Assembly: GCA_965279375.1 (NCBI GenBank)
Contig: OZ257156.1
Coordinates: 1,248,001-1,312,000 of the forward strand
Length of the DNA stretch: 64,000 nt
Source: Gemmatimonas sp.
GTDB taxonomy: Bacteria; Gemmatimonadota; Gemmatimonadetes; Gemmatimonadales; Gemmatimonadaceae
Reading direction: 5' to 3'
The notes under the pieces are model-generated. The model saw only the letters and a program-made list of their open reading frames with translations. It did not search any database and had not been told where the DNA came from. Positions 1-64,000 of this stretch are shown here, piece after piece. A program made the translations under genes and the position numbers. Numbering within the stretch: the first letter of the stretch is position 1; every line of letters starts with the position of its first letter.

Positions 1-51
1 TACGACCAGATTGTGCGACGCGCGTACGACGGACCGCCAATCTTCTGGTAG
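1..51 (+). CDS. 3' end of cassette gene cut by window edge (YDQIVRRAYDGPPIFW*)
   Basis: open frame 1 ending TAG 40 bp before first attC. Confidence 0.4.
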   Translation, partial: YDQIVRRAYDGPPIFW

Positions 52-90
52 GGCGGCGCGTGGCCGGGCCCAATCCGGCGAGGACGCGCC

Positions 91-200
91 ACCTAACCTT
101 GCGTTGCTATTGACAACGGCTTCAAGGTAGCGGCCTTGCGCCCTGCGGGCGCTGGCCGCAACCTATTGAAGGCCGTTGCAATAGAACGCGAGCGTTAGAC
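91..200 (+). repeat. attC site (family A variant)
   Basis: ACCTAAC...GTTAGAC. Confidence 0.93.
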
Positions 201-215
201 CACTAACAGACTTCG

Positions 216-1211
216 ATGCCTCGACTTGTAGTTGTATTTGACACAAATGTCTATCGCGCCACGGCCGAGTCTGACTTTCTTGAAATGCGTCGACTGGAGC
301 GCTCTCGCGGCGTGATCGGGTTCGCAAACTACGGCACCGTCGTCGAACTCCTCTCACATCTTGCAGCTCCCGACTCTTCTGATGGTCGAGCTTCCGCGGC
401 TGGGGCAGCCCGCCTTGTCGCGCATTGCACTGAGTACGACGGGGCGGTCCACGTGGTTCGATTCATTGCTTCACCCCTGGGCCAAGTCACTCGATACCTC
501 TTTGGGCACACGCCAGTGCAAGAGGAAGACGCGGATGGCTTTGGCGCAGTGCTCGGGCGATGGGTCCATGATCCTGCGTTCCGTGACAGCGCGATAGAGC
601 TAGTGCAGGAAATTCGGGCGGAGACCGCCGCGAAGCGCGCCGCGTACGTGGAGATGCTCTGGGAGACAGTTGTAAAGACTGTCTCTCCACATGCCGAGCA
701 GTGGTCGGACGTGGCAAAGCGGAGCGATCTACGGGATCAGCTGCTAGCCGGAGTTCGCGCCGGAGAAGGGGCCGCCATCATCGCGAACGGCATGGTACGC
801 GAGGCGGCACTGGTTGCGGGTCGCGAACTCAGTGAGACCGAAGAACGGCGCCTGACAGACTCCGTGCTCGTGAACTTTCGAACGATGATTGAGTATCGCA
901 GTCTAATCGTCGAGAAGCTCATCAGTGGCGGTCCTAACATGACCAAGCGCAGTCGCGCAAACGGCGTCTTCGATCAAGTCGTATGCGGCGCTACAGGAGG
1001 GCTCGCGCGAATTCGCAACTGCCCCGTGCTCGTCGTGAGTAACGATGGAGATATTCTAGAAGCTGCACGGAGGGCAGACATGACGCTGGAGATCGTGAGC
1101 CCGGAGGAGTATCGCTCCCTCCTTGAGCGCAATCCAGATGACTTCAATGATCACGTAACTGAGATATTCCGCAAACAAGCCGCTCGCAAGGTGGACGCGC
1201 CAGTGGTCTAA
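216..1211 (+). CDS. PIN-like domain protein
   Basis: N-terminal VVFDTNV, later FD..V and LVVSND acidic motifs; TAA lies in R''. Confidence 0.65.
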   Translation: MPRLVVVFDTNVYRATAESDFLEMRRLERSRGVIGFANYGTVVELLSHLAAPDSSDGRASAAGAARLVAHCTEYDGAVHVVRFIASPLGQVTRYLFGHTPVQEEDADGFGAVLGRWVHDPAFRDSAIELVQEIRAETAAKRAAYVEMLWETVVKTVSPHAEQWSDVAKRSDLRDQLLAGVRAGEGAAIIANGMVREAALVAGRELSETEERRLTDSVLVNFRTMIEYRSLIVEKLISGGPNMTKRSRANGVFDQVVCGATGGLARIRNCPVLVVSNDGDILEAARRADMTLEIVSPEEYRSLLERNPDDFNDHVTEIFRKQAARKVDAPVV

Positions 1212-1324
1212 CCTTGCGTTGGTGCAGACAGCCGCTCAGCGGTGCGCCGTGTAACTGCGGCGCTGGCGCGCCTCCGTTCACGGCTTCCTCTTTGAGCGGC
1301 TGCTGCACAACGCCATCGTTAGAC
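1206..1324 (+). repeat. attC site (family B)
   Basis: GTCTAAC...GTTAGAC. Confidence 0.93.
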
Positions 1325-1447
1325 CGCAATGGACCAACCGCGTGCTCCTCGCCACCGCGGCGCGGTCGCGTTCGTCTCACACGACCACCGTGGTCCCGCG
1401 AGTAGCATACGACGGCAGGTAGTCGCTCACGTCGACGCGGATGACGC

Positions 1448-2107
1448 ATGGTGCGATCGCTCCCGAACTCCACCCGGCGCTTCGGCCTCGTCGCCGCACT
1501 CGCACTGGTCGCGGTCAATGTGGTGTACACGGTCGTGCTCGGCATCGGACTCCTGCGACTCCCCTCGCCGGACACGCCGATTCAAGGCCCGGTGTTCGTC
1601 GCGCTTGAGCTCCTGATCCTCGCGATTGGCCCGTTGCTGGTCGCTGTGGCGGTTGCCATCCACGCGTGGGCGGAGGCCGACCGCCAGATCTACAGTCTGT
1701 GCGGCGTCGTCGGCATGAGTCTCACGGCGCTGCTCACCAGCAGCGTCCACTTCGTCATTCTCACGATCAGTCACCAGGCCACGATGACGGCGTGGCCCGC
1801 GCTCCCGTTGCTGCTGTCGTTCACGTGGCCGTCGGTCACCTACGCGCTCGACATTCTGGCGTGGGATGTCTGCTTCCCGCTGGGCGCGCTGGCCCTCGCG
1901 ATGGTCTTCCGCGGCTCTCGTCTGCACACCTGGATTCGCTGGCTGCTCGTCGCGAGCGCCGGGCTCGCATTCGCCGGCTTGAGCGGGGTGCTGCTTGACG
2001 ATATGGCGTGGCGGAATCTCGGGATCGTGGGCTACGGGGTGATGTTCCCCGTGGCGGTCGGGTGCATCGCGCGCCGCTTCTGGTCCGTCGCGCGCATTGC
2101 GGTCTAA
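1448..2107 (+). CDS. Polytopic membrane protein
   Basis: about 6 hydrophobic segments; TAA in R''; start uncertain. Confidence 0.75.
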   Translation: MVRSLPNSTRRFGLVAALALVAVNVVYTVVLGIGLLRLPSPDTPIQGPVFVALELLILAIGPLLVAVAVAIHAWAEADRQIYSLCGVVGMSLTALLTSSVHFVILTISHQATMTAWPALPLLLSFTWPSVTYALDILAWDVCFPLGALALAMVFRGSRLHTWIRWLLVASAGLAFAGLSGVLLDDMAWRNLGIVGYGVMFPVAVGCIARRFWSVARIAV

Positions 2108-2212
2108 CACGGCGTTGCGGTTGACAGGGCCTGCAAGGATGGTGGCCTGTTCGCTGACGCTCACTGGCCACAACTTATGGAAGGGCCCTGCAACCGAACG
2201 CAATCGTTAGCC
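2102..2212 (+). repeat. attC site (family A)
   Basis: GTCTAAC...GTTAGCC. Confidence 0.93.
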
Positions 2213-2258
2213 AGCGCAGCCCAACGTCACTTTTGCGTCACCCCAATCCTGATTCACA

Positions 2259-4223
2259 ATGTCGGTATTACTTCCTCCGCGTGGCCTCACCTCACTCGCT
2301 CTGCTTAAGGCTCGCTTTGACGCCGGTGAAGATCATCTCGGTCTCTTTGCACCATTCGTGTCGGACATTCTTCCGCGCTTCGGTAGAGACGGCTTCACGC
2401 TTGCAGACTGCAAGCTCGCCGTCGAGCAAGAGCATGGGCTGACAATCCCACAAGACGCTCTATCGCCGATCCTAGCACGTCGCGGACTCGCTGAATTTGT
2501 CAGAAGAGAAGGAGGGCGTTACTGGCTTACGCGGTCTCCTGAAGTGCCAAACAAGCTTCGGGATCAGCGTGAAGCCGTCGAGCGTGACTTTGGCGTCCTA
2601 GCGTCGGCACTACGGAAGAGGCTCAGTGACGCCAAAGAGCCGATAGGCACGCTACAGGATGCACTCGCCCTGCTCGTTGCATTCCTAGTTGACAATGACG
2701 TCGTAGTCCTCCTCGACCAACTAGAGCGTTTCACTCCTCTCAAGAGCGAGGCGCTCTCGCGCCATCATTCTCGCCTCGTCGCAGCATTCATACTAGAGGA
2801 CGTGATTCCCAATCCCGCGCTCGCGAGCGTGCTTGAACAACTAACGCGTGGCATTGTGCTGCAGGATGCTCTGCTGCTTCGCAGTACATCAGAAATTGAA
2901 CAGAGACTAAACGGCCTCACTGTCTTCCTCGACACGGGCTTCTTGCTGGGGCTGGTTGGTGCAAAAGGCGAAGCTGCTAGGTTGGCTGCGCGGGAGTCAG
3001 GGAGTCTAATCGTTGCGGTGGGCGCAACTCTAGCCGCATTTGACGCAACCATCGACGAGATGAAGCGAATTCTCTTCGTCTACGAAAGACTTCTGAGTAC
3101 GCCAGCGGGAAAGTTGTCTCTCCACTCGACGCCTTTGACACATCACTTCCTTAGTGTCGATGCCTCGCCGAGTGATATCAGACAGCTATCTGCAACTCTT
3201 GCATTGAGTGTGAGAGGGTCAGGTGTAGTTGTGCGCGATTTCCCAAAGAGGACGGCCGACTATACGCTCGATGAGACCGATTTAGAGCGGCGGCTATCGA
3301 GAAATGATGGTTCAAAGGAAGACTCGCGAATTCGACACGATATCGATTGCGTTGCTGCGATCTTACACTTCCGCGCAGGAAGAACGTCGCCCGCCCTAGA
3401 ACGTACCAGCGCCATATTCGCGACAACCTCAGGACTGGTGGTTCGTTCGGTTGCTCAGTGGTACCGAGAGCAGGGCGGGCAGGGCCTCTGTCCGGTTATG
3501 CATCTCTCAGCACTTACGAACATTGCTTGGCTGAAGAAGCCGGCCGCGGCCGGAAAGCTGCAACTTCACGAGCTCGCTGCACTCTGCGAGGCCGCTCTGC
3601 AACCATCGCGGCAAGTCTGGGATGCTTTTCAACGCCACTTGCAGCAGCTCCACGAGTCGAAGGAGATCAGCACTGACGAGGCTGTCGCGGTTGTCGCGTC
3701 AGAACTTGCCTCGTCAATGCTGGCTGATATGTCGGAAGATTCGGAGCCAGATGCGTCGTCGATCGGGGACGTGGTTGAACGTGTCAAGGCTCAGTATCAC
3801 GTGGATGCAGACCGGAAGATCGCTCTTCACCAAGCCGAAGTCGATCAGACGCTTGCTACGAAGAATGCCGATATAGCGGAGCGCCAAATGAAGTTGGATT
3901 TCTTAACAAAGGGAATTGACTCGGCGAATACGCGCTATTCGCGGGCAGCCGCAAACGTAGTCTTTTCCCTCCTAGTTGTCGTCATCTTCGGCTCTTTGAT
4001 ACTGAGCCTGCCAGGAGTCTTCGACCATGTACCTCGGGCCGGACGAGTCGGGGCTGTTGCAACATTGCTGATGTCGTTAGGAGTGCAATTGTGGTTTGCG
4101 GTTCTGGGAGGATCACTGCTAGCATTGCGCGACCGTATTCAAGCTTGGTTCGCGCCTCACATCAGGAAGCTGCAACTGGAGCCGCCATCAAGTTCCACCG
4201 ATAATCTCGGCAAAAAGCAATGA
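2259..4223 (+). CDS. 654-aa protein with central PIN-like domain and two C-terminal TM helices
   Basis: TVFLDTGFL, TIDE, HD motifs; coiled region then 2 hydrophobic helices. Confidence 0.65.
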   Translation: MSVLLPPRGLTSLALLKARFDAGEDHLGLFAPFVSDILPRFGRDGFTLADCKLAVEQEHGLTIPQDALSPILARRGLAEFVRREGGRYWLTRSPEVPNKLRDQREAVERDFGVLASALRKRLSDAKEPIGTLQDALALLVAFLVDNDVVVLLDQLERFTPLKSEALSRHHSRLVAAFILEDVIPNPALASVLEQLTRGIVLQDALLLRSTSEIEQRLNGLTVFLDTGFLLGLVGAKGEAARLAARESGSLIVAVGATLAAFDATIDEMKRILFVYERLLSTPAGKLSLHSTPLTHHFLSVDASPSDIRQLSATLALSVRGSGVVVRDFPKRTADYTLDETDLERRLSRNDGSKEDSRIRHDIDCVAAILHFRAGRTSPALERTSAIFATTSGLVVRSVAQWYREQGGQGLCPVMHLSALTNIAWLKKPAAAGKLQLHELAALCEAALQPSRQVWDAFQRHLQQLHESKEISTDEAVAVVASELASSMLADMSEDSEPDASSIGDVVERVKAQYHVDADRKIALHQAEVDQTLATKNADIAERQMKLDFLTKGIDSANTRYSRAAANVVFSLLVVVIFGSLILSLPGVFDHVPRAGRVGAVATLLMSLGVQLWFAVLGGSLLALRDRIQAWFAPHIRKLQLEPPSSSTDNLGKKQ

Positions 4224-4249
4224 GTGTTGTGGCGCCGTCGCCCTGCGCT

Positions 4250-4362
4250 GGCTAACTGTGCGTTGCTGCTGACAGGGCCTTCAAAGGTTGCGGCCAATTG
4301 CTCGCTGCGCTCGCTGGCCGCAACTTGTTGAAGGGCCCTGCAGCAGAACGCGAACGTTAGAT
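4250..4362 (+). repeat. attC site (family A)
   Basis: GGCTAAC...GTTAGAT. Confidence 0.93.
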
Positions 4363-5036
4363 GGTCCCATCGCGCGACGGCAACGGAGCGAGGCCCGCTC
4401 GGATCATTGGGGTTCGCCCGACGTCAGGGCGGCATCCGGTGCGCGGCCCCTCGTGCGCGCCGCGTGACGTCTGCGAGGACACGTTCAGCCATTGTGTGCG
4501 TACTCGTCGGCACATCGAACGATGACCTGCAGGACGCGCGCAGGTGGACATCACCGTCGTGCTCGTGGTCGCGGTCGTGGCGTGAGGCGAACGCGGCGCG
4601 CCGTTCAATCGTCCGAAGTCAATACATGTCGGTGGTCGGGAAGGGCCGCCGCACGGTCCTGGCACGCGATGCCGCGGCTGATCTGCGTCCATCGCTCCGT
4701 CGCTTTGTCGCGTTGCGCGTTGCCGTGCCTCGCGACACGATCGCGAGAGTCCGTGCCGCACCGCTGCATCAGCCGCTGGCGTGGTCGCACCAGACCACCG
4801 CAGTCGACGACAACGCGCGGCCCGCGCGACGGCGTCGATCCTCGCGTGGGGCGCGGATGCAGCGCGTGTGCCGGTTGCCGGTGACCGGTCTTGGCCGGGC
4901 GAGCCCCGCCGGCCCCGCGCGGCGTCGCGTGGCGTCAAGGGGTTGCCGGTCACTGCGCGCGTCACCCCAGCCCTGGCCCACGCGCGAGGCGCGGGCGACG
5001 AACAGGGTCGTGGACGCTCACAACAGCCCTGGGACC
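4363..5036. other. Gene-less cassette, copy 1 (candidate ncRNA/regulatory)
   Basis: no credible CDS; motifs shared with 8860-9527 and 35621-36323. Confidence 0.6.
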
Positions 5037-5147
5037 ATCTAACAATGCGTTGCTGTTGTCGGCGGTTCCAAGGATGGCGGCCTTGCTCCCTTCGGTCGCC
5101 GGCCGCAACCTATGGAAGGCCGCCGCAACAGAACGCCATCGTTAGGT
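5037..5147 (+). repeat. attC site (family A variant)
   Basis: ATCTAAC...GTTAGGT. Confidence 0.92.
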
Positions 5148-5314
5148 GGCACGCGAAGCGCTTGCAGAAACGCAGGGGGGTTCTCACATTCCGTAAGGTC
5201 GCTGAGGCAGGCGGAGTTTGGACGTCCGCTCTTCCCTTTCGATTGCCGTCACGACGTTGGTGTTGGAAGCCAACGTCCTTCCCAGCGGCTTCGATTCGGT
5301 AGCCTAGGTGCGAA

Positions 5315-6139
5315 CTAGCTGCGTTGAGTGTCCGTTGCGTCTGATTCGTCGGTTTCGACCATTAGTTCGACTAGCGCCATCAGCCGTTTTTTCTCGCTAG
5401 CTGTTAAACGCTCTGGCAAGTCGATACTGACGGAGCGTCCCTGTGCCAGAGTCATCGACAGCACATTGCGCCCGACTCTGCGGCCTTCGTCGAGCCTGGG
5501 AGACTGTGTCGCTAAGTCTCCCTCAGTGCGCACGCTCGAAGTCGTGGGTGCTTCGGAGACGCGCTCCGCGGATACGGCGTCAGAAGGAAGTGACTTGGCT
5601 GCAGGATCGTCTTGACGAAGAAGAACTGCGTCTCTTGCCGCGGCGGTCCACTCGATTCTCGTCGGCTTCCCTCTTCTGCCGATCAAGAAGGATCCAAGAC
5701 CGGCGAATGCCGCGAACTTCCCAAATACAAACCCGCCCTCATCGCGGTTTGTCTGACTATTCCCAAAGCCGTGTGTGCTCCACCACGTCTCAATCCATTG
5801 TATGGGCGTCTCGCGTGATTGGCCGCGACTAAAGATGGCCTCCAGCAAGAGCTCGTAGGGTTGATATCGTAGTAGCGCCGTGCGCACCAAAGCCGGACGC
5901 TCCGAGGACTGAGCGAGCGCAAACTCGCGCCCGCTAGGCGTTAGCTCGCCACTGTCCGCTTGGAGAAAGCCGAGCCCTGAAGCCGCGGTAAGCGTCCCCT
6001 GGAAGCCTTGGGTCGGGAAATTGAGCGTCTGAATCTGAGCGAGATCCCGACCGCGAGCCCGAGCCTCCAGAAGCCGAACCAAGTCTTCGGGGGTTGTTCG
6101 ATAAGGGAGCGTTACGGCCCCACCCTTTTGATCATCCAT
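5315..6139 (-). CDS. Hypothetical protein, winged-helix-like N-terminus; inverted in cassette
   Basis: GGAGG RBS upstream; LGFL...ELTPSGREFA motif. Confidence 0.7.
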   Translation of the reverse strand: MDDQKGGAVTLPYRTTPEDLVRLLEARARGRDLAQIQTLNFPTQGFQGTLTAASGLGFLQADSGELTPSGREFALAQSSERPALVRTALLRYQPYELLLEAIFSRGQSRETPIQWIETWWSTHGFGNSQTNRDEGGFVFGKFAAFAGLGSFLIGRRGKPTRIEWTAAARDAVLLRQDDPAAKSLPSDAVSAERVSEAPTTSSVRTEGDLATQSPRLDEGRRVGRNVLSMTLAQGRSVSIDLPERLTASEKKRLMALVELMVETDESDATDTQRS

Positions 6140-6358
6140 ACGTCGCCACCTCCTTATCGGGGATCATAGCTCCAGCCCAATCGCTCCGCAACCCCCTTTG
6201 CGCAATCGGAGTTTTAATGGGCGTTTCTAGGCCCTTTGCAGACTGCGCCGATGCCGCCACCAAGCTGCTGAACGAATCCTGCCCGAGAGGTCCATCGCAG
6301 GACTGAAATTGCCCGCGCTCAACAGCACCCCAGTCGAACAGATCGCCGCTATCGTGCC

Positions 6359-6469
6359 ACCTAACCTTGCGTTGCTGCTGACAGGGCCTTCAAAGATTGC
6401 TCCCTTGCTCGCTCCGCTCGCTGGTCGCAACTTGTTGAAGGGCCCTGCAGCAGAACGCGCTCGTTATAC
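6359..6469 (+). repeat. attC site (family A; non-canonical R' GTTATAC)
   Basis: ACCTAAC...GTTATAC. Confidence 0.9.
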
Positions 6470-6533
6470 CGCCAACAAGCACCACGTTGCGATGAAGACA
6501 CGGGCGGCGCGTCGCCGTGCATTGGCTCCCGTG

Positions 6534-7520
6534 CTACCACCGATTGACGAGCATCTCCGCGATGCGCCCGATGGTGAGCTCGAGCTGCGCAAAGTCGCCG
6601 CGGTTCGCATTGGTGTACACGCTGATGACCAGCACGCCGCCGGGATAGACGATGACACCGACATCGCTGCCGGAGGCCGGTGAAGCGTCGCCCGTCTTGT
6701 GGGCGATGCGCACATCCGAACGATAACGCAGCGTGGCTGGCAATCGTGTGGTGTAGAATTGCCCGAACAGGTGGTTCATCATGGCCGTGCTGCTGGCGCG
6801 ATTCGCGTACTTCGCGGTGTAGATGCCTTCGAGCAGCGTCGTCATCTCGCGCGCGGTGGTGCGACCCAGCCACGTCGTGGAGTCCACGGCATACGCGAAA
6901 CGCCTAGCGGCGAGATCAGCGGCGGAGATTCCAGTGACGGGTGGCGCCCGGAATATCTGAACATTGCTCCACGTCGCACGCTCCGGCGAGGCCGCCGCCG
7001 CGAGATTGCGGAAGAACTGCGAAATGGTCTGCACGAGTCGCGTCTCACGGAACCCAAGCTCGCGCAACATGCCGTTGATGCGGTCCATCCCCAGCTTGAC
7101 GATCAGCGCTTCGGTGGCCGTGTTGTCGCTGGTGATGATCATCTGGTCGATCAGGTCCCGGTACGTCACGGTGGCGCCCGGCGTGAGACGTTTGAGCAGC
7201 CCCGTGCCGCCACGCATGTCCTCTTCGCGCAGCGTGATCCGCTCATCCAAGTTGAGTCGCCCGGCTTCGGCATCCCGGTACGCCAGCAGCATGATCGGAA
7301 TCTTGATCGTGCTCATGGTGTTCATCGGCTGGTCGGCGCGTACGTCCACCGTGCGTCCCGAGCCGAGATGGAGGGCCGAGATGCTTGTCGTCGCCGACAG
7401 GAGGTCGAGCTGGCGGCGAATCTCCGCGGTGATGAGCGTGTCGGCGGTGCGCGCCGCCATTTGTGCCCACGAGGTACGCGCGGACAGCAGCATCAACAGG
7501 GCGAGGACGATCGGGCGCAT
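6534..7520 (-). CDS. Secreted serine hydrolase, class A beta-lactamase-like fold; inverted in cassette
   Basis: signal peptide; STIK (SxxK), SDN and HKTG motifs. Confidence 0.85.
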   Translation of the reverse strand: MRPIVLALLMLLSARTSWAQMAARTADTLITAEIRRQLDLLSATTSISALHLGSGRTVDVRADQPMNTMSTIKIPIMLLAYRDAEAGRLNLDERITLREEDMRGGTGLLKRLTPGATVTYRDLIDQMIITSDNTATEALIVKLGMDRINGMLRELGFRETRLVQTISQFFRNLAAAASPERATWSNVQIFRAPPVTGISAADLAARRFAYAVDSTTWLGRTTAREMTTLLEGIYTAKYANRASSTAMMNHLFGQFYTTRLPATLRYRSDVRIAHKTGDASPASGSDVGVIVYPGGVLVISVYTNANRGDFAQLELTIGRIAEMLVNRW

Positions 7521-7643
7521 GGGGCAGCGAGATGGAGGAGTGGGTGTCAAACGCGTGCACGCGCCGAACTTGCACTCTCCAAAAGCGTTGGGCTAGCCGT
7601 GGCGCTCTCCTCGAGATCGCACCCGGAGGATTGCGGCAGGGCG

Positions 7644-7754
7644 GTATAACATCGCATTGCTGCAGACAGGGCCTTCAAGGATTGCACGCTTGCTCGCTTC
7701 GCTCACCGCGTGCAACCTATGGAAGGGCCCTGCTGCAGAATGCAATCGTTAGGC
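7644..7754 (+). repeat. attC site (family A)
   Basis: GTATAAC...GTTAGGC. Confidence 0.9.
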
Positions 7755-8023
7755 AGCAGCTCGCCCGGCCTGAAGTACCCGCTAGGAGTCAGCGCTTCTC
7801 TCTGTCCCGATGAAGAACGCATCTGGCGGAGGTTTCAGGATCGCACCCATCCTCCTGCTCCGCGCGATGCCAGCCCTTGTGAAACGCGCTCCTACCCAGC
7901 CCAAACCTCTCTAGCACTAGGTTTCGAAGCGCCATCACGCTGAGCTGGTGTTCGTGTTCAACTAGCGGTAGAAGTATCTATCCCTAGGACCAAGCGCGAG
8001 CGAAACCTGCAAGCCCACCTGAT

Positions 8024-8752
8024 ATGAATCGAAGCCAAGCGGAAGCCTTAGTGCGCAAGCGTCTCCGTCCGGAGCTCCGCGATGTACTGCGGGTCGCCTC
8101 TGAGCTTGAGGGCGCCCTACGAGGCATTGTAGAACGTCGCGGAGACGAGGAGCCGCAGCAATTGGCGGGGGTGCAGTCCATTCTTGCTGGTCGACTTGCC
8201 GATGACCTTCGAGCGATGCAGTTGCTATCGCTATCTGGATACGCACACCAAGTAGCGTCTCTCGGCGCAACCGCTTACGAAGTCGCGTTCATTTTCGCTT
8301 ATCTGGGCGAAGACGCGTCGCGAGCACAAAGTTGGCTTGAGCACGAAGATGTGACCAAGCTCCCTTGGAAGCGTACCGACATGGTTCGTGAAGCAACTAA
8401 GTTCGCCTTTCCAACAGATCCTGCGGCAGGCTCGAAGCAGGAAGTATTTTACAAGTTTCTCTGTTGGTATAAGCATGCAAATCCCAATGCGCTGAAGCGT
8501 TTCGCACCGAGTCATAACGCATTGAGCCATGCGCTAAACTCTGATCCTACGTTCTCGTCCGCCCACCCCGACCGAGTTCGGTTGCTGCTTTCGCTTCGGG
8601 CGCCGCTTGTGGCAATGATTTCGCTGCTGCAACGACGGCTTCTGACCGACGCGGAGGCTGCAAGAGTCAGTTGTGCGGCTCGCCTGTATTTCGCCGCCGA
8701 GAACGAGCTCATCGCAACCGAACGCGCGTCAGGCTCGAACGCCGCTGCCTAA
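8024..8752 (+). CDS. Hypothetical helical protein, DUF5677/HEPN-like
   Basis: YKFLCWYKH motif; TAA in R''. Confidence 0.55.
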   Translation: MNRSQAEALVRKRLRPELRDVLRVASELEGALRGIVERRGDEEPQQLAGVQSILAGRLADDLRAMQLLSLSGYAHQVASLGATAYEVAFIFAYLGEDASRAQSWLEHEDVTKLPWKRTDMVREATKFAFPTDPAAGSKQEVFYKFLCWYKHANPNALKRFAPSHNALSHALNSDPTFSSAHPDRVRLLLSLRAPLVAMISLLQRRLLTDAEAARVSCAARLYFAAENELIATERASGSNAAA

Positions 8753-8859
8753 CAGTGCGTTGCTGTTGACAGCGCCTTCAAGGAGTGCGGCCTATTGCTC
8801 GCTGCGCTCGCTGGCCGCATCCTGTTGAAGGGCGCTGCAACAGAACGCGCTCGTTAGAT
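8747..8859 (+). repeat. attC site (family A)
   Basis: GCCTAAC...GTTAGAT. Confidence 0.93.
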
Positions 8860-9527
8860 GGTCCCACCGTGCGACGGCGATGAAGCGAGGCCCGCTCGGA
8901 TCATTGGGGTTCGCCCGACGTCACGGCGACATGCGGTGCGCTGGAAGTCGCGCAGGCCGTCTGACCACCGCGCGAATGCGTTCGCCGGGCGAGAGTGTGC
9001 CCACTAGTGAATCGGAAACGGTGCTCGAGCGGGTGCGCAGGTGTGTCTCACTCTCGTGGTCGTCCAAGTCGCGGTGCTGGTCGTGGCGTGATGCGAACGC
9101 GGCGCGCATCTCGCTCGTCGGAATCCGGCGCCTACCGGTGATCGGGCCTGATCGCGACAAGGTCGCGGCACGCGGCGGGGCCGCCGATGCTGTCTACCAG
9201 TTCGAGACACTTGATGTCGCGGCTCTCGCCCGATCGTCGCGCGCGTGGACGCGTCATGTCCGTGCGACCGCCGCCAACGTGGTCGAGCAGAACCAACACA
9301 CACGGCGACCACACGTGGCCTGCGAGCCGGCATCGCTCATCGCGTGCGACGCGGCTGCGACTCGTGGGCCGGTTGCCGGCCTTGGCCGGGCGAGCCCCGC
9401 CGGTGCCTCGCCGTACCGAGTGGCGTCAAGGTGTTTCCGGTCACTGCGCGCGTCTGGCGACGGTTGCTGCAGAGGCGAGGCGCGGGCGAAGGAGGCAGTC
9501 GTCGCTACTTACAACACTGCTGGGACC
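8860..9527. other. Gene-less cassette, copy 2
   Basis: ends homologous to 4363-5036, centre diverged. Confidence 0.6.
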
Positions 9528-9639
9528 ATCTAACAAAGCGTTGCTGTTGTCGGCGGCATCACGGAGTGCGGCCATTGCTCCCTGCGGTCGCTGGCCGCAT
9601 CCTTTGATGAGCCGCCGCAACAGAACGCAATCGTTAGGT
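9528..9639 (+). repeat. attC site (family A variant)
   Basis: ATCTAAC...GTTAGGT. Confidence 0.92.
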
Positions 9640-9671
9640 GGCCCTCCAACCCATTGCTCGGAAGCCTTGAG

Positions 9672-10226
9672 ATGGAAAGCTGGCCTGAGCCACGCCGCAT
9701 CTTTCTGCACACATACAACTCACTAGTTCATCTGGCCGAGACAGTTGAGCATGGTCTTGTTGGCGTGCCCGAGAACGGCGCTGGGTCTGCGAGTAAGGCC
9801 AATCGGCTCCAGATTGATGACTGGGTACTGCTCCGCGTGACAGACCCGCTCTATCGCCCCGACCACCTAGTAATCGCGTCCCCTCTCCGAGTAATCGGAG
9901 CCCCCTTCCGGCAATCGCGGGAACCGCGAGATGCCCCGCGTTGGCCGGACCTCCTGTGGAAAGAGGAGAGGGAAGCAGGTGTCTCTCGCTACGGCTTTCG
10001 GATTCCGGTAACGCATGTTGGCACGCCGTTTCGGCAGCTGCAAATCGCCTTTGAAGATCTCGGGAATAGCGGTATCAAGGGACGGAATCGGAAGCTTCTA
10101 GAAGTCCCGAATCAGTGGGGGATCAAGTTCGTATCCAATGTGCTGGATGCGCGCTTCGAGATCGTACGCGTTCTCGATCTGTTGAGTCGCTTCTCGAAGG
10201 ACGCAGCCGGTACCGAGAACGGATGA
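9672..10226 (+). CDS. Hypothetical protein, possible EVE/PUA-like domain
   Basis: GLVGV...RLQIDDWVLL pattern; identical copy at 36477. Confidence 0.6.
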   Translation: MESWPEPRRIFLHTYNSLVHLAETVEHGLVGVPENGAGSASKANRLQIDDWVLLRVTDPLYRPDHLVIASPLRVIGAPFRQSREPRDAPRWPDLLWKEEREAGVSRYGFRIPVTHVGTPFRQLQIAFEDLGNSGIKGRNRKLLEVPNQWGIKFVSNVLDARFEIVRVLDLLSRFSKDAAGTENG

Positions 10227-10411
10227 GTGCCCTACGTGTTGTCTGGTCGACCTCGGAGATGAATCAGCTATCGTGATAGGCTCGCCGGCGAGACCTAGTT
10301 CTGCACGCAGGTATTGCTGATCGGGCCCGTGTTCGTAACATCCCTGACGGCGCTGCATTTCCCGTTCGCGCGGGAACAGCTTCATCTGCGATTCCGTAGC
10401 GGGGGAGGGCC

Positions 10412-10521
10412 ACCTAACCTTGCGTTGCGGCAGACAGGGCCTTCACGGATTGCTCCCTGTTCGCTGCGCTCACTGGTCGCATCCTATTGAAGGGCCCTGC
10501 TGCCGAACGCGCTCGTTAGAT
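10412..10521 (+). repeat. attC site (family A)
   Basis: ACCTAAC...GTTAGAT. Confidence 0.93.
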
Positions 10522-10738
10522 GGCGGCTCCAGCGGCGGTGAGACCGCGAGGTTCTCGAACTCGGGCTGGTGCAGACGGGGGGCAACGCGCTGCAAGGGTG
10601 ACGCTTGCTTAAGTGCGGCGCTGCGGGCGGGTGATGGCGCGGGCGCGTTGCCTTTGCGCAGTCTGTCACCTGTGCGAATACTACGCAGTGTGATCAGCGC
10701 GTCCTTGCCGGCGCAGAGTCAACGAATGGGAGTCCGAA

Positions 10739-11044
10739 ATGCCCGCAACCACAGAGTCGCCCCACCTCACGAAGGTCACCCCCGAGCGACGCGCGCTTGA
10801 GCTCGTGCTGGCCGTCGTGGCGCTCGCCGACCTCGCGTTCGCGTGGTCAGATGTTCACGCCCGGCACGCGGTGCCCTGGACGCGCTGGGCCCAACCGGTG
10901 TGGTTGGTGGGTCTGCTCTTCCTAACCCGACCAAACACGTCGCCGCGATGGCCCACCGTGCATCGGCGTGCACTCGTGGCGACCATCCTCTTTGGCGCGG
11001 GGCTTGCCGTCGCTCGCCTCTGGTCTCTGGGCACGCGTACGTGA
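10739..11044 (+). CDS. Small 3-TM membrane protein (family with 39286, 46627, 61766)
   Basis: GGGAG RBS; AWSD...AVPW..WA.P.W motif. Confidence 0.75.
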   Translation: MPATTESPHLTKVTPERRALELVLAVVALADLAFAWSDVHARHAVPWTRWAQPVWLVGLLFLTRPNTSPRWPTVHRRALVATILFGAGLAVARLWSLGTRT

Positions 11045-11132
11045 CGTGCGCGTCGTTCTCGGTTCGCGTTCCGGCCGGCCCAGGGGCACCGACGAGCTGA
11101 CGTGTACGCTGGACCGCGCACATCGCGCCGCC

Positions 11133-11243
11133 ATCTAACCTTGCGTTGCGGCTCTCAGGGCCTTCAAGGATTGCACGCTTGCTCCCTGCGGTCGCGGCGT
11201 GCAACCTATTGAAGGGCCCTGCAGCCGAACGCGAACGTTAGAC
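11133..11243 (+). repeat. attC site (family A)
   Basis: ATCTAAC...GTTAGAC. Confidence 0.93.
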
Positions 11244-11505
11244 GGCGGTCGCCACTCCGTGCGGTGGCTAGTCTCCAACCGTCGCCGCAAGCAATCGCCC
11301 GGAAGGGACGCGTGTAGCTGGTCCGTCCTAAGGTACGAGTCCGTTGCATGCGAGTAGGAGTCTGAGGACGCGCGTGTCGCCCTCCCACGGGCGGACCGCG
11401 TTCGGCGCGGCCGCGTTCCGAGCGCGCTCGTGGTATGCTTGGGTGACGCCGCGTGCGATGCCCGTTGCGTTCGCCTCGCACTCCCATTCTCTCGCGCTGC
11501 CCATC

Positions 11506-11907
11506 ATGTCTCGTGCGTCCGTGCTTCGCGCCGCCTTGTGGAGTAGCGTCGGCCTCAATGCACTCGGGGTGGCCATCTTGGCGCCCCTCGCCGTCGGGCA
11601 GCCGTCCGCGCGCTGGCCGATCGAGGCGCCCCCGTACTATGCCGGGCAGCTCGCGTACACCATCGGCCTGTTCGGCCTCGTGTATGCGTGGCTGGCGCGC
11701 CAGCCGGTCGTGTCGCGGCCCCTGCTGGTCGTGGGCGCGCTCGGGAAGGCGGGGTTCTTCTTCTTGACGCTCGCGTATGCCGTGGCGGGTGCGGTGCCCC
11801 GCACGCTCGCCCTGCAAGCGACGCCCGATCTCGTCCTCGCGGGGGTGTTCCTGTGGGGCGCGCGCTCGAGCGTGCCGCCCAGCGCAGGGCCGGCCACCGC
11901 CGTCTAA
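11506..11907 (+). CDS. 4-TM membrane protein (paralogue of 16475)
   Basis: hydrophobic; conserved paralogue; TAA in R''. Confidence 0.8.
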   Translation: MSRASVLRAALWSSVGLNALGVAILAPLAVGQPSARWPIEAPPYYAGQLAYTIGLFGLVYAWLARQPVVSRPLLVVGALGKAGFFFLTLAYAVAGAVPRTLALQATPDLVLAGVFLWGARSSVPPSAGPATAV

Positions 11908-12011
11908 CCTCGCGTTGCGGTTGACAGGGCCTGCCGGACTGCGCCCTTGTTCGCTGCGCTCACCGGGCGCATCCTATGGCAGGGCCCTGCAACCGAACGC
12001 AATCGTTAGCT
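11902..12011 (+). repeat. attC site (family A)
   Basis: GTCTAAC...GTTAGCT. Confidence 0.93.
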
Positions 12012-12299
12012 AGCGTTCGATGAAGGCGGGCGCGTCCGTTGCCTTTGGATGCGTTCGGCGGCAACAGAGCGCGTTGAGCTGATGGCTCGTGGCACAAAAC
12101 CGCGGACGCGGTGCACGCGGGCGACTGTGGACGTGCGAGCCAAGGAGTGCGCCAAGCACGCGGCGCCGGAAGGTCTGCTTCTGGGACCCGAGGCTTGACG
12201 GGGTTCGGTGCACCGGGCGAACGTCACTCGTCTGGTCGCACGACGAATGTCGGGCGCATCCGCTTGGTGTTGTGCGCCGACCCACGCCTCGGAGTACAA

Positions 12300-12725
12300 A
12301 TGGCACTTGCTGCATTGGAACGCTGGTCGCCGCGACGAATGCTCGCGCTGTGGATCGGAGGAGTCGGCTTACAGGCCGTGCTCCTCTTTGGGCCGCTGTG
12401 GTGGGCGGTTTCGAACGCGGCGCCGCAGCGCGCGGCCATCCAAGCCGTCCACGAGCGCTGGGACATCGCGGAGCGGGCCGACTCGCTGTCGGTGGCGTCG
12501 CAGCGTGCGGCCGAGGCGGCGCGCCACGGCTCGTCCGCGGCGGGCCCGGTCGGCGTCGTGCGGGTGCCCTCTATGCGACAGTCCATCGTCGCCCGTGGCC
12601 CCACGACGCCGTCCTGGTTGGCGCGCACGCTGTCCACGCTGTGGCTGTACGGGATTCCGGTGACGCTCCTGCTGCTCACGGCCGCGTGGTGGCGCCGTCG
12701 TCCCGCGCGCCCGACACTTGCGTGA
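12300..12725 (+). CDS. 2-TM membrane protein
   Basis: GGAG RBS; two hydrophobic helices. Confidence 0.65.
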   Translation: MALAALERWSPRRMLALWIGGVGLQAVLLFGPLWWAVSNAAPQRAAIQAVHERWDIAERADSLSVASQRAAEAARHGSSAAGPVGVVRVPSMRQSIVARGPTTPSWLARTLSTLWLYGIPVTLLLLTAAWWRRRPARPTLA

Positions 12726-12745
12726 CGCGTAGTCGCCGCCACGCT

Positions 12746-12855
12746 AGCTAACCGTGCGTTGCGGCAGACAGGGCCTTTATGGATTGCTCCCTGTTCGCTT
12801 CGCTCACTGGTCGCATCCTGTTGAAGGGCCCTGCTGCCGAACGCGATCGTTAGGG
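12746..12855 (+). repeat. attC site (family A)
   Basis: AGCTAAC...GTTAGGG. Confidence 0.93.
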
Positions 12856-12906
12856 CGCAAACGATCATGGTGTCAGTGCAACTCAACGAATCAGGAGACA
12901 CGAAAC

Positions 12907-13395
12907 GTGAAGCCAATCTGGGGTCTCATCGGCGGCTACGGCACTCTGGTCCTACTCGCGTTCTGCGCGTACCACGCCCATCCCAAAGACTCCACTTCTG
13001 GGAGTCGCGCGCAACAGTACTCTCTTACGGTCATCATTGGCATCACCGGGGTGGTCCTTGGTTGGCTGGTGGGCCTTTTGGTCTCCCCATACGAAGGGAA
13101 CGAGGTTGATCGTTTCGCAGCGCTAGCAACGGCCGCCACCTCGTTCGTCTCTGGCTATTTGGTGAGCAAGATTGACCCAGCGATCACGGACGCACTCTCG
13201 AAGGAGAAGATCGGCAGTGGTGGCGGAACATACTTCATGCGCCTTCTCGTGTTTGTGTCGTGCGTTATGATCGGAAGTATCACCATGTATAGCTTTCGGG
13301 CTTACATTGGTGACTCGCGTCCATTGCCGCGTGCGCAGACGAAATCACCATCCGAAGGTGCGGCGCAGGCTGATTCGACGCGCGATGCGCCCTAA
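12907..13395 (+). CDS. 4-TM membrane protein
   Basis: AGGAG RBS before GTG; TAA in R''. Confidence 0.7.
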   Translation: MKPIWGLIGGYGTLVLLAFCAYHAHPKDSTSGSRAQQYSLTVIIGITGVVLGWLVGLLVSPYEGNEVDRFAALATAATSFVSGYLVSKIDPAITDALSKEKIGSGGGTYFMRLLVFVSCVMIGSITMYSFRAYIGDSRPLPRAQTKSPSEGAAQADSTRDAP

Positions 13396-13497
13396 CATCG
13401 CCTTGCTGCTGTCAGGGCGGTAAGGAAGCACCCTGTTCGTTGCGCTCACTGGTCGCAATTTATGGAAGTGCCCTCCAGCAGAACGCTACCGTTAGGG
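13390..13497 (+). repeat. attC site (family A, drifted)
   Basis: CCCTAAC...GTTAGGG with several stem mismatches. Confidence 0.85.
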
Positions 13498-13524
13498 CGC
13501 AAGCACATATCTACTTGGAGTCCG

Positions 13525-14223
13525 ATGCTGATAGGCTATGGAGAGGACTCTCTCACAATCGCGGTGCTACTGACGCACACGCCCCGCCTTCTGATGGCGC
13601 TTGGCGACGCGACAGAAGGCAATCGAGTGCTCACTCTCTATAGGCCATCCTTCGGCCGCCGCGCTGTAAGTGGGCGGCGGGGCCCGCCCTGCGTGTTCGG
13701 GGATTTCGACGCGATAATAATCACTCCAGAGTGCACCTATCTGATTGAGTCCAAGCGCACCGGATCGAGTGAGACGGAGGGTGCGGAGGTGCACCTGCGC
13801 AAGGAGCAGGTATGCCGCCACGCGGTCATGCGGGCATACATCGAGGAATGGCACGCGACCCGGGCTACCGGGTGGGACGACTTCATACGGCGTAGCGGCA
13901 TCGCAGGCCGCCTCCACGCACTCGGCCGGCAATTGCCACCCTCAGGTTCGAGACTTGCGGAGAATCTCCGGTATGTACTGAATATGGCGTCAATATCCTC
14001 GGGGCAGGTGCAAGATGTTCTGCTTTTCCTTCGCGACCTGTCCGCTACCGGCCCAAACGCCTCACCACCGACGGTTGTGACTGAGGTAGGCTTTGTCGTC
14101 GTCCACGCGCGAATTGACACCATTAACCATGGATGGACGATGATCGCGCCGGCTACCGTAGCTCCATCAGTTGAGTTTTGGCTCTCTCCGTTCAAGTCGT
14201 ATCGAATCGCACCCGTACCTTGA
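13525..14223 (+). CDS. PD-(D/E)xK nuclease-like protein
   Basis: FGDFDAII...LIESKR motif; GGAG RBS. Confidence 0.65.
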   Translation: MLIGYGEDSLTIAVLLTHTPRLLMALGDATEGNRVLTLYRPSFGRRAVSGRRGPPCVFGDFDAIIITPECTYLIESKRTGSSETEGAEVHLRKEQVCRHAVMRAYIEEWHATRATGWDDFIRRSGIAGRLHALGRQLPPSGSRLAENLRYVLNMASISSGQVQDVLLFLRDLSATGPNASPPTVVTEVGFVVVHARIDTINHGWTMIAPATVAPSVEFWLSPFKSYRIAPVP

Positions 14224-14322
14224 GTCGCGGTAAATGCGGCCTGTCAGAAATGCAAGCGTGCTCGATGCGCTCGCAGAACGCAGCCATTGTAAGGCCGATA
14301 TCACGGAACGCGAACACTAGAG
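14212..14322 (+). repeat. Decayed attC site
   Basis: CCCGTACCTTGAGTCGC...CTCGATGCGCTCGC...GAACGCGAACACTAGAG; 111 bp like family A, both core sites mutated. Confidence 0.75.
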
Positions 14323-14338
14323 CGCAAGCCGGATCTTT

Positions 14339-14980
14339 ATGAACTCCAAGATCGCGAAGTGGCATCGCTGGCTCGAGGAGATCAACCCTCAGATGCGATC
14401 CCTACTCTGGTCTCGCCAGATCTACAACGAGACACTGTTCGTCATTCGGTCGAACCCGTTGTTGCCCCAAAGAAACTCATTCCTTAGCGCGATGCAGCTG
14501 TGGTACGAGGCATCCGCGCTATCGGGAATCCGCCGTCAGCTCAAATCATCTACTCAAAGCATCTCCTTGGTCCGGCTAGTTGAGGAAATCCGTGATCAGT
14601 CTGAGCTACTGAGCCGTGCGCGATGGAGGACACTACACGCCACCGCGGCATTCCCAGAGTACGCCGATGCAGTGTTCAGCAAGTATGCCGGGAATGCCGA
14701 GTGCATCGGCCGCGCGCAGGTCGACGCCGATCTCGCAGCGCTCAGCCGTATAGCGCTAAAGTGTGAGACGTTTGCCGACAAGCGCCTGGCGCACCATGAT
14801 AGAGGAGCCGAGCCAGAACTCCCCACCTACGAAAATCTGGACGCGACGCTCGACAATCTGAACGGCCTGTTCAAGAAGTACCATGTACTAGTTACGACGA
14901 AGAGCGTGTCGACAGAAACTAGTATTGCGTACAACTGGAAGAGCATATTTCAACAGCCATGGTTGCCGATTGCGCCCTAA
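14339..14980 (+). CDS. AbiU2-like HEPN protein
   Basis: ISLVRL and FADKRLAHHD motifs; TAA in R''. Confidence 0.65.
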   Translation: MNSKIAKWHRWLEEINPQMRSLLWSRQIYNETLFVIRSNPLLPQRNSFLSAMQLWYEASALSGIRRQLKSSTQSISLVRLVEEIRDQSELLSRARWRTLHATAAFPEYADAVFSKYAGNAECIGRAQVDADLAALSRIALKCETFADKRLAHHDRGAEPELPTYENLDATLDNLNGLFKKYHVLVTTKSVSTETSIAYNWKSIFQQPWLPIAP

Positions 14981-15085
14981 CCTTGCGTTGCGCTTGACAG
15001 GGCCGCGAAGGATGGCGGCCTGTTCGCTGGCGCTCACTGGCCGCAATTTATGGAAGGGCCCTGCAAGCGAACGCGATCGTTAGAC
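14975..15085 (+). repeat. attC site (family A)
   Basis: CCCTAAC...GTTAGAC. Confidence 0.93.
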
Positions 15086-15117
15086 CGCTTCACTCTTGAC
15101 CCGTTGATTCAGCGTCT

Positions 15118-16077
15118 ATGAGCACTGAACCAGTTGGCTTCCTCGTGGAGAAGTTCGTGGCCGCAGACGATCTACTCGACGCGCTGTCGCGGCGAGACTC
15201 ACGCTGGGCAGCGAGTCCTACCTCGTGGATCTTCCGAGGACAGTCTGATTCCCGCTGGGAATTGGTTCCGAGCGCTCTACGCACAAATGCAGAGTTTAGC
15301 TACGGGCCGAACTCCTTCTACAAGCGAGGAGCGCTCTTCCATGAGCAGATTACCGCCGAAGCGACTCTCGTTCGCACATTCCTTTCGGAGCTAGATCGAA
15401 ACGGAATCGCGTTGCCGTCGGATGCGTCTTGGCGGTGGAATGACATGATGAAGATGTTCGATGATCTGCTCAACCACGGGAAGTTTGCGTATTGGCCGCC
15501 TACTGACCTCATTCCACTGTTTGCCTTGGCCCAGCATTCAGGCGTTCCAACCCGACTTCTCGACTGGACTGCGAGGCCGCTAGTAGCCGCCTATTTCGCG
15601 GCCGTGGATGCCGCGCGCGCGTTCGCGACTGGAATGGCTTCAGACACGCATCTTGCCGTTTGGGCACTCAGAACAGAGCAGGCCCGTGCCGTCGTGATGG
15701 TCGACATAGAGAAGCCTCGTCAGCCTGAAATTCAACTCGTTGGCGCACCTCGTTCCACAAATCCCAATCTGCACGCGCAAGACGGAAGATTCACACTCTT
15801 GGTAGACAACACCATCGGTTGGAACTCTCCGGCGGCTGTCCCCTCGCTCGATGGACTCATGCGCGCCCGACTTGAAGAAGCGGCACAGGCGGGACGAGAA
15901 ATTAGAAGTCCACCGCTGAGAAAGCTCGAACTTCCCATCTCGGAAGCCGGAGCGCTACTCCGGCTACTCTCGGCAGAGTGGGTGAGCGCGTCGTCCATCT
16001 ATCCTGGGATGCGCGGTGTCGTCGAGGCAATACGCGAGCGGGGTTTGTGGGACACTGCCGCGCAGAAGGTTTCGTAA
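15118..16077 (+). CDS. FRG domain protein
   Basis: WIFRGQ, AQHSGVPTRLLDWT, AQDGRF motifs. Confidence 0.9.
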   Translation: MSTEPVGFLVEKFVAADDLLDALSRRDSRWAASPTSWIFRGQSDSRWELVPSALRTNAEFSYGPNSFYKRGALFHEQITAEATLVRTFLSELDRNGIALPSDASWRWNDMMKMFDDLLNHGKFAYWPPTDLIPLFALAQHSGVPTRLLDWTARPLVAAYFAAVDAARAFATGMASDTHLAVWALRTEQARAVVMVDIEKPRQPEIQLVGAPRSTNPNLHAQDGRFTLLVDNTIGWNSPAAVPSLDGLMRARLEEAAQAGREIRSPPLRKLELPISEAGALLRLLSAEWVSASSIYPGMRGVVEAIRERGLWDTAAQKVS

Positions 16078-16091
16078 CCTGTGCCAAAGCG

Positions 16092-16202
16092 GTCTAACCT
16101 TGCGTTGCGCTTGACAGGGCCGCGATGGTTGGCGGCCTGTTCGCTGGCGCTCACTGGCCGCAATTTATGGAAGGGCCCTGCAAGCGAACGCGCTCGTTAG
16201 AC
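16092..16202 (+). repeat. attC site (family A)
   Basis: GTCTAAC...GTTAGAC. Confidence 0.93.
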
Positions 16203-16474
16203 GGCGGTCGCCACTCCTCTCGGTGGCTAGCCTCCCATCGTCGCCGCAAGCAATTGCCCTGAAGGGCCGCGTGTAGATGGTCCGTGCTGCGGCCCGAGTC
16301 TGTGGTAGCCGAAGCGGAGTTTGAGGCGTGTCAGGACGTGCGAGCCCGCCCTCCCACGGGCGGACGGCGTTCGGCGCGGCCGCGCTCCGTGGGCGCTGGT
16401 GGTATGCTTGGGGGACGCCTCGTGCGGTGCCCATTGCCAACGCCTCGCGCTTTCATCCTTTCGCGCTGCCTGTT

Positions 16475-16876
16475 ATGTCCCGTGCGTCCGTGCTGCGTGC
16501 CGCCTTGTGGAGTAGCGTCGGCCTCAATGCGCTCGGCGTGGCGATCTTGGTGCCGCTCGCCCTCGGGAGGCCGTCCCCCCGCTGGCCGATGGAGGCGCCG
16601 CCGTACTACGCGGCGCAGCTCGCGTACACCATCGGCCTGTTCGGGCTGGTGTATGCGTGGCTGGCCCGCCAGCCGGTGGTGTCGCGGCCCCTGCTGGTCG
16701 TGGGCGCGCTCGGGAAGGCGGGGTTCTTTCTCCTGACGCTCGCGTATGCCGTGGCGGGCGTCGTGCCCCGCACGCTCGCGCTGCAAGCGACGCCCGATCT
16801 CGTCCTCGCGGTGGTATTCCTGTGGGGGGCGCGCCCGAGCGTGCCGCCCGGCGCAGGGCAGGCAACCGCCGTCTAA
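16475..16876 (+). CDS. 4-TM membrane protein (paralogue of 11506)
   Basis: near-identical protein; TAA in R''. Confidence 0.8.
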   Translation: MSRASVLRAALWSSVGLNALGVAILVPLALGRPSPRWPMEAPPYYAAQLAYTIGLFGLVYAWLARQPVVSRPLLVVGALGKAGFFLLTLAYAVAGVVPRTLALQATPDLVLAVVFLWGARPSVPPGAGQATAV

Positions 16877-16983
16877 CCTCGCGTTGCGGTTGACAGGGCC
16901 TTCACGGAGTGCGGCCTATTGCTCGCTGCGCTCGCGGGCCGCATCCTGTTGAAGGGCCCTGCAACCGAACGCAATCGTTAGCT
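16871..16983 (+). repeat. attC site (family A)
   Basis: GTCTAAC...GTTAGCT. Confidence 0.93.
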
Positions 16984-17026
16984 GGCTGCCAGGGTCCGCT
17001 TGACCGCGAGGGCGTCAGGGCTCCAT

Positions 17027-17040
17027 TCTTACTGGTAAGA
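17027..17040. promoter_or_regulatory. Candidate TA operator palindrome TCTTAC-TG-GTAAGA
   Basis: 6-bp inverted repeat just upstream of antitoxin start; TTGACC at 17000. Confidence 0.5.
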
Positions 17041-17057
17041 CTTCTCCGGAGACTGTC

Positions 17058-17321
17058 ATGCCCGATGCCGCCACGACCACGCTCTCATCCAAGGGCCAAG
17101 TCGTCATTCCCGAAGCCATCCGCGAGCGCCTCGGTCTGAAGACGGGTGCCCAGTTCGTCGTCGTGGCCGATCGCGACGTCGTGATTCTCAAAGTGTTGGA
17201 GGCCCCGGCGCTGTCCGAGTTTGCGGCGCTGACGGCGCAGGCGCGTCGCGTCGCAAAGGCGAGTCGTCTCAAGCCGGCCGACGTCCCCCGGGCGATCGCG
17301 AAGGTACGCCGCTCGAAGTGA
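17058..17321 (+). CDS. AbrB/MazE/SpoVT-family antitoxin
   Basis: LSSKGQVVIPEAIRERLGL. Confidence 0.9.
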   Translation: MPDAATTTLSSKGQVVIPEAIRERLGLKTGAQFVVVADRDVVILKVLEAPALSEFAALTAQARRVAKASRLKPADVPRAIAKVRRSK

Positions 17322-17740
17322 ACGTCGTCCTCGATACGAACGTCCTGGTTTCGGGGCTCCTCTTCGGTGGCGTACCCGGGCGCATCCTCACCGCGTGGAA
17401 CGCAGGGCGTGTCACCCTCGTGCTGTCGCCGCCGATCCTCGACGAGTATCGCCGGGTGGGTCTCGAGCTCGCGAAGGGACGGGCGCCCCTCATTGAGGCG
17501 CTCGATGCCCTCCTCGCCATGCTCACCGTCCACGCGACGCTCGTGGACGCGCCCGCGTTGGCCACGCGCGTGAGTGAGGATCCCGACGACGACATGTTCC
17601 TCGCCGCCGCACTCGCCGCGCACGCGCGCCTCATTGTGTCCGGTGACAAGCACCTGCTGCGCGTGTCGGGTTGGGCGGGGATCGAGGTGGTGAAAGCGCG
17701 CACGTTCGTCGATCGCTATCTCACCCCGAGTGACGCGTAG
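17318..17740 (+). CDS. PIN-domain (VapC-like) toxin
   Basis: VVLDTNVLVS, DPDDD.FL, IVSGDKHLL; overlaps antitoxin stop. Confidence 0.9.
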   Translation: MNVVLDTNVLVSGLLFGGVPGRILTAWNAGRVTLVLSPPILDEYRRVGLELAKGRAPLIEALDALLAMLTVHATLVDAPALATRVSEDPDDDMFLAAALAAHARLIVSGDKHLLRVSGWAGIEVVKARTFVDRYLTPSDA

Positions 17741-17783
17741 TGGTGTGCGCGGGGGCCGAGGACGCCGGGTCGTCGTGACAGCC

Positions 17784-17893
17784 AGCTAACAGCGCGTTGC
17801 TGTTGGCAACGGCTTCACGGATTGCGGCCTGTTCGCTGCGCTCACTGGCCGCAACTTATTGAAAGCCGTTGCAACAGAACGCAATCGTTAGAT
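17784..17893 (+). repeat. attC site (family A variant)
   Basis: AGCTAAC...GTTAGAT. Confidence 0.92.
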
Positions 17894-17978
17894 GGCGCTA
17901 CATTCGCTCAGCTGCTCGAGGGTGCGGAGACGCTATCAGAAGACCTCTCACCACCAACACACTATGGGGATCGCTTGA

Positions 17979-18899
17979 ATGAACGATGCGAGTGAGAGCC
18001 TTCAGACTGCGCCGGGAAGGCAACCTGTCTGCTTCGTCATCATGCCGATCTCAGATGTCGAGCCGTACCAGAAAGGTCACTTCCGGCGCGTGTATGAGCA
18101 TCTGATTCGACCGGCGTGCGTGCTTGCGGGAATGCAGCCAATCCGCGTTGATGATTCATTGCAGAGCGGTCATATCGTGCTGGAGATTCTGCGCCAGCTA
18201 TTGGAGGCCGATATGGCTATCTGTGACCTCAGCTCGCGTAACCCAAATGTCTTCTACGAACTTGGCGTCCGGCAGGCATTCGAGAAGCCCGTATGTCTCA
18301 TCAAGGACAGTCGTACCGAGCGAGTTTTTGACATTCAAGGCCTTCGAGATATCGAGTACGACGAGAGCTTACGCATCGATACCGTAGAACAAGTGATATC
18401 GCAGATCGCGCGCTCGCTTACGGAAACGCTATCTGCCCAAAGGTCGTCCGGTGAGGCCCAGGTCGGCTCCTTCGTTCAACTCCTTGGACTCCGCGCAGCT
18501 GCGCTTCCGCGGCCGACCGAAGTCTCAGCAGAAACGAGTCTCTTGCTCGATTCGATATCGGAGCTCTCGAGCAGGTTCGCCATGCTCGAGGAGTCAGTTA
18601 GGCGAGCGGCCGCTCCGAGAGGCGATTATCGCATCAACTCCACACCGCAGAGCATAGGAGAGGCCCTCGAGCAGCATGATCATCGACTTAGACGCAAGAG
18701 TCACCTTGAACTTGCGCGGCTGTACGAGTCTGGTACGCGAGTTCGGTCGCTCAAGTTCGGCGACGGAACCGTAGCGGAGCTGGATGTTCGAGGCCCAGAG
18801 CCGAAAGTACGCATAGACTTCGACGATGAGGCGGTGGGACGAAAGACAATGGTGCTTAGCCGCGCGCAACTGGATGTTATCGGCTTGGACGGCCTTTAG
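17979..18899 (+). CDS. Nucleoside 2-deoxyribosyltransferase-like domain fused to PcrA/UvrD-type Tudor domain
   Basis: CFVIMP, ICDLSSRNPNVFYELG; C-term GTRVRSLKFGDGTV...IDFD..VGRK. Confidence 0.75.
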   Translation: MNDASESLQTAPGRQPVCFVIMPISDVEPYQKGHFRRVYEHLIRPACVLAGMQPIRVDDSLQSGHIVLEILRQLLEADMAICDLSSRNPNVFYELGVRQAFEKPVCLIKDSRTERVFDIQGLRDIEYDESLRIDTVEQVISQIARSLTETLSAQRSSGEAQVGSFVQLLGLRAAALPRPTEVSAETSLLLDSISELSSRFAMLEESVRRAAAPRGDYRINSTPQSIGEALEQHDHRLRRKSHLELARLYESGTRVRSLKFGDGTVAELDVRGPEPKVRIDFDDEAVGRKTMVLSRAQLDVIGLDGL

Positions 18900-18911
18900 T
18901 CGGCCCGCGCC

Positions 18912-19022
18912 ATCTAACCTTGCGTTGCGCTTGACAGGGCCTCCAAGGATTGCGGCCTTGCTCGTTGCACTCGCCGGCCGCAACCTATGGGAGGGCCCTG
19001 CAAGCGAACGCCATCGTTAGGC
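18912..19022 (+). repeat. attC site (family A)
   Basis: ATCTAAC...GTTAGGC. Confidence 0.93.
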
Positions 19023-19181
19023 GGCGTTCTAGCCTACTGTGGAACAATGGAACCGGCGCGGCGGTAGGCTCTGTCGGCTCAGTGGTGCGTGCGTCGGCGC
19101 GCGGCGACGATGGCTAGGCAGGTGGCGTGGCACCCGAATGGGACCCGCCGTAGGCGAATCTCAATGCGGACGGAGCGACGG

Positions 19182-19694
19182 ATGCGGATCTCACGCGTGT
19201 GGTGCGGGCTCGGGTTGGTCGGAATCCTCACGTCGCCGGTGGCGGCGCAGGACCCCAACAGCGAAGGTGCGCTGGTCCCGGGGGCACGGGTCCGGTTCTC
19301 GGTCGTCGACCTCCAAAGTCCCGAGGCGTGGGCGGCCCGGCGCATGACGCTCAAGGGGACCGTGCTGTCGGCCCCGACCGATTCGCTCGTGATTCGCTAC
19401 GGCGGGGCGTCCGAGCTGAGTGTACGCCGCACGGCGATCACGGACCTGGCCGTGAGCCGGGGGACGGAGCCCGGCTGGCGCGCGCGCCCCGGCCGCACCG
19501 CGGTCCAAGTGGCCCTGACGCTGGCGCAAACCGCCCTCCTCGTGCGTGCCTTGCAAACGCGCGCCGACGCGAGCCCCTCGGCGCGGCGCTCGCCGCTCGT
19601 GCCGCTGATGGCGGGCACGCTCACCCTCCAAACCGCGCTCACCGCGAAGCTCGCGTTTGGACGGACAGAACGCTGGGAGCCCGTGGTACCCTAA
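19182..19694 (+). CDS. Secreted hypothetical protein
   Basis: signal peptide ending VAA-Q; GGAG RBS. Confidence 0.7.
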   Translation: MRISRVWCGLGLVGILTSPVAAQDPNSEGALVPGARVRFSVVDLQSPEAWAARRMTLKGTVLSAPTDSLVIRYGGASELSVRRTAITDLAVSRGTEPGWRARPGRTAVQVALTLAQTALLVRALQTRADASPSARRSPLVPLMAGTLTLQTALTAKLAFGRTERWEPVVP

Positions 19695-19729
19695 GGCTCG
19701 GCGCGCGTGGGCGCATCGACAGGAACGCC

Positions 19730-19839
19730 GCCTAACCTTGCGTTGCGGCAGACGGGGCCTTCAAGGATTGCCGACGGTTCGCTGCGCTCACTGTCGGCAT
19801 CCTATTGAAAGGCCCCGCTACCGAACGCGATCGTTAGGT
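19730..19839 (+). repeat. attC site (family A)
   Basis: GCCTAAC...GTTAGGT. Confidence 0.93.
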
Positions 19840-20009
19840 CGCATCGCAGCATAGTCTCGACGAATACGACTGTACCCACCTAGTGCGCGGTACGAGTAGA
19901 CATGACGTCTGGACTCATCGAGTCTCGGGCGATGTCCAGAGAGAATTCTGGGACAGGAACCGTTGTATGGAGCGAATTCGAGCTACCGACTCGTAGGGAG
20001 AATCGACCA

Positions 20010-20588
20010 ATGAAAGCCGCAGTACAGCTCGCATGGGTGGGCCTGATCCTTATCAGTACTCCGCTGGCTGTCACTCTGCGGAAAAGGACCGTTCGCGCTA
20101 CGACGCTGGCCGGCGCAGTCGCCGCGATCGATAGCGTCCATGACTGGTCGAAATGGATGGCGGGCATCCAGACAGCAGCACTCGCGGGGCTGAGCTTCTT
20201 CGTCTTCGGTAAGGACAGTCCAAAGCCGATCGAACTCTCTGGGTTCGGTCTGTTCTACGCGCTCGCAGCCTACGTCTTCCTAGGCTCAGCGCTTCTAGTC
20301 AGCGCATGGGTCCTTTCGTCGACGTCCTCCTTAGTCCTGCGGGCGCACGCTGAGGTAGCCACTGCATCGGCCGCCCGGCCCTCGTCAAGCAAACCTGACC
20401 CCGACTTTCTGACTAGGACGCAACAAGCCGGCGAACCGGTTCTAGCAGATCTCGACGTGTTCGAGCAGCCGATATATGCGGCCTACCCCTGGCCTCACCT
20501 CGGCTACATCCTAACGTTACAGCACGCGCTCTGGGCCGAAGGCCTTATCTGCGCAGCCCTCTTGGTCGGTTGGAGGCTCCTTGAATGA
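20010..20588 (+). CDS. Membrane protein
   Basis: GGGAG RBS; about 4 hydrophobic helices. Confidence 0.7.
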   Translation: MKAAVQLAWVGLILISTPLAVTLRKRTVRATTLAGAVAAIDSVHDWSKWMAGIQTAALAGLSFFVFGKDSPKPIELSGFGLFYALAAYVFLGSALLVSAWVLSSTSSLVLRAHAEVATASAARPSSSKPDPDFLTRTQQAGEPVLADLDVFEQPIYAAYPWPHLGYILTLQHALWAEGLICAALLVGWRLLE

Positions 20589-20790
20589 GCCTAGTTGCAC
20601 GTTGTAGTTGGCGCCGGTAACGCCACCTCTGCGACTGACGATCCACCGAGAGAATGGCCTGTGATGACGCGACTGAGGAGCCGACAAACTGGTGCCTCTC
20701 AGGGCACCCGTTGGACTGGATGCGTTGCGCTCGCTCGCGCACAAATCGAAAGCGGCGCCCCAATCCAACAGCGGTATCGCTGTGAATGCG

Positions 20791-20909
20791 ACCTAACCTT
20801 GCGTTGGTGCAGTCAGCCGCTCAGCGGTGCGCCGTGTAACTTCGGCGCTGGCGCACCTCCGTTCACGGCTTCCTATTTGAGCGGCTGCTGCACAACGCCA
20901 TCGTTAGGC
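20791..20909 (+). repeat. attC site (family B)
   Basis: ACCTAAC...GTTAGGC. Confidence 0.93.
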
Positions 20910-20995
20910 GCCACTCCACCCTTCGTGGCTCCTGCTTCGAACGTAGATGCTCCGGTCGTCGTACGCGCTGCGATTTCACGCCAGCCAGAGATCCG

Positions 20996-21784
20996 ATGTC
21001 CGCTACGCCAACCGGTTCTCAGGCCGCGATCCCGGCGCCGCCCACCACGACGCGGCCGACGGGGCGCGACGCGCACTATCTGTGGACCACGCTCGCCCTC
21101 GCGCTCGCGACCTTCGGCGGCTTCTGGTTCACGTACTTCGGCCCGCGCCTTGAGGGGACGTATCCGACGACCGCGGTCGCCGTGCATGTCCACGGCTGGA
21201 GCTTCTTCGGCTGGTATCTGCTGCTGCCGCTCCAGGCCGCGTTCATGCACACGCGGCGGGTGCAGCTGCATCGCACCCTCGGGTGGGCGAGCGTCGGGCT
21301 CGCGACCCTGATGGTCACCACGGGGCTCCTCGTCATCGGGGTGCAAATGCAGGCGGCGGCGTCGGCGGCGGAGCCCACGTTCTTCGCGCTCTTTGGCCCG
21401 ATGATCTTCGCCACGCTCCTGCTGTTCGCCGGGTTCTACGGGGCGGCGCTGCGGCTGCGGCGCAACGGGGCCTACCATAAACGCTTCATGCTGGTCGCCA
21501 GCGCCGCGGGCATGGGCGCCGCGATGTTTCGCTTGGTCGGCGCGCTGGTCGGCCAAGTCCTCTGGGCTGCGCCGGTCGGGATCCTCGCGACGAACCTGTT
21601 CCTGGTCTGGGGCATCGCCCACGATTATCGCCGCGACCAGCGCGTGCACCCGGCGTATCAGATCGGGTTCGCGGTCTGTATCGCGCTAGAAGCGGGGGCG
21701 TGGTTGCTGACGCCGACGCCGGTCGGCGCGGCGCTCGCGCGGGCCTTGGCGTGGGTGGGGCGCATCGGCGCGGGCTGGTACTAG
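20996..21784 (+). CDS. Polytopic membrane protein with conserved His residues
   Basis: HVHG, LHRTLG, HKRFML motifs; identical copy at 58080. Confidence 0.85.
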   Translation: MSATPTGSQAAIPAPPTTTRPTGRDAHYLWTTLALALATFGGFWFTYFGPRLEGTYPTTAVAVHVHGWSFFGWYLLLPLQAAFMHTRRVQLHRTLGWASVGLATLMVTTGLLVIGVQMQAAASAAEPTFFALFGPMIFATLLLFAGFYGAALRLRRNGAYHKRFMLVASAAGMGAAMFRLVGALVGQVLWAAPVGILATNLFLVWGIAHDYRRDQRVHPAYQIGFAVCIALEAGAWLLTPTPVGAALARALAWVGRIGAGWY

Positions 21785-21865
21785 GGTCGCGACACCGCCC
21801 GCGTGCGCCGGCCGCGCGCGGACTATCAACACCCCCGCGTGGTGGGAGCGTGTCCTAGTCGTGGC

Positions 21866-21976
21866 GCCTAACCTTGCGTTGCGCATGACAGGGCCGCGTC
21901 GGATGGCGGCCTGTTCGCTGGCGCTCACTGGCCGCAATTTATGGAAGGGCCCTGCAAGCGAACGCGCTCGTTAGGT
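21866..21976 (+). repeat. attC site (family A)
   Basis: GCCTAAC...GTTAGGT. Confidence 0.93.
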
Positions 21977-22202
21977 CGCTTAGCGCCATTTCGGATCATC
22001 GTCGGAGCAGGTGTTGCGCGGGCAACGACTGCGAACTCCCCCACCTACCAAGTGTGATCCTCCGCTTCGACCCGAGTGGCACCGCCCTCAGCTTGGCGAA
22101 GAGCGCTCGAATCTGTAGCATTGATGCCAGCGCGCATCGAATTCGTCGTAGACCGCCAGCGCCATCCATCGGCCAACAAGACCCACAAAGCAACCTGGAT
22201 CA

Positions 22203-23309
22203 ATGTCTCTTCAAGACCAGATCAACACGGTTCGAGCTCAGGTCCGAACTGACGGATACCCCGTTTCGATCGGCGAATGGATCAGCATCTATGAGAAGAG
22301 CGAAGTCGATATCCATCCGGAGTTTCAGCGATTCTTCCGCTGGTCTGTAAAGCAGAAGTCTCGTCTGATTGAGTCCATCCTCCTGGGCATACCAATTCCG
22401 CAGGTTTTCGTCGCGCAACGACCAGATGGAGTCTGGGATGTCGTTGATGGCGTGCAGCGCCTCTCGACCATCTTTCAGTTTGCCGGCATCCTGCGGAGCG
22501 AAGATGGCTCGGTCCTTCCACCACTCGTCTTAGAATCGACTAAGTACCTACCAGCTCTCGCTGGAAAGCGGTGGGAGGATGAAGCACATCCAGAGCAAGC
22601 ATTTACGGCGGCGCAGCGCCTCATCGTGAAGCGCTCGAAGATCGATGTGAGCATCATCCTCCATGAGAGCGACGACTCCGCAAAATACGAACTCTTCCAA
22701 CGGCTTAACGCCGGCGGGTCGCAGCTCTCAGATCAAGAGCTACGCAACAGCATTATCGTGATGCTAAATCGCGACTTCTACGCATGGATGGAGAATCTCG
22801 CGAAAGACGCGAACTTCCTCGAGTGCGTCGGCCTTTCCGATCGCGCGATGGAGGAACGATACGAGATGGAGCTCGTACTTCGATTCATCGCGCTCCGAAC
22901 CGCTACGCAATCAACTCTCTCAAGTCTTGGAGACCTTGGGGAGTTCCTCACGGCGAGTGCAGCGTCTCTCGCTCAGGACAAGGAGTTCGATAGAGCCGGA
23001 GAAGAGGCGGCATTTCGAGAGACGTTTGCAATTCTCTCAAAAGAACTCGGCTCTGATTCGTTTCGCCGCTTCGAGAAGGCAAGAAGTCGCTTCCTCGGCG
23101 GATTCTCGGTATCCGCGTATGAGGCAGTGGCACTTGGCATCGGCTACAACTCAAAGATCATTGGCGAAGAGCCAGTTGAGATCGTCACCAAGACTCAGTC
23201 AATCTGGAGTAACTCGGAGTTCATCTATAATTCCGGATCCGGAATTCGTGCTTCAACTCGAATTCCGAAGATCGTTCCATTTGGGCGTAAACTGTTCGCG
23301 CCATCATGA
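22203..23309 (+). CDS. DUF262 (ParB-like/GmrS N-terminal) protein
   Basis: PEFQR.FRW, LIESILLGIPIP, VVDGVQRL, FQRLN. Confidence 0.92.
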   Translation: MSLQDQINTVRAQVRTDGYPVSIGEWISIYEKSEVDIHPEFQRFFRWSVKQKSRLIESILLGIPIPQVFVAQRPDGVWDVVDGVQRLSTIFQFAGILRSEDGSVLPPLVLESTKYLPALAGKRWEDEAHPEQAFTAAQRLIVKRSKIDVSIILHESDDSAKYELFQRLNAGGSQLSDQELRNSIIVMLNRDFYAWMENLAKDANFLECVGLSDRAMEERYEMELVLRFIALRTATQSTLSSLGDLGEFLTASAASLAQDKEFDRAGEEAAFRETFAILSKELGSDSFRRFEKARSRFLGGFSVSAYEAVALGIGYNSKIIGEEPVEIVTKTQSIWSNSEFIYNSGSGIRASTRIPKIVPFGRKLFAPS

Positions 23310-23950
23310 TCCGGACAGGCGAACAGCTAGATGATGCAATTGCCGCCGACCTTATTTGGCGCAAGAAGGAGTTGTCCGCGCTTCGTGCGCTTGTGCAAGG
23401 GAGCGCTACTGCGCCCGAGCGTCATCGAGCGTTACTGAGATCAGCTGTGGCGATCCTATACGCTAACTGGGAAGGGTTTGTTCGCTCAGCTGCCTGCTCG
23501 TACTTGGAGTACGTCGCGTTCCAGCGATTGAAGTACGCCGAGCTTGCACCAAGCTTTGTGGCGTTGGCCGCCAAGAAACTATTCCGCGCAGGTGACGACT
23601 CGCGGCGAATTCAAGCCCACGTGAAGGTGACTGAGTTCTTCCGCAATCACCAGAACGACAGAGCCGTCGTACCGTATAAGGAGGGGATCTCGACGGAATC
23701 GAATCTGTCTTCCGAGGTCCTTGAGAACATCGTTTGCACACTCAGTCTCGATTATTCACTGTTCGAGCTCAAGCGACACATTGTTGATTCACTACTCGGC
23801 AAGCGCAATGCGATTGCGCACGGAGAGTATGCGACCGTCGACCTCGCAGACTTCGAAACCCTGTATGCTGAGATGACTGGCATGCTCGAACTCTTTCGAA
23901 ATGCGATTTCGAACGCCGCTAGCTCGGACTCGTACCGCAGGGCAGCGTAA
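23306..23950 (+). CDS. HEPN RNase (MAE_28990/RiboL-PSP-like)
   Basis: LYANWEGFV, SNL, KRNAIAHG; ATGA overlap with DUF262 gene. Confidence 0.88.
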   Translation: MIRTGEQLDDAIAADLIWRKKELSALRALVQGSATAPERHRALLRSAVAILYANWEGFVRSAACSYLEYVAFQRLKYAELAPSFVALAAKKLFRAGDDSRRIQAHVKVTEFFRNHQNDRAVVPYKEGISTESNLSSEVLENIVCTLSLDYSLFELKRHIVDSLLGKRNAIAHGEYATVDLADFETLYAEMTGMLELFRNAISNAASSDSYRRAA

Positions 23951-23972
23951 GCAGGCTTAGGCTCGGGGCGCG

Positions 23973-24082
23973 ACCTAACCTTGCGTTGCTGCTGACAAGG
24001 CCTTCAAAGTAGCGGCCTTGCTCGCTGCGCTCGCTGGCCGCAACGTTTGGAAGGGCCTTGCAGCAGAACGCGAGCGTTAGAC
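23973..24082 (+). repeat. attC site (family A)
   Basis: ACCTAAC...GTTAGAC. Confidence 0.93.
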
Positions 24083-24116
24083 CGTGCACCAACATTCTCT
24101 CAATCGGCTGTCTCTC

Positions 24117-24644
24117 ATGTCTCCATGGTCGTCTCTTCGAGCGCTCTGCTTGACGACGATGCTTCCAAGTGCTGCGTACGGTCAGCTCCAGCTGCATCCG
24201 CCCTCGGATAGTCTGACCGTGGAATTCGCGTCGGTGGCAGCCTTCGAGATCGTGGCATCCCATCTGGCCCGCGCCGCGCAGGGCCAACGACAGGCCTGGG
24301 TCATCTCAGTGCCGGCGCAGCCCGCGACGGCGCGCTGGACGCGCTTGGCGACGCATCTGCGGGTCGCACTCGCCGCACGCGATACGACCCCGCAGGACTC
24401 GATCCGGATGACGCTCGAGATTGCGCCGGTGCGGGTGGTCGGCGATACCCTCATCGGCGGGATTCATCTCGGGCGGCTGCAACGCTGTGCGGGGACGTGG
24501 CGGGCGAACAGCACCCGCTACGATGTGCGCGTGCTGGGGCAGACGGGCTCGGTCGGTAGTCCGGAGGTCTCGTGGGAGAGTGAGTCCTACTCGGCGCCGT
24601 GCGTGGCCGCCCCGGCCCGAAAGCGTCCTGCTCCGAGCGCGTAA
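24117..24644 (+). CDS. Secreted hypothetical protein
   Basis: signal-peptide-like N-terminus (AYG-Q); start uncertain. Confidence 0.6.
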   Translation: MSPWSSLRALCLTTMLPSAAYGQLQLHPPSDSLTVEFASVAAFEIVASHLARAAQGQRQAWVISVPAQPATARWTRLATHLRVALAARDTTPQDSIRMTLEIAPVRVVGDTLIGGIHLGRLQRCAGTWRANSTRYDVRVLGQTGSVGSPEVSWESESYSAPCVAAPARKRPAPSA

Positions 24645-24743
24645 GGTACTGCTGCCTCGAGGGCACGCGGTCGGTGCGTGCGGTTTCCGGTGAGCGCGTG
24701 CCACCGGACAGGCTCGGGGGGCCCAGAATCGGAGGGCTGCACG

Positions 24744-24856
24744 GTCTAACCTTGCGTTGCGCTTGACAGGGCCTTCAAGGACTGCGGCCTATTGCTCGCT
24801 GCGCTCGCTGGCCGCATCCTGTTGAAGGGCCCTGCAAGCGAACGCGAACGTTAGCG
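24744..24856 (+). repeat. attC site (family A)
   Basis: GTCTAAC...GTTAGCG. Confidence 0.93.
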
Positions 24857-24882
24857 AGCAACTACATCTGAGCTGCGTCAGA

Positions 24883-25275
24883 ATGCCAATTTCGCTCGTT
24901 GTCCTGTCGCTGTTCCAGCTGTCGGTAGCGCGGGTCGACTCGTGTCCGCCCACGCCAGCCACCGGCCGGGCACCCGCGTGGTTCGAGTTTCAGGTCGACC
25001 GTCCGGCGCGATGGAGCGGGTCTGACTCAACACTCCCGTATCCGGACACCTCGCTCGCGGGGCGCGATCTATTCTTCGAAGATCTCGCCTTGGTTCAGTT
25101 CATTGTCGACACGGCGGGGGTTCCAGTGTCTCAATCGCTGAGGGTCCTTCGGCGTCCGGACAGTCTCACAGTCGCGACTGTGCGCGCCTCCCTCTCGCGT
25201 TGGCGCTACGAGCCAGCGATCGCGCTCACTTGCAAGGTGCCGCAGCTAGTCCAGACGTCACTAAGATGGAGATAG
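24883..25275 (+). CDS. TonB C-terminal-like protein
   Basis: YP...VQFIVDTAG...WRYEPA...VPQLVQ. Confidence 0.7.
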   Translation: MPISLVVLSLFQLSVARVDSCPPTPATGRAPAWFEFQVDRPARWSGSDSTLPYPDTSLAGRDLFFEDLALVQFIVDTAGVPVSQSLRVLRRPDSLTVATVRASLSRWRYEPAIALTCKVPQLVQTSLRWR

Positions 25276-25393
25276 GTCGTGAACCAGGCGGAGCTAACGA
25301 TCTGTTGCGCGAACTGCCTCCTTGTGTGATCGCCATTTGATGGTCGCACGCACAATGCGCCCGATTCCCCCTGCATCCCCAAGTTGCGATTCC

Positions 25394-25879
25394 ATGGCCG
25401 AACAGATTCAAGTGGCGCTAATTGCGGTTGGCGGTGTGGTTGTCGGGAGCATTCTTAACGCGGTCGTGCAGTTCTTCGTTACCCGCCAGATGCTTCGAGC
25501 GGAGCGAGAAAGGCTGCGTGACCAACTGAACGGCGAATTCCGGTTGCGCATGCTCGAACGTCGGACCGATCGCGCGATCGACATCGTGGCCGAGTTAGTA
25601 ACGATCTCCGACCCGGTCATCAACCAAGAGATCGACTACGCCACTGCCATTCGCCTAGTCCACAGGGTGCAGTTGCTCTTGGATCGAAAGAACCCACTGG
25701 AAGGAAAGCTAAATGATCGAATCAACGCGCTCGGACTAGCCCTCGCCGAACACACGAACTCCCCGGATGCGGGTATGGTACCCGAGCGGCTGCGCGGAGC
25801 CAGTCTGATGCAGGTACATGGCGAAGTAATTGATGCGATGCAGGCAGTCGTGGTCGCGACGGGATCCGTTGCTCGCTAA
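25394..25879 (+). CDS. Hypothetical protein with N-terminal TM helix
   Basis: hydrophobic N-terminus; TAA in R''. Confidence 0.65.
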   Translation: MAEQIQVALIAVGGVVVGSILNAVVQFFVTRQMLRAERERLRDQLNGEFRLRMLERRTDRAIDIVAELVTISDPVINQEIDYATAIRLVHRVQLLLDRKNPLEGKLNDRINALGLALAEHTNSPDAGMVPERLRGASLMQVHGEVIDAMQAVVVATGSVAR

Positions 25880-25984
25880 CAGTGCGTTGCTGCAGTCGGC
25901 GGCTTCAAGGATTGCGGCCTTGCTCGCGATGCTCGCCGGCCGCAACCTATTGAAAGCCGCCGCTGCAGAACGCAATCGTTAGGT
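25874..25984 (+). repeat. attC site (family A variant)
   Basis: CGCTAAC...GTTAGGT. Confidence 0.92.
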
Positions 25985-26079
25985 GGCCCACTGGCTTTCG
26001 TGGTACGTTGCGCGCGGGTTACTCCTCGTCCTGACATCCAGCGTCGTTCATCCCGAGCAACATCCCGCGCGAGACCCCC

Positions 26080-27027
26080 ATGGCGATCCCTTCAACGCTG
26101 CTCGTCGCCTGCTGGGATGATGGGGTGCACGTCTTCGACGGGGCGGACCGTCGACACGAACTCGCCGGGCGCGGCGTGCGGGGCCTCGCCCGCGACGCGG
26201 CCGGTCGCGCGCTGGCCCTGGTGGATGGCCAGTCGCTGTGTTGCCGCACCGCGCCCGGCGCATGGACCGTCCTCGCCCAGAGCGACGTTTCGCTGGCGTG
26301 TGTGCTGGCCGTCGGCGCGCGGGTCTACGTCGGGACCGATGACGCGCGCGTGCTCCAGCTGAGCGACACCGGCGTGCTCGAGCCCCTCGCGAGCTTCGAC
26401 GATGTGCCGGGGCGGTCGTCGTGGTTCGCCGGCGGCGCGTGGGTGGATGGCGTGTGGATGGGCCCGCCCCTTGGCGTACGCTCCCTCACGGCCACCGCCG
26501 ACGGGACGGCGCTCTTGGCGAACGTGCACGTGGGCGGCATTCCGCGATCCGGCGATGGGGGCGCCACGTGGCACGCCACAATTGCGGTCGAGTGCGACGT
26601 GCATCAAGTCCTCGCCCATCCTACAGATCCCGACCTCGTCATTGCCGCGACGGCGCGGGGCCTCGGCGTGAGTCGGGACCGGGGGCAGACGTGGACGATT
26701 GAGACCGCGGGCCTCACCGCGCCCTACTGCAGCGCGGTGCGGTTCGTGGGCGCGGACGTGCTCGTGTCGGCGTCCGCCGACCACTTTGCGCCAGACGGTG
26801 GCGTCTATCGCCGTCCCAGCGCCTCGCTCGGGGCACTGGTTCCGGTACACGCGGGGTTCCCGCGCGCCACGGCCGGCATCGTCGACACCGGCTGCATGGA
26901 CACGCACGCCGCGACCGTCGCCATCGCCGATCACGGCGGCAATGTTTACGTGTCGACAGACGATGGCGGTACGTGGGCGGTCCGTGCCCGTGGGCTGTCG
27001 GCGCCGAGTAGTGTGCTCGTCCTCTGA
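26080..27027 (+). CDS. BNR/Asp-box beta-propeller protein
   Basis: SGDGGATW, SRDRGQTW, STDDGGTW. Confidence 0.85.
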   Translation: MAIPSTLLVACWDDGVHVFDGADRRHELAGRGVRGLARDAAGRALALVDGQSLCCRTAPGAWTVLAQSDVSLACVLAVGARVYVGTDDARVLQLSDTGVLEPLASFDDVPGRSSWFAGGAWVDGVWMGPPLGVRSLTATADGTALLANVHVGGIPRSGDGGATWHATIAVECDVHQVLAHPTDPDLVIAATARGLGVSRDRGQTWTIETAGLTAPYCSAVRFVGADVLVSASADHFAPDGGVYRRPSASLGALVPVHAGFPRATAGIVDTGCMDTHAATVAIADHGGNVYVSTDDGGTWAVRARGLSAPSSVLVL

Positions 27028-27061
27028 CGGCGCACGCGGCGAGGAGTTTGGCGGCACGGCC

Positions 27062-27172
27062 ACCTAACCTTGCGTTGCGCTTGACAGGGCCGTCAAGGAT
27101 GGCGGCCTGTTCGCTGGCGCTCACTGGCCGCAATTTATGGTAGGGCCCTGCAAGCGAACGCGATCGTTAGCC
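27062..27172 (+). repeat. attC site (family A)
   Basis: ACCTAAC...GTTAGCC. Confidence 0.93.
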
Positions 27173-27232
27173 AGCGCGACTGGTCCACTCACAATGTCAG
27201 TCTCACATTCAGCGCGATCCGGAACTACGCCA

Positions 27233-28108
27233 ATGACCACGCCGTCGATCTTCATGAGTCACAGCTCTCGAGACAAGTTCTTTGTCCGCGAGCTTGCAAC
27301 CCGACTTGAGCAAGCCGGTGTTCGCGTCTGGCTGGACGAGGCGGAGATGAACATCGGCGATTCGTTGACGCAAAAGATTGGGGATGCCATTCTCCGGACA
27401 GACTTCGTTGCAGCAGTGCTTTCTCACAACTCGATCGCCTCTGAGTGGGTGCAGCGAGAGCTTCAGGTCGCGCTCCAGAAGGAATTCTCGGGCAAGCGTG
27501 TGGTTGTGCTGCCTATCCTGCTAGAACCAGTAGCAATTCCGCCATTCCTAGCAGACAAGCTCTACGCGGATTTCACCACGCCGGACAAGGCCGAGAGCGG
27601 CATCAAGAGTATTCTCCGTGCGGTTGGAGTATCAGCTGAGGTGCAGCGAACAGTACCGCAGCCAGTAGCCTCTCCGGCAGCGCCGTTGAAGCTGTCAGAG
27701 GCGGAACGGAGACTGGCTCTCTTTGAGGACCTTCGTATCGTTGGACTAGACGAAGAGAGATCCTTCAAACCGAATCCGCAGAAGGCGCTCTATCACATGT
27801 ACCTCCAGCTGTCAGGCCAACCAGCGTCAGAGTGGCAGCAGATATTCGACGCCGAGCGGCGGTTTCCACGCCACTCGATGTGGCGTCGCGCTTGGATCGA
27901 AGGTGCCTTTGTCATCGTCCATTGCGTACCGGACGAACTCGAAAGGCATCACTTGGAAGACCTGAAGGAGGACGTTCGAAACGCCAACGTGAAGTTCCGT
28001 GAGTACCTCACCGAACAGGCTCGCCGTCAGGCAATCGAACGCGAGAAGGGGCAAAGGGAGCAGAATAGCATCCGGGATCTCAAGGGTCGCCTAGACTTCG
28101 ATAGGTGA
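27233..28108 (+). CDS. TIR-domain protein with uncharacterised C-terminal domain
   Basis: IFMSHSSRDK, VWLD, SEWVQRELQVAL, LYADF. Confidence 0.9.
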   Translation: MTTPSIFMSHSSRDKFFVRELATRLEQAGVRVWLDEAEMNIGDSLTQKIGDAILRTDFVAAVLSHNSIASEWVQRELQVALQKEFSGKRVVVLPILLEPVAIPPFLADKLYADFTTPDKAESGIKSILRAVGVSAEVQRTVPQPVASPAAPLKLSEAERRLALFEDLRIVGLDEERSFKPNPQKALYHMYLQLSGQPASEWQQIFDAERRFPRHSMWRRAWIEGAFVIVHCVPDELERHHLEDLKEDVRNANVKFREYLTEQARRQAIEREKGQREQNSIRDLKGRLDFDR

Positions 28109-28126
28109 CGATCTGCGTGGGGCGCT

Positions 28127-28239
28127 GGCTAACCTTGCGTTGCGCTTGACAGGGCCTTCAAAGATTGCGGCCAATTGCTCGCTGCGCTCGCTGGCCGCAA
28201 CTTGTTGAAGGGCCCTGCAAGCGAACGCAATCGTTAGGC
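28127..28239 (+). repeat. attC site (family A)
   Basis: GGCTAAC...GTTAGGC. Confidence 0.93.
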
Positions 28240-28579
28240 GGACTACTGGCCACGCGAACCCCGCGCGCTCCCGCTTCCAAAGAGCCGAATGTCGTGGGTG
28301 TCATCTCCTCGCTCCGCATGCACAAGCGCGTTTTTGCGGGATGCAGTGCCTCCCCCGTGGGAACGACGCGCATCGGTCAGCGATCACCTCAGCCACCTCG
28401 GGGCGCTGGTTCCTCGGGGCCCGAACGGCCGAGACCGTCCGAGCCGGTATCCCCAATCGTAGGGGTACATTTTGCGGATACTAGCGGCTCTCGAAGCCCT
28501 TCGAGTTCGCGCCGGCAGAACTAGGGGAAGCGAGAAGAACCTGCCGATCGGTACGTCAGAGATCAGACGAATGTTCCCA

Positions 28580-28620
28580 TTGCGGTAACAAGACCACTTG
28601 TGTATAATACCGAATCGGTA
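28580..28620 (+). promoter_or_regulatory. sigma70-like promoter TTGCGG-17-TATAAT with palindrome TACCGA-A-TCGGTA
   Basis: read directly; lies upstream of higB. Confidence 0.65.
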
Positions 28621-28668
28621 AAGCACAAGGTGTTCGAATGCCCGTCGAAATCGGATTGGTACCCATAG

Positions 28669-28956
28669 ATGGACGTCGTAGGACTGAATCACGTACACGA
28701 CTTCGTAAAACGGCACCCTGAGTGCCGGCAGGAGCTGTCCGAACTCATTAGGGAGCTCGAGGACTCGACGTTCGCGACACCGCACGCCCTGTCCGCGCGA
28801 TATCCATCGTGCAAGATCTTGGATGGGCGGACGATCGTCTTCAAGGTTCGGGGCAACAAGTATCGACTAAGCGCGAAGATCGCGTATAACACACAGAAGG
28901 TGCTCATCCAGGCGGTAGAAACTCACGCCGAATATGACCGACGCACCCTTCGTTAG
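28669..28956 (+). CDS. higB: HigB (RelE-fold) toxin
   Basis: IVFKVRGNKYRL...THAEYDR. Confidence 0.88.
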   Translation: MDVVGLNHVHDFVKRHPECRQELSELIRELEDSTFATPHALSARYPSCKILDGRTIVFKVRGNKYRLSAKIAYNTQKVLIQAVETHAEYDRRTLR

Positions 28957-28968
28957 AGAATTTCAGAA

Positions 28969-30219
28969 ATGATTTCCGTCATCAAGACAACAGCGCATCA
29001 TCGAGAGATTCTCGAGCGAGTCAGCGCGCTCATCGATCTCGATCCAATTCCAGATTCGGCGGAGGGGAAGGAACTGGAGATACTCACGGTGCTGCTTAAG
29101 GACTACGAAAGCAGAGAGTATCCGATCGCGCCGCCGAGTCCACTCGCAGCGATTCGCCTGCGGATGGATCAGATGGAGCTTTCGCCGAAGGACCTAATTC
29201 CGTTCTTGGGAGCGCGCAGTCGCGTCAGCGAAGTACTGGCGGGAAAACGGCCACTCTCCTTGGCAATGATTCGAGCACTCCACGAGGGGCTTCGGATTCC
29301 GCTTGAATCCCTAGTCGCGGATTCTACTGATGACGAGCCTGTTGAGGAGATTCCTTGGGATCGGTTTCCGGTTCGGGAGTTGCTGAATCGTGGATGGATG
29401 GAAGACTTCGCCGCGCCAAAAAGAAAGCGACTTGTCTTTTCTGATTTCAAGCAGGCTATGGAGGGCTATTTCCGTCCAATTGGCGGTCTCACTACCGCTC
29501 TCGGCGTTCTCCATAAAACGGATCATGTTCGCACTTCAGCTGCTTCTGATCGGTTTGCGCTGGCGGCTTGGGCTGGGCACGTCTGCAAATCGGCTCAAAT
29601 GATCAAGCTCAAGACAGCTTTCGATCCAGGTGCGTGGGGGCCAGATCAATTTCGCGAACTTCGTAGTCTAAGCCAGTATGACGTAGGGCCTCGGTTGGCC
29701 GAGCAGTTCCTTCGTGATCGTGGAATCGCGGTTGTGATCGCTCCGCACCTAAAACGCACTCGATTGGATGGCGCTGCGATGAGGAGAGGCGATGGTGCAC
29801 CAGTTATAGCGCTAACGCTACGACATGACCGCGTCGACAACTTTTGGTTTACGCTCTTTCACGAGTTGATGCACGTTCTGCTCCATTTGTCGGGAGATAA
29901 GATTTCAAGCGCGCAGCAGACAGTTTTCATTGACGATCTCGAAGTGAGCGCAGACATGTCCGAATTCGAGAGAGAAGCTGATGATGCTGCACGTGAGGCC
30001 TTGGTTCCTGAAGCATTCTGGAATCGAAGTGCCGTTCGATATGCCATCGCGCCGGCAACGGTTTCTCAGCTTGCACGCGAGATTGGTGTGTCGGATTCCA
30101 TCGTAGCTGGACGAGTACGACACGAACGGCGGAATTTCCGACTTCTCTCAGGCATGGTAGGTGCTGGACAGGTACGTCGACATTTCCCCGAGGTGAAGTG
30201 GTCGGCTGACGACGAATAA
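28969..30219 (+). CDS. HigA-type HTH fused to ImmA/IrrE Zn-peptidase
   Basis: RVSEVLAGKRPLSL HTH; FWFTLFHELMH; EREAD. Confidence 0.9.
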   Translation: MISVIKTTAHHREILERVSALIDLDPIPDSAEGKELEILTVLLKDYESREYPIAPPSPLAAIRLRMDQMELSPKDLIPFLGARSRVSEVLAGKRPLSLAMIRALHEGLRIPLESLVADSTDDEPVEEIPWDRFPVRELLNRGWMEDFAAPKRKRLVFSDFKQAMEGYFRPIGGLTTALGVLHKTDHVRTSAASDRFALAAWAGHVCKSAQMIKLKTAFDPGAWGPDQFRELRSLSQYDVGPRLAEQFLRDRGIAVVIAPHLKRTRLDGAAMRRGDGAPVIALTLRHDRVDNFWFTLFHELMHVLLHLSGDKISSAQQTVFIDDLEVSADMSEFEREADDAAREALVPEAFWNRSAVRYAIAPATVSQLAREIGVSDSIVAGRVRHERRNFRLLSGMVGAGQVRRHFPEVKWSADDE

Positions 30220-30228
30220 GGAGCTGTC

Positions 30229-31368
30229 ATGTACGTCTGGGCGATGCGCGACAAGAGGTCGGAGTGGCAAACGGTGCGATCCTTCCGCACATCGGGGCGT
30301 CTTCCGTTCTCGTTGCTGGTTGAGGCCGTGTGCGAGCCATTCGTGTCGATTCGAGGTTCCACGATTCGGACTCCCGAAAGCGTGATGAATTCTCTGGCGC
30401 AGAACCTCGTTGCTGCGGCTGCCGCGACCAGAGTGTGGGTGGATTTCGAGAATCTCGCCTTGATTCTCAAGGATCACGAAATCGCCGAGATGATCTCGCT
30501 ACTTTCCCGAAGCCTTGGCGTAGCCGCGCGCGATGTCGTTCCCGTTTTACGCACAAGCTCCGGGCCAGACACTCGACGTGCGGTACTCACTTGGTCGCAG
30601 TTGCACGGAACAGGCATCTGCATTCGAGTGGTGGGTCTTTCTCGACTAGAGGACGCGGCAGCCTCGACACGAAACGCGATCGACGACTCCAAGCATGCGC
30701 TCTCGAAGATCGACCTCGTCACAGATGCCGGGGATCTTCCGCGGGTCGTGTCTCACGCGGAACTGCGCTCAGCGCTTCCGTTCGTGGCACTCGTACGCTC
30801 CTGGTCGCATCTCGCTGGCTCGTTTCCAAGCTCCGTAACTCACCTTAGTCCAGATGAATACGAGCATTCACTCGAGCGCTCTGAATGGAGCGTGTGGAAG
30901 GAAGACGTTCTAGACGAGAGCGAGTCAGGTCGTGCTCCTGACTATGGAGATTACGCTACGCAGTCAGCGGTGTACGGAATCTCTCCGGGGTTCGCTGGCA
31001 GTCCAACTGTTCGCTACACCACCGAAACGAGTTTCAAGGTTCTTCGTGGTCGCGGAGCGGTCTCAATTGACTTCTCGCAGTTCGTCGGACACGCGCGATT
31101 TCTACAACGTCAACCGTACTTCAGGGAACAAGTAGATACGTTGGGCGATCTTTATGTCGACCGAATCGCCACTGGTACACAAAGAACTGGCAACCTTGGC
31201 ACGTGGCGGGTGGCATCGCTTCAGCGACACGTCGTGCTCGCATCAAATCAGGCGGCAGCCTTTCAATCAATTCTTAAGCAGCGGGCGCTCGCTCTCGACT
31301 CCAAGCGTATCCCGAGCATCTCCGGTCGGCAGCTCCCGGAAGCCCAATCGCCACGACGTTCGAGCTGA
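30229..31368 (+). CDS. Beta-family protein (phage P4 beta-like)
   Basis: MYV..., AGSFP, YGDYA, VRYT, GD, GN.GTWR motifs. Confidence 0.75.
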   Translation: MYVWAMRDKRSEWQTVRSFRTSGRLPFSLLVEAVCEPFVSIRGSTIRTPESVMNSLAQNLVAAAAATRVWVDFENLALILKDHEIAEMISLLSRSLGVAARDVVPVLRTSSGPDTRRAVLTWSQLHGTGICIRVVGLSRLEDAAASTRNAIDDSKHALSKIDLVTDAGDLPRVVSHAELRSALPFVALVRSWSHLAGSFPSSVTHLSPDEYEHSLERSEWSVWKEDVLDESESGRAPDYGDYATQSAVYGISPGFAGSPTVRYTTETSFKVLRGRGAVSIDFSQFVGHARFLQRQPYFREQVDTLGDLYVDRIATGTQRTGNLGTWRVASLQRHVVLASNQAAAFQSILKQRALALDSKRIPSISGRQLPEAQSPRRSS

Positions 31369-31644
31369 GACAAGCACCGATCACGGCGCGGTGGTGACGG
31401 GAATTCCTGACGCACGCGTGAGGCAGAAAGTCTGCCACCAGTTGGCTCTCCAGGTGTGAGATCGCGTCGACGAAGTCGCGATATGTCAAGCGAGTTGCCA
31501 GTCATCACTCAGCACCAACGTATTCCATTCCGTGTCTCAATGACGCATGCTGGACGGCGATAATCGTTGGGCAGTCTTGCAATGAGATACGATGATCAGC
31601 GGGCGTTCGAGGGTATCGTATCCGCCAATTTGAGCGCGAAGTCC

Positions 31645-31755
31645 GCCTAACCTTGCGTTGCTGCTGACAACGGCATCACGGAGTGCCGCCTTGCTCGCTT
31701 CGCTCGCTGGCGGCATCCTGTGATATGCCGTTGCAGCAGAACGCGAGCGTTAGGC
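31645..31755 (+). repeat. attC site (family A variant)
   Basis: GCCTAAC...GTTAGGC. Confidence 0.92.
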
Positions 31756-31786
31756 GCCAACGCGCTCCGTCTCGAAGGACATCCCC

Positions 31787-32497
31787 GTGCCTATGGCGCT
31801 CTCCGCAGCATTTCAACGCGCGCTCGATCTGAGTCTCGAGGACTTGCAGGCCCGAACGGATGTGATCGGCGTCCTGTTCTTTGGTTCCGCAGCTCGGGGC
31901 GAGGCGCAGGTCGGTTCGGATCTCGATCTCTATGCGATCACGCGCCAGGACCGTCGCGGCAATCTGGGGCGCACCGTCGGCACGGTCCCAGTCGAAGTGT
32001 CGTTCGGCTCGATCGCGCAGTGGCGCGCCCACCTCGAGCAAGAGCGCCCGGCGGTGGTGCATGCCTTCGCGACAGGCCAGCGCCTGGTCGATCAGTCCGC
32101 CGGCGCCTTGGAGGCGCTGTGCCAGGAGGCGCGGACGCTCTGGGCGCGCGGCCCGAGCCCGATCCCCGCAGCGGCCGTGCTCCGGTATCGCTTTCATCTC
32201 ACCGATGTGGTGCTCGATCTCGCAGCCATGCCGGAGCAGTCGGGGGCGACGGCGCTGCTCGCCAGTGCGGGCATGCGACAGGCCTGCGAGGCGCTGTGTG
32301 CCATCGACCGGGCCTGGCTCCCCTCGATGCGACACCTGCTAGCCACGCTCGACGCCACGCATCCCGCGCTCGCGACCCTCGGGCGGCAGTGTGCGGAGGC
32401 GGGGTTTCCGGCGACGCCTACGATCCAGTTCGTGGACGCGGTGCTCGCGCGCCTCGGTGGGCGACTCGACGCGTACGACACGACCGGGCCCGAGTAG
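31787..32497 (+). CDS. Nucleotidyltransferase-domain protein
   Basis: FGSAARG....SDLDL. Confidence 0.85.
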   Translation: MPMALSAAFQRALDLSLEDLQARTDVIGVLFFGSAARGEAQVGSDLDLYAITRQDRRGNLGRTVGTVPVEVSFGSIAQWRAHLEQERPAVVHAFATGQRLVDQSAGALEALCQEARTLWARGPSPIPAAAVLRYRFHLTDVVLDLAAMPEQSGATALLASAGMRQACEALCAIDRAWLPSMRHLLATLDATHPALATLGRQCAEAGFPATPTIQFVDAVLARLGGRLDAYDTTGPE

Positions 32498-32538
32498 GTG
32501 GCCCGCAGGGCCCGACGGCCCAATCCCCGGGCGTTGGC

Positions 32539-32649
32539 GCCTAACCTTGCGTTGCGCTTGACAGGGCCTTCAAGGAGGGCGGCCTGTTCGCTGGCGCTCA
32601 CTGGCCGCAATTTATGGCAGGGCCCTGCAAGCGAACGCGCTCGTTAGAG
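32539..32649 (+). repeat. attC site (family A)
   Basis: GCCTAAC...GTTAGAG. Confidence 0.93.
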
Positions 32650-32681
32650 AGCCCGCCGCCCCCATATCCAAACATCGGCTC

Positions 32682-33386
32682 GTGAATCTCGCGGTCTTCG
32701 ATATCGACGGCACGCTGCTCAACAATTTGGCCGGCGAAGACGCGTGCTACGCGCAGGCGTTACGCGAGCAGTTGGTGCTCGCCGACCTCGACACCGACTG
32801 GGCCAGGTACGAGCACGTGTCCGACGATGGCATCGCGACCGAGGCCTATGCGCGGGCGTATGGATGCGCCCCGACCGCCGTGCTGCGGACCGCGACCATT
32901 GATCGCTTCGTGGCGCTCCTGCGCGCGGCGCATGTGTCGTCCACGCCGCTGGTGGCCCTGCGCGGTGCGCATGAGGTGCTCACAGCGCTCCCGACGCGTG
33001 GGTGGGCGGTCGCGATGGCGACCGGGGCGTGGCGCCGCGCCGCGGAGTACAAGCTCGCGGCGGCGGGCCTGCCGGTCGCCGACGTGCCGCTGGCGACGTC
33101 GGAAGATGGTCCGGCCCGCGTCGCGATCGTTCGCAGTGCCATCGCGCGCGCGCAGGCCCAGTGGGGCGTCCCCGGGTTTGGCCGCGTGATCGCGATCGGC
33201 GATGGGGTCTGGGACGTGCGGGCGGCGCAGGCGCTCCACCTGCCGTTTGTTGGGGTAGGCGTCGGGCTATCGGTCGATCGCTTGCGCGGGGCCGGGGCAT
33301 CGCACATCATCGCGGACTACGCGGATCTTGCGGGCACGCTCCGAGTGTTCGACCAGGTGCAAGTTCCTCGCGTGGCGGCTCTCTAA
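32682..33386 (+). CDS. HAD-family hydrolase, copy 1
   Basis: FDIDGTL, ATG motif II, IGDGVWD. Confidence 0.9.
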   Translation: MNLAVFDIDGTLLNNLAGEDACYAQALREQLVLADLDTDWARYEHVSDDGIATEAYARAYGCAPTAVLRTATIDRFVALLRAAHVSSTPLVALRGAHEVLTALPTRGWAVAMATGAWRRAAEYKLAAAGLPVADVPLATSEDGPARVAIVRSAIARAQAQWGVPGFGRVIAIGDGVWDVRAAQALHLPFVGVGVGLSVDRLRGAGASHIIADYADLAGTLRVFDQVQVPRVAAL

Positions 33387-33490
33387 CCCGGCGTTGCGGC
33401 AGACAGAGCCGTCAAGGACTGCTCCCTGTTCGCTGCGCTCACTGGTCGCATCCTATTGAAGGGCCCTGCTGCCGAACGCAATCGTTAGAT
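33381..33490 (+). repeat. attC site (family A)
   Basis: CTCTAAC...GTTAGAT. Confidence 0.92.
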
Positions 33491-33530
33491 GTCAGTACGC
33501 CCAAAACAGCCCGGCGAGGAGGGATTAAGG

Positions 33531-34535
33531 GTGCGCCGCAGCCCAATCTTTTTGGCACTGCTCCTGACGGCGTGCGCCGCCCCAATGCATCGCACCAACG
33601 TGATCATTCCGAGCGGGACGGTCTCGCTCGCCGGGACCATCCTCCGTCCCGCGACTGCGGGCCGCCATCCGGCGGTGTTGCTGCTCCACGGTTCGGGCCC
33701 GGATGGGCGCTCGAATCCGTATTATGCGCAGGTGGCCGAGGCGTTCGTGCGCGGCGGCTTCGTCGTGTTGCTGTACGACAAGCGGGGCAGCGGGCAGTCG
33801 ACCGGCGATTGGCGGCGCGCGCCGTTCGACGCGCTGGTCGACGATGCCGCCGCGGCGACGCAGGTGCTCCGCCGGACGCCCGACGTCGATTCGACGCGCG
33901 TCGGCGTCTGGGGCGCGAGTGAAGGCGGGGCGATCGCCCCCGCCGTCGCGGCGCGTGTCCCGTCGCTGGCGTTCGTGATCATGCAGTCTGCGCCCGGCAG
34001 CTCGTTTGCCGCGCAGAATCTCTACCAGACGGCGGGCGAAGTCGCGGCGCTCACCCCGGACCCCACGATGCGCGAGGCGGCGATGCAGCTCCAGCGCGCG
34101 AAGCATGCGGTCGCGCGGGACGGAGCGGCCGCCTGGGCCGCCTACGCAACCGCGCGGCAGGCGGCGCTGGGTCGTCCGTATGCCGCGCTGGCCGCCCCCG
34201 CCACCCTGGACGATTGGTGGTGGGCGTGGTATCGCACGAAGCTGGACTACAGTCCGCTCCCGGCGCTGGCGCGGATCCGGTGCCCCGTGCTCGCGGTCTG
34301 GGGCGAGGCCGATCCGCTGATTCCCGTCGCCGCCAGCCACGCGGCGGTGGCGGAGGCCCGTCGGACGAGCGGTGCAGTGGGCGACTCGCTCGTGATCCTC
34401 GCCGGGGCCGATCATACGATGCGCGTGCCGGGCCTGCGCGGGTTCGTGCGCGGCGCGGGGCTCCGCCATCGGCCGGTCCACCTCAGGCTGCTGGTGGCGT
34501 GGGCGCGCGCCCGCGTGGCGGCCCCTGACACCTAA
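33531..34535 (+). CDS. Alpha/beta hydrolase, probable lipoprotein
   Basis: LLTAC lipobox; HGSG, DKRG.G.S, GASEGG, GADH. Confidence 0.88.
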   Translation: MRRSPIFLALLLTACAAPMHRTNVIIPSGTVSLAGTILRPATAGRHPAVLLLHGSGPDGRSNPYYAQVAEAFVRGGFVVLLYDKRGSGQSTGDWRRAPFDALVDDAAAATQVLRRTPDVDSTRVGVWGASEGGAIAPAVAARVPSLAFVIMQSAPGSSFAAQNLYQTAGEVAALTPDPTMREAAMQLQRAKHAVARDGAAAWAAYATARQAALGRPYAALAAPATLDDWWWAWYRTKLDYSPLPALARIRCPVLAVWGEADPLIPVAASHAAVAEARRTSGAVGDSLVILAGADHTMRVPGLRGFVRGAGLRHRPVHLRLLVAWARARVAAPDT

Positions 34536-34640
34536 CCGTGCGTTGCTGCTGACAGGGCCTTCAAGGATAGTGGCCTTGCTCGCGATGCTCGCTGGCCACA
34601 TCCTATTGAAGGGCCCTGCAGCAGAACGCGAGCGTTAGGT
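34530..34640 (+). repeat. attC site (family A)
   Basis: ACCTAAC...GTTAGGT. Confidence 0.93.
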
Positions 34641-34674
34641 AGCGCTTCGCCGACTCGAGACGCAGACTTTTCCG

Positions 34675-35451
34675 ATGCTCGTTCACACGCGTCGAATCCT
34701 GGTGATCGTACTCGGTGTCTGTCTTTGGGCGGTCGGTCTGCCGACGCGGGCACTCGCGCAGCAGGCGGCCTTGCTCGGGACCGTCTTGGAGGACTCGACC
34801 GAGCGGCCGATCGTGAATGCCGAGATCGCCATCCCCGCGCTGCAGCGTCTGGTGCGCAGCGACTCGGTGGGCAACTTCAGCCTCAGCAGCATTCCGCCCG
34901 GCGTCTACCGCGTGACGGTGCGCGCCGTCGGCCGAGCTCCGCTGCAGGAGACGATCGCGTTTGGGACGGCCGGGCGGATTGAACGCGACTACCTCCTCGC
35001 CCGCGCCACGACGACGCTCGCGCCGGTCGACGTGACCGCCGATGCGTCGGTCGACGATGTACGCTTCGCCGACTTCCACGCGCGGCGGCGCCTCGGCACG
35101 GGGCGCTTCCTCACGCAAGACCTCTTGGCGCAGGCGGACGGCCGGAAGATGGCCGATGTGCTGGCGAGTCGCATTCCCGGATTGCGGAGCGTGTCCCTGG
35201 GCGGCACCCAAGGCGTCATGGTCAGTACGCGGGGCGTCATCAGCTTCCGCAATCAGCGGTGCTATGTGAAGGTCATGGTCGACCGCATGCTCCGATACAA
35301 TGGCAGTCCCGACCCGCTCTTTGACATCAACACCCTCGATCCGGCGACGATCGCGGGGGTGGAGTACTACACCACCGCGCAGGTGCCGGCCGAGTTCAAC
35401 GGCACCGGCACGCCGTGCGGCACGCTCGTCATCTGGACGCGCCTGCGCTAG
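34675..35451 (+). CDS. Secreted carboxypeptidase-regulatory-like + TonB-plug-like protein, copy 1
   Basis: signal peptide; GTV.DS.ERPI..A; GVEYY...CGTLVIWTR. Confidence 0.85.
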   Translation: MLVHTRRILVIVLGVCLWAVGLPTRALAQQAALLGTVLEDSTERPIVNAEIAIPALQRLVRSDSVGNFSLSSIPPGVYRVTVRAVGRAPLQETIAFGTAGRIERDYLLARATTTLAPVDVTADASVDDVRFADFHARRRLGTGRFLTQDLLAQADGRKMADVLASRIPGLRSVSLGGTQGVMVSTRGVISFRNQRCYVKVMVDRMLRYNGSPDPLFDINTLDPATIAGVEYYTTAQVPAEFNGTGTPCGTLVIWTRLR

Positions 35452-35501
35452 TGTCGCGTCCTGTCGGCGCGGCCGCGGCATCACGCGACGCGACGCGCGC
35501 T

Positions 35502-35620
35502 ACCTAACCTCGCGTTGGTGCAGTCGGCCGCGCAACGGTGCGCCGTGTAACTGCGGCGCTGGCGCGCCTCCGTTCACGGCTGCCTATTTGAGCGGCCGCA
35601 GCACAACGCAATCGTTAGAT
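35502..35620 (+). repeat. attC site (family B)
   Basis: ACCTAAC...GTTAGAT. Confidence 0.93.
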
Positions 35621-36323
35621 AGTCCCACCGCACGACACCGCACACGCAGGCTCCGCTCGGGGTGTCTGTGTTCGCCCGATGCGTCGACGGCGCGCGGTGC
35701 GCGTCGATCGCCCCGCGCCGGCAAGACCGCGCCGCAGCGGTTGGCCATCGTGCGTGGCCCCGTGGGTTGATGGTGGCGCGGGGTTGCGTGCGTGCGCGCT
35801 GACCGCGTCGTCGCGTGGTCGCCGATGTCGGGATCGTGGTGGCACGTCGCGTCGGCGTCGGTCAACGCGAGGGAACGTGCATGTCGCTGCGGCGCGTCCT
35901 CGCGGGCACCACCCCGGCGGAGGTGGCCGATGTACACGTCGGGTGCGCAGGGCTTCCGGCGTGCACGTCGTCGCGTCGGGGCTCGAGTGCGTTTCATGCA
36001 TCGCGTGCGTGCGCGCGCATTGCGTAATCGCGCGAGTGCGCGAGTGCGAGTGCGCGTGGGCGTGATGGCGCGTGGGCGTGATGGCGCGTGGGCGTGATGG
36101 CGCGTGGGCCGGGGACCAGCGGGTTCGGCGAACGGAGCGCCGTCGCCTGCGCGCAACGCCGTGCGCCACGCCAGCGCCGCCAGGCGAGCCCCGCCGGCGC
36201 CGCGTGGGTCCGGGCCGCCTCGTGTCCATGCCGCGCGGCCGTTGTGCGCGTCGCTCGCGCTGGCCCACGGGCGAGGCGCGGGCGACGGCGGACGGCGCGT
36301 CCGCTTACAAACGCCCTGGGACT
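35621..36323. other. Gene-less cassette, copy 3 (most diverged)
   Basis: shares end motifs with copies 1 and 2; internal tandem repeat. Confidence 0.6.
36052..36109. repeat. Tandem repeat, 3.6 x GCGCGTGGGCGTGATG (16 bp)
   Basis: read directly. Confidence 0.9.
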
Positions 36324-36444
36324 ATCTAACCTTGCGTTGGTGCTGACGGCCGCTCAGCGGTGCGCCGTGTAACGTCGCGGGCTGGCGCCCGCTCGTTCAC
36401 GGCTTCCTATTCTGAGCGGCCGCAGCACAACGCTATCGTTAGGT
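36324..36444 (+). repeat. attC site (family B)
   Basis: ATCTAAC...GTTAGGT. Confidence 0.93.
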
Positions 36445-36476
36445 GGCCCTCCAACCCATTGCTCGGAAGCCTTGAG

Positions 36477-37031
36477 ATGGAAAGCTGGCCTGAGCCACGC
36501 CGCATCTTTCTGCACACATACAACTCACTAGTTCATCTGGCCGAGACAGTTGAGCATGGTCTTGTTGGCGTGCCCGAGAACGGCGCTGGGTCTGCGAGTA
36601 AGGCCAATCGGCTCCAGATTGATGACTGGGTACTGCTCCGCGTGACAGACCCGCTCTATCGCCCCGACCACCTAGTAATCGCGTCCCCTCTCCGAGTAAT
36701 CGGAGCCCCCTTCCGGCAATCGCGGGAACCGCGAGATGCCCCGCGTTGGCCGGACCTCCTGTGGAAAGAGGAGAGGGAAGCAGGTGTCTCTCGCTACGGC
36801 TTTCGGATTCCGGTAACGCATGTTGGCACGCCGTTTCGGCAGCTGCAAATCGCCTTTGAAGATCTCGGGAATAGCGGTATCAAGGGACGGAATCGGAAGC
36901 TTCTAGAAGTCCCGAATCAGTGGGGGATCAAGTTCGTATCCAATGTGCTGGATGCGCGCTTCGAGATCGTACGCGTTCTCGATCTGTTGAGTCGCTTCTC
37001 GAAGGACGCAGCCGGTACCGAGAACGGATGA
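36477..37031 (+). CDS. EVE/PUA-like hypothetical protein, duplicate of 9672
   Basis: identical translation. Confidence 0.6.
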   Translation: MESWPEPRRIFLHTYNSLVHLAETVEHGLVGVPENGAGSASKANRLQIDDWVLLRVTDPLYRPDHLVIASPLRVIGAPFRQSREPRDAPRWPDLLWKEEREAGVSRYGFRIPVTHVGTPFRQLQIAFEDLGNSGIKGRNRKLLEVPNQWGIKFVSNVLDARFEIVRVLDLLSRFSKDAAGTENG

Positions 37032-37216
37032 GTGCCCTACGTGTTGTCTGGTCGACCTCGGAGATGAATCAGCTATCGTGATAGGCTCGCCGGCGAGACC
37101 TAGTTCTGCACGCAGGTATTGCTGATCGGGCCCGTGTTCGTAACATCCCTGACGGCGCTGCATTTCCCGTTCGCGCGGGAACAGCTTCATCTGCGATTCC
37201 GTAGCGGGGGAGGGCC

Positions 37217-37326
37217 ACCTAACCTTGCGTTGCGGCAGACAGGGCCTTCACGGATTGCTCCCTGTTCGCTGCGCTCACTGGTCGCATCCTATTGAAGGGC
37301 CCTGCTGCCGAACGCGCTCGTTAGAG
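37217..37326 (+). repeat. attC site (family A)
   Basis: ACCTAAC...GTTAGAG. Confidence 0.93.
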
Positions 37327-37358
37327 AGCCCGCCGCCCCCATATCCAAACATCGGCTC

Positions 37359-38063
37359 GTGAATCTCGCGGTCTTCGATATCGACGGCACGCTGCTCAAC
37401 AATTTGGCCGGCGAAGACGCGTGCTACGCGCAGGCGTTACGCGAGCAGTTGGTGCTCGCCGACCTCGACACCGACTGGGCCAGGTACGAGCACGTGTCCG
37501 ACGATGGCATCGCGACCGAGGCCTATGCGCGGGCGTATGGATGCGCCCCGACCGCCGTGCTGCGGGCCGCGACCATTGATCGCTTCGTGGCGCTCCTGCG
37601 CGCGGCGCATGTGTCGTCCGCGCCGCTGGTAGCCCTGCGCGGTGCGCACGAGGTGCTCGCCGCGCTCCCGGCGCGCGGATGGGCGGTCGCGTTGGCGACC
37701 GGGGCGTGGCGCCGCGCCGCGGAGTACAAGCTCGCGGCGGCGGGCCTGCCGGTCGCCGACGTGCCGCTGGCGACGTCGGAAGATGGTCCGGCCCGCGTCG
37801 CGATCGTTCGCAGTGCCATCGCGCGCGCGCAGGCCCAGTGGGGCGTCCCCGAGTTTGCCCGCGTGGTCGCGATCGGCGATGGGGTCTGGGACGTGCGGGC
37901 GGCACAGGCGCTTCACCTGCCATTTGCTGGGGTGGGCGTCGGGCCATCGGTCGATCGCTTGCGCGGTGCCGGGGCATCGCACATCATCGCGGACTATGCG
38001 GATCTTGCGGGCACGCTCCGAGTGTTCGACCAAGTGCAAGTTCCGCGCACGGCGGCTCTCTAA
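37359..38063 (+). CDS. HAD-family hydrolase, copy 2
   Basis: FDIDGTL; paralogue of 32682. Confidence 0.9.
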   Translation: MNLAVFDIDGTLLNNLAGEDACYAQALREQLVLADLDTDWARYEHVSDDGIATEAYARAYGCAPTAVLRAATIDRFVALLRAAHVSSAPLVALRGAHEVLAALPARGWAVALATGAWRRAAEYKLAAAGLPVADVPLATSEDGPARVAIVRSAIARAQAQWGVPEFARVVAIGDGVWDVRAAQALHLPFAGVGVGPSVDRLRGAGASHIIADYADLAGTLRVFDQVQVPRTAAL

Positions 38064-38167
38064 CCTCGCGTTGCGGCAGACAGGGCCTTCAAGGACTGCT
38101 CCCTGTTCGCTGCGCTCACTGGTCGCATCCTATTGAAGGGCCCTGCTGCCGAACGCAATCGTTAGAC
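38058..38167 (+). repeat. attC site (family A)
   Basis: CTCTAAC...GTTAGAC. Confidence 0.93.
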
Positions 38168-38400
38168 GGCCAGCAGCGAGATCGGTGCATGCCGGTGCGC
38201 CCTCGCGCGAGTGACCAGCCGGTGGGCCGGCCAGGCCGATCGATCGGCAGCCCGATCCGCCTCGCCCTCCGTGGAGCGCTGTGGCGTGTGCCGGTGGCGC
38301 GGGAGTCAGGAGGCCGCGGATCGCGGCGGGCCAGACCTGCGATGCCGCCCCATGCTGTCCCAGCGGGAATCCTGGGCCTATCTTTCGTTGATCCCCACCC

Positions 38401-38637
38401 ATGCCCATGACGCCAGCCGACCTCCTCCAGCGTATCACGATCCGCCCCGAGCAATGCGGGGGCCGTCCGTGCATTCGGGGGATGCGGATCCGGGTGATCG
38501 ACGTCCTGGAGCTGTTAGCCGCCGGCGACTCGCAGGCACAAATCCTTGAGGACTATCCGTATCTCGAGGCGGACGATATCGCCGCGTGCCTGCTCTACGC
38601 GGCGCGGCGGTTGAACCATCCGAACGTCGCGGCGTAG
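38401..38637 (+). CDS. DUF433 antitoxin
   Basis: CGGRPCIRGMRIRV, YPYLEADDI. Confidence 0.92.
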   Translation: MPMTPADLLQRITIRPEQCGGRPCIRGMRIRVIDVLELLAAGDSQAQILEDYPYLEADDIAACLLYAARRLNHPNVAA

Positions 38638-38643
38638 CCGGTG

Positions 38644-39009
38644 ATGGCGGACGCGCCGACGTCCGGGATCGTCTGGGTCGACGCGCAATTGCCGCCGGCA
38701 CTGGCCCGGTGGCTTCGGCAGACCCATGGGGTGGCCGCGTGGCACGTCGAGGAGGTCGAGCAGCTCGACGCGGATGATCCGGCGATCTTCGCCGCGGCCC
38801 GGAGTGGCCGGGCCGCGATCGTGGTGACGAAGGATGACGATTTTGTCGAGCTGGTCGAGCGACTCGGTCCCCCGCCACAAGTCGTGTGGGTCACGTGTGG
38901 GAACATCAAGAACGCTGAGTTGCGGGCGATCGTCCTGGAGGCCTGGCCGCGGGTGGCGGAACTGCTCGCGAGTGGCGAGCCGTTGGTGGAACTCGGGCGT
39001 CGCACGTAG
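38644..39009 (+). CDS. DUF5615 PIN-like toxin
   Basis: WVDAQLPP, VTKDDDF, GN. Confidence 0.88.
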   Translation: MADAPTSGIVWVDAQLPPALARWLRQTHGVAAWHVEEVEQLDADDPAIFAAARSGRAAIVVTKDDDFVELVERLGPPPQVVWVTCGNIKNAELRAIVLEAWPRVAELLASGEPLVELGRRT

Positions 39010-39024
39010 ATCGCCCGACTGGCC

Positions 39025-39133
39025 GTCTAACCTTGCGTTGCGGCAGACAGGGCCTTCAAGGTAGCGGCCGATTCGCTTCGCTCACTGGCCGCAACCTATT
39101 GAAAGGCCCTGCAGCCGAACGCGAGCGTTAGAT
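39025..39133 (+). repeat. attC site (family A)
   Basis: GTCTAAC...GTTAGAT. Confidence 0.93.
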
Positions 39134-39285
39134 GGCGGCTCAAGAATTGGTGTAATCGCGAGTGCGTCGCGCGATATTGGAGATGGAGTCGTCGTGAGAT
39201 TTCGCGACGGTCGTGCTCGTGGCATCACTTCACGAGTTCTCGCGAACGCGTCCCCAACATCGTGCAGTCCATTGGGAGGTGTGCA

Positions 39286-39582
39286 ATGTCTGAGAAGCCG
39301 GGTTCGCCGCATTGGGCGGCGTCGTCGGAAGGTCGTGTCCTCCGCGTCGTCGGGGCCCTGATCGCGGGGATTGATCTGGCGATCGTGTGGTCCGATCTGC
39401 GCGCGGGACAGGCGGTGCCCTGGACCGCGTGGGCGCGTCCGCTCTGGATGGCGGCGCTCGTCCTCGGTGCGGATCCACGGTTCGCGCGGCGTTGGCCGAC
39501 GCGGCAGCCCGTGACGTGGATGGGGCTCGCCGTCTTTGGGATGCTGTACCTCGTGGTGCGTACGGCGACCCACGGCTCGTAG
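39286..39582 (+). CDS. Small 3-TM membrane protein
   Basis: GGGAGG RBS; identical copy at 61766. Confidence 0.75.
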   Translation: MSEKPGSPHWAASSEGRVLRVVGALIAGIDLAIVWSDLRAGQAVPWTAWARPLWMAALVLGADPRFARRWPTRQPVTWMGLAVFGMLYLVVRTATHGS

Positions 39583-39725
39583 TCCGTCGGGACGCCGCGT
39601 TCGCCGTCCGCGCATAGCCCCGGTGCCGCGAAGGGCCCCGAGTGACGGTCCCCCGTTCGCATGACCGCGGCGTTGCGTCGCGCGACCGGCTCGCGTGGCC
39701 GCGACACTGCGCCGCACGTGCCGCC

Positions 39726-39845
39726 ATCTAACCTCACGTTGGTGCAGTCAGCCGCTCAGCGGTGCGCCGTGTAACGCGCGCACTGGCGTGCGCTCGTTCA
39801 CGGCTTCCTATTCTGAGCGGCCGCTGCACAACGTAAGCGTTAGAC
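39726..39845 (+). repeat. attC site (family B)
   Basis: ATCTAAC...GTTAGAC. Confidence 0.93.
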
Positions 39846-39855
39846 ATCTTGAACC

Positions 39856-40323
39856 ATGAATAGCACATTCGAAGCAATCATCGCGTCGTTCGAACCGAAG
39901 CTCCAGCAACTCACGGCGATGCCGCTCTGTGATCCGCTTGCGCTGCCTGCCGATGCGCCCATTGCTGGCGTCTACGTTCTGTTCGAGAACGACGAGCCGC
40001 TGTATGTCGGACGCAGCAATCGGCTCCGGAAACGGCTAGGCAATCATTGTCGCGAAGGTGCGACGCACAAGATGGCGGCGTTCGCATTTCGACTGGCCAG
40101 AGTCGAGACAGGCAACCTCAAGGCCACCTACAGGCCCGAGGGGTCTCGGAGTGCGCTAATGAAGGATCCGACCTTCGCCCACGCCTTTGCTGAGGCGAAG
40201 TCGCGTATTCGTCGCATGCGTGTGCGGTACGTGGCCGAAGCCCAGCCAACACATCAAGCATTGCTCGAGATCTACGTTGCGATCGCGATGAGGACGCCGT
40301 TCAATGACTTCGAAACACACTGA
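39856..40323 (+). CDS. GIY-YIG nuclease
   Basis: GVY...LYVGRS.RLRKRL..H; LLE; PFN. Confidence 0.88.
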   Translation: MNSTFEAIIASFEPKLQQLTAMPLCDPLALPADAPIAGVYVLFENDEPLYVGRSNRLRKRLGNHCREGATHKMAAFAFRLARVETGNLKATYRPEGSRSALMKDPTFAHAFAEAKSRIRRMRVRYVAEAQPTHQALLEIYVAIAMRTPFNDFETH

Positions 40324-40355
40324 GACGTTCTCTACTCCTGAACTCCTGTGGAGCT

Positions 40356-40910
40356 ATGGCAAGTATCCTCCCTCGGCTCGCCGAACTCAGTGAAGCGATC
40401 GACGAGAATCTCGCGAAGCATCGAGTGCTCCCCACGCTTGCCCTCCTTTACACTGCAATCGACGTCCTGGCGTCGCTAGAGCGAAGGGCGAATGAAGGCG
40501 TCCAGTCCGCGTTTGTGCGATGGACCGATGAGTTTCTGATCGCAGGTCAGACGCTCCCGTATTCAGCAATAGATCTCTACGCGGCCCGTTGTGGAATTCT
40601 ACATGCTTACTCGGCTGACTCAGACTTGGCGAGGAGAGGCAAGGCGAAGCCGATCCTGTACGCGTGGGGGCGCGCAAATGCAGATTTCCTCGCACATAGG
40701 ATTGCCGTCTCCGGCACGGCGGCAATCGGAATCCATCTAGATGATCTGGTGTCAGCGTTTCACCGGGCCGTGACCCGAATGCTAGACGTCATGGACGCAG
40801 CGCCCCTCAGGCGGGCCGGAATTGAGCACGCGGCGGACGCCTGGTTCGCCGATGTCGGGATAGGCGCTCTTGAGGCGGAGAAGGAAGATCTCCGTGGAGG
40901 CGATGTCTAA
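40356..40910 (+). CDS. HEPN-like protein
   Basis: YTAID and ARCGILH (Rx4H) motifs; TAA in R''. Confidence 0.65.
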   Translation: MASILPRLAELSEAIDENLAKHRVLPTLALLYTAIDVLASLERRANEGVQSAFVRWTDEFLIAGQTLPYSAIDLYAARCGILHAYSADSDLARRGKAKPILYAWGRANADFLAHRIAVSGTAAIGIHLDDLVSAFHRAVTRMLDVMDAAPLRRAGIEHAADAWFADVGIGALEAEKEDLRGGDV

Positions 40911-41023
40911 CCTTGCGTTGGTGCAGACAGCCGCTCAGCGGTGCGCCGTGTAACTGCGGCGCTGGCGCGCCTCCGTTCACGGCTTCCTATTTGAGCGGCT
41001 GCTGCACAACGCCATCGTTAGCG
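40905..41023 (+). repeat. attC site (family B)
   Basis: GTCTAAC...GTTAGCG. Confidence 0.93.
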
Positions 41024-41153
41024 AGCCTGCGCTGCTGGCATCACCACGATGACGAGTGCTGGTGCGCGTGGCGTAGATCGGCGGAGTCTGGCACGCTCCG
41101 TTGCGTGGGACCACGCGGTCCCCGCCGATGTGGCCGCCACCGCGGGTGACGGG

Positions 41154-41183
41154 TTGGCGCCGGATTCCGTGAGCCGTTATAAT
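41154..41183 (+). promoter_or_regulatory. Promoter TTGGCG-18-TATAAT, likely leaderless higB transcript
   Basis: -10 box ends 7 nt before GTG start. Confidence 0.6.
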
Positions 41184-41190
41184 AGTAGGT

Positions 41191-41484
41191 GTGATACGCA
41201 CCTTTGCCGATCTGGCCACCGAAGACCTGTTCAATGGCGTCGATAGCCGGCGGGCGCGGCAGGCGTGTCCGAACACGCTCTGGGCGGTGGTCGCGCGGAA
41301 GCTGACGCAGCTCAATCGCGTGCGCGAACTCCGAGAGCTGGCCATTCCACCCGGCAACCGGCTGGAAGCGCTCAAGGGATCACGGCGCGGGCAGCACAGT
41401 ATCCGCATCAACGATCAGTACCGGATCTGCTTCCGGTGGGAGGAAGGCCATGCCGACGCGGTCGAAGTCACGGACTACCACTAA
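41191..41484 (+). CDS. higB: HigB-like (RelE/ParE) toxin
   Basis: PPGNRLEALKG, HSIRINDQYRICFRW, DYH. Confidence 0.93.
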   Translation: MIRTFADLATEDLFNGVDSRRARQACPNTLWAVVARKLTQLNRVRELRELAIPPGNRLEALKGSRRGQHSIRINDQYRICFRWEEGHADAVEVTDYH

Positions 41485-41497
41485 GTCGACGCCGTTG

Positions 41498-41812
41498 GTG
41501 CAGCGCCGCTTGCCCACGCATCGGCCCCCGACGCATCCCGGCGAGATGCTGCTCGAGGAATTCCTCAAGCCGCTCGGGCTGTCGCAGTCCGCGTTCGCCC
41601 TGCAGCTCGGCGTGTCGTTTCCGCGCCTGAACGAGGTGATCCATGCGAAGCGCAGCGTCACGCCGGATACGGCGTTGCGGCTCGCCCAGGTCACGGGCAT
41701 GAGCGCGGACTTCTGGCTCGGGCTCCAGCAGGACTGGGATCTGTGGCATGCGCTGCGCTCGAAGGAGGCCGCCCAGATCGCGCGCCTCAAGCCTTTGTCG
41801 CGCGCGAGTTAG
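41498..41812 (+). CDS. higA: HigA-family antitoxin
   Basis: HPGEMLLEEFL, DTALRL, FWLGLQ. Confidence 0.93.
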   Translation: MQRRLPTHRPPTHPGEMLLEEFLKPLGLSQSAFALQLGVSFPRLNEVIHAKRSVTPDTALRLAQVTGMSADFWLGLQQDWDLWHALRSKEAAQIARLKPLSRAS

Positions 41813-41828
41813 TCGGCCGATGACGGCT

Positions 41829-41938
41829 CGCTAACAGGGCGTTGCGGCAGACAGCGGCGTCATGGAGTGCTCCCTGTTCGCTGCGCTCACTGGTCGCGTC
41901 TTATTGAATGCCGCTGCTGCCGAACGCAATCGTTAGAT
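41829..41938 (+). repeat. attC site (family A variant)
   Basis: CGCTAAC...GTTAGAT. Confidence 0.92.
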
Positions 41939-42215
41939 GGCGGCACGACGATTCTCGCACGAGGAACTCCCCGCGCAGCATCACTGCATCGACCCAGCTG
42001 CCAATGGTGTCGCGTTGACGAGCTAGTGATTGAACGTGGCCTCACGCTCGCACGCGAAGCAGACCGCGCTCGTCGACGACGCGGGTCCGCGCGCGCCTCG
42101 TCCCGCGATCGCGCCCGGCTGCGGTGTCGCACACGCCCTTGCGAGCGTTCGGGCGCGGTGGCCTATTGGAGAGGCGCGCGTCGCGCGCGCTGTGACAGGA
42201 CTCTTGGATTTCCGC

Positions 42216-42488
42216 ATGAACACTGCCCAGACGCTCGGCTTCGCCGCCACGTGGTTCACCTTCGGGATGGCGCGCATCGTGTTCACGTCCCGAATGGTCG
42301 AACTCCGCACCGACCATCCGGATCCCACCCAAGCGGTCGCGTTCACGCGGGCGGCGGCCAAGCAGCGGGTCAACGCGGCGAACTATGATGCGCGCGGACG
42401 GCGCCTGCTGCCGTGGTATCGGGCCGTCACGACCACCTACTGGTGCCTCGTGGCCGGCGCGTGCTGGGGCGCGGTGCATTTCCGCTAA
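42216..42488 (+). CDS. Small membrane protein
   Basis: two hydrophobic segments; start uncertain. Confidence 0.55.
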   Translation: MNTAQTLGFAATWFTFGMARIVFTSRMVELRTDHPDPTQAVAFTRAAAKQRVNAANYDARGRRLLPWYRAVTTTYWCLVAGACWGAVHFR

Positions 42489-42601
42489 GCGTCGGCGTCA
42501 TGGGCCCGCGATGCGCGCGCTGCGTCTGTCTGCCAAGGGCGGGCCATTCCGGTGCCGGGGCCAGTCGGCGCGGCGGCGAGATCACGCCGTCAACCGCCGA
42601 C

Positions 42602-42712
42602 ATCTAACCTTGCGTTGCTGCAGACAGGGCCTTCAAGGAGTGCCACCTTGCTCGCTGCGCTCGCTGGTGGCATCCTGTTGAAGGGCCCTGCAGCAGAACG
42701 CGAGCGTTAGGT
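42602..42712 (+). repeat. attC site (family A)
   Basis: ATCTAAC...GTTAGGT. Confidence 0.93.
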
Positions 42713-42746
42713 AGCGCTTCGACGGCTTGAGACGCAGACTTTTCCG

Positions 42747-43523
42747 ATGCTCGCTCACGCGCGTCGTGTCCTAGTCATCGTACTCGGTGTCTGCCTGTGG
42801 GCGGTCAGTTTGCCGACGCGGGCGCTCGCGCAGCAGGCGGCGTTGCTCGGGACGGTCTTGGAGGACTCGACGGAGCGGCCCATCGTCAACGCTGAGATCG
42901 CCATCCCTGCGCTGCAGCGTCTGGTGCGCAGCGACTCGGCCGGCAACTTCAGCCTCAGCGGCATTCCGTCGGGCGTATACCGGGTGACGGTGCGCGCCGT
43001 CGGCCGTGCCCCGCTGCAGGAGACGATTGCATTTGGGACGGCCGGGCGGATTGAACGCGATTACCTCCTCGCCCGCGCCACGACAACGCTCGAGCAGGTG
43101 GACGTGCGGGCGGACGCGACCGTGGAGGATGTTCGCTTGGCCGAGTTCCATGCGCGCCGACGGTTCGGCACCGGGCGGTTCGTGACGCAGGAGGTGTTGG
43201 CGCAAGCGGACGGGCGGGCACTAGCCGACGTGCTGGCGAGTCGCATTCCCGGGCTGCGCAGCGAGTCGATGGGGGGCAACCAACGCGCGATGGTCAGTGC
43301 CCGGGGGGTGATCAGCTTCCGCAGTCAGCGCTGCTACGTGAAGGTCATGGTCGACCGCATCCTGCGCTACAACGGCACCCCCGACCCCCTGTTCGACATC
43401 AACACGCTCGATCCGGCGACGCTCGTGGGGGTGGAGTACTACACGACCGCGCAAGTGCCCGCCGAGTTCAACGGCACAGGCTCACCGTGTGGCACGCTCG
43501 TGATTTGGACGCGCATGCGCTAA
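42747..43523 (+). CDS. Carboxypeptidase-regulatory-like + plug-like protein, copy 2
   Basis: paralogue of 34675. Confidence 0.85.
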   Translation: MLAHARRVLVIVLGVCLWAVSLPTRALAQQAALLGTVLEDSTERPIVNAEIAIPALQRLVRSDSAGNFSLSGIPSGVYRVTVRAVGRAPLQETIAFGTAGRIERDYLLARATTTLEQVDVRADATVEDVRLAEFHARRRFGTGRFVTQEVLAQADGRALADVLASRIPGLRSESMGGNQRAMVSARGVISFRSQRCYVKVMVDRILRYNGTPDPLFDINTLDPATLVGVEYYTTAQVPAEFNGTGSPCGTLVIWTRMR

Positions 43524-43573
43524 GGTCGCGTCCTCCTGGTGCGGCCGCGGCATCACGCATCGCGTCACGCGCT

Positions 43574-43692
43574 ACCTAACCTCACGTTGGTGCAGACAGC
43601 CGCTCAGCGGTGCGCCGTGTAACTGCGGCGCTGGCGCGCCTCCGTTCACGGCTTCCTATTGGAGCGGCTGCTGCACAACGTAAGCGTTAGGC
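43574..43692 (+). repeat. attC site (family B)
   Basis: ACCTAAC...GTTAGGC. Confidence 0.93.
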
Positions 43693-43750
43693 ATCTCGCG
43701 GCTAATCCGGCGCAACCCAATACTCGATGCGCTTTCCCGGAGTGCTCCCG

Positions 43751-44098
43751 ATGTCCTACATGCGCTTTCCGACCTACATCTGGCAGGACCACGCGCGCGT
43801 GCACTTCTGGGTGCCGGACGGCGCGGACGGATGGGAGGAGTCTGGCTGGGGCTACGCTGTGCGCGAGTCCACCGACGTCGCGCACGCGACCGACGCTCAC
43901 CCCGGTGGCGTCGGAGTACCCCAAGATGTCGTCGATGCGTTCGTCATGATGCGCGTCGCGGAGCTCGTGCGCGACGGCCACATCGACACGGCGATTGATC
44001 GAGCGCTCGCGCAGGCCGGCAATGGGGGCAGTTTGGCGCTAGTCGAGCATGCCGACACCCTCCGGCAGGCCCTCAAGGGGATCGTCCCCACCCCGTAA
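43751..44098 (+). CDS. Hypothetical protein
   Basis: GGAG RBS before ATG; GC3-rich frame. Confidence 0.65.
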   Translation: MSYMRFPTYIWQDHARVHFWVPDGADGWEESGWGYAVRESTDVAHATDAHPGGVGVPQDVVDAFVMMRVAELVRDGHIDTAIDRALAQAGNGGSLALVEHADTLRQALKGIVPTP

Positions 44099-44099
44099 G

Positions 44100-44128
44100 T
44101 TGACCATCGTATATGCCTGGCATATACT
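44100..44128 (+). promoter_or_regulatory. Promoter TTGACC-17-TATACT with operator palindrome GTATATGCC-T-GGCATATAC
   Basis: perfect 9-bp inverted repeat at 44109-44127; -10 ends 6 nt before GTG. Confidence 0.75.
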
Positions 44129-44134
44129 TCACGG

Positions 44135-44473
44135 GTGACCGACGCGATCGACGCGCTGCTGGCCAGCGCCACCGGGTTCGACTGGGATGCGGGGAACGCC
44201 CCCAAGGTGCAGGCGCGCCACCAAGTGGATCCCGGCGAGTGTGAGCAGGCGTTCTTCGTGGATCCCTTCATTGTGGCCGCCGATGCGACGCACTCGCAGC
44301 GCGAAGCCCGCTGGTACGCGCTCGGCCGGACCTTCGCGAATCGATACCTGTATCTCGTCTTTACGATGCGCGGATCGCTGATTCGAGTGATCAGCGCGCG
44401 TCCCATGAACCGGAAGGAGCGCCGAGTCTATGTCCAAACCCAAGCACGTGAAGAAGGCGATCCCGCGCGCTAA
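44135..44473 (+). CDS. brnT: BrnT-family toxin
   Basis: GFDWD.GN, HS..E.R, IRVISAR. Confidence 0.9.
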   Translation: MTDAIDALLASATGFDWDAGNAPKVQARHQVDPGECEQAFFVDPFIVAADATHSQREARWYALGRTFANRYLYLVFTMRGSLIRVISARPMNRKERRVYVQTQAREEGDPAR

Positions 44474-44735
44474 GTCGGAGGAGGCGGAGCGCGAGTTTTG
44501 GGCGACTGCGGACTCCACCGAGTACGTCGACTGGACCGCGGCGCGTGCAGTCAGGTTTCCGCTGCTCAAGCCGTCCACAACGGCGATCTCCGTGCGGTTG
44601 CCGGACACGTTGCTGACGGAGCTCAAGATCCTCGCGAACGAGCGCGACGTGCCGTATCAGAGCTTGCTCAAGGTGTATCTCGCCGACCGTATCGCGACGG
44701 AGCGACGGCAACAGCGGCGCAAGCTCGAAGCCTAA
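44430..44735 (+). CDS. BrnA/CopG-like antitoxin
   Basis: EREFW, ISVRL, VPYQSLLK. Confidence 0.88.
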   Translation: MSKPKHVKKAIPRAKSEEAEREFWATADSTEYVDWTAARAVRFPLLKPSTTAISVRLPDTLLTELKILANERDVPYQSLLKVYLADRIATERRQQRRKLEA

Positions 44736-44868
44736 CCTTGCGTTGCTGCAGCAAACGCTGCCGGCATCGGCGTGGCGACCGCGGGGCGTTCGCTGTAACC
44801 TCACAGGGCGGTGCGAACGCCCCGCTTGCGTCCGTGTGGGCGTTTGCTGCAGAACGCGAGCGTTAGAG
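44730..44868 (+). repeat. attC site (long outlier, 139 bp)
   Basis: GCCTAAC...GTTAGAG; unique centre. Confidence 0.88.
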
Positions 44869-45094
44869 AGCGAACCGCGAATCCGTGATTGTTTGAGGGG
44901 CGAGTGCGGCATCGCTGCGTCGGCAAGCGACGTATCCGCGGCCTTCGTGCGTGTCTGGGAGCACCGCGCCAGCCGACCGCCCCAACGGTCACTGGCGCGC
45001 CGGCCCGGGGGGCCGCCGACTTCCCGCGTGTCGACCCGATTCGCCCGAACGAGCCCTGCTGTCGGTCCCCAATCCAGCGCGCTAGGATTCATCC

Positions 45095-45331
45095 ATGCCG
45101 ACCGTGCTGCGGGTGGAGGGGTATCGGTTCTTCTTCTACAGCAATGAGCGGGGCGAGCCCGCCCACATTCATGTAGAACAGGCCGAGCGGTACGCCAAGT
45201 TCTGGCTCGCCGATGTCACCCTGGCCGAATCCCGCGGTCTTCGGAGTGCGGAGCTCTCGGCGCTCCGTCGGCTGGTGTTTGCACATCGCATTCAGCTTCA
45301 GGAGGCGTGGGATGGGCACTTCAGCCGTTAA
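45095..45331 (+). CDS. DUF4160 toxin-like protein
   Basis: GYRFFFYSNE..EPAHIHV. Confidence 0.9.
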   Translation: MPTVLRVEGYRFFFYSNERGEPAHIHVEQAERYAKFWLADVTLAESRGLRSAELSALRRLVFAHRIQLQEAWDGHFSR

Positions 45332-45554
45332 GATCGAGCCGCTGGTCGTCGCGGTCACCTGCTCGGACGTCGCCCTCCGGGTCGAACTCGCGGATGGGCG
45401 CGAGATCGTCGCCCCCTTAGAGTGGTTCCCGCGCCTGCGCGACGCGACCGCAGCGCAGCGCGCGAATTGGCGCCCGATCGGCGGCGGCGTCGGCATGCAT
45501 TGGCCGGAGCTGGACGAAGATCTCTCGGTCGCCGGGCTCCTCGCGACGCACTGA
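45312..45554 (+). CDS. DUF2442 antitoxin-like protein
   Basis: DGR...PL.WFPRL, HWPELDEDLSV. Confidence 0.9.
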   Translation: MGTSAVKIEPLVVAVTCSDVALRVELADGREIVAPLEWFPRLRDATAAQRANWRPIGGGVGMHWPELDEDLSVAGLLATH

Positions 45555-45580
45555 CGCCACTCCGGCGTCGTTTGTTCGCT

Positions 45581-45690
45581 CTCTAACCTTGCGTTGCGGC
45601 TGACAGGGCCTTCACGGAGTGCTCCCTGTTCGCTGCGCTCACTGGTCGCCTCCTGTTGAAGGGCCCTGCAGCCGAACGCGAACGTTAGGC
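45581..45690 (+). repeat. attC site (family A)
   Basis: CTCTAAC...GTTAGGC. Confidence 0.93.
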
Positions 45691-45745
45691 AGCAGTACTG
45701 CGCTTTCACATTCTGATACTTCACGCGCGTCATGGCGGAGTCGGC

Positions 45746-46354
45746 ATGAGTGCTCGCAACGGCGTCTGGCCGCGTCGCGTGGTCACGTGGATCGCTCTCG
45801 GCGGGCTGGTCGCGTGCGGCGGCGATCGTTCTGAAGCGCAGCCGGACGGCCCCGTGGGGCTGTCGCTTCTGGATCGCGTGCCGCTCTCGACCACGCCGGC
45901 ACTCGCGGTGATGACGCCCGCTGTGCAGCGCGGTGTCACGCGGGTTTCCGCGGAGCGCGCGAGTGACTTCGTCACGGTGCAGCAAGGGGCGTCCGCCCCA
46001 GACAGTCTCCAGTTGCCGCGCTTGCGCCGATGGGGGGCAACGCGGTCCGAGCCGGTGCTCACACGCTTTCTCGACGACTCGCTGGTGGCGGTGATTCACG
46101 CGGATGTCGAGGGTGCGCCGCCGCCGTCGCGTAGTGCACACTATCTCTCGCTCGTAAATGTACGAACCGGACAGGTCTGTCTCGACCTCCCGTTGCCGGT
46201 CCGTGCAGTGCGGCCGCCGCACTTTGCCTGGCAGGCCGATACCCTCATCGCCACGGTGCCGACCACCGAAACGAGCGGAGGCGCCGCGGAGCGCGTCCGC
46301 TTCGCGTTGGATGCGGCGAAGTGTCCGTGGAACTACGTGGCCCGCGCGCGATGA
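45746..46354 (+). CDS. Lipoprotein
   Basis: LVAC lipobox; GGAG RBS. Confidence 0.7.
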   Translation: MSARNGVWPRRVVTWIALGGLVACGGDRSEAQPDGPVGLSLLDRVPLSTTPALAVMTPAVQRGVTRVSAERASDFVTVQQGASAPDSLQLPRLRRWGATRSEPVLTRFLDDSLVAVIHADVEGAPPPSRSAHYLSLVNVRTGQVCLDLPLPVRAVRPPHFAWQADTLIATVPTTETSGGAAERVRFALDAAKCPWNYVARAR

Positions 46355-46374
46355 GGTCGGCGTGGGGCACTGCT

Positions 46375-46485
46375 GCCTAACACGGCGTTGCGGTTGACAG
46401 GGCCATTAAGGATGGTGGCCTGTTCGCTGTCGCTCACTGGCCACAACTTATGGAAGGGCCCTGCAACCGAACGCAATCGTTAGAT
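46375..46485 (+). repeat. attC site (family A)
   Basis: GCCTAAC...GTTAGAT. Confidence 0.93.
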
Positions 46486-46626
46486 GGCGGCTCAGAGACT
46501 GGTGTGATCGCGAGCGAGTAGTGCGAGATTGTGTGAGTGGTGTTGCGGGAATCCGGCATTGTGGTGTCGGTCGTCTGTCGCTGGTGGCGCCCTACAAGCT
46601 TCGTGACTTCCAATGGGAGGTGTGTA

Positions 46627-46920
46627 ATGGCCGAAACGCAGGACGTGCCGCGTGCAGCGACGTCCCCGGAAGGCCGCGTCCTGCGTCTCGTCGGGGCACT
46701 GATTGCGGGGATTGACCTCGTGCTCGCGTGGTCTGACAAGCGCGCTGGGCACGCCGTGCCGTGGAGCGCGTGGGCGAAGCCGCTCTGGCTGGTGGCCCTG
46801 CTGGTGCTCGCGGAACCGAGCGTCGCGCAGCGCTGGCCGCAACGACAGCGCGTCGGCGTAGTCGTGCTGGGAGTGGTCGGGGTGTGTCTCGTCGTCTTGC
46901 GCCTCGCCACGCGCGACTAG
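46627..46920 (+). CDS. Small 3-TM membrane protein
   Basis: GGGAGG RBS; paralogue of 39286. Confidence 0.75.
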   Translation: MAETQDVPRAATSPEGRVLRLVGALIAGIDLVLAWSDKRAGHAVPWSAWAKPLWLVALLVLAEPSVAQRWPQRQRVGVVVLGVVGVCLVVLRLATRD

Positions 46921-47134
46921 TCGCGCAGTCGCGCGCACTTCGGCGAATCCGCAAACCATTGTGCGCCGTGACGCGCTCTCCCGCTCGGGCCGGTCCGACA
47001 ACGCAAGGTCGCACTGACCGACCGGACCTCCCCGCCGATGCCGGGGCCGTGTGACGGTGTCCGGTTCGCGTTCCCGCGAGTTCGCACCGCGCGACGGGCC
47101 CGCGCACGCGCGACATCACGCACGACTTGCCGCC

Positions 47135-47253
47135 ATCTAACCTCGCGTTGTTGCAGCCAGCCGCTCAGCGGTGCGCCGTGTAACTGCGGCGCTGGCGCGC
47201 CTCCGTTCACGGCTTCCTATTTGAGCAGCTGCTGCAAAACGCAATCGTTAGGC
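47135..47253 (+). repeat. attC site (family B)
   Basis: ATCTAAC...GTTAGGC. Confidence 0.93.
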
Positions 47254-47406
47254 AACACGCCAAGATCTCTACCGTACGAATGACCGGTGTGGCCATTCCA
47301 CCACATGGTGAACCCTCTGGGCGGCGACATGGGTATGCGTACCGTGTCTCAGCCTCCCCGAAGCCGCGCTCTGAAGCGCGAATTCACCAGTGAAATCTCC
47401 CCCCCA

Positions 47407-47808
47407 ATGCCACGTTCGCCCGTTCCCTCCGCGCAGGTTCCTCGTCGCCAACTTGCGACGCTCGCTGGCCTTGCCCTTGGCACGCTCTTCGTCTCGGCGT
47501 GCGCCGACAAGGTGGTCGCGGTTTGCACGTCTGATCCGGTACGCCTCAGCGTCACGCCATCGTCTCGAACGCTCGGCGTCGGAGAGACCGTCGTTCCGAC
47601 CGTCGTCGCACGCAAATGCGGTGGCATGGTGGACACGCCGTTCCTCGGCGATTGGGTGGCGCGCGATACCCTCGTGGCAACGGTCGATAGCCGGACGGGG
47701 CGCACGACCGCCCGTCAGGCTGGGCAAACGCAGATCGTGGCGCGGTACTTCGATCGGCCCGACGCACCCACGTTCAGCGCCGATTCCATGGCGCTCATCG
47801 TCCGGTAG
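47407..47808 (+). CDS. Ig-like (Big_2-type) lipoprotein
   Basis: VSAC lipobox; VTPSS.TL.VGET, W...VATVD. Confidence 0.7.
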   Translation: MPRSPVPSAQVPRRQLATLAGLALGTLFVSACADKVVAVCTSDPVRLSVTPSSRTLGVGETVVPTVVARKCGGMVDTPFLGDWVARDTLVATVDSRTGRTTARQAGQTQIVARYFDRPDAPTFSADSMALIVR

Positions 47809-47896
47809 GCGTAAATCCTTGGTGGGTGTCCATACAGGATCGTCCGCCACCGGTGCGATGGGGCGAGACCCATGTCGGCGTGGTACCGACCGTGTT

Positions 47897-48006
47897 GCCT
47901 AACAGTGCGTTGCTGCAGTCGGCGGCTTCAAGGATTGCTCCCTGTTCGCTGCGCTCACTGGTCGCAACCTATTGAAAGCCGCCGCTGCAGAACGCAATCG
48001 TTAGAG
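47897..48006 (+). repeat. attC site (family A variant)
   Basis: GCCTAAC...GTTAGAG. Confidence 0.92.
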
Positions 48007-48038
48007 AGCCCACCGCCCCCACATCCAAACATCGGCTC

Positions 48039-48743
48039 GTGAACCTCGCGGTCTTCGATATCGACGGCGCGCTGCTCAACAATCTGGCCGGGGAAGACGC
48101 GTGCTACGCGCAGGCGCTACGCGAGCAGTTGGCGCTGGAAGACCTCGACACCGACTGGGCCAGTTACGAGCACGTGTCCGACGATGGCATCGCGACCGAG
48201 GCCTACGCGCGGGCGTATGGATGCCCCCCGACCGCCGTGCTGCGTACCGCGACGATTGATCACTTCGTGGCGCTCCTGCGCGCGGCTCATGTGTCGTCCG
48301 CGCCGCTGGTTGCCTTGCGCGGTGCGCACGAGTTGCTCACCGCGCTCCCGGCGCGCCGGTGGGCGGTCGCGTTGGCGACCGGGGCGTGGCGTCGCGCAGC
48401 GGAGTACAAGCTCGCGGCGGCGGGACTGCCGATCGCCGACGTGCCGCTGGCGACGTCGGAAGATGGTCCGGCCCGCGTGGCGATCGTCACCAGCGCCATC
48501 GCACGCGCGCAGGCTCAGTGGGGCGTCCCCGAGTTTGCCCGCGTGATCGCGATCGGCGATGGGGTCTGGGACGTGCGGGCGGCAGAGGCGCTCGCCCTAC
48601 CGTTCGCTGGGGTGGGCGTGGGGCCATCGGTCGCTCGCTTGCGCGGAGCGGGGGCATCGCACATCATCGCGGACTACGCGGATCTGGCGGGCACGCTCCG
48701 AGTGTTCGACGAGGTGCAAGTTCCTCGCAGGGCGGCTCTCTAA
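48039..48743 (+). CDS. HAD-family hydrolase, copy 3
   Basis: FDIDGAL (motif I T>A). Confidence 0.88.
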   Translation: MNLAVFDIDGALLNNLAGEDACYAQALREQLALEDLDTDWASYEHVSDDGIATEAYARAYGCPPTAVLRTATIDHFVALLRAAHVSSAPLVALRGAHELLTALPARRWAVALATGAWRRAAEYKLAAAGLPIADVPLATSEDGPARVAIVTSAIARAQAQWGVPEFARVIAIGDGVWDVRAAEALALPFAGVGVGPSVARLRGAGASHIIADYADLAGTLRVFDEVQVPRRAAL

Positions 48744-48847
48744 CCCGGCGTTGCGGCAGTCAGGGCCTTCAGGGATGGCTCCCTGTTCGCTGCGCTCACT
48801 GGTCGCATTCTATGGAAGGGCCCTGCAAGCGAACGCGGTCGTTAGAT
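48738..48847 (+). repeat. attC site (family A)
   Basis: CTCTAAC...GTTAGAT. Confidence 0.92.
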
Positions 48848-48883
48848 GGCGCCCTGATGTTGAACCACAACCCGAGCACTCCG

Positions 48884-49225
48884 ATGCGGTTGCACCCGAC
48901 GGCGGTCTTTGCGATGGTCGGGTTGCTGTTCATCGTCATGGCGCTGCCGCTCATCCGGCGCCGCGTCCCGCCGTACGGCCTGTACGGCGTCCGCATTCCC
49001 GCGACCCTCGCCGACGAGGGCGTGTGGTACGCGGTGAACGCGCAGAGTGGGCGCGACCTGCGCCTCCTGGGCGCGGTGGTGGTCGTACTCGCGCTCGCGG
49101 TGTGGGCGCTGGGATGGCCGGTGTCGCGGCAGCTGCTGGTCCTGCTCGCGGCCCTCACCGGTGGCACGCTCGTGGGCGTCGGGCGCGCCTTCCGTCATGC
49201 GAACCGCCTTCCGCGCGAGCGGTAG
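48884..49225 (+). CDS. SdpI/YhfL-family membrane protein
   Basis: YGVRIPATL....WYAVN. Confidence 0.8.
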   Translation: MRLHPTAVFAMVGLLFIVMALPLIRRRVPPYGLYGVRIPATLADEGVWYAVNAQSGRDLRLLGAVVVVLALAVWALGWPVSRQLLVLLAALTGGTLVGVGRAFRHANRLPRER

Positions 49226-49363
49226 TGCGACCGTCACCGCCGGCCTAGTGCCTATATGCGCGTGCGTCGAGCGCGGCACATCTGACGCTTGGCCGCGTTC
49301 GGCGTATACCGTACCACCGAGCCGCCGATGGTCAGACAGTCCCCTTGCTGACGGAGTGCCCGC

Positions 49364-49816
49364 ATGCCTCGTGTGACGCTTCGACTCGTGTGTGGCCTCG
49401 CTGGCGTGTTCGCCGCGCCACTGCTCGCCTAGGCCCAGGCACGAGATATGGGGATGTCCTTGGGTGCGGAACTCTTCGCGCCGGCGATACGGCTGCGCCT
49501 CGAGCGGTTCCAAGTCGGGCTCGGCGTGGGCGCGCGAGGGATCACCGCAGACAGTCTGCGCGTCCCTGCGACGGCGGACAGCACCGCGCGCCTGCCCGCA
49601 TTCCGTCGCGCCCGCTCCCCGTACGACACGCCGTCCGTATCCGGGAGCGATGCGCCGACACTCATCGAGTGTCCGATGCCCATCGCCGCGCGGAGTCGAG
49701 GCGAGACGGCGGCGATGCCGGTATGGCGTGCGGACAGTCTCGTCGAACGCCGCAGCGTGCCGTCCGCCCAAGTGCGTGCGTGTACGAACGCACTCGGCCC
49801 AGCTCCCACGCGCTAA
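49364..49816 (+). pseudogene. Secreted protein gene with in-frame TAG at end of signal peptide
   Basis: MPRVTLRLVCGLAGVFAAPLLA*AQ; TAG at 49430; frame continues to 49816. Confidence 0.55.
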
Positions 49817-49833
49817 GGGAGCGGCGCGCCGCC

Positions 49834-49944
49834 ATCTAACCGTGCGTTGCGCTTGACAGGGCCGTTAGAGATGGCGGCCTGTTCGCTTGCGCTCACTGGC
49901 CGCAATTCATGGAAGGGCCCTGCAAGCGAACGCGCTCGTTAGCT
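49834..49944 (+). repeat. attC site (family A)
   Basis: ATCTAAC...GTTAGCT. Confidence 0.93.
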
Positions 49945-49970
49945 ATCACATCACCTTTCAGGCTTCGCCA

Positions 49971-50681
49971 GTGTTACCCTCAGCGATCGAGACTGCATTT
50001 CAGCAGGATGGCTACGTCATCACACCGGATGCGGTCGCGCCGGGTGACGTCGATGCGCTGCTCGAGGCGATCGGGCCGATGGCGGCTGCGCGTGAAAGCG
50101 CACGCGGTGGTGTCCGCCACCTGCTGCGCGACGCGCCGGCCGTTCAAGCACTTGCCCGCCATGCGACCGTCCGCGCGATCGCGGAAGCGGCCGTCGGACC
50201 CGGCGCGATCGCCGTTCGCGGCATCCTCTTCGATAAGACGCCTAGCGCCAACTGGAAGGTCATCTGGCATCAGGACCTGACCATCGCCACTCAGGCCCGC
50301 GGAGACGTTGACGGGTTCGGGCCGTGGAGCGAGAAGGAAGGAATACCCCACGTCCAGCCGCCTGCGGCCCTCCTCCGGGAGATGGTCGCAGTGCGCGTTC
50401 ATCTCGACGACTGCACGATCGAGAACGGGCCCGTCCGTGTCATTCCAAGGTCACATCGTCACGGTCGGCTCACGGCGGCCGAAACTGATCAGATCAGGAC
50501 CGAGGGACCCGAGGTCGTCTGCACGGTTCCGCGCGGTGGGATTCTCGCCTTCCACTCACTCTTGCTCCATGCCTCCTCCCAGGCGCTGGTCCCTCACCAT
50601 CGGCGAGTGATCCATTTGGAGTATGTCGCCCGCCGTTGGGCGAATCTGCCGGGCGGCCTCGCTTGGTACGAGCAGCACTAG
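49971..50681 (+). CDS. Phytanoyl-CoA dioxygenase (PhyH)-family Fe/2OG oxygenase, copy 1
   Basis: WHQD, NGP..VIPRSH, LLHAS. Confidence 0.9.
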   Translation: MLPSAIETAFQQDGYVITPDAVAPGDVDALLEAIGPMAAARESARGGVRHLLRDAPAVQALARHATVRAIAEAAVGPGAIAVRGILFDKTPSANWKVIWHQDLTIATQARGDVDGFGPWSEKEGIPHVQPPAALLREMVAVRVHLDDCTIENGPVRVIPRSHRHGRLTAAETDQIRTEGPEVVCTVPRGGILAFHSLLLHASSQALVPHHRRVIHLEYVARRWANLPGGLAWYEQH

Positions 50682-50711
50682 CACTTGGATGGACAGCTGG
50701 TCCCGTGTGCT

Positions 50712-50822
50712 AGCTAACCTTGCGTTGCTGCTGACAGGGCCTTCAAAGATTGCTCCCTTGCTCGCTCCGCTCGCTGGTCGCAACTTGTTGAAGGGCCCTG
50801 CAGCAGAACGCGATCGTTAGGT
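50712..50822 (+). repeat. attC site (family A)
   Basis: AGCTAAC...GTTAGGT. Confidence 0.93.
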
Positions 50823-50969
50823 GGCTCTCTCAAGCAACGAAACACAGCCAGAGTTCTCGCCAAGACGTCCGCAAAGTGCCTGGCTAAGCCTCTTGAGCTC
50901 TGCAGGAGGCACCAATCTCGGCAAGGTCAGCCTCTTGTCCTCACTCCCCCTCAGCGATCAGGAGCACGC

Positions 50970-51509
50970 TTGGATATCGCATTCGGTACGCGTGATGAGA
51001 TTCGACAGACCGTGGCGACTGGAATCGCAGCGGAGTACGATCGCGTCGAGTCGGTGTGGCGAGCGCTGGAATCGAAGGCCCAGGGTACGATCGCCGTGGC
51101 AGGAGTCTTCGCCGGCTTCGCACTGAACTTCTCCAAGGACATTCCAAAACTTGTTCATCCGGCAGTCAAGCTCACCACTATCGCTACGGTTATCCTCATT
51201 GCCTTAAGCATCTTGTACTCCGCTCTCGCGCTTCGTGTCCGTGGAATGGCGCGTCCTCCATCGGGAATGTATCTCCGCAAGCTCGCTGAGGATTTCGCGC
51301 TATTGGAGTCGGAGCAAGAGCGATGTGAGTATCGACCCGTGCTTCAGAAGATGATCATAGATGAATGGAGTAAAGCTGCCTCGGAGCTCCAGGCCGCCAG
51401 CACGGCGAAGGCCGACTATATCTCGTCCTCGCAAGGACTCCTGTTGTTCGCCATCCTATCCGCTGCCATATTGGCGATGGCATCCGCAACGCTCTCGCCC
51501 ACACCGTAG
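50970..51509 (+). CDS. 3-TM membrane protein
   Basis: ESKA + TM-TM-soluble-K-TM layout; AGGAG RBS. Confidence 0.65.
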   Translation: MDIAFGTRDEIRQTVATGIAAEYDRVESVWRALESKAQGTIAVAGVFAGFALNFSKDIPKLVHPAVKLTTIATVILIALSILYSALALRVRGMARPPSGMYLRKLAEDFALLESEQERCEYRPVLQKMIIDEWSKAASELQAASTAKADYISSSQGLLLFAILSAAILAMASATLSPTP

Positions 51510-51784
51510 ACCGTCGCCCTGTAACACGGAAGGTATGTCTCATGAAATGCATTCAAAGCGGCTGTAAGAATTTGGCAGTCAGCGGAGCGTACTGCTCCGC
51601 ACATCTGCCGGCATCTGGCGAGCACACTCGCGCGAAACGAGAGCCGCTCATCGAGCGCTTCGAGAAGGAGAAGCAAGACCGCTCGGATCGCCAGAAGAAC
51701 CGTTCGGACTGGTAGCGCCTCTGGAGTGCCCGTGATCGCAGAGCTCGTGAGCGAACTGTGCGATATCATTCTGCGGGGAGAGCC

Positions 51785-51895
51785 ACCTAACCTTGCGTTG
51801 CGCTTGACAGGGCCGCGACGGATGGCGGCCTGTTCGCTGGCGCTCACTGGCCGCAATTTATGGAAGGGCCCTGCAAGCGAACGCGCTCGTTAGGT
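51785..51895 (+). repeat. attC site (family A)
   Basis: ACCTAAC...GTTAGGT. Confidence 0.93.
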
Positions 51896-51995
51896 GGCTC
51901 CACGACGGGCGCGATGGCCCCAGCCAGCGCGATGGCGCCGATCGCGCTGCCGGCGCGTTAGCGTGCCAGTGACGGCCCGCGTACATTTGCGTGCT

Positions 51996-52727
51996 ATGAC
52001 GCCACGCCGATACGGGGACGAGGAGGTGCGCGAGATTTTCCGTCTCGTGACGACCGGCGATCCGAGTGACCCGTCGCTCCCCCGCGACACGGACGGGCTG
52101 AGCCTTGAGGAGCTCCAGCGCATCGGCCAAGAGATCGGCATCGCGCCCGCGCTCGTCGCGCACGCCGCGGCGACGCTCGAGGCACGCGGGCACCCGTCAG
52201 CGGTCCGACGGGCCCTGGGGTTGCCGATCGGTCTGTCGCGCGTGGTGGCGCTGCCACGCGCACCAACGGAACGGGAGTGGGAGCAGTGGATCACGTACTG
52301 CCGGACCACGTTTGGCGTGCAGGGCGTCGCGACCGCGTCCGGCGGGCTGCGCACTTGGTCGCACGGCAACCTGCATGTCGCCGTGGAGCCGACCGCGCAG
52401 GGGGAGCAGCTCCGGCTCAGCGCGCAGAACGACGCCGCCGTCGCGCTGAACGCGCTCGGCATCTTGCTTGGCGGGATGTCGCTGCTGATGAGTGCCGTGG
52501 TCGCCGCCGCTGGCAAGCCCGACAAGGCGCTCGCGGTCCTCGGCCTGTTCGGCGGCATCGCGGTGACGGCCGTCGCGACGAATGTGCTGCGCGCGCCCCG
52601 GTGGGCGCGTGACCGTGAGCGCCAGCTGACGGCCGTGGCGACCCACGCGGTGGAAATGCTGGCGACGGGCGACGCGGCGTCGCCACCCAGCGCGAGGGGC
52701 CCCGATGACTTCGGGGTCGCCACCTAA
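51996..52727 (+). CDS. Hypothetical membrane protein
   Basis: RRYGDEEVREI, GLSLEEL..IG.EIGI; 2 TM; TAA in R''. Confidence 0.75.
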   Translation: MTPRRYGDEEVREIFRLVTTGDPSDPSLPRDTDGLSLEELQRIGQEIGIAPALVAHAAATLEARGHPSAVRRALGLPIGLSRVVALPRAPTEREWEQWITYCRTTFGVQGVATASGGLRTWSHGNLHVAVEPTAQGEQLRLSAQNDAAVALNALGILLGGMSLLMSAVVAAAGKPDKALAVLGLFGGIAVTAVATNVLRAPRWARDRERQLTAVATHAVEMLATGDAASPPSARGPDDFGVAT

Positions 52728-52832
52728 CCTTGCGTTGCGCCTGACAGGGCCGCGAAGGATGGCGGCCTGTTCGCTGGCGCTCACTGGCCGCAATTTATAG
52801 TAGGGCCCTGCAAGCGAACGCGCTCGTTAGGT
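52722..52832 (+). repeat. attC site (family A)
   Basis: ACCTAAC...GTTAGGT. Confidence 0.93.
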
Positions 52833-52860
52833 CGCAACTTCTCTCTATATGCCGCCGTGC

Positions 52861-53967
52861 CTAGCCTTCTTTTCGCTTGCCATATGCGGTGATCCATTCT
52901 AGAATCGCGGTACGATCCTTCAACTCTAGATCATACCGTGCTGCTTTGAAGGCGTGGGCTCCGGCTGTGAAATTGGACGTGGTCGCGAGCAGAGCGCCGC
53001 CGACTCGGAGATCTGTCTTCACAGCATAGAGTGAGCGTACTACCTCAATCCCCACTGGCCGATCCGCTCGCCACCGTTTGCACTCGACAATCCAAGTGCT
53101 GCGAATGCCTAGAGCATCCGTATAGGCAGCAAATATGTCGTAGCCCCCGTCCTTCGTCTGACGGGTCAGCTCCACATTCCATCCGTTCGCAAAGAGAAGA
53201 TCGCTAACCAGCCGCTCGAAGTCGCGCCAATGAATGTTTCCGAGCTTATGGGGGTGCGCTGCGAAATAGGAGAGCAGACCTCGGTTAAGGGATATCAATA
53301 CCGGCGACGATTCGACAGATGACTCGAATACTTGTTGCAATGCTCTGATTCGCGGGATCGCGGTGGCAAATGCCTCTCGCTCCTCTGCAAGAAGATCATC
53401 GCGATGCCAATAGGCGAAGGCGAAGTCGATGTAGTCCGCCACGGCCTTTTGACTGTCGTCATCGACGGCGTGAAGACCATCGGCAAATGCAAGCTCCAGC
53501 GGGCTATTTTCGGTCTCTTCCCAGCTGTAGCTGGCTATAGCGTGTGTGAATCCTACAAGCCGAGCACCAGTAAATTGCGCATCGTGAGCGCTACGCACGT
53601 CCAGCGATGCTCCGCTAAAATCTGCCTGGCTAAAGTTGCCACCGTGCATCCAAGCGCGATGAAACTCGCATCCGACAAACTTCGCTCCGCTCGCGTCCGC
53701 ACGTTGCCAGCTGCTTTTCGAGAGTTTACAGTGAGAAAAGTTGGCGCCGCGGGCGTCGGCATCTCGGAGGTCAGCAAGTACAAGGTTTGCATTTGCGAAG
53801 TCCGTTTCTCGAAGATTGGCATACCGGAGATTCGCCCTGAAGTACAGATCAAGACATCTCAAATCGGCCCCCGAAAGATCAGGTCGTGTCAACGGATTCT
53901 GACTGCGCCATTTGTTCCACTGCTCTACCCCGCGCTTTATTTCAGTTACGTGCTCATCGTTTGCCAT
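52861..53967 (-). CDS. Pentapeptide-repeat protein fused to Mrr-type restriction endonuclease; inverted
   Basis: GVEQWNKWR..PDLSGADL repeats; FE.LV, DGGYDI, IVECK. Confidence 0.9.
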   Translation of the reverse strand: MANDEHVTEIKRGVEQWNKWRSQNPLTRPDLSGADLRCLDLYFRANLRYANLRETDFANANLVLADLRDADARGANFSHCKLSKSSWQRADASGAKFVGCEFHRAWMHGGNFSQADFSGASLDVRSAHDAQFTGARLVGFTHAIASYSWEETENSPLELAFADGLHAVDDDSQKAVADYIDFAFAYWHRDDLLAEEREAFATAIPRIRALQQVFESSVESSPVLISLNRGLLSYFAAHPHKLGNIHWRDFERLVSDLLFANGWNVELTRQTKDGGYDIFAAYTDALGIRSTWIVECKRWRADRPVGIEVVRSLYAVKTDLRVGGALLATTSNFTAGAHAFKAARYDLELKDRTAILEWITAYGKRKEG

Positions 53968-54146
53968 TTCGGTGGGCCTCGCGAAGGTTGGAGCAAAATG
54001 ACGCGCGCGCTTTGGCCGTACTTCTGCACCTTGCAGTACTAACGGGTACCCGAGGCTTCGGCTACGATGACACAAGTACGCCTATTCGGACAGTTCTCGC
54101 ATAGACGAGCTTGGGGAATCGCGGATCTGAACTGTCCGCGCCTGCG

Positions 54147-54242
54147 GCATAACGTGCGTTGCAGCAGACAGCGCGGCTATTGATCGAGCGCGCTCCGCGC
54201 GCTTTTTATTGAGTGCCCCGCAGCTAAACATGGGCGTTAGGT
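54147..54242 (+). repeat. attC site (short divergent outlier, 96 bp)
   Basis: GCATAAC...GTTAGGT; poor match to upstream R'. Confidence 0.75.
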
Positions 54243-54319
54243 CGCAGCACTAACCCTGTTGACTAGTCCACGCCGCAATTGTGCGTCTTTGACCAACCGT
54301 CCAACGTATCGAAAGGCCA

Positions 54320-55159
54320 ATGAGCGAACAGGCAAGAGTCTTCCTCAGCTACTCAGTCAGCGATCGCTTGTACGCCGAACTGATATTTGAAGAGCTGCAG
54401 AGCAGTAGTACCCCGGTATTCATTGATCGAGTCAATCTCGGACAAGGGGAACAGCTCTTGTCGGCGATGCGATCGCAAATCGCTGCCTCCGACTTCCTCG
54501 TACTGCTGTTATCGCCCGACGCGTTGGAATCGGCGGTGGTGCGGCGTGAGCTTGAGTATGCCCTGTCGACCGATCTTCGGCAAAGATCTATCACGGTCGT
54601 TCCGATAAAGGTGAAGCCGTGTGAAGTGCCCGCCTACATGGAGCAATGGACGGTCCTTGATGCTACGCGCGATCTCAATCGAGGGATCAAGCGCCTATCT
54701 CAACTACTCAAGGCCGCGCCGAAAGTCCAACTCGACTCTCTAAGTCCGCAGCGGTTCGAGGAGTTGGTCGGAGAACTGCTCCGTTCCTACGGATTTCGAA
54801 ATGTTGAGACGGCGCGTCCGTCGATGGACTTTGGGTACGACTTTTCGGCGCAAAGTGTTCAGCATGATCCATTTGGCCGCCCTGAAGTGGTGGAGTGGAT
54901 TATCCAAGTAAAGTCATCTCGGCTCCAAACTGACACTAGCACGCTACGTGCGTTCCTTGGGGCGCTGAGCTTGCGGAACGAGCGAGGCCTGTTCGTTACC
55001 TCTTCACAGCTGACATCGCCGGCGAAGAGCTGGCTAGACTATGCGACCAAGCCGGGCGCCCCGAGGATCAGCTTTCTCGAGGGCACTGACGTTCGACGCT
55101 TGGTAATGGCAAAACCTCGCCTCATCAAAAGTTTTTTCGGCGGCAAGGGGGCAAAGTAA
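54320..55159 (+). CDS. TIR domain fused to Mrr-type restriction endonuclease
   Basis: VFLSYS, SAVVRRELEYAL; FEELV, DFGYDF, IQVK. Confidence 0.88.
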   Translation: MSEQARVFLSYSVSDRLYAELIFEELQSSSTPVFIDRVNLGQGEQLLSAMRSQIAASDFLVLLLSPDALESAVVRRELEYALSTDLRQRSITVVPIKVKPCEVPAYMEQWTVLDATRDLNRGIKRLSQLLKAAPKVQLDSLSPQRFEELVGELLRSYGFRNVETARPSMDFGYDFSAQSVQHDPFGRPEVVEWIIQVKSSRLQTDTSTLRAFLGALSLRNERGLFVTSSQLTSPAKSWLDYATKPGAPRISFLEGTDVRRLVMAKPRLIKSFFGGKGAK

Positions 55160-55696
55160 ATGCCCACGATTGCCGATTTGCTTGGTCAGCTCGACGCGTG
55201 TCCGACAGGCACCGCGGGTTGGCGGGAGTACGAACAGGTCGCCACCAGCATCCTCACGCTCCTCTTTGTGCCGCCGCTGTCTGGTCCGACTGAACAAGCG
55301 CGCTCATTCTCGGGCATCGATCGGCGCGATGCGATCTTCGGAAACCGAAACATGACTCCAGACTCAGTCTGGGGGCAGCTTCGTATAGAGCTCGATGCAC
55401 GGATGCCTTTATTCGAGTTCAAGAACTTCGAAGATGAGGTCGGAAAGGACGAAGTGGACCAGACTAGGAACTATCTTACAAACCCCATTGGACGGTTCGC
55501 CGTAATCTGCAGCAGAAATCCTCCCTCGCATCAAGCCAAGCTGCGTCGCAACCATGCTTACACACAGGAGAAGAAGGTTATCCTGTTCGTGTCTGATGAG
55601 GACCTTCGCGAAATGCTACGCATGAAGGATGCGGGGTCAGATCCTGCCCTATTTTTAATGGATCTGGTAGAGCTATTCTACATCCAGCATGAATAG
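55160..55696 (+). CDS. PD-(D/E)xK restriction-endonuclease-like protein
   Basis: YE, RRDAIF, LFEFKN, DQ..NY; ATG abuts upstream TAA. Confidence 0.75.
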   Translation: MPTIADLLGQLDACPTGTAGWREYEQVATSILTLLFVPPLSGPTEQARSFSGIDRRDAIFGNRNMTPDSVWGQLRIELDARMPLFEFKNFEDEVGKDEVDQTRNYLTNPIGRFAVICSRNPPSHQAKLRRNHAYTQEKKVILFVSDEDLREMLRMKDAGSDPALFLMDLVELFYIQHE

Positions 55697-55715
55697 ATTC
55701 GTGTGGTAGCTTGCG

Positions 55716-55826
55716 ACCTAACCTTGCGTTGCTATTGACAGCGGCCATAAGGTGGCGCCTATTCCTCGCTGCGCTCGGCCGGCGCACCTTATTGGAGGCC
55801 GCTGCAATAGAACGCGAGCGTTAGGC
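55716..55826 (+). repeat. attC site (family A variant)
   Basis: ACCTAAC...GTTAGGC. Confidence 0.92.
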
Positions 55827-56074
55827 GGCTCGCGCATACCTTGAGCGACGCATAGCAATTGTCACTCTGCAATGCCAAGCGTTCAGCGAAGCGACGGCCA
55901 GACTACCCACGCCTTAGCGTCTCGGAGCCGGTCGCTCACAGAATGGCACCGCCATGCGTGCTTTGCGGCGATCACGCGAAGTACCTACCTTATGCCAAGA
56001 GCTCATGGTAAGCGACACCGTGCCAGCAACTGCTTCTGCCCTTTAGCGGAAGGTCTCATTGTCCCACGCGAAGA

Positions 56075-56956
56075 ATGACAATCTTTGAACAGCTAGTTGA
56101 GGCATTTAGCGGTAGCGGCGATCGGTTGATGACGACCGCAGCGATTAAGGCAGCACTCGTGGAAAGGTACGGGGCGAATCCGACGAGCATTTTCCCATCC
56201 GACTATTGCTACAATCGCTGGAATCTGGGTGCGTCGAGGCGCACCCCTATTTTCGTTCGTATCGGCTCAGCGGAGTATCGGTACGTTGGACCGGAGCATC
56301 CCTTCACCGGGCTTGTATTCTGGCGCCCCAAGGGCGCAGACGCCGATCAAGTAATCGGAGAGCGAGTCAACGGGATACTGCGACTCTTTGATGCCCCCGA
56401 CGCTTCGGTCGCCTCCGCTGAGGACGCACAGGAGGTATCGAACCCTGTAGGAGGAAGCACGCCTGCTCCACTGCCAACTCCGGCAGCGAAGGAATCCGCT
56501 CAGCGCTCTCGAAACCGTGCAGAGGCGATTCCTCTCAGTCCTGCGCAGCTAGATCGACTGTACGAGGAGTACATGGAGATTCTAGCCCTTGAGATCGGAG
56601 AGTTCGGCTGCAAGGCCACGGAGACTCGCCACCTGATTGGCAGGCTTGGAGAGTTCTACTGTGCACGTAGGACGGGCGGGCAGCTTGCGCGCCGTGTGAA
56701 CCAGGAGGGATTCGACGTCGTAGGCGAGAACGGAAAGCGGATAAGTGTGAAAACAACGGCGCAGCGTACAGGCTTCGTCTCGCTAAACTGCAAGACCGTG
56801 CATCTGGCAGACGAGCTGATGATGCTGCGATACGAAGACGGGGCGTTTGAAGTTGTGTACTTCGGTGAGATCGCCAAGGCAATCGAGGTCGCACGAGAGT
56901 GGAACGGAAGGTACGAGCTCGACATTTCGAAGGCTCAGAGGCTCGCTAAGGGCTGA
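56075..56956 (+). CDS. Two-domain protein: PSDYCYN domain + nuclease-like (DUF6998-like) domain
   Basis: IFPSDYCYNR; IGRLGE, GFDV, ISVKTT. Confidence 0.7.
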   Translation: MTIFEQLVEAFSGSGDRLMTTAAIKAALVERYGANPTSIFPSDYCYNRWNLGASRRTPIFVRIGSAEYRYVGPEHPFTGLVFWRPKGADADQVIGERVNGILRLFDAPDASVASAEDAQEVSNPVGGSTPAPLPTPAAKESAQRSRNRAEAIPLSPAQLDRLYEEYMEILALEIGEFGCKATETRHLIGRLGEFYCARRTGGQLARRVNQEGFDVVGENGKRISVKTTAQRTGFVSLNCKTVHLADELMMLRYEDGAFEVVYFGEIAKAIEVAREWNGRYELDISKAQRLAKG

Positions 56957-57026
56957 CATGGCGCGCGCTCTGACCGCCCCAACACCTCTGTCGTCCGGCT
57001 AGGTCTCCCGTCGCAGATCGATCGCC

Positions 57027-57136
57027 GCCTAACCTTGCGTTGCGGCAGACAGGGCCTTCACGGATTGCTCCCTGTTCGCTGCGCTCACTGGTCGCATCCT
57101 GTTGAAGGGCCCTGCTGCCGAACGCGATCGTTAGAC
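57027..57136 (+). repeat. attC site (family A)
   Basis: GCCTAAC...GTTAGAC. Confidence 0.93.
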
Positions 57137-57226
57137 CGCTTGGCAGGCCTCGCGCCCCTTTAGATCGTGGGGCGTCTCCGTGCCCTGAGCCGGTGGACGA
57201 TGACGGGCGCGCCGGACCGGTCGCCC

Positions 57227-57255
57227 TTGCGCCGGTGTATATACGTTTGTAGTCT
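57227..57255 (+). promoter_or_regulatory. Promoter TTGCGC-17-TAGTCT with GTATATAC palindrome
   Basis: -10 ends 6 nt before GTG of brnT. Confidence 0.55.
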
Positions 57256-57261
57256 TCGTGG

Positions 57262-57576
57262 GTGACCTTTGATTGGGATCCCGCGAAGAGCGACCAGAAC
57301 CTCGCCGAGCGTGGCTTCGACTTTGCGTTCGCTGCACTGATCTTCGCGCAGCCGTACGTGGAGTTCGATGATGCCCGTCGTGACTATGGCGAGCGGCGCC
57401 TCGTCGCGCTCGGGCGGGCCGATGGGATTCCACTCACGGTCGTCTTCACCGATCGCCTGTCCCCAACCGGGACCGTCGTCCGCCGCGTGATCAGTGCGCG
57501 GCTCAGCAACCGCAAGGAGCGTCGCCGTTATGCCGAAAGCCTCGAAGCCATCGCCCCGGAAGACGAGCGCCCGTAA
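57262..57576 (+). CDS. brnT: BrnT-family toxin
   Basis: FDWDPAK..NL..RGFDF, YGE.R, RVISAR. Confidence 0.92.
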   Translation: MTFDWDPAKSDQNLAERGFDFAFAALIFAQPYVEFDDARRDYGERRLVALGRADGIPLTVVFTDRLSPTGTVVRRVISARLSNRKERRRYAESLEAIAPEDERP

Positions 57577-57889
57577 GCGCTCGGCTGTGCCCATCGTGCC
57601 GACGCAGGGGCGCGCGGATCTTGCGCGGCTGCGTCGCACGACGGATGCCGAGATTGCGCGGACCGCGCCGGACGAGTTGCGCGATCTGCCGGACGATTTC
57701 TGGCAGGGCGCGCGGGTCGTCACGCCCGTCGCGAAGGAGGCGATCTCCATTCGCTTGGATCACGATGTGATTGCGTGGTTCCGGGCGAGTGGACCGCGGT
57801 ATCAGTCGCGCATCAACGCGGTGCTGCGCAGCTACGTCGAACAGGTGGCCGCGCCGGTTCCCACCGCGAAGCGGAAGCGGGCGGTCTAA
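57530..57889 (+). CDS. brnA: BrnA-family antitoxin
   Basis: ISIRLD.DV..WFR..G..YQSRIN.VLR. Confidence 0.92.
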   Translation: MPKASKPSPRKTSARKRSAVPIVPTQGRADLARLRRTTDAEIARTAPDELRDLPDDFWQGARVVTPVAKEAISIRLDHDVIAWFRASGPRYQSRINAVLRSYVEQVAAPVPTAKRKRAV

Positions 57890-57993
57890 CATAGCATTGC
57901 TGCAGACAGGGCCTGCACGGAGTGCGCCCCGTTCGCTGCGCTCACTGGTCGCATCCTATTGCAGGGCCCTGCTGCAGAATGCAATCGTTAGGC
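57884..57993 (+). repeat. attC site (family A)
   Basis: GTCTAAC...GTTAGGC. Confidence 0.93.
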
Positions 57994-58079
57994 GCCACTC
58001 CACCCTTCGTGGCTCCTGCTTCGAACGTAGATGCTCCGGTCGTCGTACGCGCTGCGATTTCACGCCAGCCAGAGATCCG

Positions 58080-58868
58080 ATGTCCGCTACGCCAACCGGT
58101 TCTCAGGCCGCGATCCCGGCGCCGCCCACCACGACGCGGCCGACGGGGCGCGACGCGCACTATCTGTGGACCACGCTCGCCCTCGCGCTCGCGACCTTCG
58201 GCGGCTTCTGGTTCACGTACTTCGGCCCGCGCCTTGAGGGGACGTATCCGACGACCGCGGTCGCCGTGCATGTCCACGGCTGGAGCTTCTTCGGCTGGTA
58301 TCTGCTGCTGCCGCTCCAGGCCGCGTTCATGCACACGCGGCGGGTGCAGCTGCATCGCACCCTCGGGTGGGCGAGCGTCGGGCTCGCGACCCTGATGGTC
58401 ACCACGGGGCTCCTCGTCATCGGGGTGCAAATGCAGGCGGCGGCGTCGGCGGCGGAGCCCACGTTCTTCGCGCTCTTTGGCCCGATGATCTTCGCCACGC
58501 TCCTGCTGTTCGCCGGGTTCTACGGGGCGGCGCTGCGGCTGCGGCGCAACGGGGCCTACCATAAACGCTTCATGCTGGTCGCCAGCGCCGCGGGCATGGG
58601 CGCCGCGATGTTTCGCTTGGTCGGCGCGCTGGTCGGCCAAGTCCTCTGGGCTGCGCCGGTCGGGATCCTCGCGACGAACCTGTTCCTGGTCTGGGGCATC
58701 GCCCACGATTATCGCCGCGACCAGCGCGTGCACCCGGCGTATCAGATCGGGTTCGCGGTCTGTATCGCGCTAGAAGCGGGGGCGTGGTTGCTGACGCCGA
58801 CGCCGGTCGGCGCGGCGCTCGCGCGGGCCTTGGCGTGGGTGGGGCGCATCGGCGCGGGCTGGTACTAG
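58080..58868 (+). CDS. Polytopic membrane protein, duplicate of 20996
   Basis: identical translation. Confidence 0.85.
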   Translation: MSATPTGSQAAIPAPPTTTRPTGRDAHYLWTTLALALATFGGFWFTYFGPRLEGTYPTTAVAVHVHGWSFFGWYLLLPLQAAFMHTRRVQLHRTLGWASVGLATLMVTTGLLVIGVQMQAAASAAEPTFFALFGPMIFATLLLFAGFYGAALRLRRNGAYHKRFMLVASAAGMGAAMFRLVGALVGQVLWAAPVGILATNLFLVWGIAHDYRRDQRVHPAYQIGFAVCIALEAGAWLLTPTPVGAALARALAWVGRIGAGWY

Positions 58869-58949
58869 GGTCGCGACACCGCCCGCGTGCGCCGGCCGCG
58901 CGCGGACTATCAACACCCCCGCGTGGTGGGAGCGTGTCCTAGTCGTGGC

Positions 58950-59060
58950 GCCTAACCTTGCGTTGCGCATGACAGGGCCGCGTCGGATGGCGGCCTGTTC
59001 GCTGGCGCTCACTGGCCGCAATTTATGGAAGGGCCCTGCAAGCGAACGCGCTCGTTAGCT
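58950..59060 (+). repeat. attC site (family A)
   Basis: GCCTAAC...GTTAGCT. Confidence 0.93.
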
Positions 59061-59086
59061 AGCACATCAACTTTCAGGTTTTGCGA

Positions 59087-59797
59087 GTGTTGCCTTCAGC
59101 CATCGAGACTACGTTTCAACAGGACGGCTACATCATCACACCGGATGCAGTCGCGCCGGGAGATATCGATTCGCTGATCGAGGCGATCGGGCCGATGGCC
59201 GCCGCGCTTGGGGGTTCACGCGGTGGTATCCGCCACCTTCTACGCGACGCGCCCGCAGTTCAAGAACTTGCCCGCCATCTGACGGTCCGCGCCATCGCGG
59301 AAGCGGCCGTCGGCCCCGGCGCGATCGCCGTTCGCGGCATCCTCTTCGATAAGACGCCAGGCGCAAACTGGAAGGTCATCTGGCATCAAGACCTGACGAT
59401 CGCCACCCAGGCACGCGCCGACGTTGACGGGTTTGGTCCGTGGACCGAGAAGCAAGGGATACCCCATGTACAGCCGCCGGTGGACCTCCTCCGCGAGATG
59501 GTCGCGGTGCGCGTTCATCTCGACGACTGCACGACCGAAAACGGGCCGGTCCGGGTCATTCTAGGGTCACATCGTCGAGGCAGGCTCACGGCGGCCGAGA
59601 CGGATCAGATCAGGAAGGAGGGACCCGAGGTCGTCTGCACGGTGCCGCGAGGCGGCATTCTCGCCTTCCACTCGCTCTTGCTTCATGCATCATCTCAGGC
59701 GCTGCTCCCTCAACATCGGAGAGTGGTCCACTTGGAGTATGTCGCCCGCCGTTGGGCGAACCTGCCGGGCGGTCTCGCTTGGCACGAGCGGTACTAG
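59087..59797 (+). CDS. PhyH-family dioxygenase, copy 2
   Basis: paralogue of 49971. Confidence 0.9.
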   Translation: MLPSAIETTFQQDGYIITPDAVAPGDIDSLIEAIGPMAAALGGSRGGIRHLLRDAPAVQELARHLTVRAIAEAAVGPGAIAVRGILFDKTPGANWKVIWHQDLTIATQARADVDGFGPWTEKQGIPHVQPPVDLLREMVAVRVHLDDCTTENGPVRVILGSHRRGRLTAAETDQIRKEGPEVVCTVPRGGILAFHSLLLHASSQALLPQHRRVVHLEYVARRWANLPGGLAWHERY

Positions 59798-59827
59798 ACC
59801 TCGCAGGGACAGTGGCTCGCGCGTGCT

Positions 59828-59938
59828 AGCTAACCTTGCGTTGCGCTTGACAGGGCCGATAAGGAGGGCGGCCTGTTCGCTGGCGCTCACTGGCCGCAAT
59901 TTATGGAAGGGCCCTGCAAGCGAACGCGCTCGTTAGAC
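59828..59938 (+). repeat. attC site (family A)
   Basis: AGCTAAC...GTTAGAC. Confidence 0.93.
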
Positions 59939-60008
59939 CGCACTAGAGTCGACGTAACGACTATTGGCACGTGAGCAATTGACCAGATTCGGTCCGAGGC
60001 CCTTACCG

Positions 60009-60473
60009 ATGAGAACCGAAGTCACCGTACGAGCTGCCGCTATTTCGCGCGGCATCATCCGCGAAGATGCTCCCCGCACCACCACATCACGGGGTGTCCC
60101 ACGCCGCGCGAGGTGGCACATGCTGGTGTGGCTGGCCTGCGCGAGCTGTTCGTCCTCCGGATCGACGGAGCCCACCCTGCCCGCGGTCCAGCGCATCGTC
60201 ATCGAGACCGGGATGTTGAGCGCTGTCGAGATGCCGCTGCGCGGTCGGACGCAGGTCGTGGTCTTCGCGCGGGCCGCCGATGGCACCATCGTGCGGGATG
60301 TGCCCGTCCCCGAATTGATCAGCCGCGATACCACGCGCTTCGTGGTCGAGCCCGGCTTGTGGGTCCGCTCAGTCGGCACGGGCGGCTCGACGACCCTCAT
60401 GGCGCGGTTGGTGCTCGGCGGGCGCACGTTCCTCGACAGTGCCCGCGTGGGGACGGTGATCCCGCTCAACTGA
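60009..60473 (+). CDS. Probable lipoprotein, Ig-like
   Basis: LACASC followed by a S/T-rich linker; start uncertain. Confidence 0.55.
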   Translation: MRTEVTVRAAAISRGIIREDAPRTTTSRGVPRRARWHMLVWLACASCSSSGSTEPTLPAVQRIVIETGMLSAVEMPLRGRTQVVVFARAADGTIVRDVPVPELISRDTTRFVVEPGLWVRSVGTGGSTTLMARLVLGGRTFLDSARVGTVIPLN

Positions 60474-60661
60474 GCGTGGCCGCTGGTCGGCGTCCGCTCG
60501 CACAGGAAGCACGGTGCCGCGTGGTGGACACGAGGCGTTCGTCCCGACGGGCGCGAGTGCGCACGAGGCACGGCCGGGCGCCGCCGGGGCCGCGCTGCCC
60601 GTGACGGTCGCGACGGCGCCGCGCCCGTGCTATCACCCCAATCCCGCCGGCCGCCCGTGCG

Positions 60662-60772
60662 GTCTAACCTCGCGTTGCGCTTGACAGGGCCGTCAAGGAT
60701 TGTGGCCTGTTCGCTGGCGCTCACTGGCCACAACTTATGGAAGGGCCCTGCAAGCGAACGCAATCGTTAGAC
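60662..60772 (+). repeat. attC site (family A)
   Basis: GTCTAAC...GTTAGAC. Confidence 0.93.
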
Positions 60773-61001
60773 GGCCTCGCGAACGTCGTCGTCGACGCGT
60801 GTCCGTCGCGACGCGGACACAACGATATTTGGCATTGCTGAGTACGGCGCGCCCGAATTTCAGACGAGCGCGCGCAGCGCCCGGCGTTGCCTTCGCTGGG
60901 GCGCCCTGCCAAGTTGCCGAACGGCCGACGCGGCGTCACGCGCCGCCCACGCTTTCGTCGCCACCGCGGGTCCGCGCACCGCATTGGACTGGAGTTGGGA
61001 T

Positions 61002-61430
61002 ATGAGGGGGCGTCTCTTCCGCCGGATGGTCGCGCTAGCCGTGCTGCTCGCGGCCTGTCGCACGTCCGAACTGACGAGTGTCTCCCCGGCGCCGATCCAA
61101 CTCCGTGTCGTCGCCGGCACGGTGGTGACCGCCGGCGCGGGGCTGAACCTGACGCTCCTCAATGGCAGCGCGGACGCCGTCGGCTACAACTGGTGCGCAA
61201 GCACCCACTTCGAGCAGCAGCGTGCGGGGCAGTGGACCCGCGTGAGTTTCAGCGACCGGGTCTGCACTCTCTCGTTGACGGTGTTGTCGGCCGGCGGCCG
61301 ACAGGACGGCCTCGTCTTCCTTCCGCAGACCCTCGGCGCCGGGACCTATCGGGTGGTGATCGTCGTGACTCCAGAGCGGGAGGGCGCGGCCCCGATGCGC
61401 GCGGAGAGCGACGCCTTCACCGTGCGCTAG
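61002..61430 (+). CDS. Ig-like lipoprotein
   Basis: LAAC lipobox; GYNWC, GTYRV. Confidence 0.75.
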   Translation: MRGRLFRRMVALAVLLAACRTSELTSVSPAPIQLRVVAGTVVTAGAGLNLTLLNGSADAVGYNWCASTHFEQQRAGQWTRVSFSDRVCTLSLTVLSAGGRQDGLVFLPQTLGAGTYRVVIVVTPEREGAAPMRAESDAFTVR

Positions 61431-61493
61431 CGTGTCGGTGTACTCCGAGCGCGGCGGGGGTCTGCCGTCGCTCGGATGGTGCGCTGGTCGGCC

Positions 61494-61613
61494 GTCTAAC
61501 CTTGCGTTGGTGCAGTCAGCCGCTCAGCGGTGCGCCGTGTAACTCCGGCGCTGGCGCGCCTGCGTTCACGGCTTCCTATTCTGAGCGGCTGCTGCACAAC
61601 GCTATCGTTAGAT
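61494..61613 (+). repeat. attC site (family B)
   Basis: GTCTAAC...GTTAGAT. Confidence 0.93.
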
Positions 61614-61765
61614 GGCGGCTCAAGAATTGGTGTAATCGCGAGTGCGTCGCGCGATATTGGAGATGGAGTCGTCGTGAGATTTCGCGACGGTCGTGCTCGT
61701 GGCATCACTTCACGAGTTCTCGCGAACGCGTCCCCAACATCGTGCAGTCCATTGGGAGGTGTGCA

Positions 61766-62062
61766 ATGTCTGAGAAGCCGGGTTCGCCGCATTGGGCGGC
61801 GTCGTCGGAAGGTCGTGTCCTCCGCGTCGTCGGGGCCCTGATCGCGGGGATTGATCTGGCGATCGTGTGGTCCGATCTGCGCGCGGGACAGGCGGTGCCC
61901 TGGACCGCGTGGGCGCGTCCGCTCTGGATGGCGGCGCTCGTCCTCGGTGCGGATCCACGGTTCGCGCGGCGTTGGCCGACGCGGCAGCCCGTGACGTGGA
62001 TGGGGCTCGCCGTCTTTGGGATGCTGTACCTCGTGGTGCGTACGGCGACCCACGGCTCGTAG
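61766..62062 (+). CDS. Small 3-TM membrane protein, duplicate of 39286
   Basis: identical translation. Confidence 0.75.
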   Translation: MSEKPGSPHWAASSEGRVLRVVGALIAGIDLAIVWSDLRAGQAVPWTAWARPLWMAALVLGADPRFARRWPTRQPVTWMGLAVFGMLYLVVRTATHGS

Positions 62063-62205
62063 TCCGTCGGGACGCCGCGTTCGCCGTCCGCGCATAGCCC
62101 CGGTGCCGCGAAGGGCCCCGAGTGACGGTCCCCCGTTCGCATGACCGCGGCGTTGCGTCGCGCGACCGGCTCGCGTGGCCGCGACACTGCGCCGCACGTG
62201 CCGCC

Positions 62206-62325
62206 ATCTAACCTCACGTTGGTGCAGTCAGCCGCTCAGCGGTGCGCCGTGTAACGCGCGCACTGGCGTGCGCTCGTTCACGGCTTCCTATTCTGAGCGG
62301 CCGCTGCACAACGTAAGCGTTAGAC
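62206..62325 (+). repeat. attC site (family B)
   Basis: ATCTAAC...GTTAGAC. Confidence 0.93.
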
Positions 62326-62360
62326 CGCTTTCCACCATTGACCATTCCGCGAGACTACTA

Positions 62361-63026
62361 GTGAACTGGGATCTTGTTCGGTCAACCGCGTTGTCTCTTC
62401 TCCTCGGAGGAGGCGCCGGGCTTGCGATTGCAGCCTTCGTGTCAAAGCGTCTGGTAGAGCAAGCACTGACGGCAAGGATGGAGAGGTACAAGGCGGAGCT
62501 GACGCAGCGTACGGAGGCTCTCAAGACTGAGATGTCGATCTATGCACACGAGCATACGGTTGCACTCTCGCGGGTCGATGCGCAGCGTGCTCAGGCGGTT
62601 GAACTCGTATACGCAGCCATGCGCGCCTGGACTAGGCCGGCAATTGCACTCGTGTCGGGCTCGCCACTAGCAGATCCCGACGACGGGGATATCTGGAAGC
62701 ACTCCTGCGAGCAGGCAGAAAGTGCGCATAGTGCAGGGCTGCGACTATCGGACGTTCTCGACGAACAGGCGATCTACCTAGACTCTGTGACGTATGAGAA
62801 ACTCGCGGAGACTACGTTGCACAGCATGCGAATGATCGCGAAGTTCCTCCGCATAATTCGAGAAGCTCAGGCTTGCGCTCAGGAGGAAGAAACGGCACCA
62901 GCGCTAGAGGTCGAGCGAAGGAAGCTGGCAGTACAGTTCCAAAAGCATATCATGCCGCTTCATCAGGATGTGGTTGGCGAATTCCGGAGACTACTCGGCG
63001 TTGAACGGGCGCGAGAAGCGGTCTAA
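62361..63026 (+). CDS. Hypothetical protein, N-terminal TM + helical domain
   Basis: GTG start; TAA in R''. Confidence 0.7.
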   Translation: MNWDLVRSTALSLLLGGGAGLAIAAFVSKRLVEQALTARMERYKAELTQRTEALKTEMSIYAHEHTVALSRVDAQRAQAVELVYAAMRAWTRPAIALVSGSPLADPDDGDIWKHSCEQAESAHSAGLRLSDVLDEQAIYLDSVTYEKLAETTLHSMRMIAKFLRIIREAQACAQEEETAPALEVERRKLAVQFQKHIMPLHQDVVGEFRRLLGVERAREAV

Positions 63027-63130
63027 CCTTGCGTTGCGCTTGACAGGGCCTTCATGGATTGCTCCCTGTTCGCTGCGCTCACTGGTCGCATCCTGTTGAA
63101 GGGCCCTGCAAGCGAACGCGATCGTTAGGC
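63021..63130 (+). repeat. attC site (family A)
   Basis: GTCTAAC...GTTAGGC. Confidence 0.93.
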
Positions 63131-63231
63131 GTCACCCCAGCGACACCGCTCAACGGATGAGCGCTGCTCATATTCCGCCGACGTGAGCGCGCATCTGCAG
63201 TGTCCAGCGAAAGCTTCCCCATTCGGCCGCC

Positions 63232-63654
63232 ATGCCAAACTACTTCGCACCCAGGACGCTCGAGGAATGGCGTGGACGATCGATCTACGAGCGGGTGGGC
63301 GTACGCTTCTTCAAACGCGTTCTCCTGCCCGATGCGTTCTTGCGCTTCCGCCTGCGTCGCAAGAAGGCGAGGACAAGCGGTCGAGGAGGTATCGAGGCAG
63401 AACTGAGACGCCTTGAGTGGGAGACGAGGCGGAACGAAGCGATTCACGTGCTGGCCCTGCTTCTTACCGGGTGCCTTCTTGTTCTTCGGCGTCCGCACAT
63501 ATCCATTGGACAGTGGTTTGTCATCCTCGCCATAAACCTCTACGTCAACGTGTACCCCATCTTTGTCCAGCGCTACAATCGCTTTCGACTACTGCGGCTG
63601 ATGCGCGCGTGCCAGTCACGCCAGGCCGAAGATGACCTTGCCCGAGCAACGTGA
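63232..63654 (+). CDS. CrtO-like (glycosyl-4,4'-diaponeurosporenoate acyltransferase family) membrane protein
   Basis: YERVGVRFFK, ETRRNEAIH, NVYPIFVQRYNR. Confidence 0.75.
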   Translation: MPNYFAPRTLEEWRGRSIYERVGVRFFKRVLLPDAFLRFRLRRKKARTSGRGGIEAELRRLEWETRRNEAIHVLALLLTGCLLVLRRPHISIGQWFVILAINLYVNVYPIFVQRYNRFRLLRLMRACQSRQAEDDLARAT

Positions 63655-64000
63655 CGCCTCTCGCGCTTTGCGGCAAACGTGCGGACGGGGGTACTGTAAG
63701 CAGGCGGCGCGTGGTGCGGGCGACGTCCGAGGCCGGTATAGGATAGGCAGCCCACGCCCGCGGCGTTGCTTGATGCGGCATACAGCTGACCCGATTATGA
63801 CCCGGTCGGCGAACCAGTGGCCGCCAACGGCATCTGACGATGCCGAATTCACCACTCGGCCGACGATGCGAACATTCGTGGCATCGATCCTGATGCCGTC
63901 GCGCACGTCCGCGAGGACCTCCTTGAGGCCGTCGGTGGCCGAGTGCTGAAACACGGACTGCGGGCCGTGGCCGGCTGGCGCCTATTTCTCCGGCGGCCCT

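Follow-up and report, generated by a model that had tools for sequence, protein, structure and literature searches.

Three cassettes in the chromosomal integron array of a Gemmatimonas genome carry no gene, and the evidence supports them as one paralogous non-coding family with conserved blocks that are constrained at the nucleotide level. By alignment, a ~90-bp 5′ leader is shown to be common to these gene-less cassettes and to padded cassettes encoding the toxin-antitoxin pair BrnT-BrnA, and a common ~45-bp 3′ trailer is well supported. What is new here is this homology, in register, between gene-less ends and the non-coding pads of a BrnT-BrnA lineage, and the toxin-antitoxin link is the part worth following. 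Our tentative reading, with a probability of about 0.42, is that the gene-less cassettes are eroded descendants of a padded BrnT-BrnA cassette that keep DNA-level sites. The frame shared by gene-less and toxin-antitoxin cassettes joins two questions, the origin of gene-less cassettes and the formation of new ones (how cassettes arise de novo is for the most part unknown according to PMC5371416), and a larger sample of leaders could reveal the direction of change, i.e., an addiction module eroding versus an empty cassette gaining genes.

Three cassettes without a gene in a chromosomal integron array

The window, i.e., the whole 64,000-nucleotide stretch of DNA analyzed (G000:C1:1248001-1312000), covers the opening part of a chromosomal integron array that spans 145 kb and 121 cassette intervals. 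Searching the genome with an attC profile of the array recovered 121 sites between 1.248 and 1.394 Mb, all on the + strand, and the array is linked to an integron integrase located ~1 kb upstream of the window (G000:C1:1246027-1246965, locus L001; TIGR02249, 384 bits against a cut-off of 265). Cassettes lie in comparable orientation in most sedentary integrons (PMC5371416), and among named records this attC type belongs mostly to Gemmatimonadaceae. The sign of the genome's GC skew changes to positive at about 1.2 Mb, which probably makes the top strand the leading one, so that the G+T excess of the gene-less cassettes would need no special cause. At the far array end (G000:C1:1361900-1393500), many attC sites lack the GTT core and carry GTG, GTC, or others, which suggests that old cassettes may be decaying there.

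All three cassettes are on the + strand, bounded by attC sites with complementary ends, and run from the crossover GTT to the inverse core AAC exactly where the first-pass annotation had placed them: copy 1 at 4356..5043, copy 2 at 8853..9534, and copy 3 at 35614..36330 (682-717 bp; 68-74% G+C). This architecture shows ordinary integron cassettes, presumably mobilized by IntI, and their three dispersed positions and changed neighbors would fit such mobility. An unrelated run, X5, contains contigs that match copies 1 and 2 in part, at ~80-90% identity, with contig joints that are indistinguishable from attC repeats. The attC of copy 1 (5037..5147, +) is of a short subtype and is the closest in the array to that of copy 2 (9528..9639, +), while the attC of copy 3 (36324..36444, +) is of a long subtype, unlike the other two. 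Copies 1 and 2 align end to end at 69% identity (distance 0.39); the centre of copy 3, with a 16-bp tandem repeat of 3.6 copies (36052..36109, +), is unalignable with and unrelated to both (z 0.6-1.3). Hence, the "variable centre" previously ascribed to the family holds against copy 3 only.

That the three lack a credible gene, as first proposed, was borne out when codon and amino-acid usage, modeled on 2117 long ORFs from this genome, was turned into a coding score: the best scores of copies 1, 2, and 3 were -3.2, 6.0, and -0.6, against at least 14.4 in the remaining 103 of 106 delimited cassettes. Each of a further 15 cassette intervals holds a scoring ORF, leaving only these three of the 121 intervals in the array without a credible one, although long intervals could conceal missed attC sites. 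An open + frame is indeed kept in copies 1 and 2, stop-free over 226-228 codons in both, and could be taken for a fast-evolving Arg/Ala/Ser-rich protein. However, stop-free frames of 200 codons arise in 9-43% of shuffles, mismatches between the two copies are spread over the codon positions (54/57/62), and 13 of the 16 gaps in their alignment are not multiples of 3. The open frame holds 22 synonymous versus 90 non-synonymous codons (61 versus 33 in a coding control pair), none of the six frames shows a synonymous excess, and the dN/dS-type signal of a gene was looked for in copies 1 and 2 and not found. Further, one X5 contig aligns to a gene-less cassette with 11 gaps over 541 bp, Pfam returned no match for five candidate ORFs, and three protein searches with these frames found homologues from this genome only. 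The protein-coding reading is thus largely refuted, and we regard it as highly improbable.

Conserved blocks near both ends: DNA sites or an RNA fold

The shared 5′ and 3′ motifs reported initially are all present in the three cassettes. Within the leaders, three blocks occupy cassette positions 40-47, 57-66, and 82-89 in every copy, namely CCGCTCGG (4395-4402), GTTCGCCCGA (4412-4421), and CGGTGCGC (4437-4444) in copy 1 (leader 4356..4447), with counterparts at 8892-8899, 8909-8918, and 8934-8941 in copy 2 (leader 8853..8944) and at 35653-35660, 35670-35679, and 35695-35702 in copy 3 (leader 35614..35705), all on the + strand. The combination CCGCTCGG-N9-GTTCGCCCG occurs nowhere else in the 5.3-Mb genome at up to one mismatch. 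Toward the 3′ end, two 15-bp blocks on the + strand are invariant across the copies, M1 (4898..4912, 9389-9403, 36183-36197) and M2 (4984..4998, 9475-9489, 36271-36285), followed by CTYACAA (5017..5023, 9508-9514, 36304-36310, +) at a constant distance to the cassette end; counted from that end, M2 spans -60 to -46 and CTYACAA spans -27 to -21. The motif-to-end spacing of 131, 131, and 133 was confirmed. With base composition controlled, invariant columns cluster beyond chance at the 3′ end (P=1.5e-4) and the 5′ end (P=0.0016), and, with no codon-level selection seen, the nucleotide-level constraint argued for at the outset is upheld. Compared by eye with consensus patterns, the blocks were considered as ECF, RpoH, or LexA sites, a c-di-GMP riboswitch, a degenerate attC, or a TCGG/CCGA hairpin, and these readings were dropped because the fit was poor or the pairing inconsistent.

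Such blocks could also arise in a functionless or selfish relic that persists by integrase copying, with patchy gene conversion leaving identical blocks. Mosaic signs are present: the last 66 bp of copy 1 are nearer to copy 3 (47/66 identical) than to copy 2 (38/66), copy 3 carries its different attC subtype, and both conversion and selfish spread have been raised for Vibrio non-coding cassettes (PMC1382264). However, among the 40 of 447 X5 differences listed, the 14 that fall within 9381-9520 avoid invariant columns (4 in 78 invariant versus 10 in 62 variable columns, P=0.045; one listed difference falls inside M2), three toxin-antitoxin lineages tend to retain the leader positions that the gene-less copies retain, and useless cassettes, it has been argued, are easily excised (10.1101/2023.11.21.568050). 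We therefore consider a relic improbable.

The first-pass annotation had favored a structured ncRNA or ssDNA element, which as a top-strand RNA would be closed by pairing of a 5′ block with M1. The paired 12-mers are as written (4409-4420 with 4896-4907; 8906-8917 with 9387-9398), the helix is included in the RNAalifold consensus and, with the centre omitted, is formed by copies 1 and 2, and folding z-scores, though modest, are -2.15, -1.28, and -2.54 (20 shuffles each). In addition, the X5 change 9387 C>T is readable as keeping the top-strand pair, 9485 G>A is readable as pair-keeping under an alternative pairing only, and sRNA-Xcc1 offers an integron-borne precedent. However, copy 3 loses 3 of the 12 pairs and compensates for none of them (consensus covariation term +2.57), and the full-length pairing probability of the helix is 0.00, 0.99, and 0.00 in copies 1, 2, and 3, so that closure by end pairing was not upheld. 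The longest 5′-3′ helices (13, 13, and 11 bp in copies 1-3) are equalled in 5%, 8%, and 49% of shuffles, and helices of at least 12 bp join the two ends in 14 of 106 cassettes. Two toxin-antitoxin cassettes with the 5′ motif and an intact 3′ end have helices of 9 and 11 bp (P 0.94 and 0.48). Six leaders fold at only -10 kcal/mol on either strand, no promoter or terminator is shared, and the Rfam check proposed earlier matched no known RNA family in the gene-less cassettes. Among 3 to 6 sequences, a comparison of low power, no covarying base pairs were found beyond the cassette termini.

As for the termini themselves, the 14-bp covarying repeats noted at first are present but not special, because terminal inverted repeats of 10-15 bp are generic here: at least 10 bp in 89 of 106 cassettes and at least 14 bp in 15 of 106, with 72 different starting 12-mers. 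The complementary ends of array cassettes thus have a median length of 12 bp, well over the 7-bp core, and differ in sequence from one cassette family to the next; they covary because each forms one half of the recombination site in the excised circle. A structured RNA drawn from three to six sequences is unsupported, and we hold it to be an improbable reading of these cassettes. Fixed spacing from the crossover points without covariation would fit DNA sites better than an RNA fold. A search limited to sigma-70 promoters found 0 sites in each of the three regions, which counts against a regulatory role.

Kinship with a BrnT-BrnA toxin-antitoxin cassette

A profile of the 5′ end identified one more array cassette, matching from base 1 without gaps (G000:C1:1340870-1341615; nhmmer E=2.7e-7), which encodes BrnT (Pfam 1.8e-27) and BrnA (Pfam 8.1e-9); because it lies 29 kb beyond the window, this kinship was invisible within it. 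Over leader positions 15-95, compared ungapped, copies 1-3 share 49, 45, and 44 of 81 positions with the BrnT-BrnA cassette (background median 21-23, sd about 4), about as many as copy 3 shares with copy 1 (47) and copy 2 (49). In genome G035 this leader lies ahead of brnT (E=1.3e-6, with a model built without G035), and in genome G449 ahead of BrnT-BrnA (E=4e-8). Regarding the trailer, the BrnT-BrnA cassette of the same array ranks first of 67 both over its final 130 bp and over the 60 non-coding bp at its very end, that of G035 ranks sixth and eighth, respectively, and 4 of 106 cassettes have ACAA at -28..-18, namely the three gene-less ones and the BrnT-BrnA cassette. Another BrnT-BrnA cassette (L157) has the trailer but no leader and shares a 13-bp in-register run with copy 2. 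Similarity to the attC of the toxin-antitoxin cassette was tried as an extra link and gave none that was clear (ranks 5, 11, and 51 of 103). In G449:C51 (L129), the BrnT-BrnA trailer is cut before attC by an apparent insertion sequence end.

The padded BrnT-BrnA cassettes measure 746 bp in this genome and 755 bp in G035, with leaders of 151-153 bp, versus compact cassettes of 579-589 bp with leaders of 40-50 bp in other Gemmatimonadota (sizes from the 6 of 10 loci examined for which both boundaries were found), and the pads are absent from BrnT-BrnA cassettes of other genera. Since the ends are homologous in register and the cassettes of other genera are compact, padded toxin-antitoxin and gene-less cassettes share one frame, with the homologous ends expected of a BrnT-BrnA cassette pseudogene. 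Columns invariant in gene-less leaders tend to be invariant in toxin-antitoxin leaders (24/19/11/24, P=0.027; P=0.08 with independent pairs), and the toxin-antitoxin leaders are conserved at 0.73 versus 0.65 and 0.66 versus 0.51 relative to four-fold sites. In other cassette families, the values for non-coding leaders fall above as well as below the four-fold-site line, and because these leaders diverge at about the four-fold-site rate, shared leaders alone indicate ancestry rather than function.

The family appears narrow, comprising one genome, partial matches in run X5, and end-only kin in three more genomes. The searches behind this were samples of mostly fragmented assemblies. At the DNA level, 60 relatives yielded no full cassette and only 27-55 bp matches in 11 of the 60, and plasmids yielded 0 matches to the family. 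In genome contigs, the 5′ pattern had 0 matches and the M1+M2 pattern a single one, in coding DNA without an attC; across 400 genomes of the phylum, M1+M2 gave 3 one-mismatch matches versus 4 in the reversed control. A 3′-end model run on 86 genomes of the genus returned only 4 weak matches (E 4e-4 to 9e-4), and an end-plus-attC pattern found 5 metagenome, 10 genome, and 3 viral contig loci, none of which fit the family profiles. No member was found among 37 loci with the same attC type, where the single low-scoring cassette holds a Cys-rich ORF. For the leader, a model found nothing outside the genus better than E 3e-4 in 150 genomes of the family, and a pattern search of 400 genomes of the order found G035 plus 4 others, the one inspected lying inside a gene.

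Erosion, capture, and the place among known cassettes

In our preferred reading, the genes of an ancestral padded BrnT-BrnA cassette would have eroded beyond recognition, with the centre now drifting through substitutions, small indels, and slippage and short blocks retained at fixed distances from both crossover points. These blocks, independent of any single long RNA fold, would probably serve a host or integron factor as sites on double-stranded DNA and might affect read-through or weak transcription into neighboring cassettes; this is the weakest step of the reading. Erosion is consistent with cassette lengths of 682-717 bp, close to the 746-755 bp of the toxin-antitoxin cassettes, and with a neutral-looking centre, in which gaps are mostly not multiples of 3, and degenerate gene-less cassettes have a precedent in cassette P3 (10.1101/2023.11.21.568050). 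Neither DNA nor protein profiles detected a BrnT or BrnA signal in the centre (in the best case, 8 of 150 shuffles were as good), and in centre similarity the two toxin-antitoxin cassettes rank 61 and 41 of 67. In simulations, a decayed operon was detected without fail when the distance was 0.3 but in 35% of runs when it was 0.5 and 5% when it was 0.7; the negative result thus has little power at this divergence, copies 1 and 2 alone differing by 0.39. With a matrix for the brnA tail, copy 2 was the best of 66 non-toxin-antitoxin cassettes, a faint signal (P=0.008) absent in copies 1 and 3 (P=0.8 and 0.72); the toxin-antitoxin cassettes rank 26 and 24 of 67 in the brnA-tail window. Erosion leaves the invariance of M1 and M2 and the origin of the pads unexplained.

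The pads, and the loss of M1 and M2 from BrnT-BrnA cassettes, would be accounted for if an older gene-less cassette had taken up a compact promoter-brnT-brnA core that replaced its middle, M1 and M2 included, and had kept both ends. Such a payload swap is rather unlikely in our estimation, and, if true, would offer a traceable example of a new integron cassette formed between conserved ends. It accounts for the unrelated centre and for M1/M2 being confined to gene-less copies, and the gain over compact BrnT-BrnA cassettes sits at both ends and matches the gene-less ends. However, unrelated centres arise within the family anyway, because the centre of copy 3 fails to align with those of copies 1 and 2, and at the simulated detection rates for distances of 0.5 and 0.7 a decayed operon would mostly be missed. 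Moreover, no junction signature was found, L157 with its trailer but no leader does not fit, and descent agrees with the comparable overall length and with copy 2's faint match to the brnA tail. The broader version, in which the gene-less cassettes are an empty frame that can be reused, with DNA sites conserved near both crossover points, and one of them captured a compact brnT-brnA operon, we judge unlikely. Overall, we place erosion ahead of capture, at about 55 to 35.

The neighbors of the gene-less cassettes provide a hint of function. A 786-bp cassette follows copy 2 (9633..10418, +) and encodes a 190-aa orphan ORF (9654-10226), and an identical second copy follows copy 3 (36438..37223, +); both thus follow a family member, though neither the centre nor the attC subtype is the same in copies 2 and 3. 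For one given pair, such a placement has a chance of 4e-4; this rises to ~0.01 across the 26 duplicate pairs and to about 0.1 when the preceding cassette may belong to any family. The placement hints that a gene-less cassette may have a cis effect on the next cassette. The 190-aa product has one homologue (46%) and is EVE-domain-like by atlas features (0.95), a lead only. PADLOC returned no match for 6 proteins neighboring the gene-less cassettes.

Earlier publications describe non-coding cassettes that form paralogous sets, cassettes that carry promoters, and a single sRNA cassette. The trio resembles the paralogous non-coding cassettes of Vibrio (the Boucher type) in being gene-less, attC-bounded, lineage-restricted, and present as several paralogues (here 3 copies) in one large array, with no translated match and no codon-type substitution pattern. 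However, the Vibrio cassettes are described as either >80% identical over their whole length or without a match, and as having no coding kin (PMC1382264), and such homologues were not found here: copies 1 and 2 are 69% identical, copy 3 matches them only at its ends, and a toxin-antitoxin cassette has both ends too. In Vibrionaceae and Treponema, gene-less cassettes that bear promoters are AT-rich with measured promoter activity (10.1101/2023.11.21.568050; PMC6557892), in contrast to the GC-rich trio, which has no sigma-70 consensus match. Likewise a non-coding integron cassette, sRNA-Xcc1 of Xanthomonas is a defined, regulated transcript on a cassette found in 13 species (PMC6557892; 10.1101/2025.06.18.660453); unlike it, the gene-less trio has neither an Rfam match nor a wide distribution. 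With the BrnT-BrnA cassettes (PF04365/PF14384) of sedentary integrons, whose role in such arrays is treated in PMC13108822, the trio shares leader, trailer, similar length, and the array itself, but has no recognizable brnT, brnA, toxin-antitoxin promoter, or operator. The literature covered on integron cassettes (also including PMC8876359, PMC2945992, and PMC8618304; most subscription journals and supplementary lists were outside its scope) contained neither gene-less cassettes of Gemmatimonadota nor any family without genes whose two ends recur in a toxin-antitoxin cassette.

Several further features of this genome were observed along the way. Many coding cassettes carry GC-rich non-coding leaders and trailers of 130-330 bp, unusual for compact cassettes (e.g., in the window at 10515, 11237, 12005, 38161, 39127, 41932, 46479, and 60766, among others), and these pads diverge roughly at the four-fold-site rate. 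Toxin-antitoxin cassettes in the window lie at 17058-17740, 38494-39009, 41191-41812, 44135-44473, and 57262-57889 and include MazE-PIN, DUF433-DUF5615, and HigB-HTH types and two more with BrnT. Eight attC-like sites occur outside the array, on G000:C1 near 110, 317, 674, 905-924, and 3705 kb, and the two at 317 kb flank a 1.3-kb two-ORF cassette. Finally, an inverted cassette in the window carries a class A beta-lactamase-like gene (6534-7550, -; PF13354, E 6e-53); run X5 covers parts of this cassette, and one in G444 (L056) resembles it in its end and ORF size.
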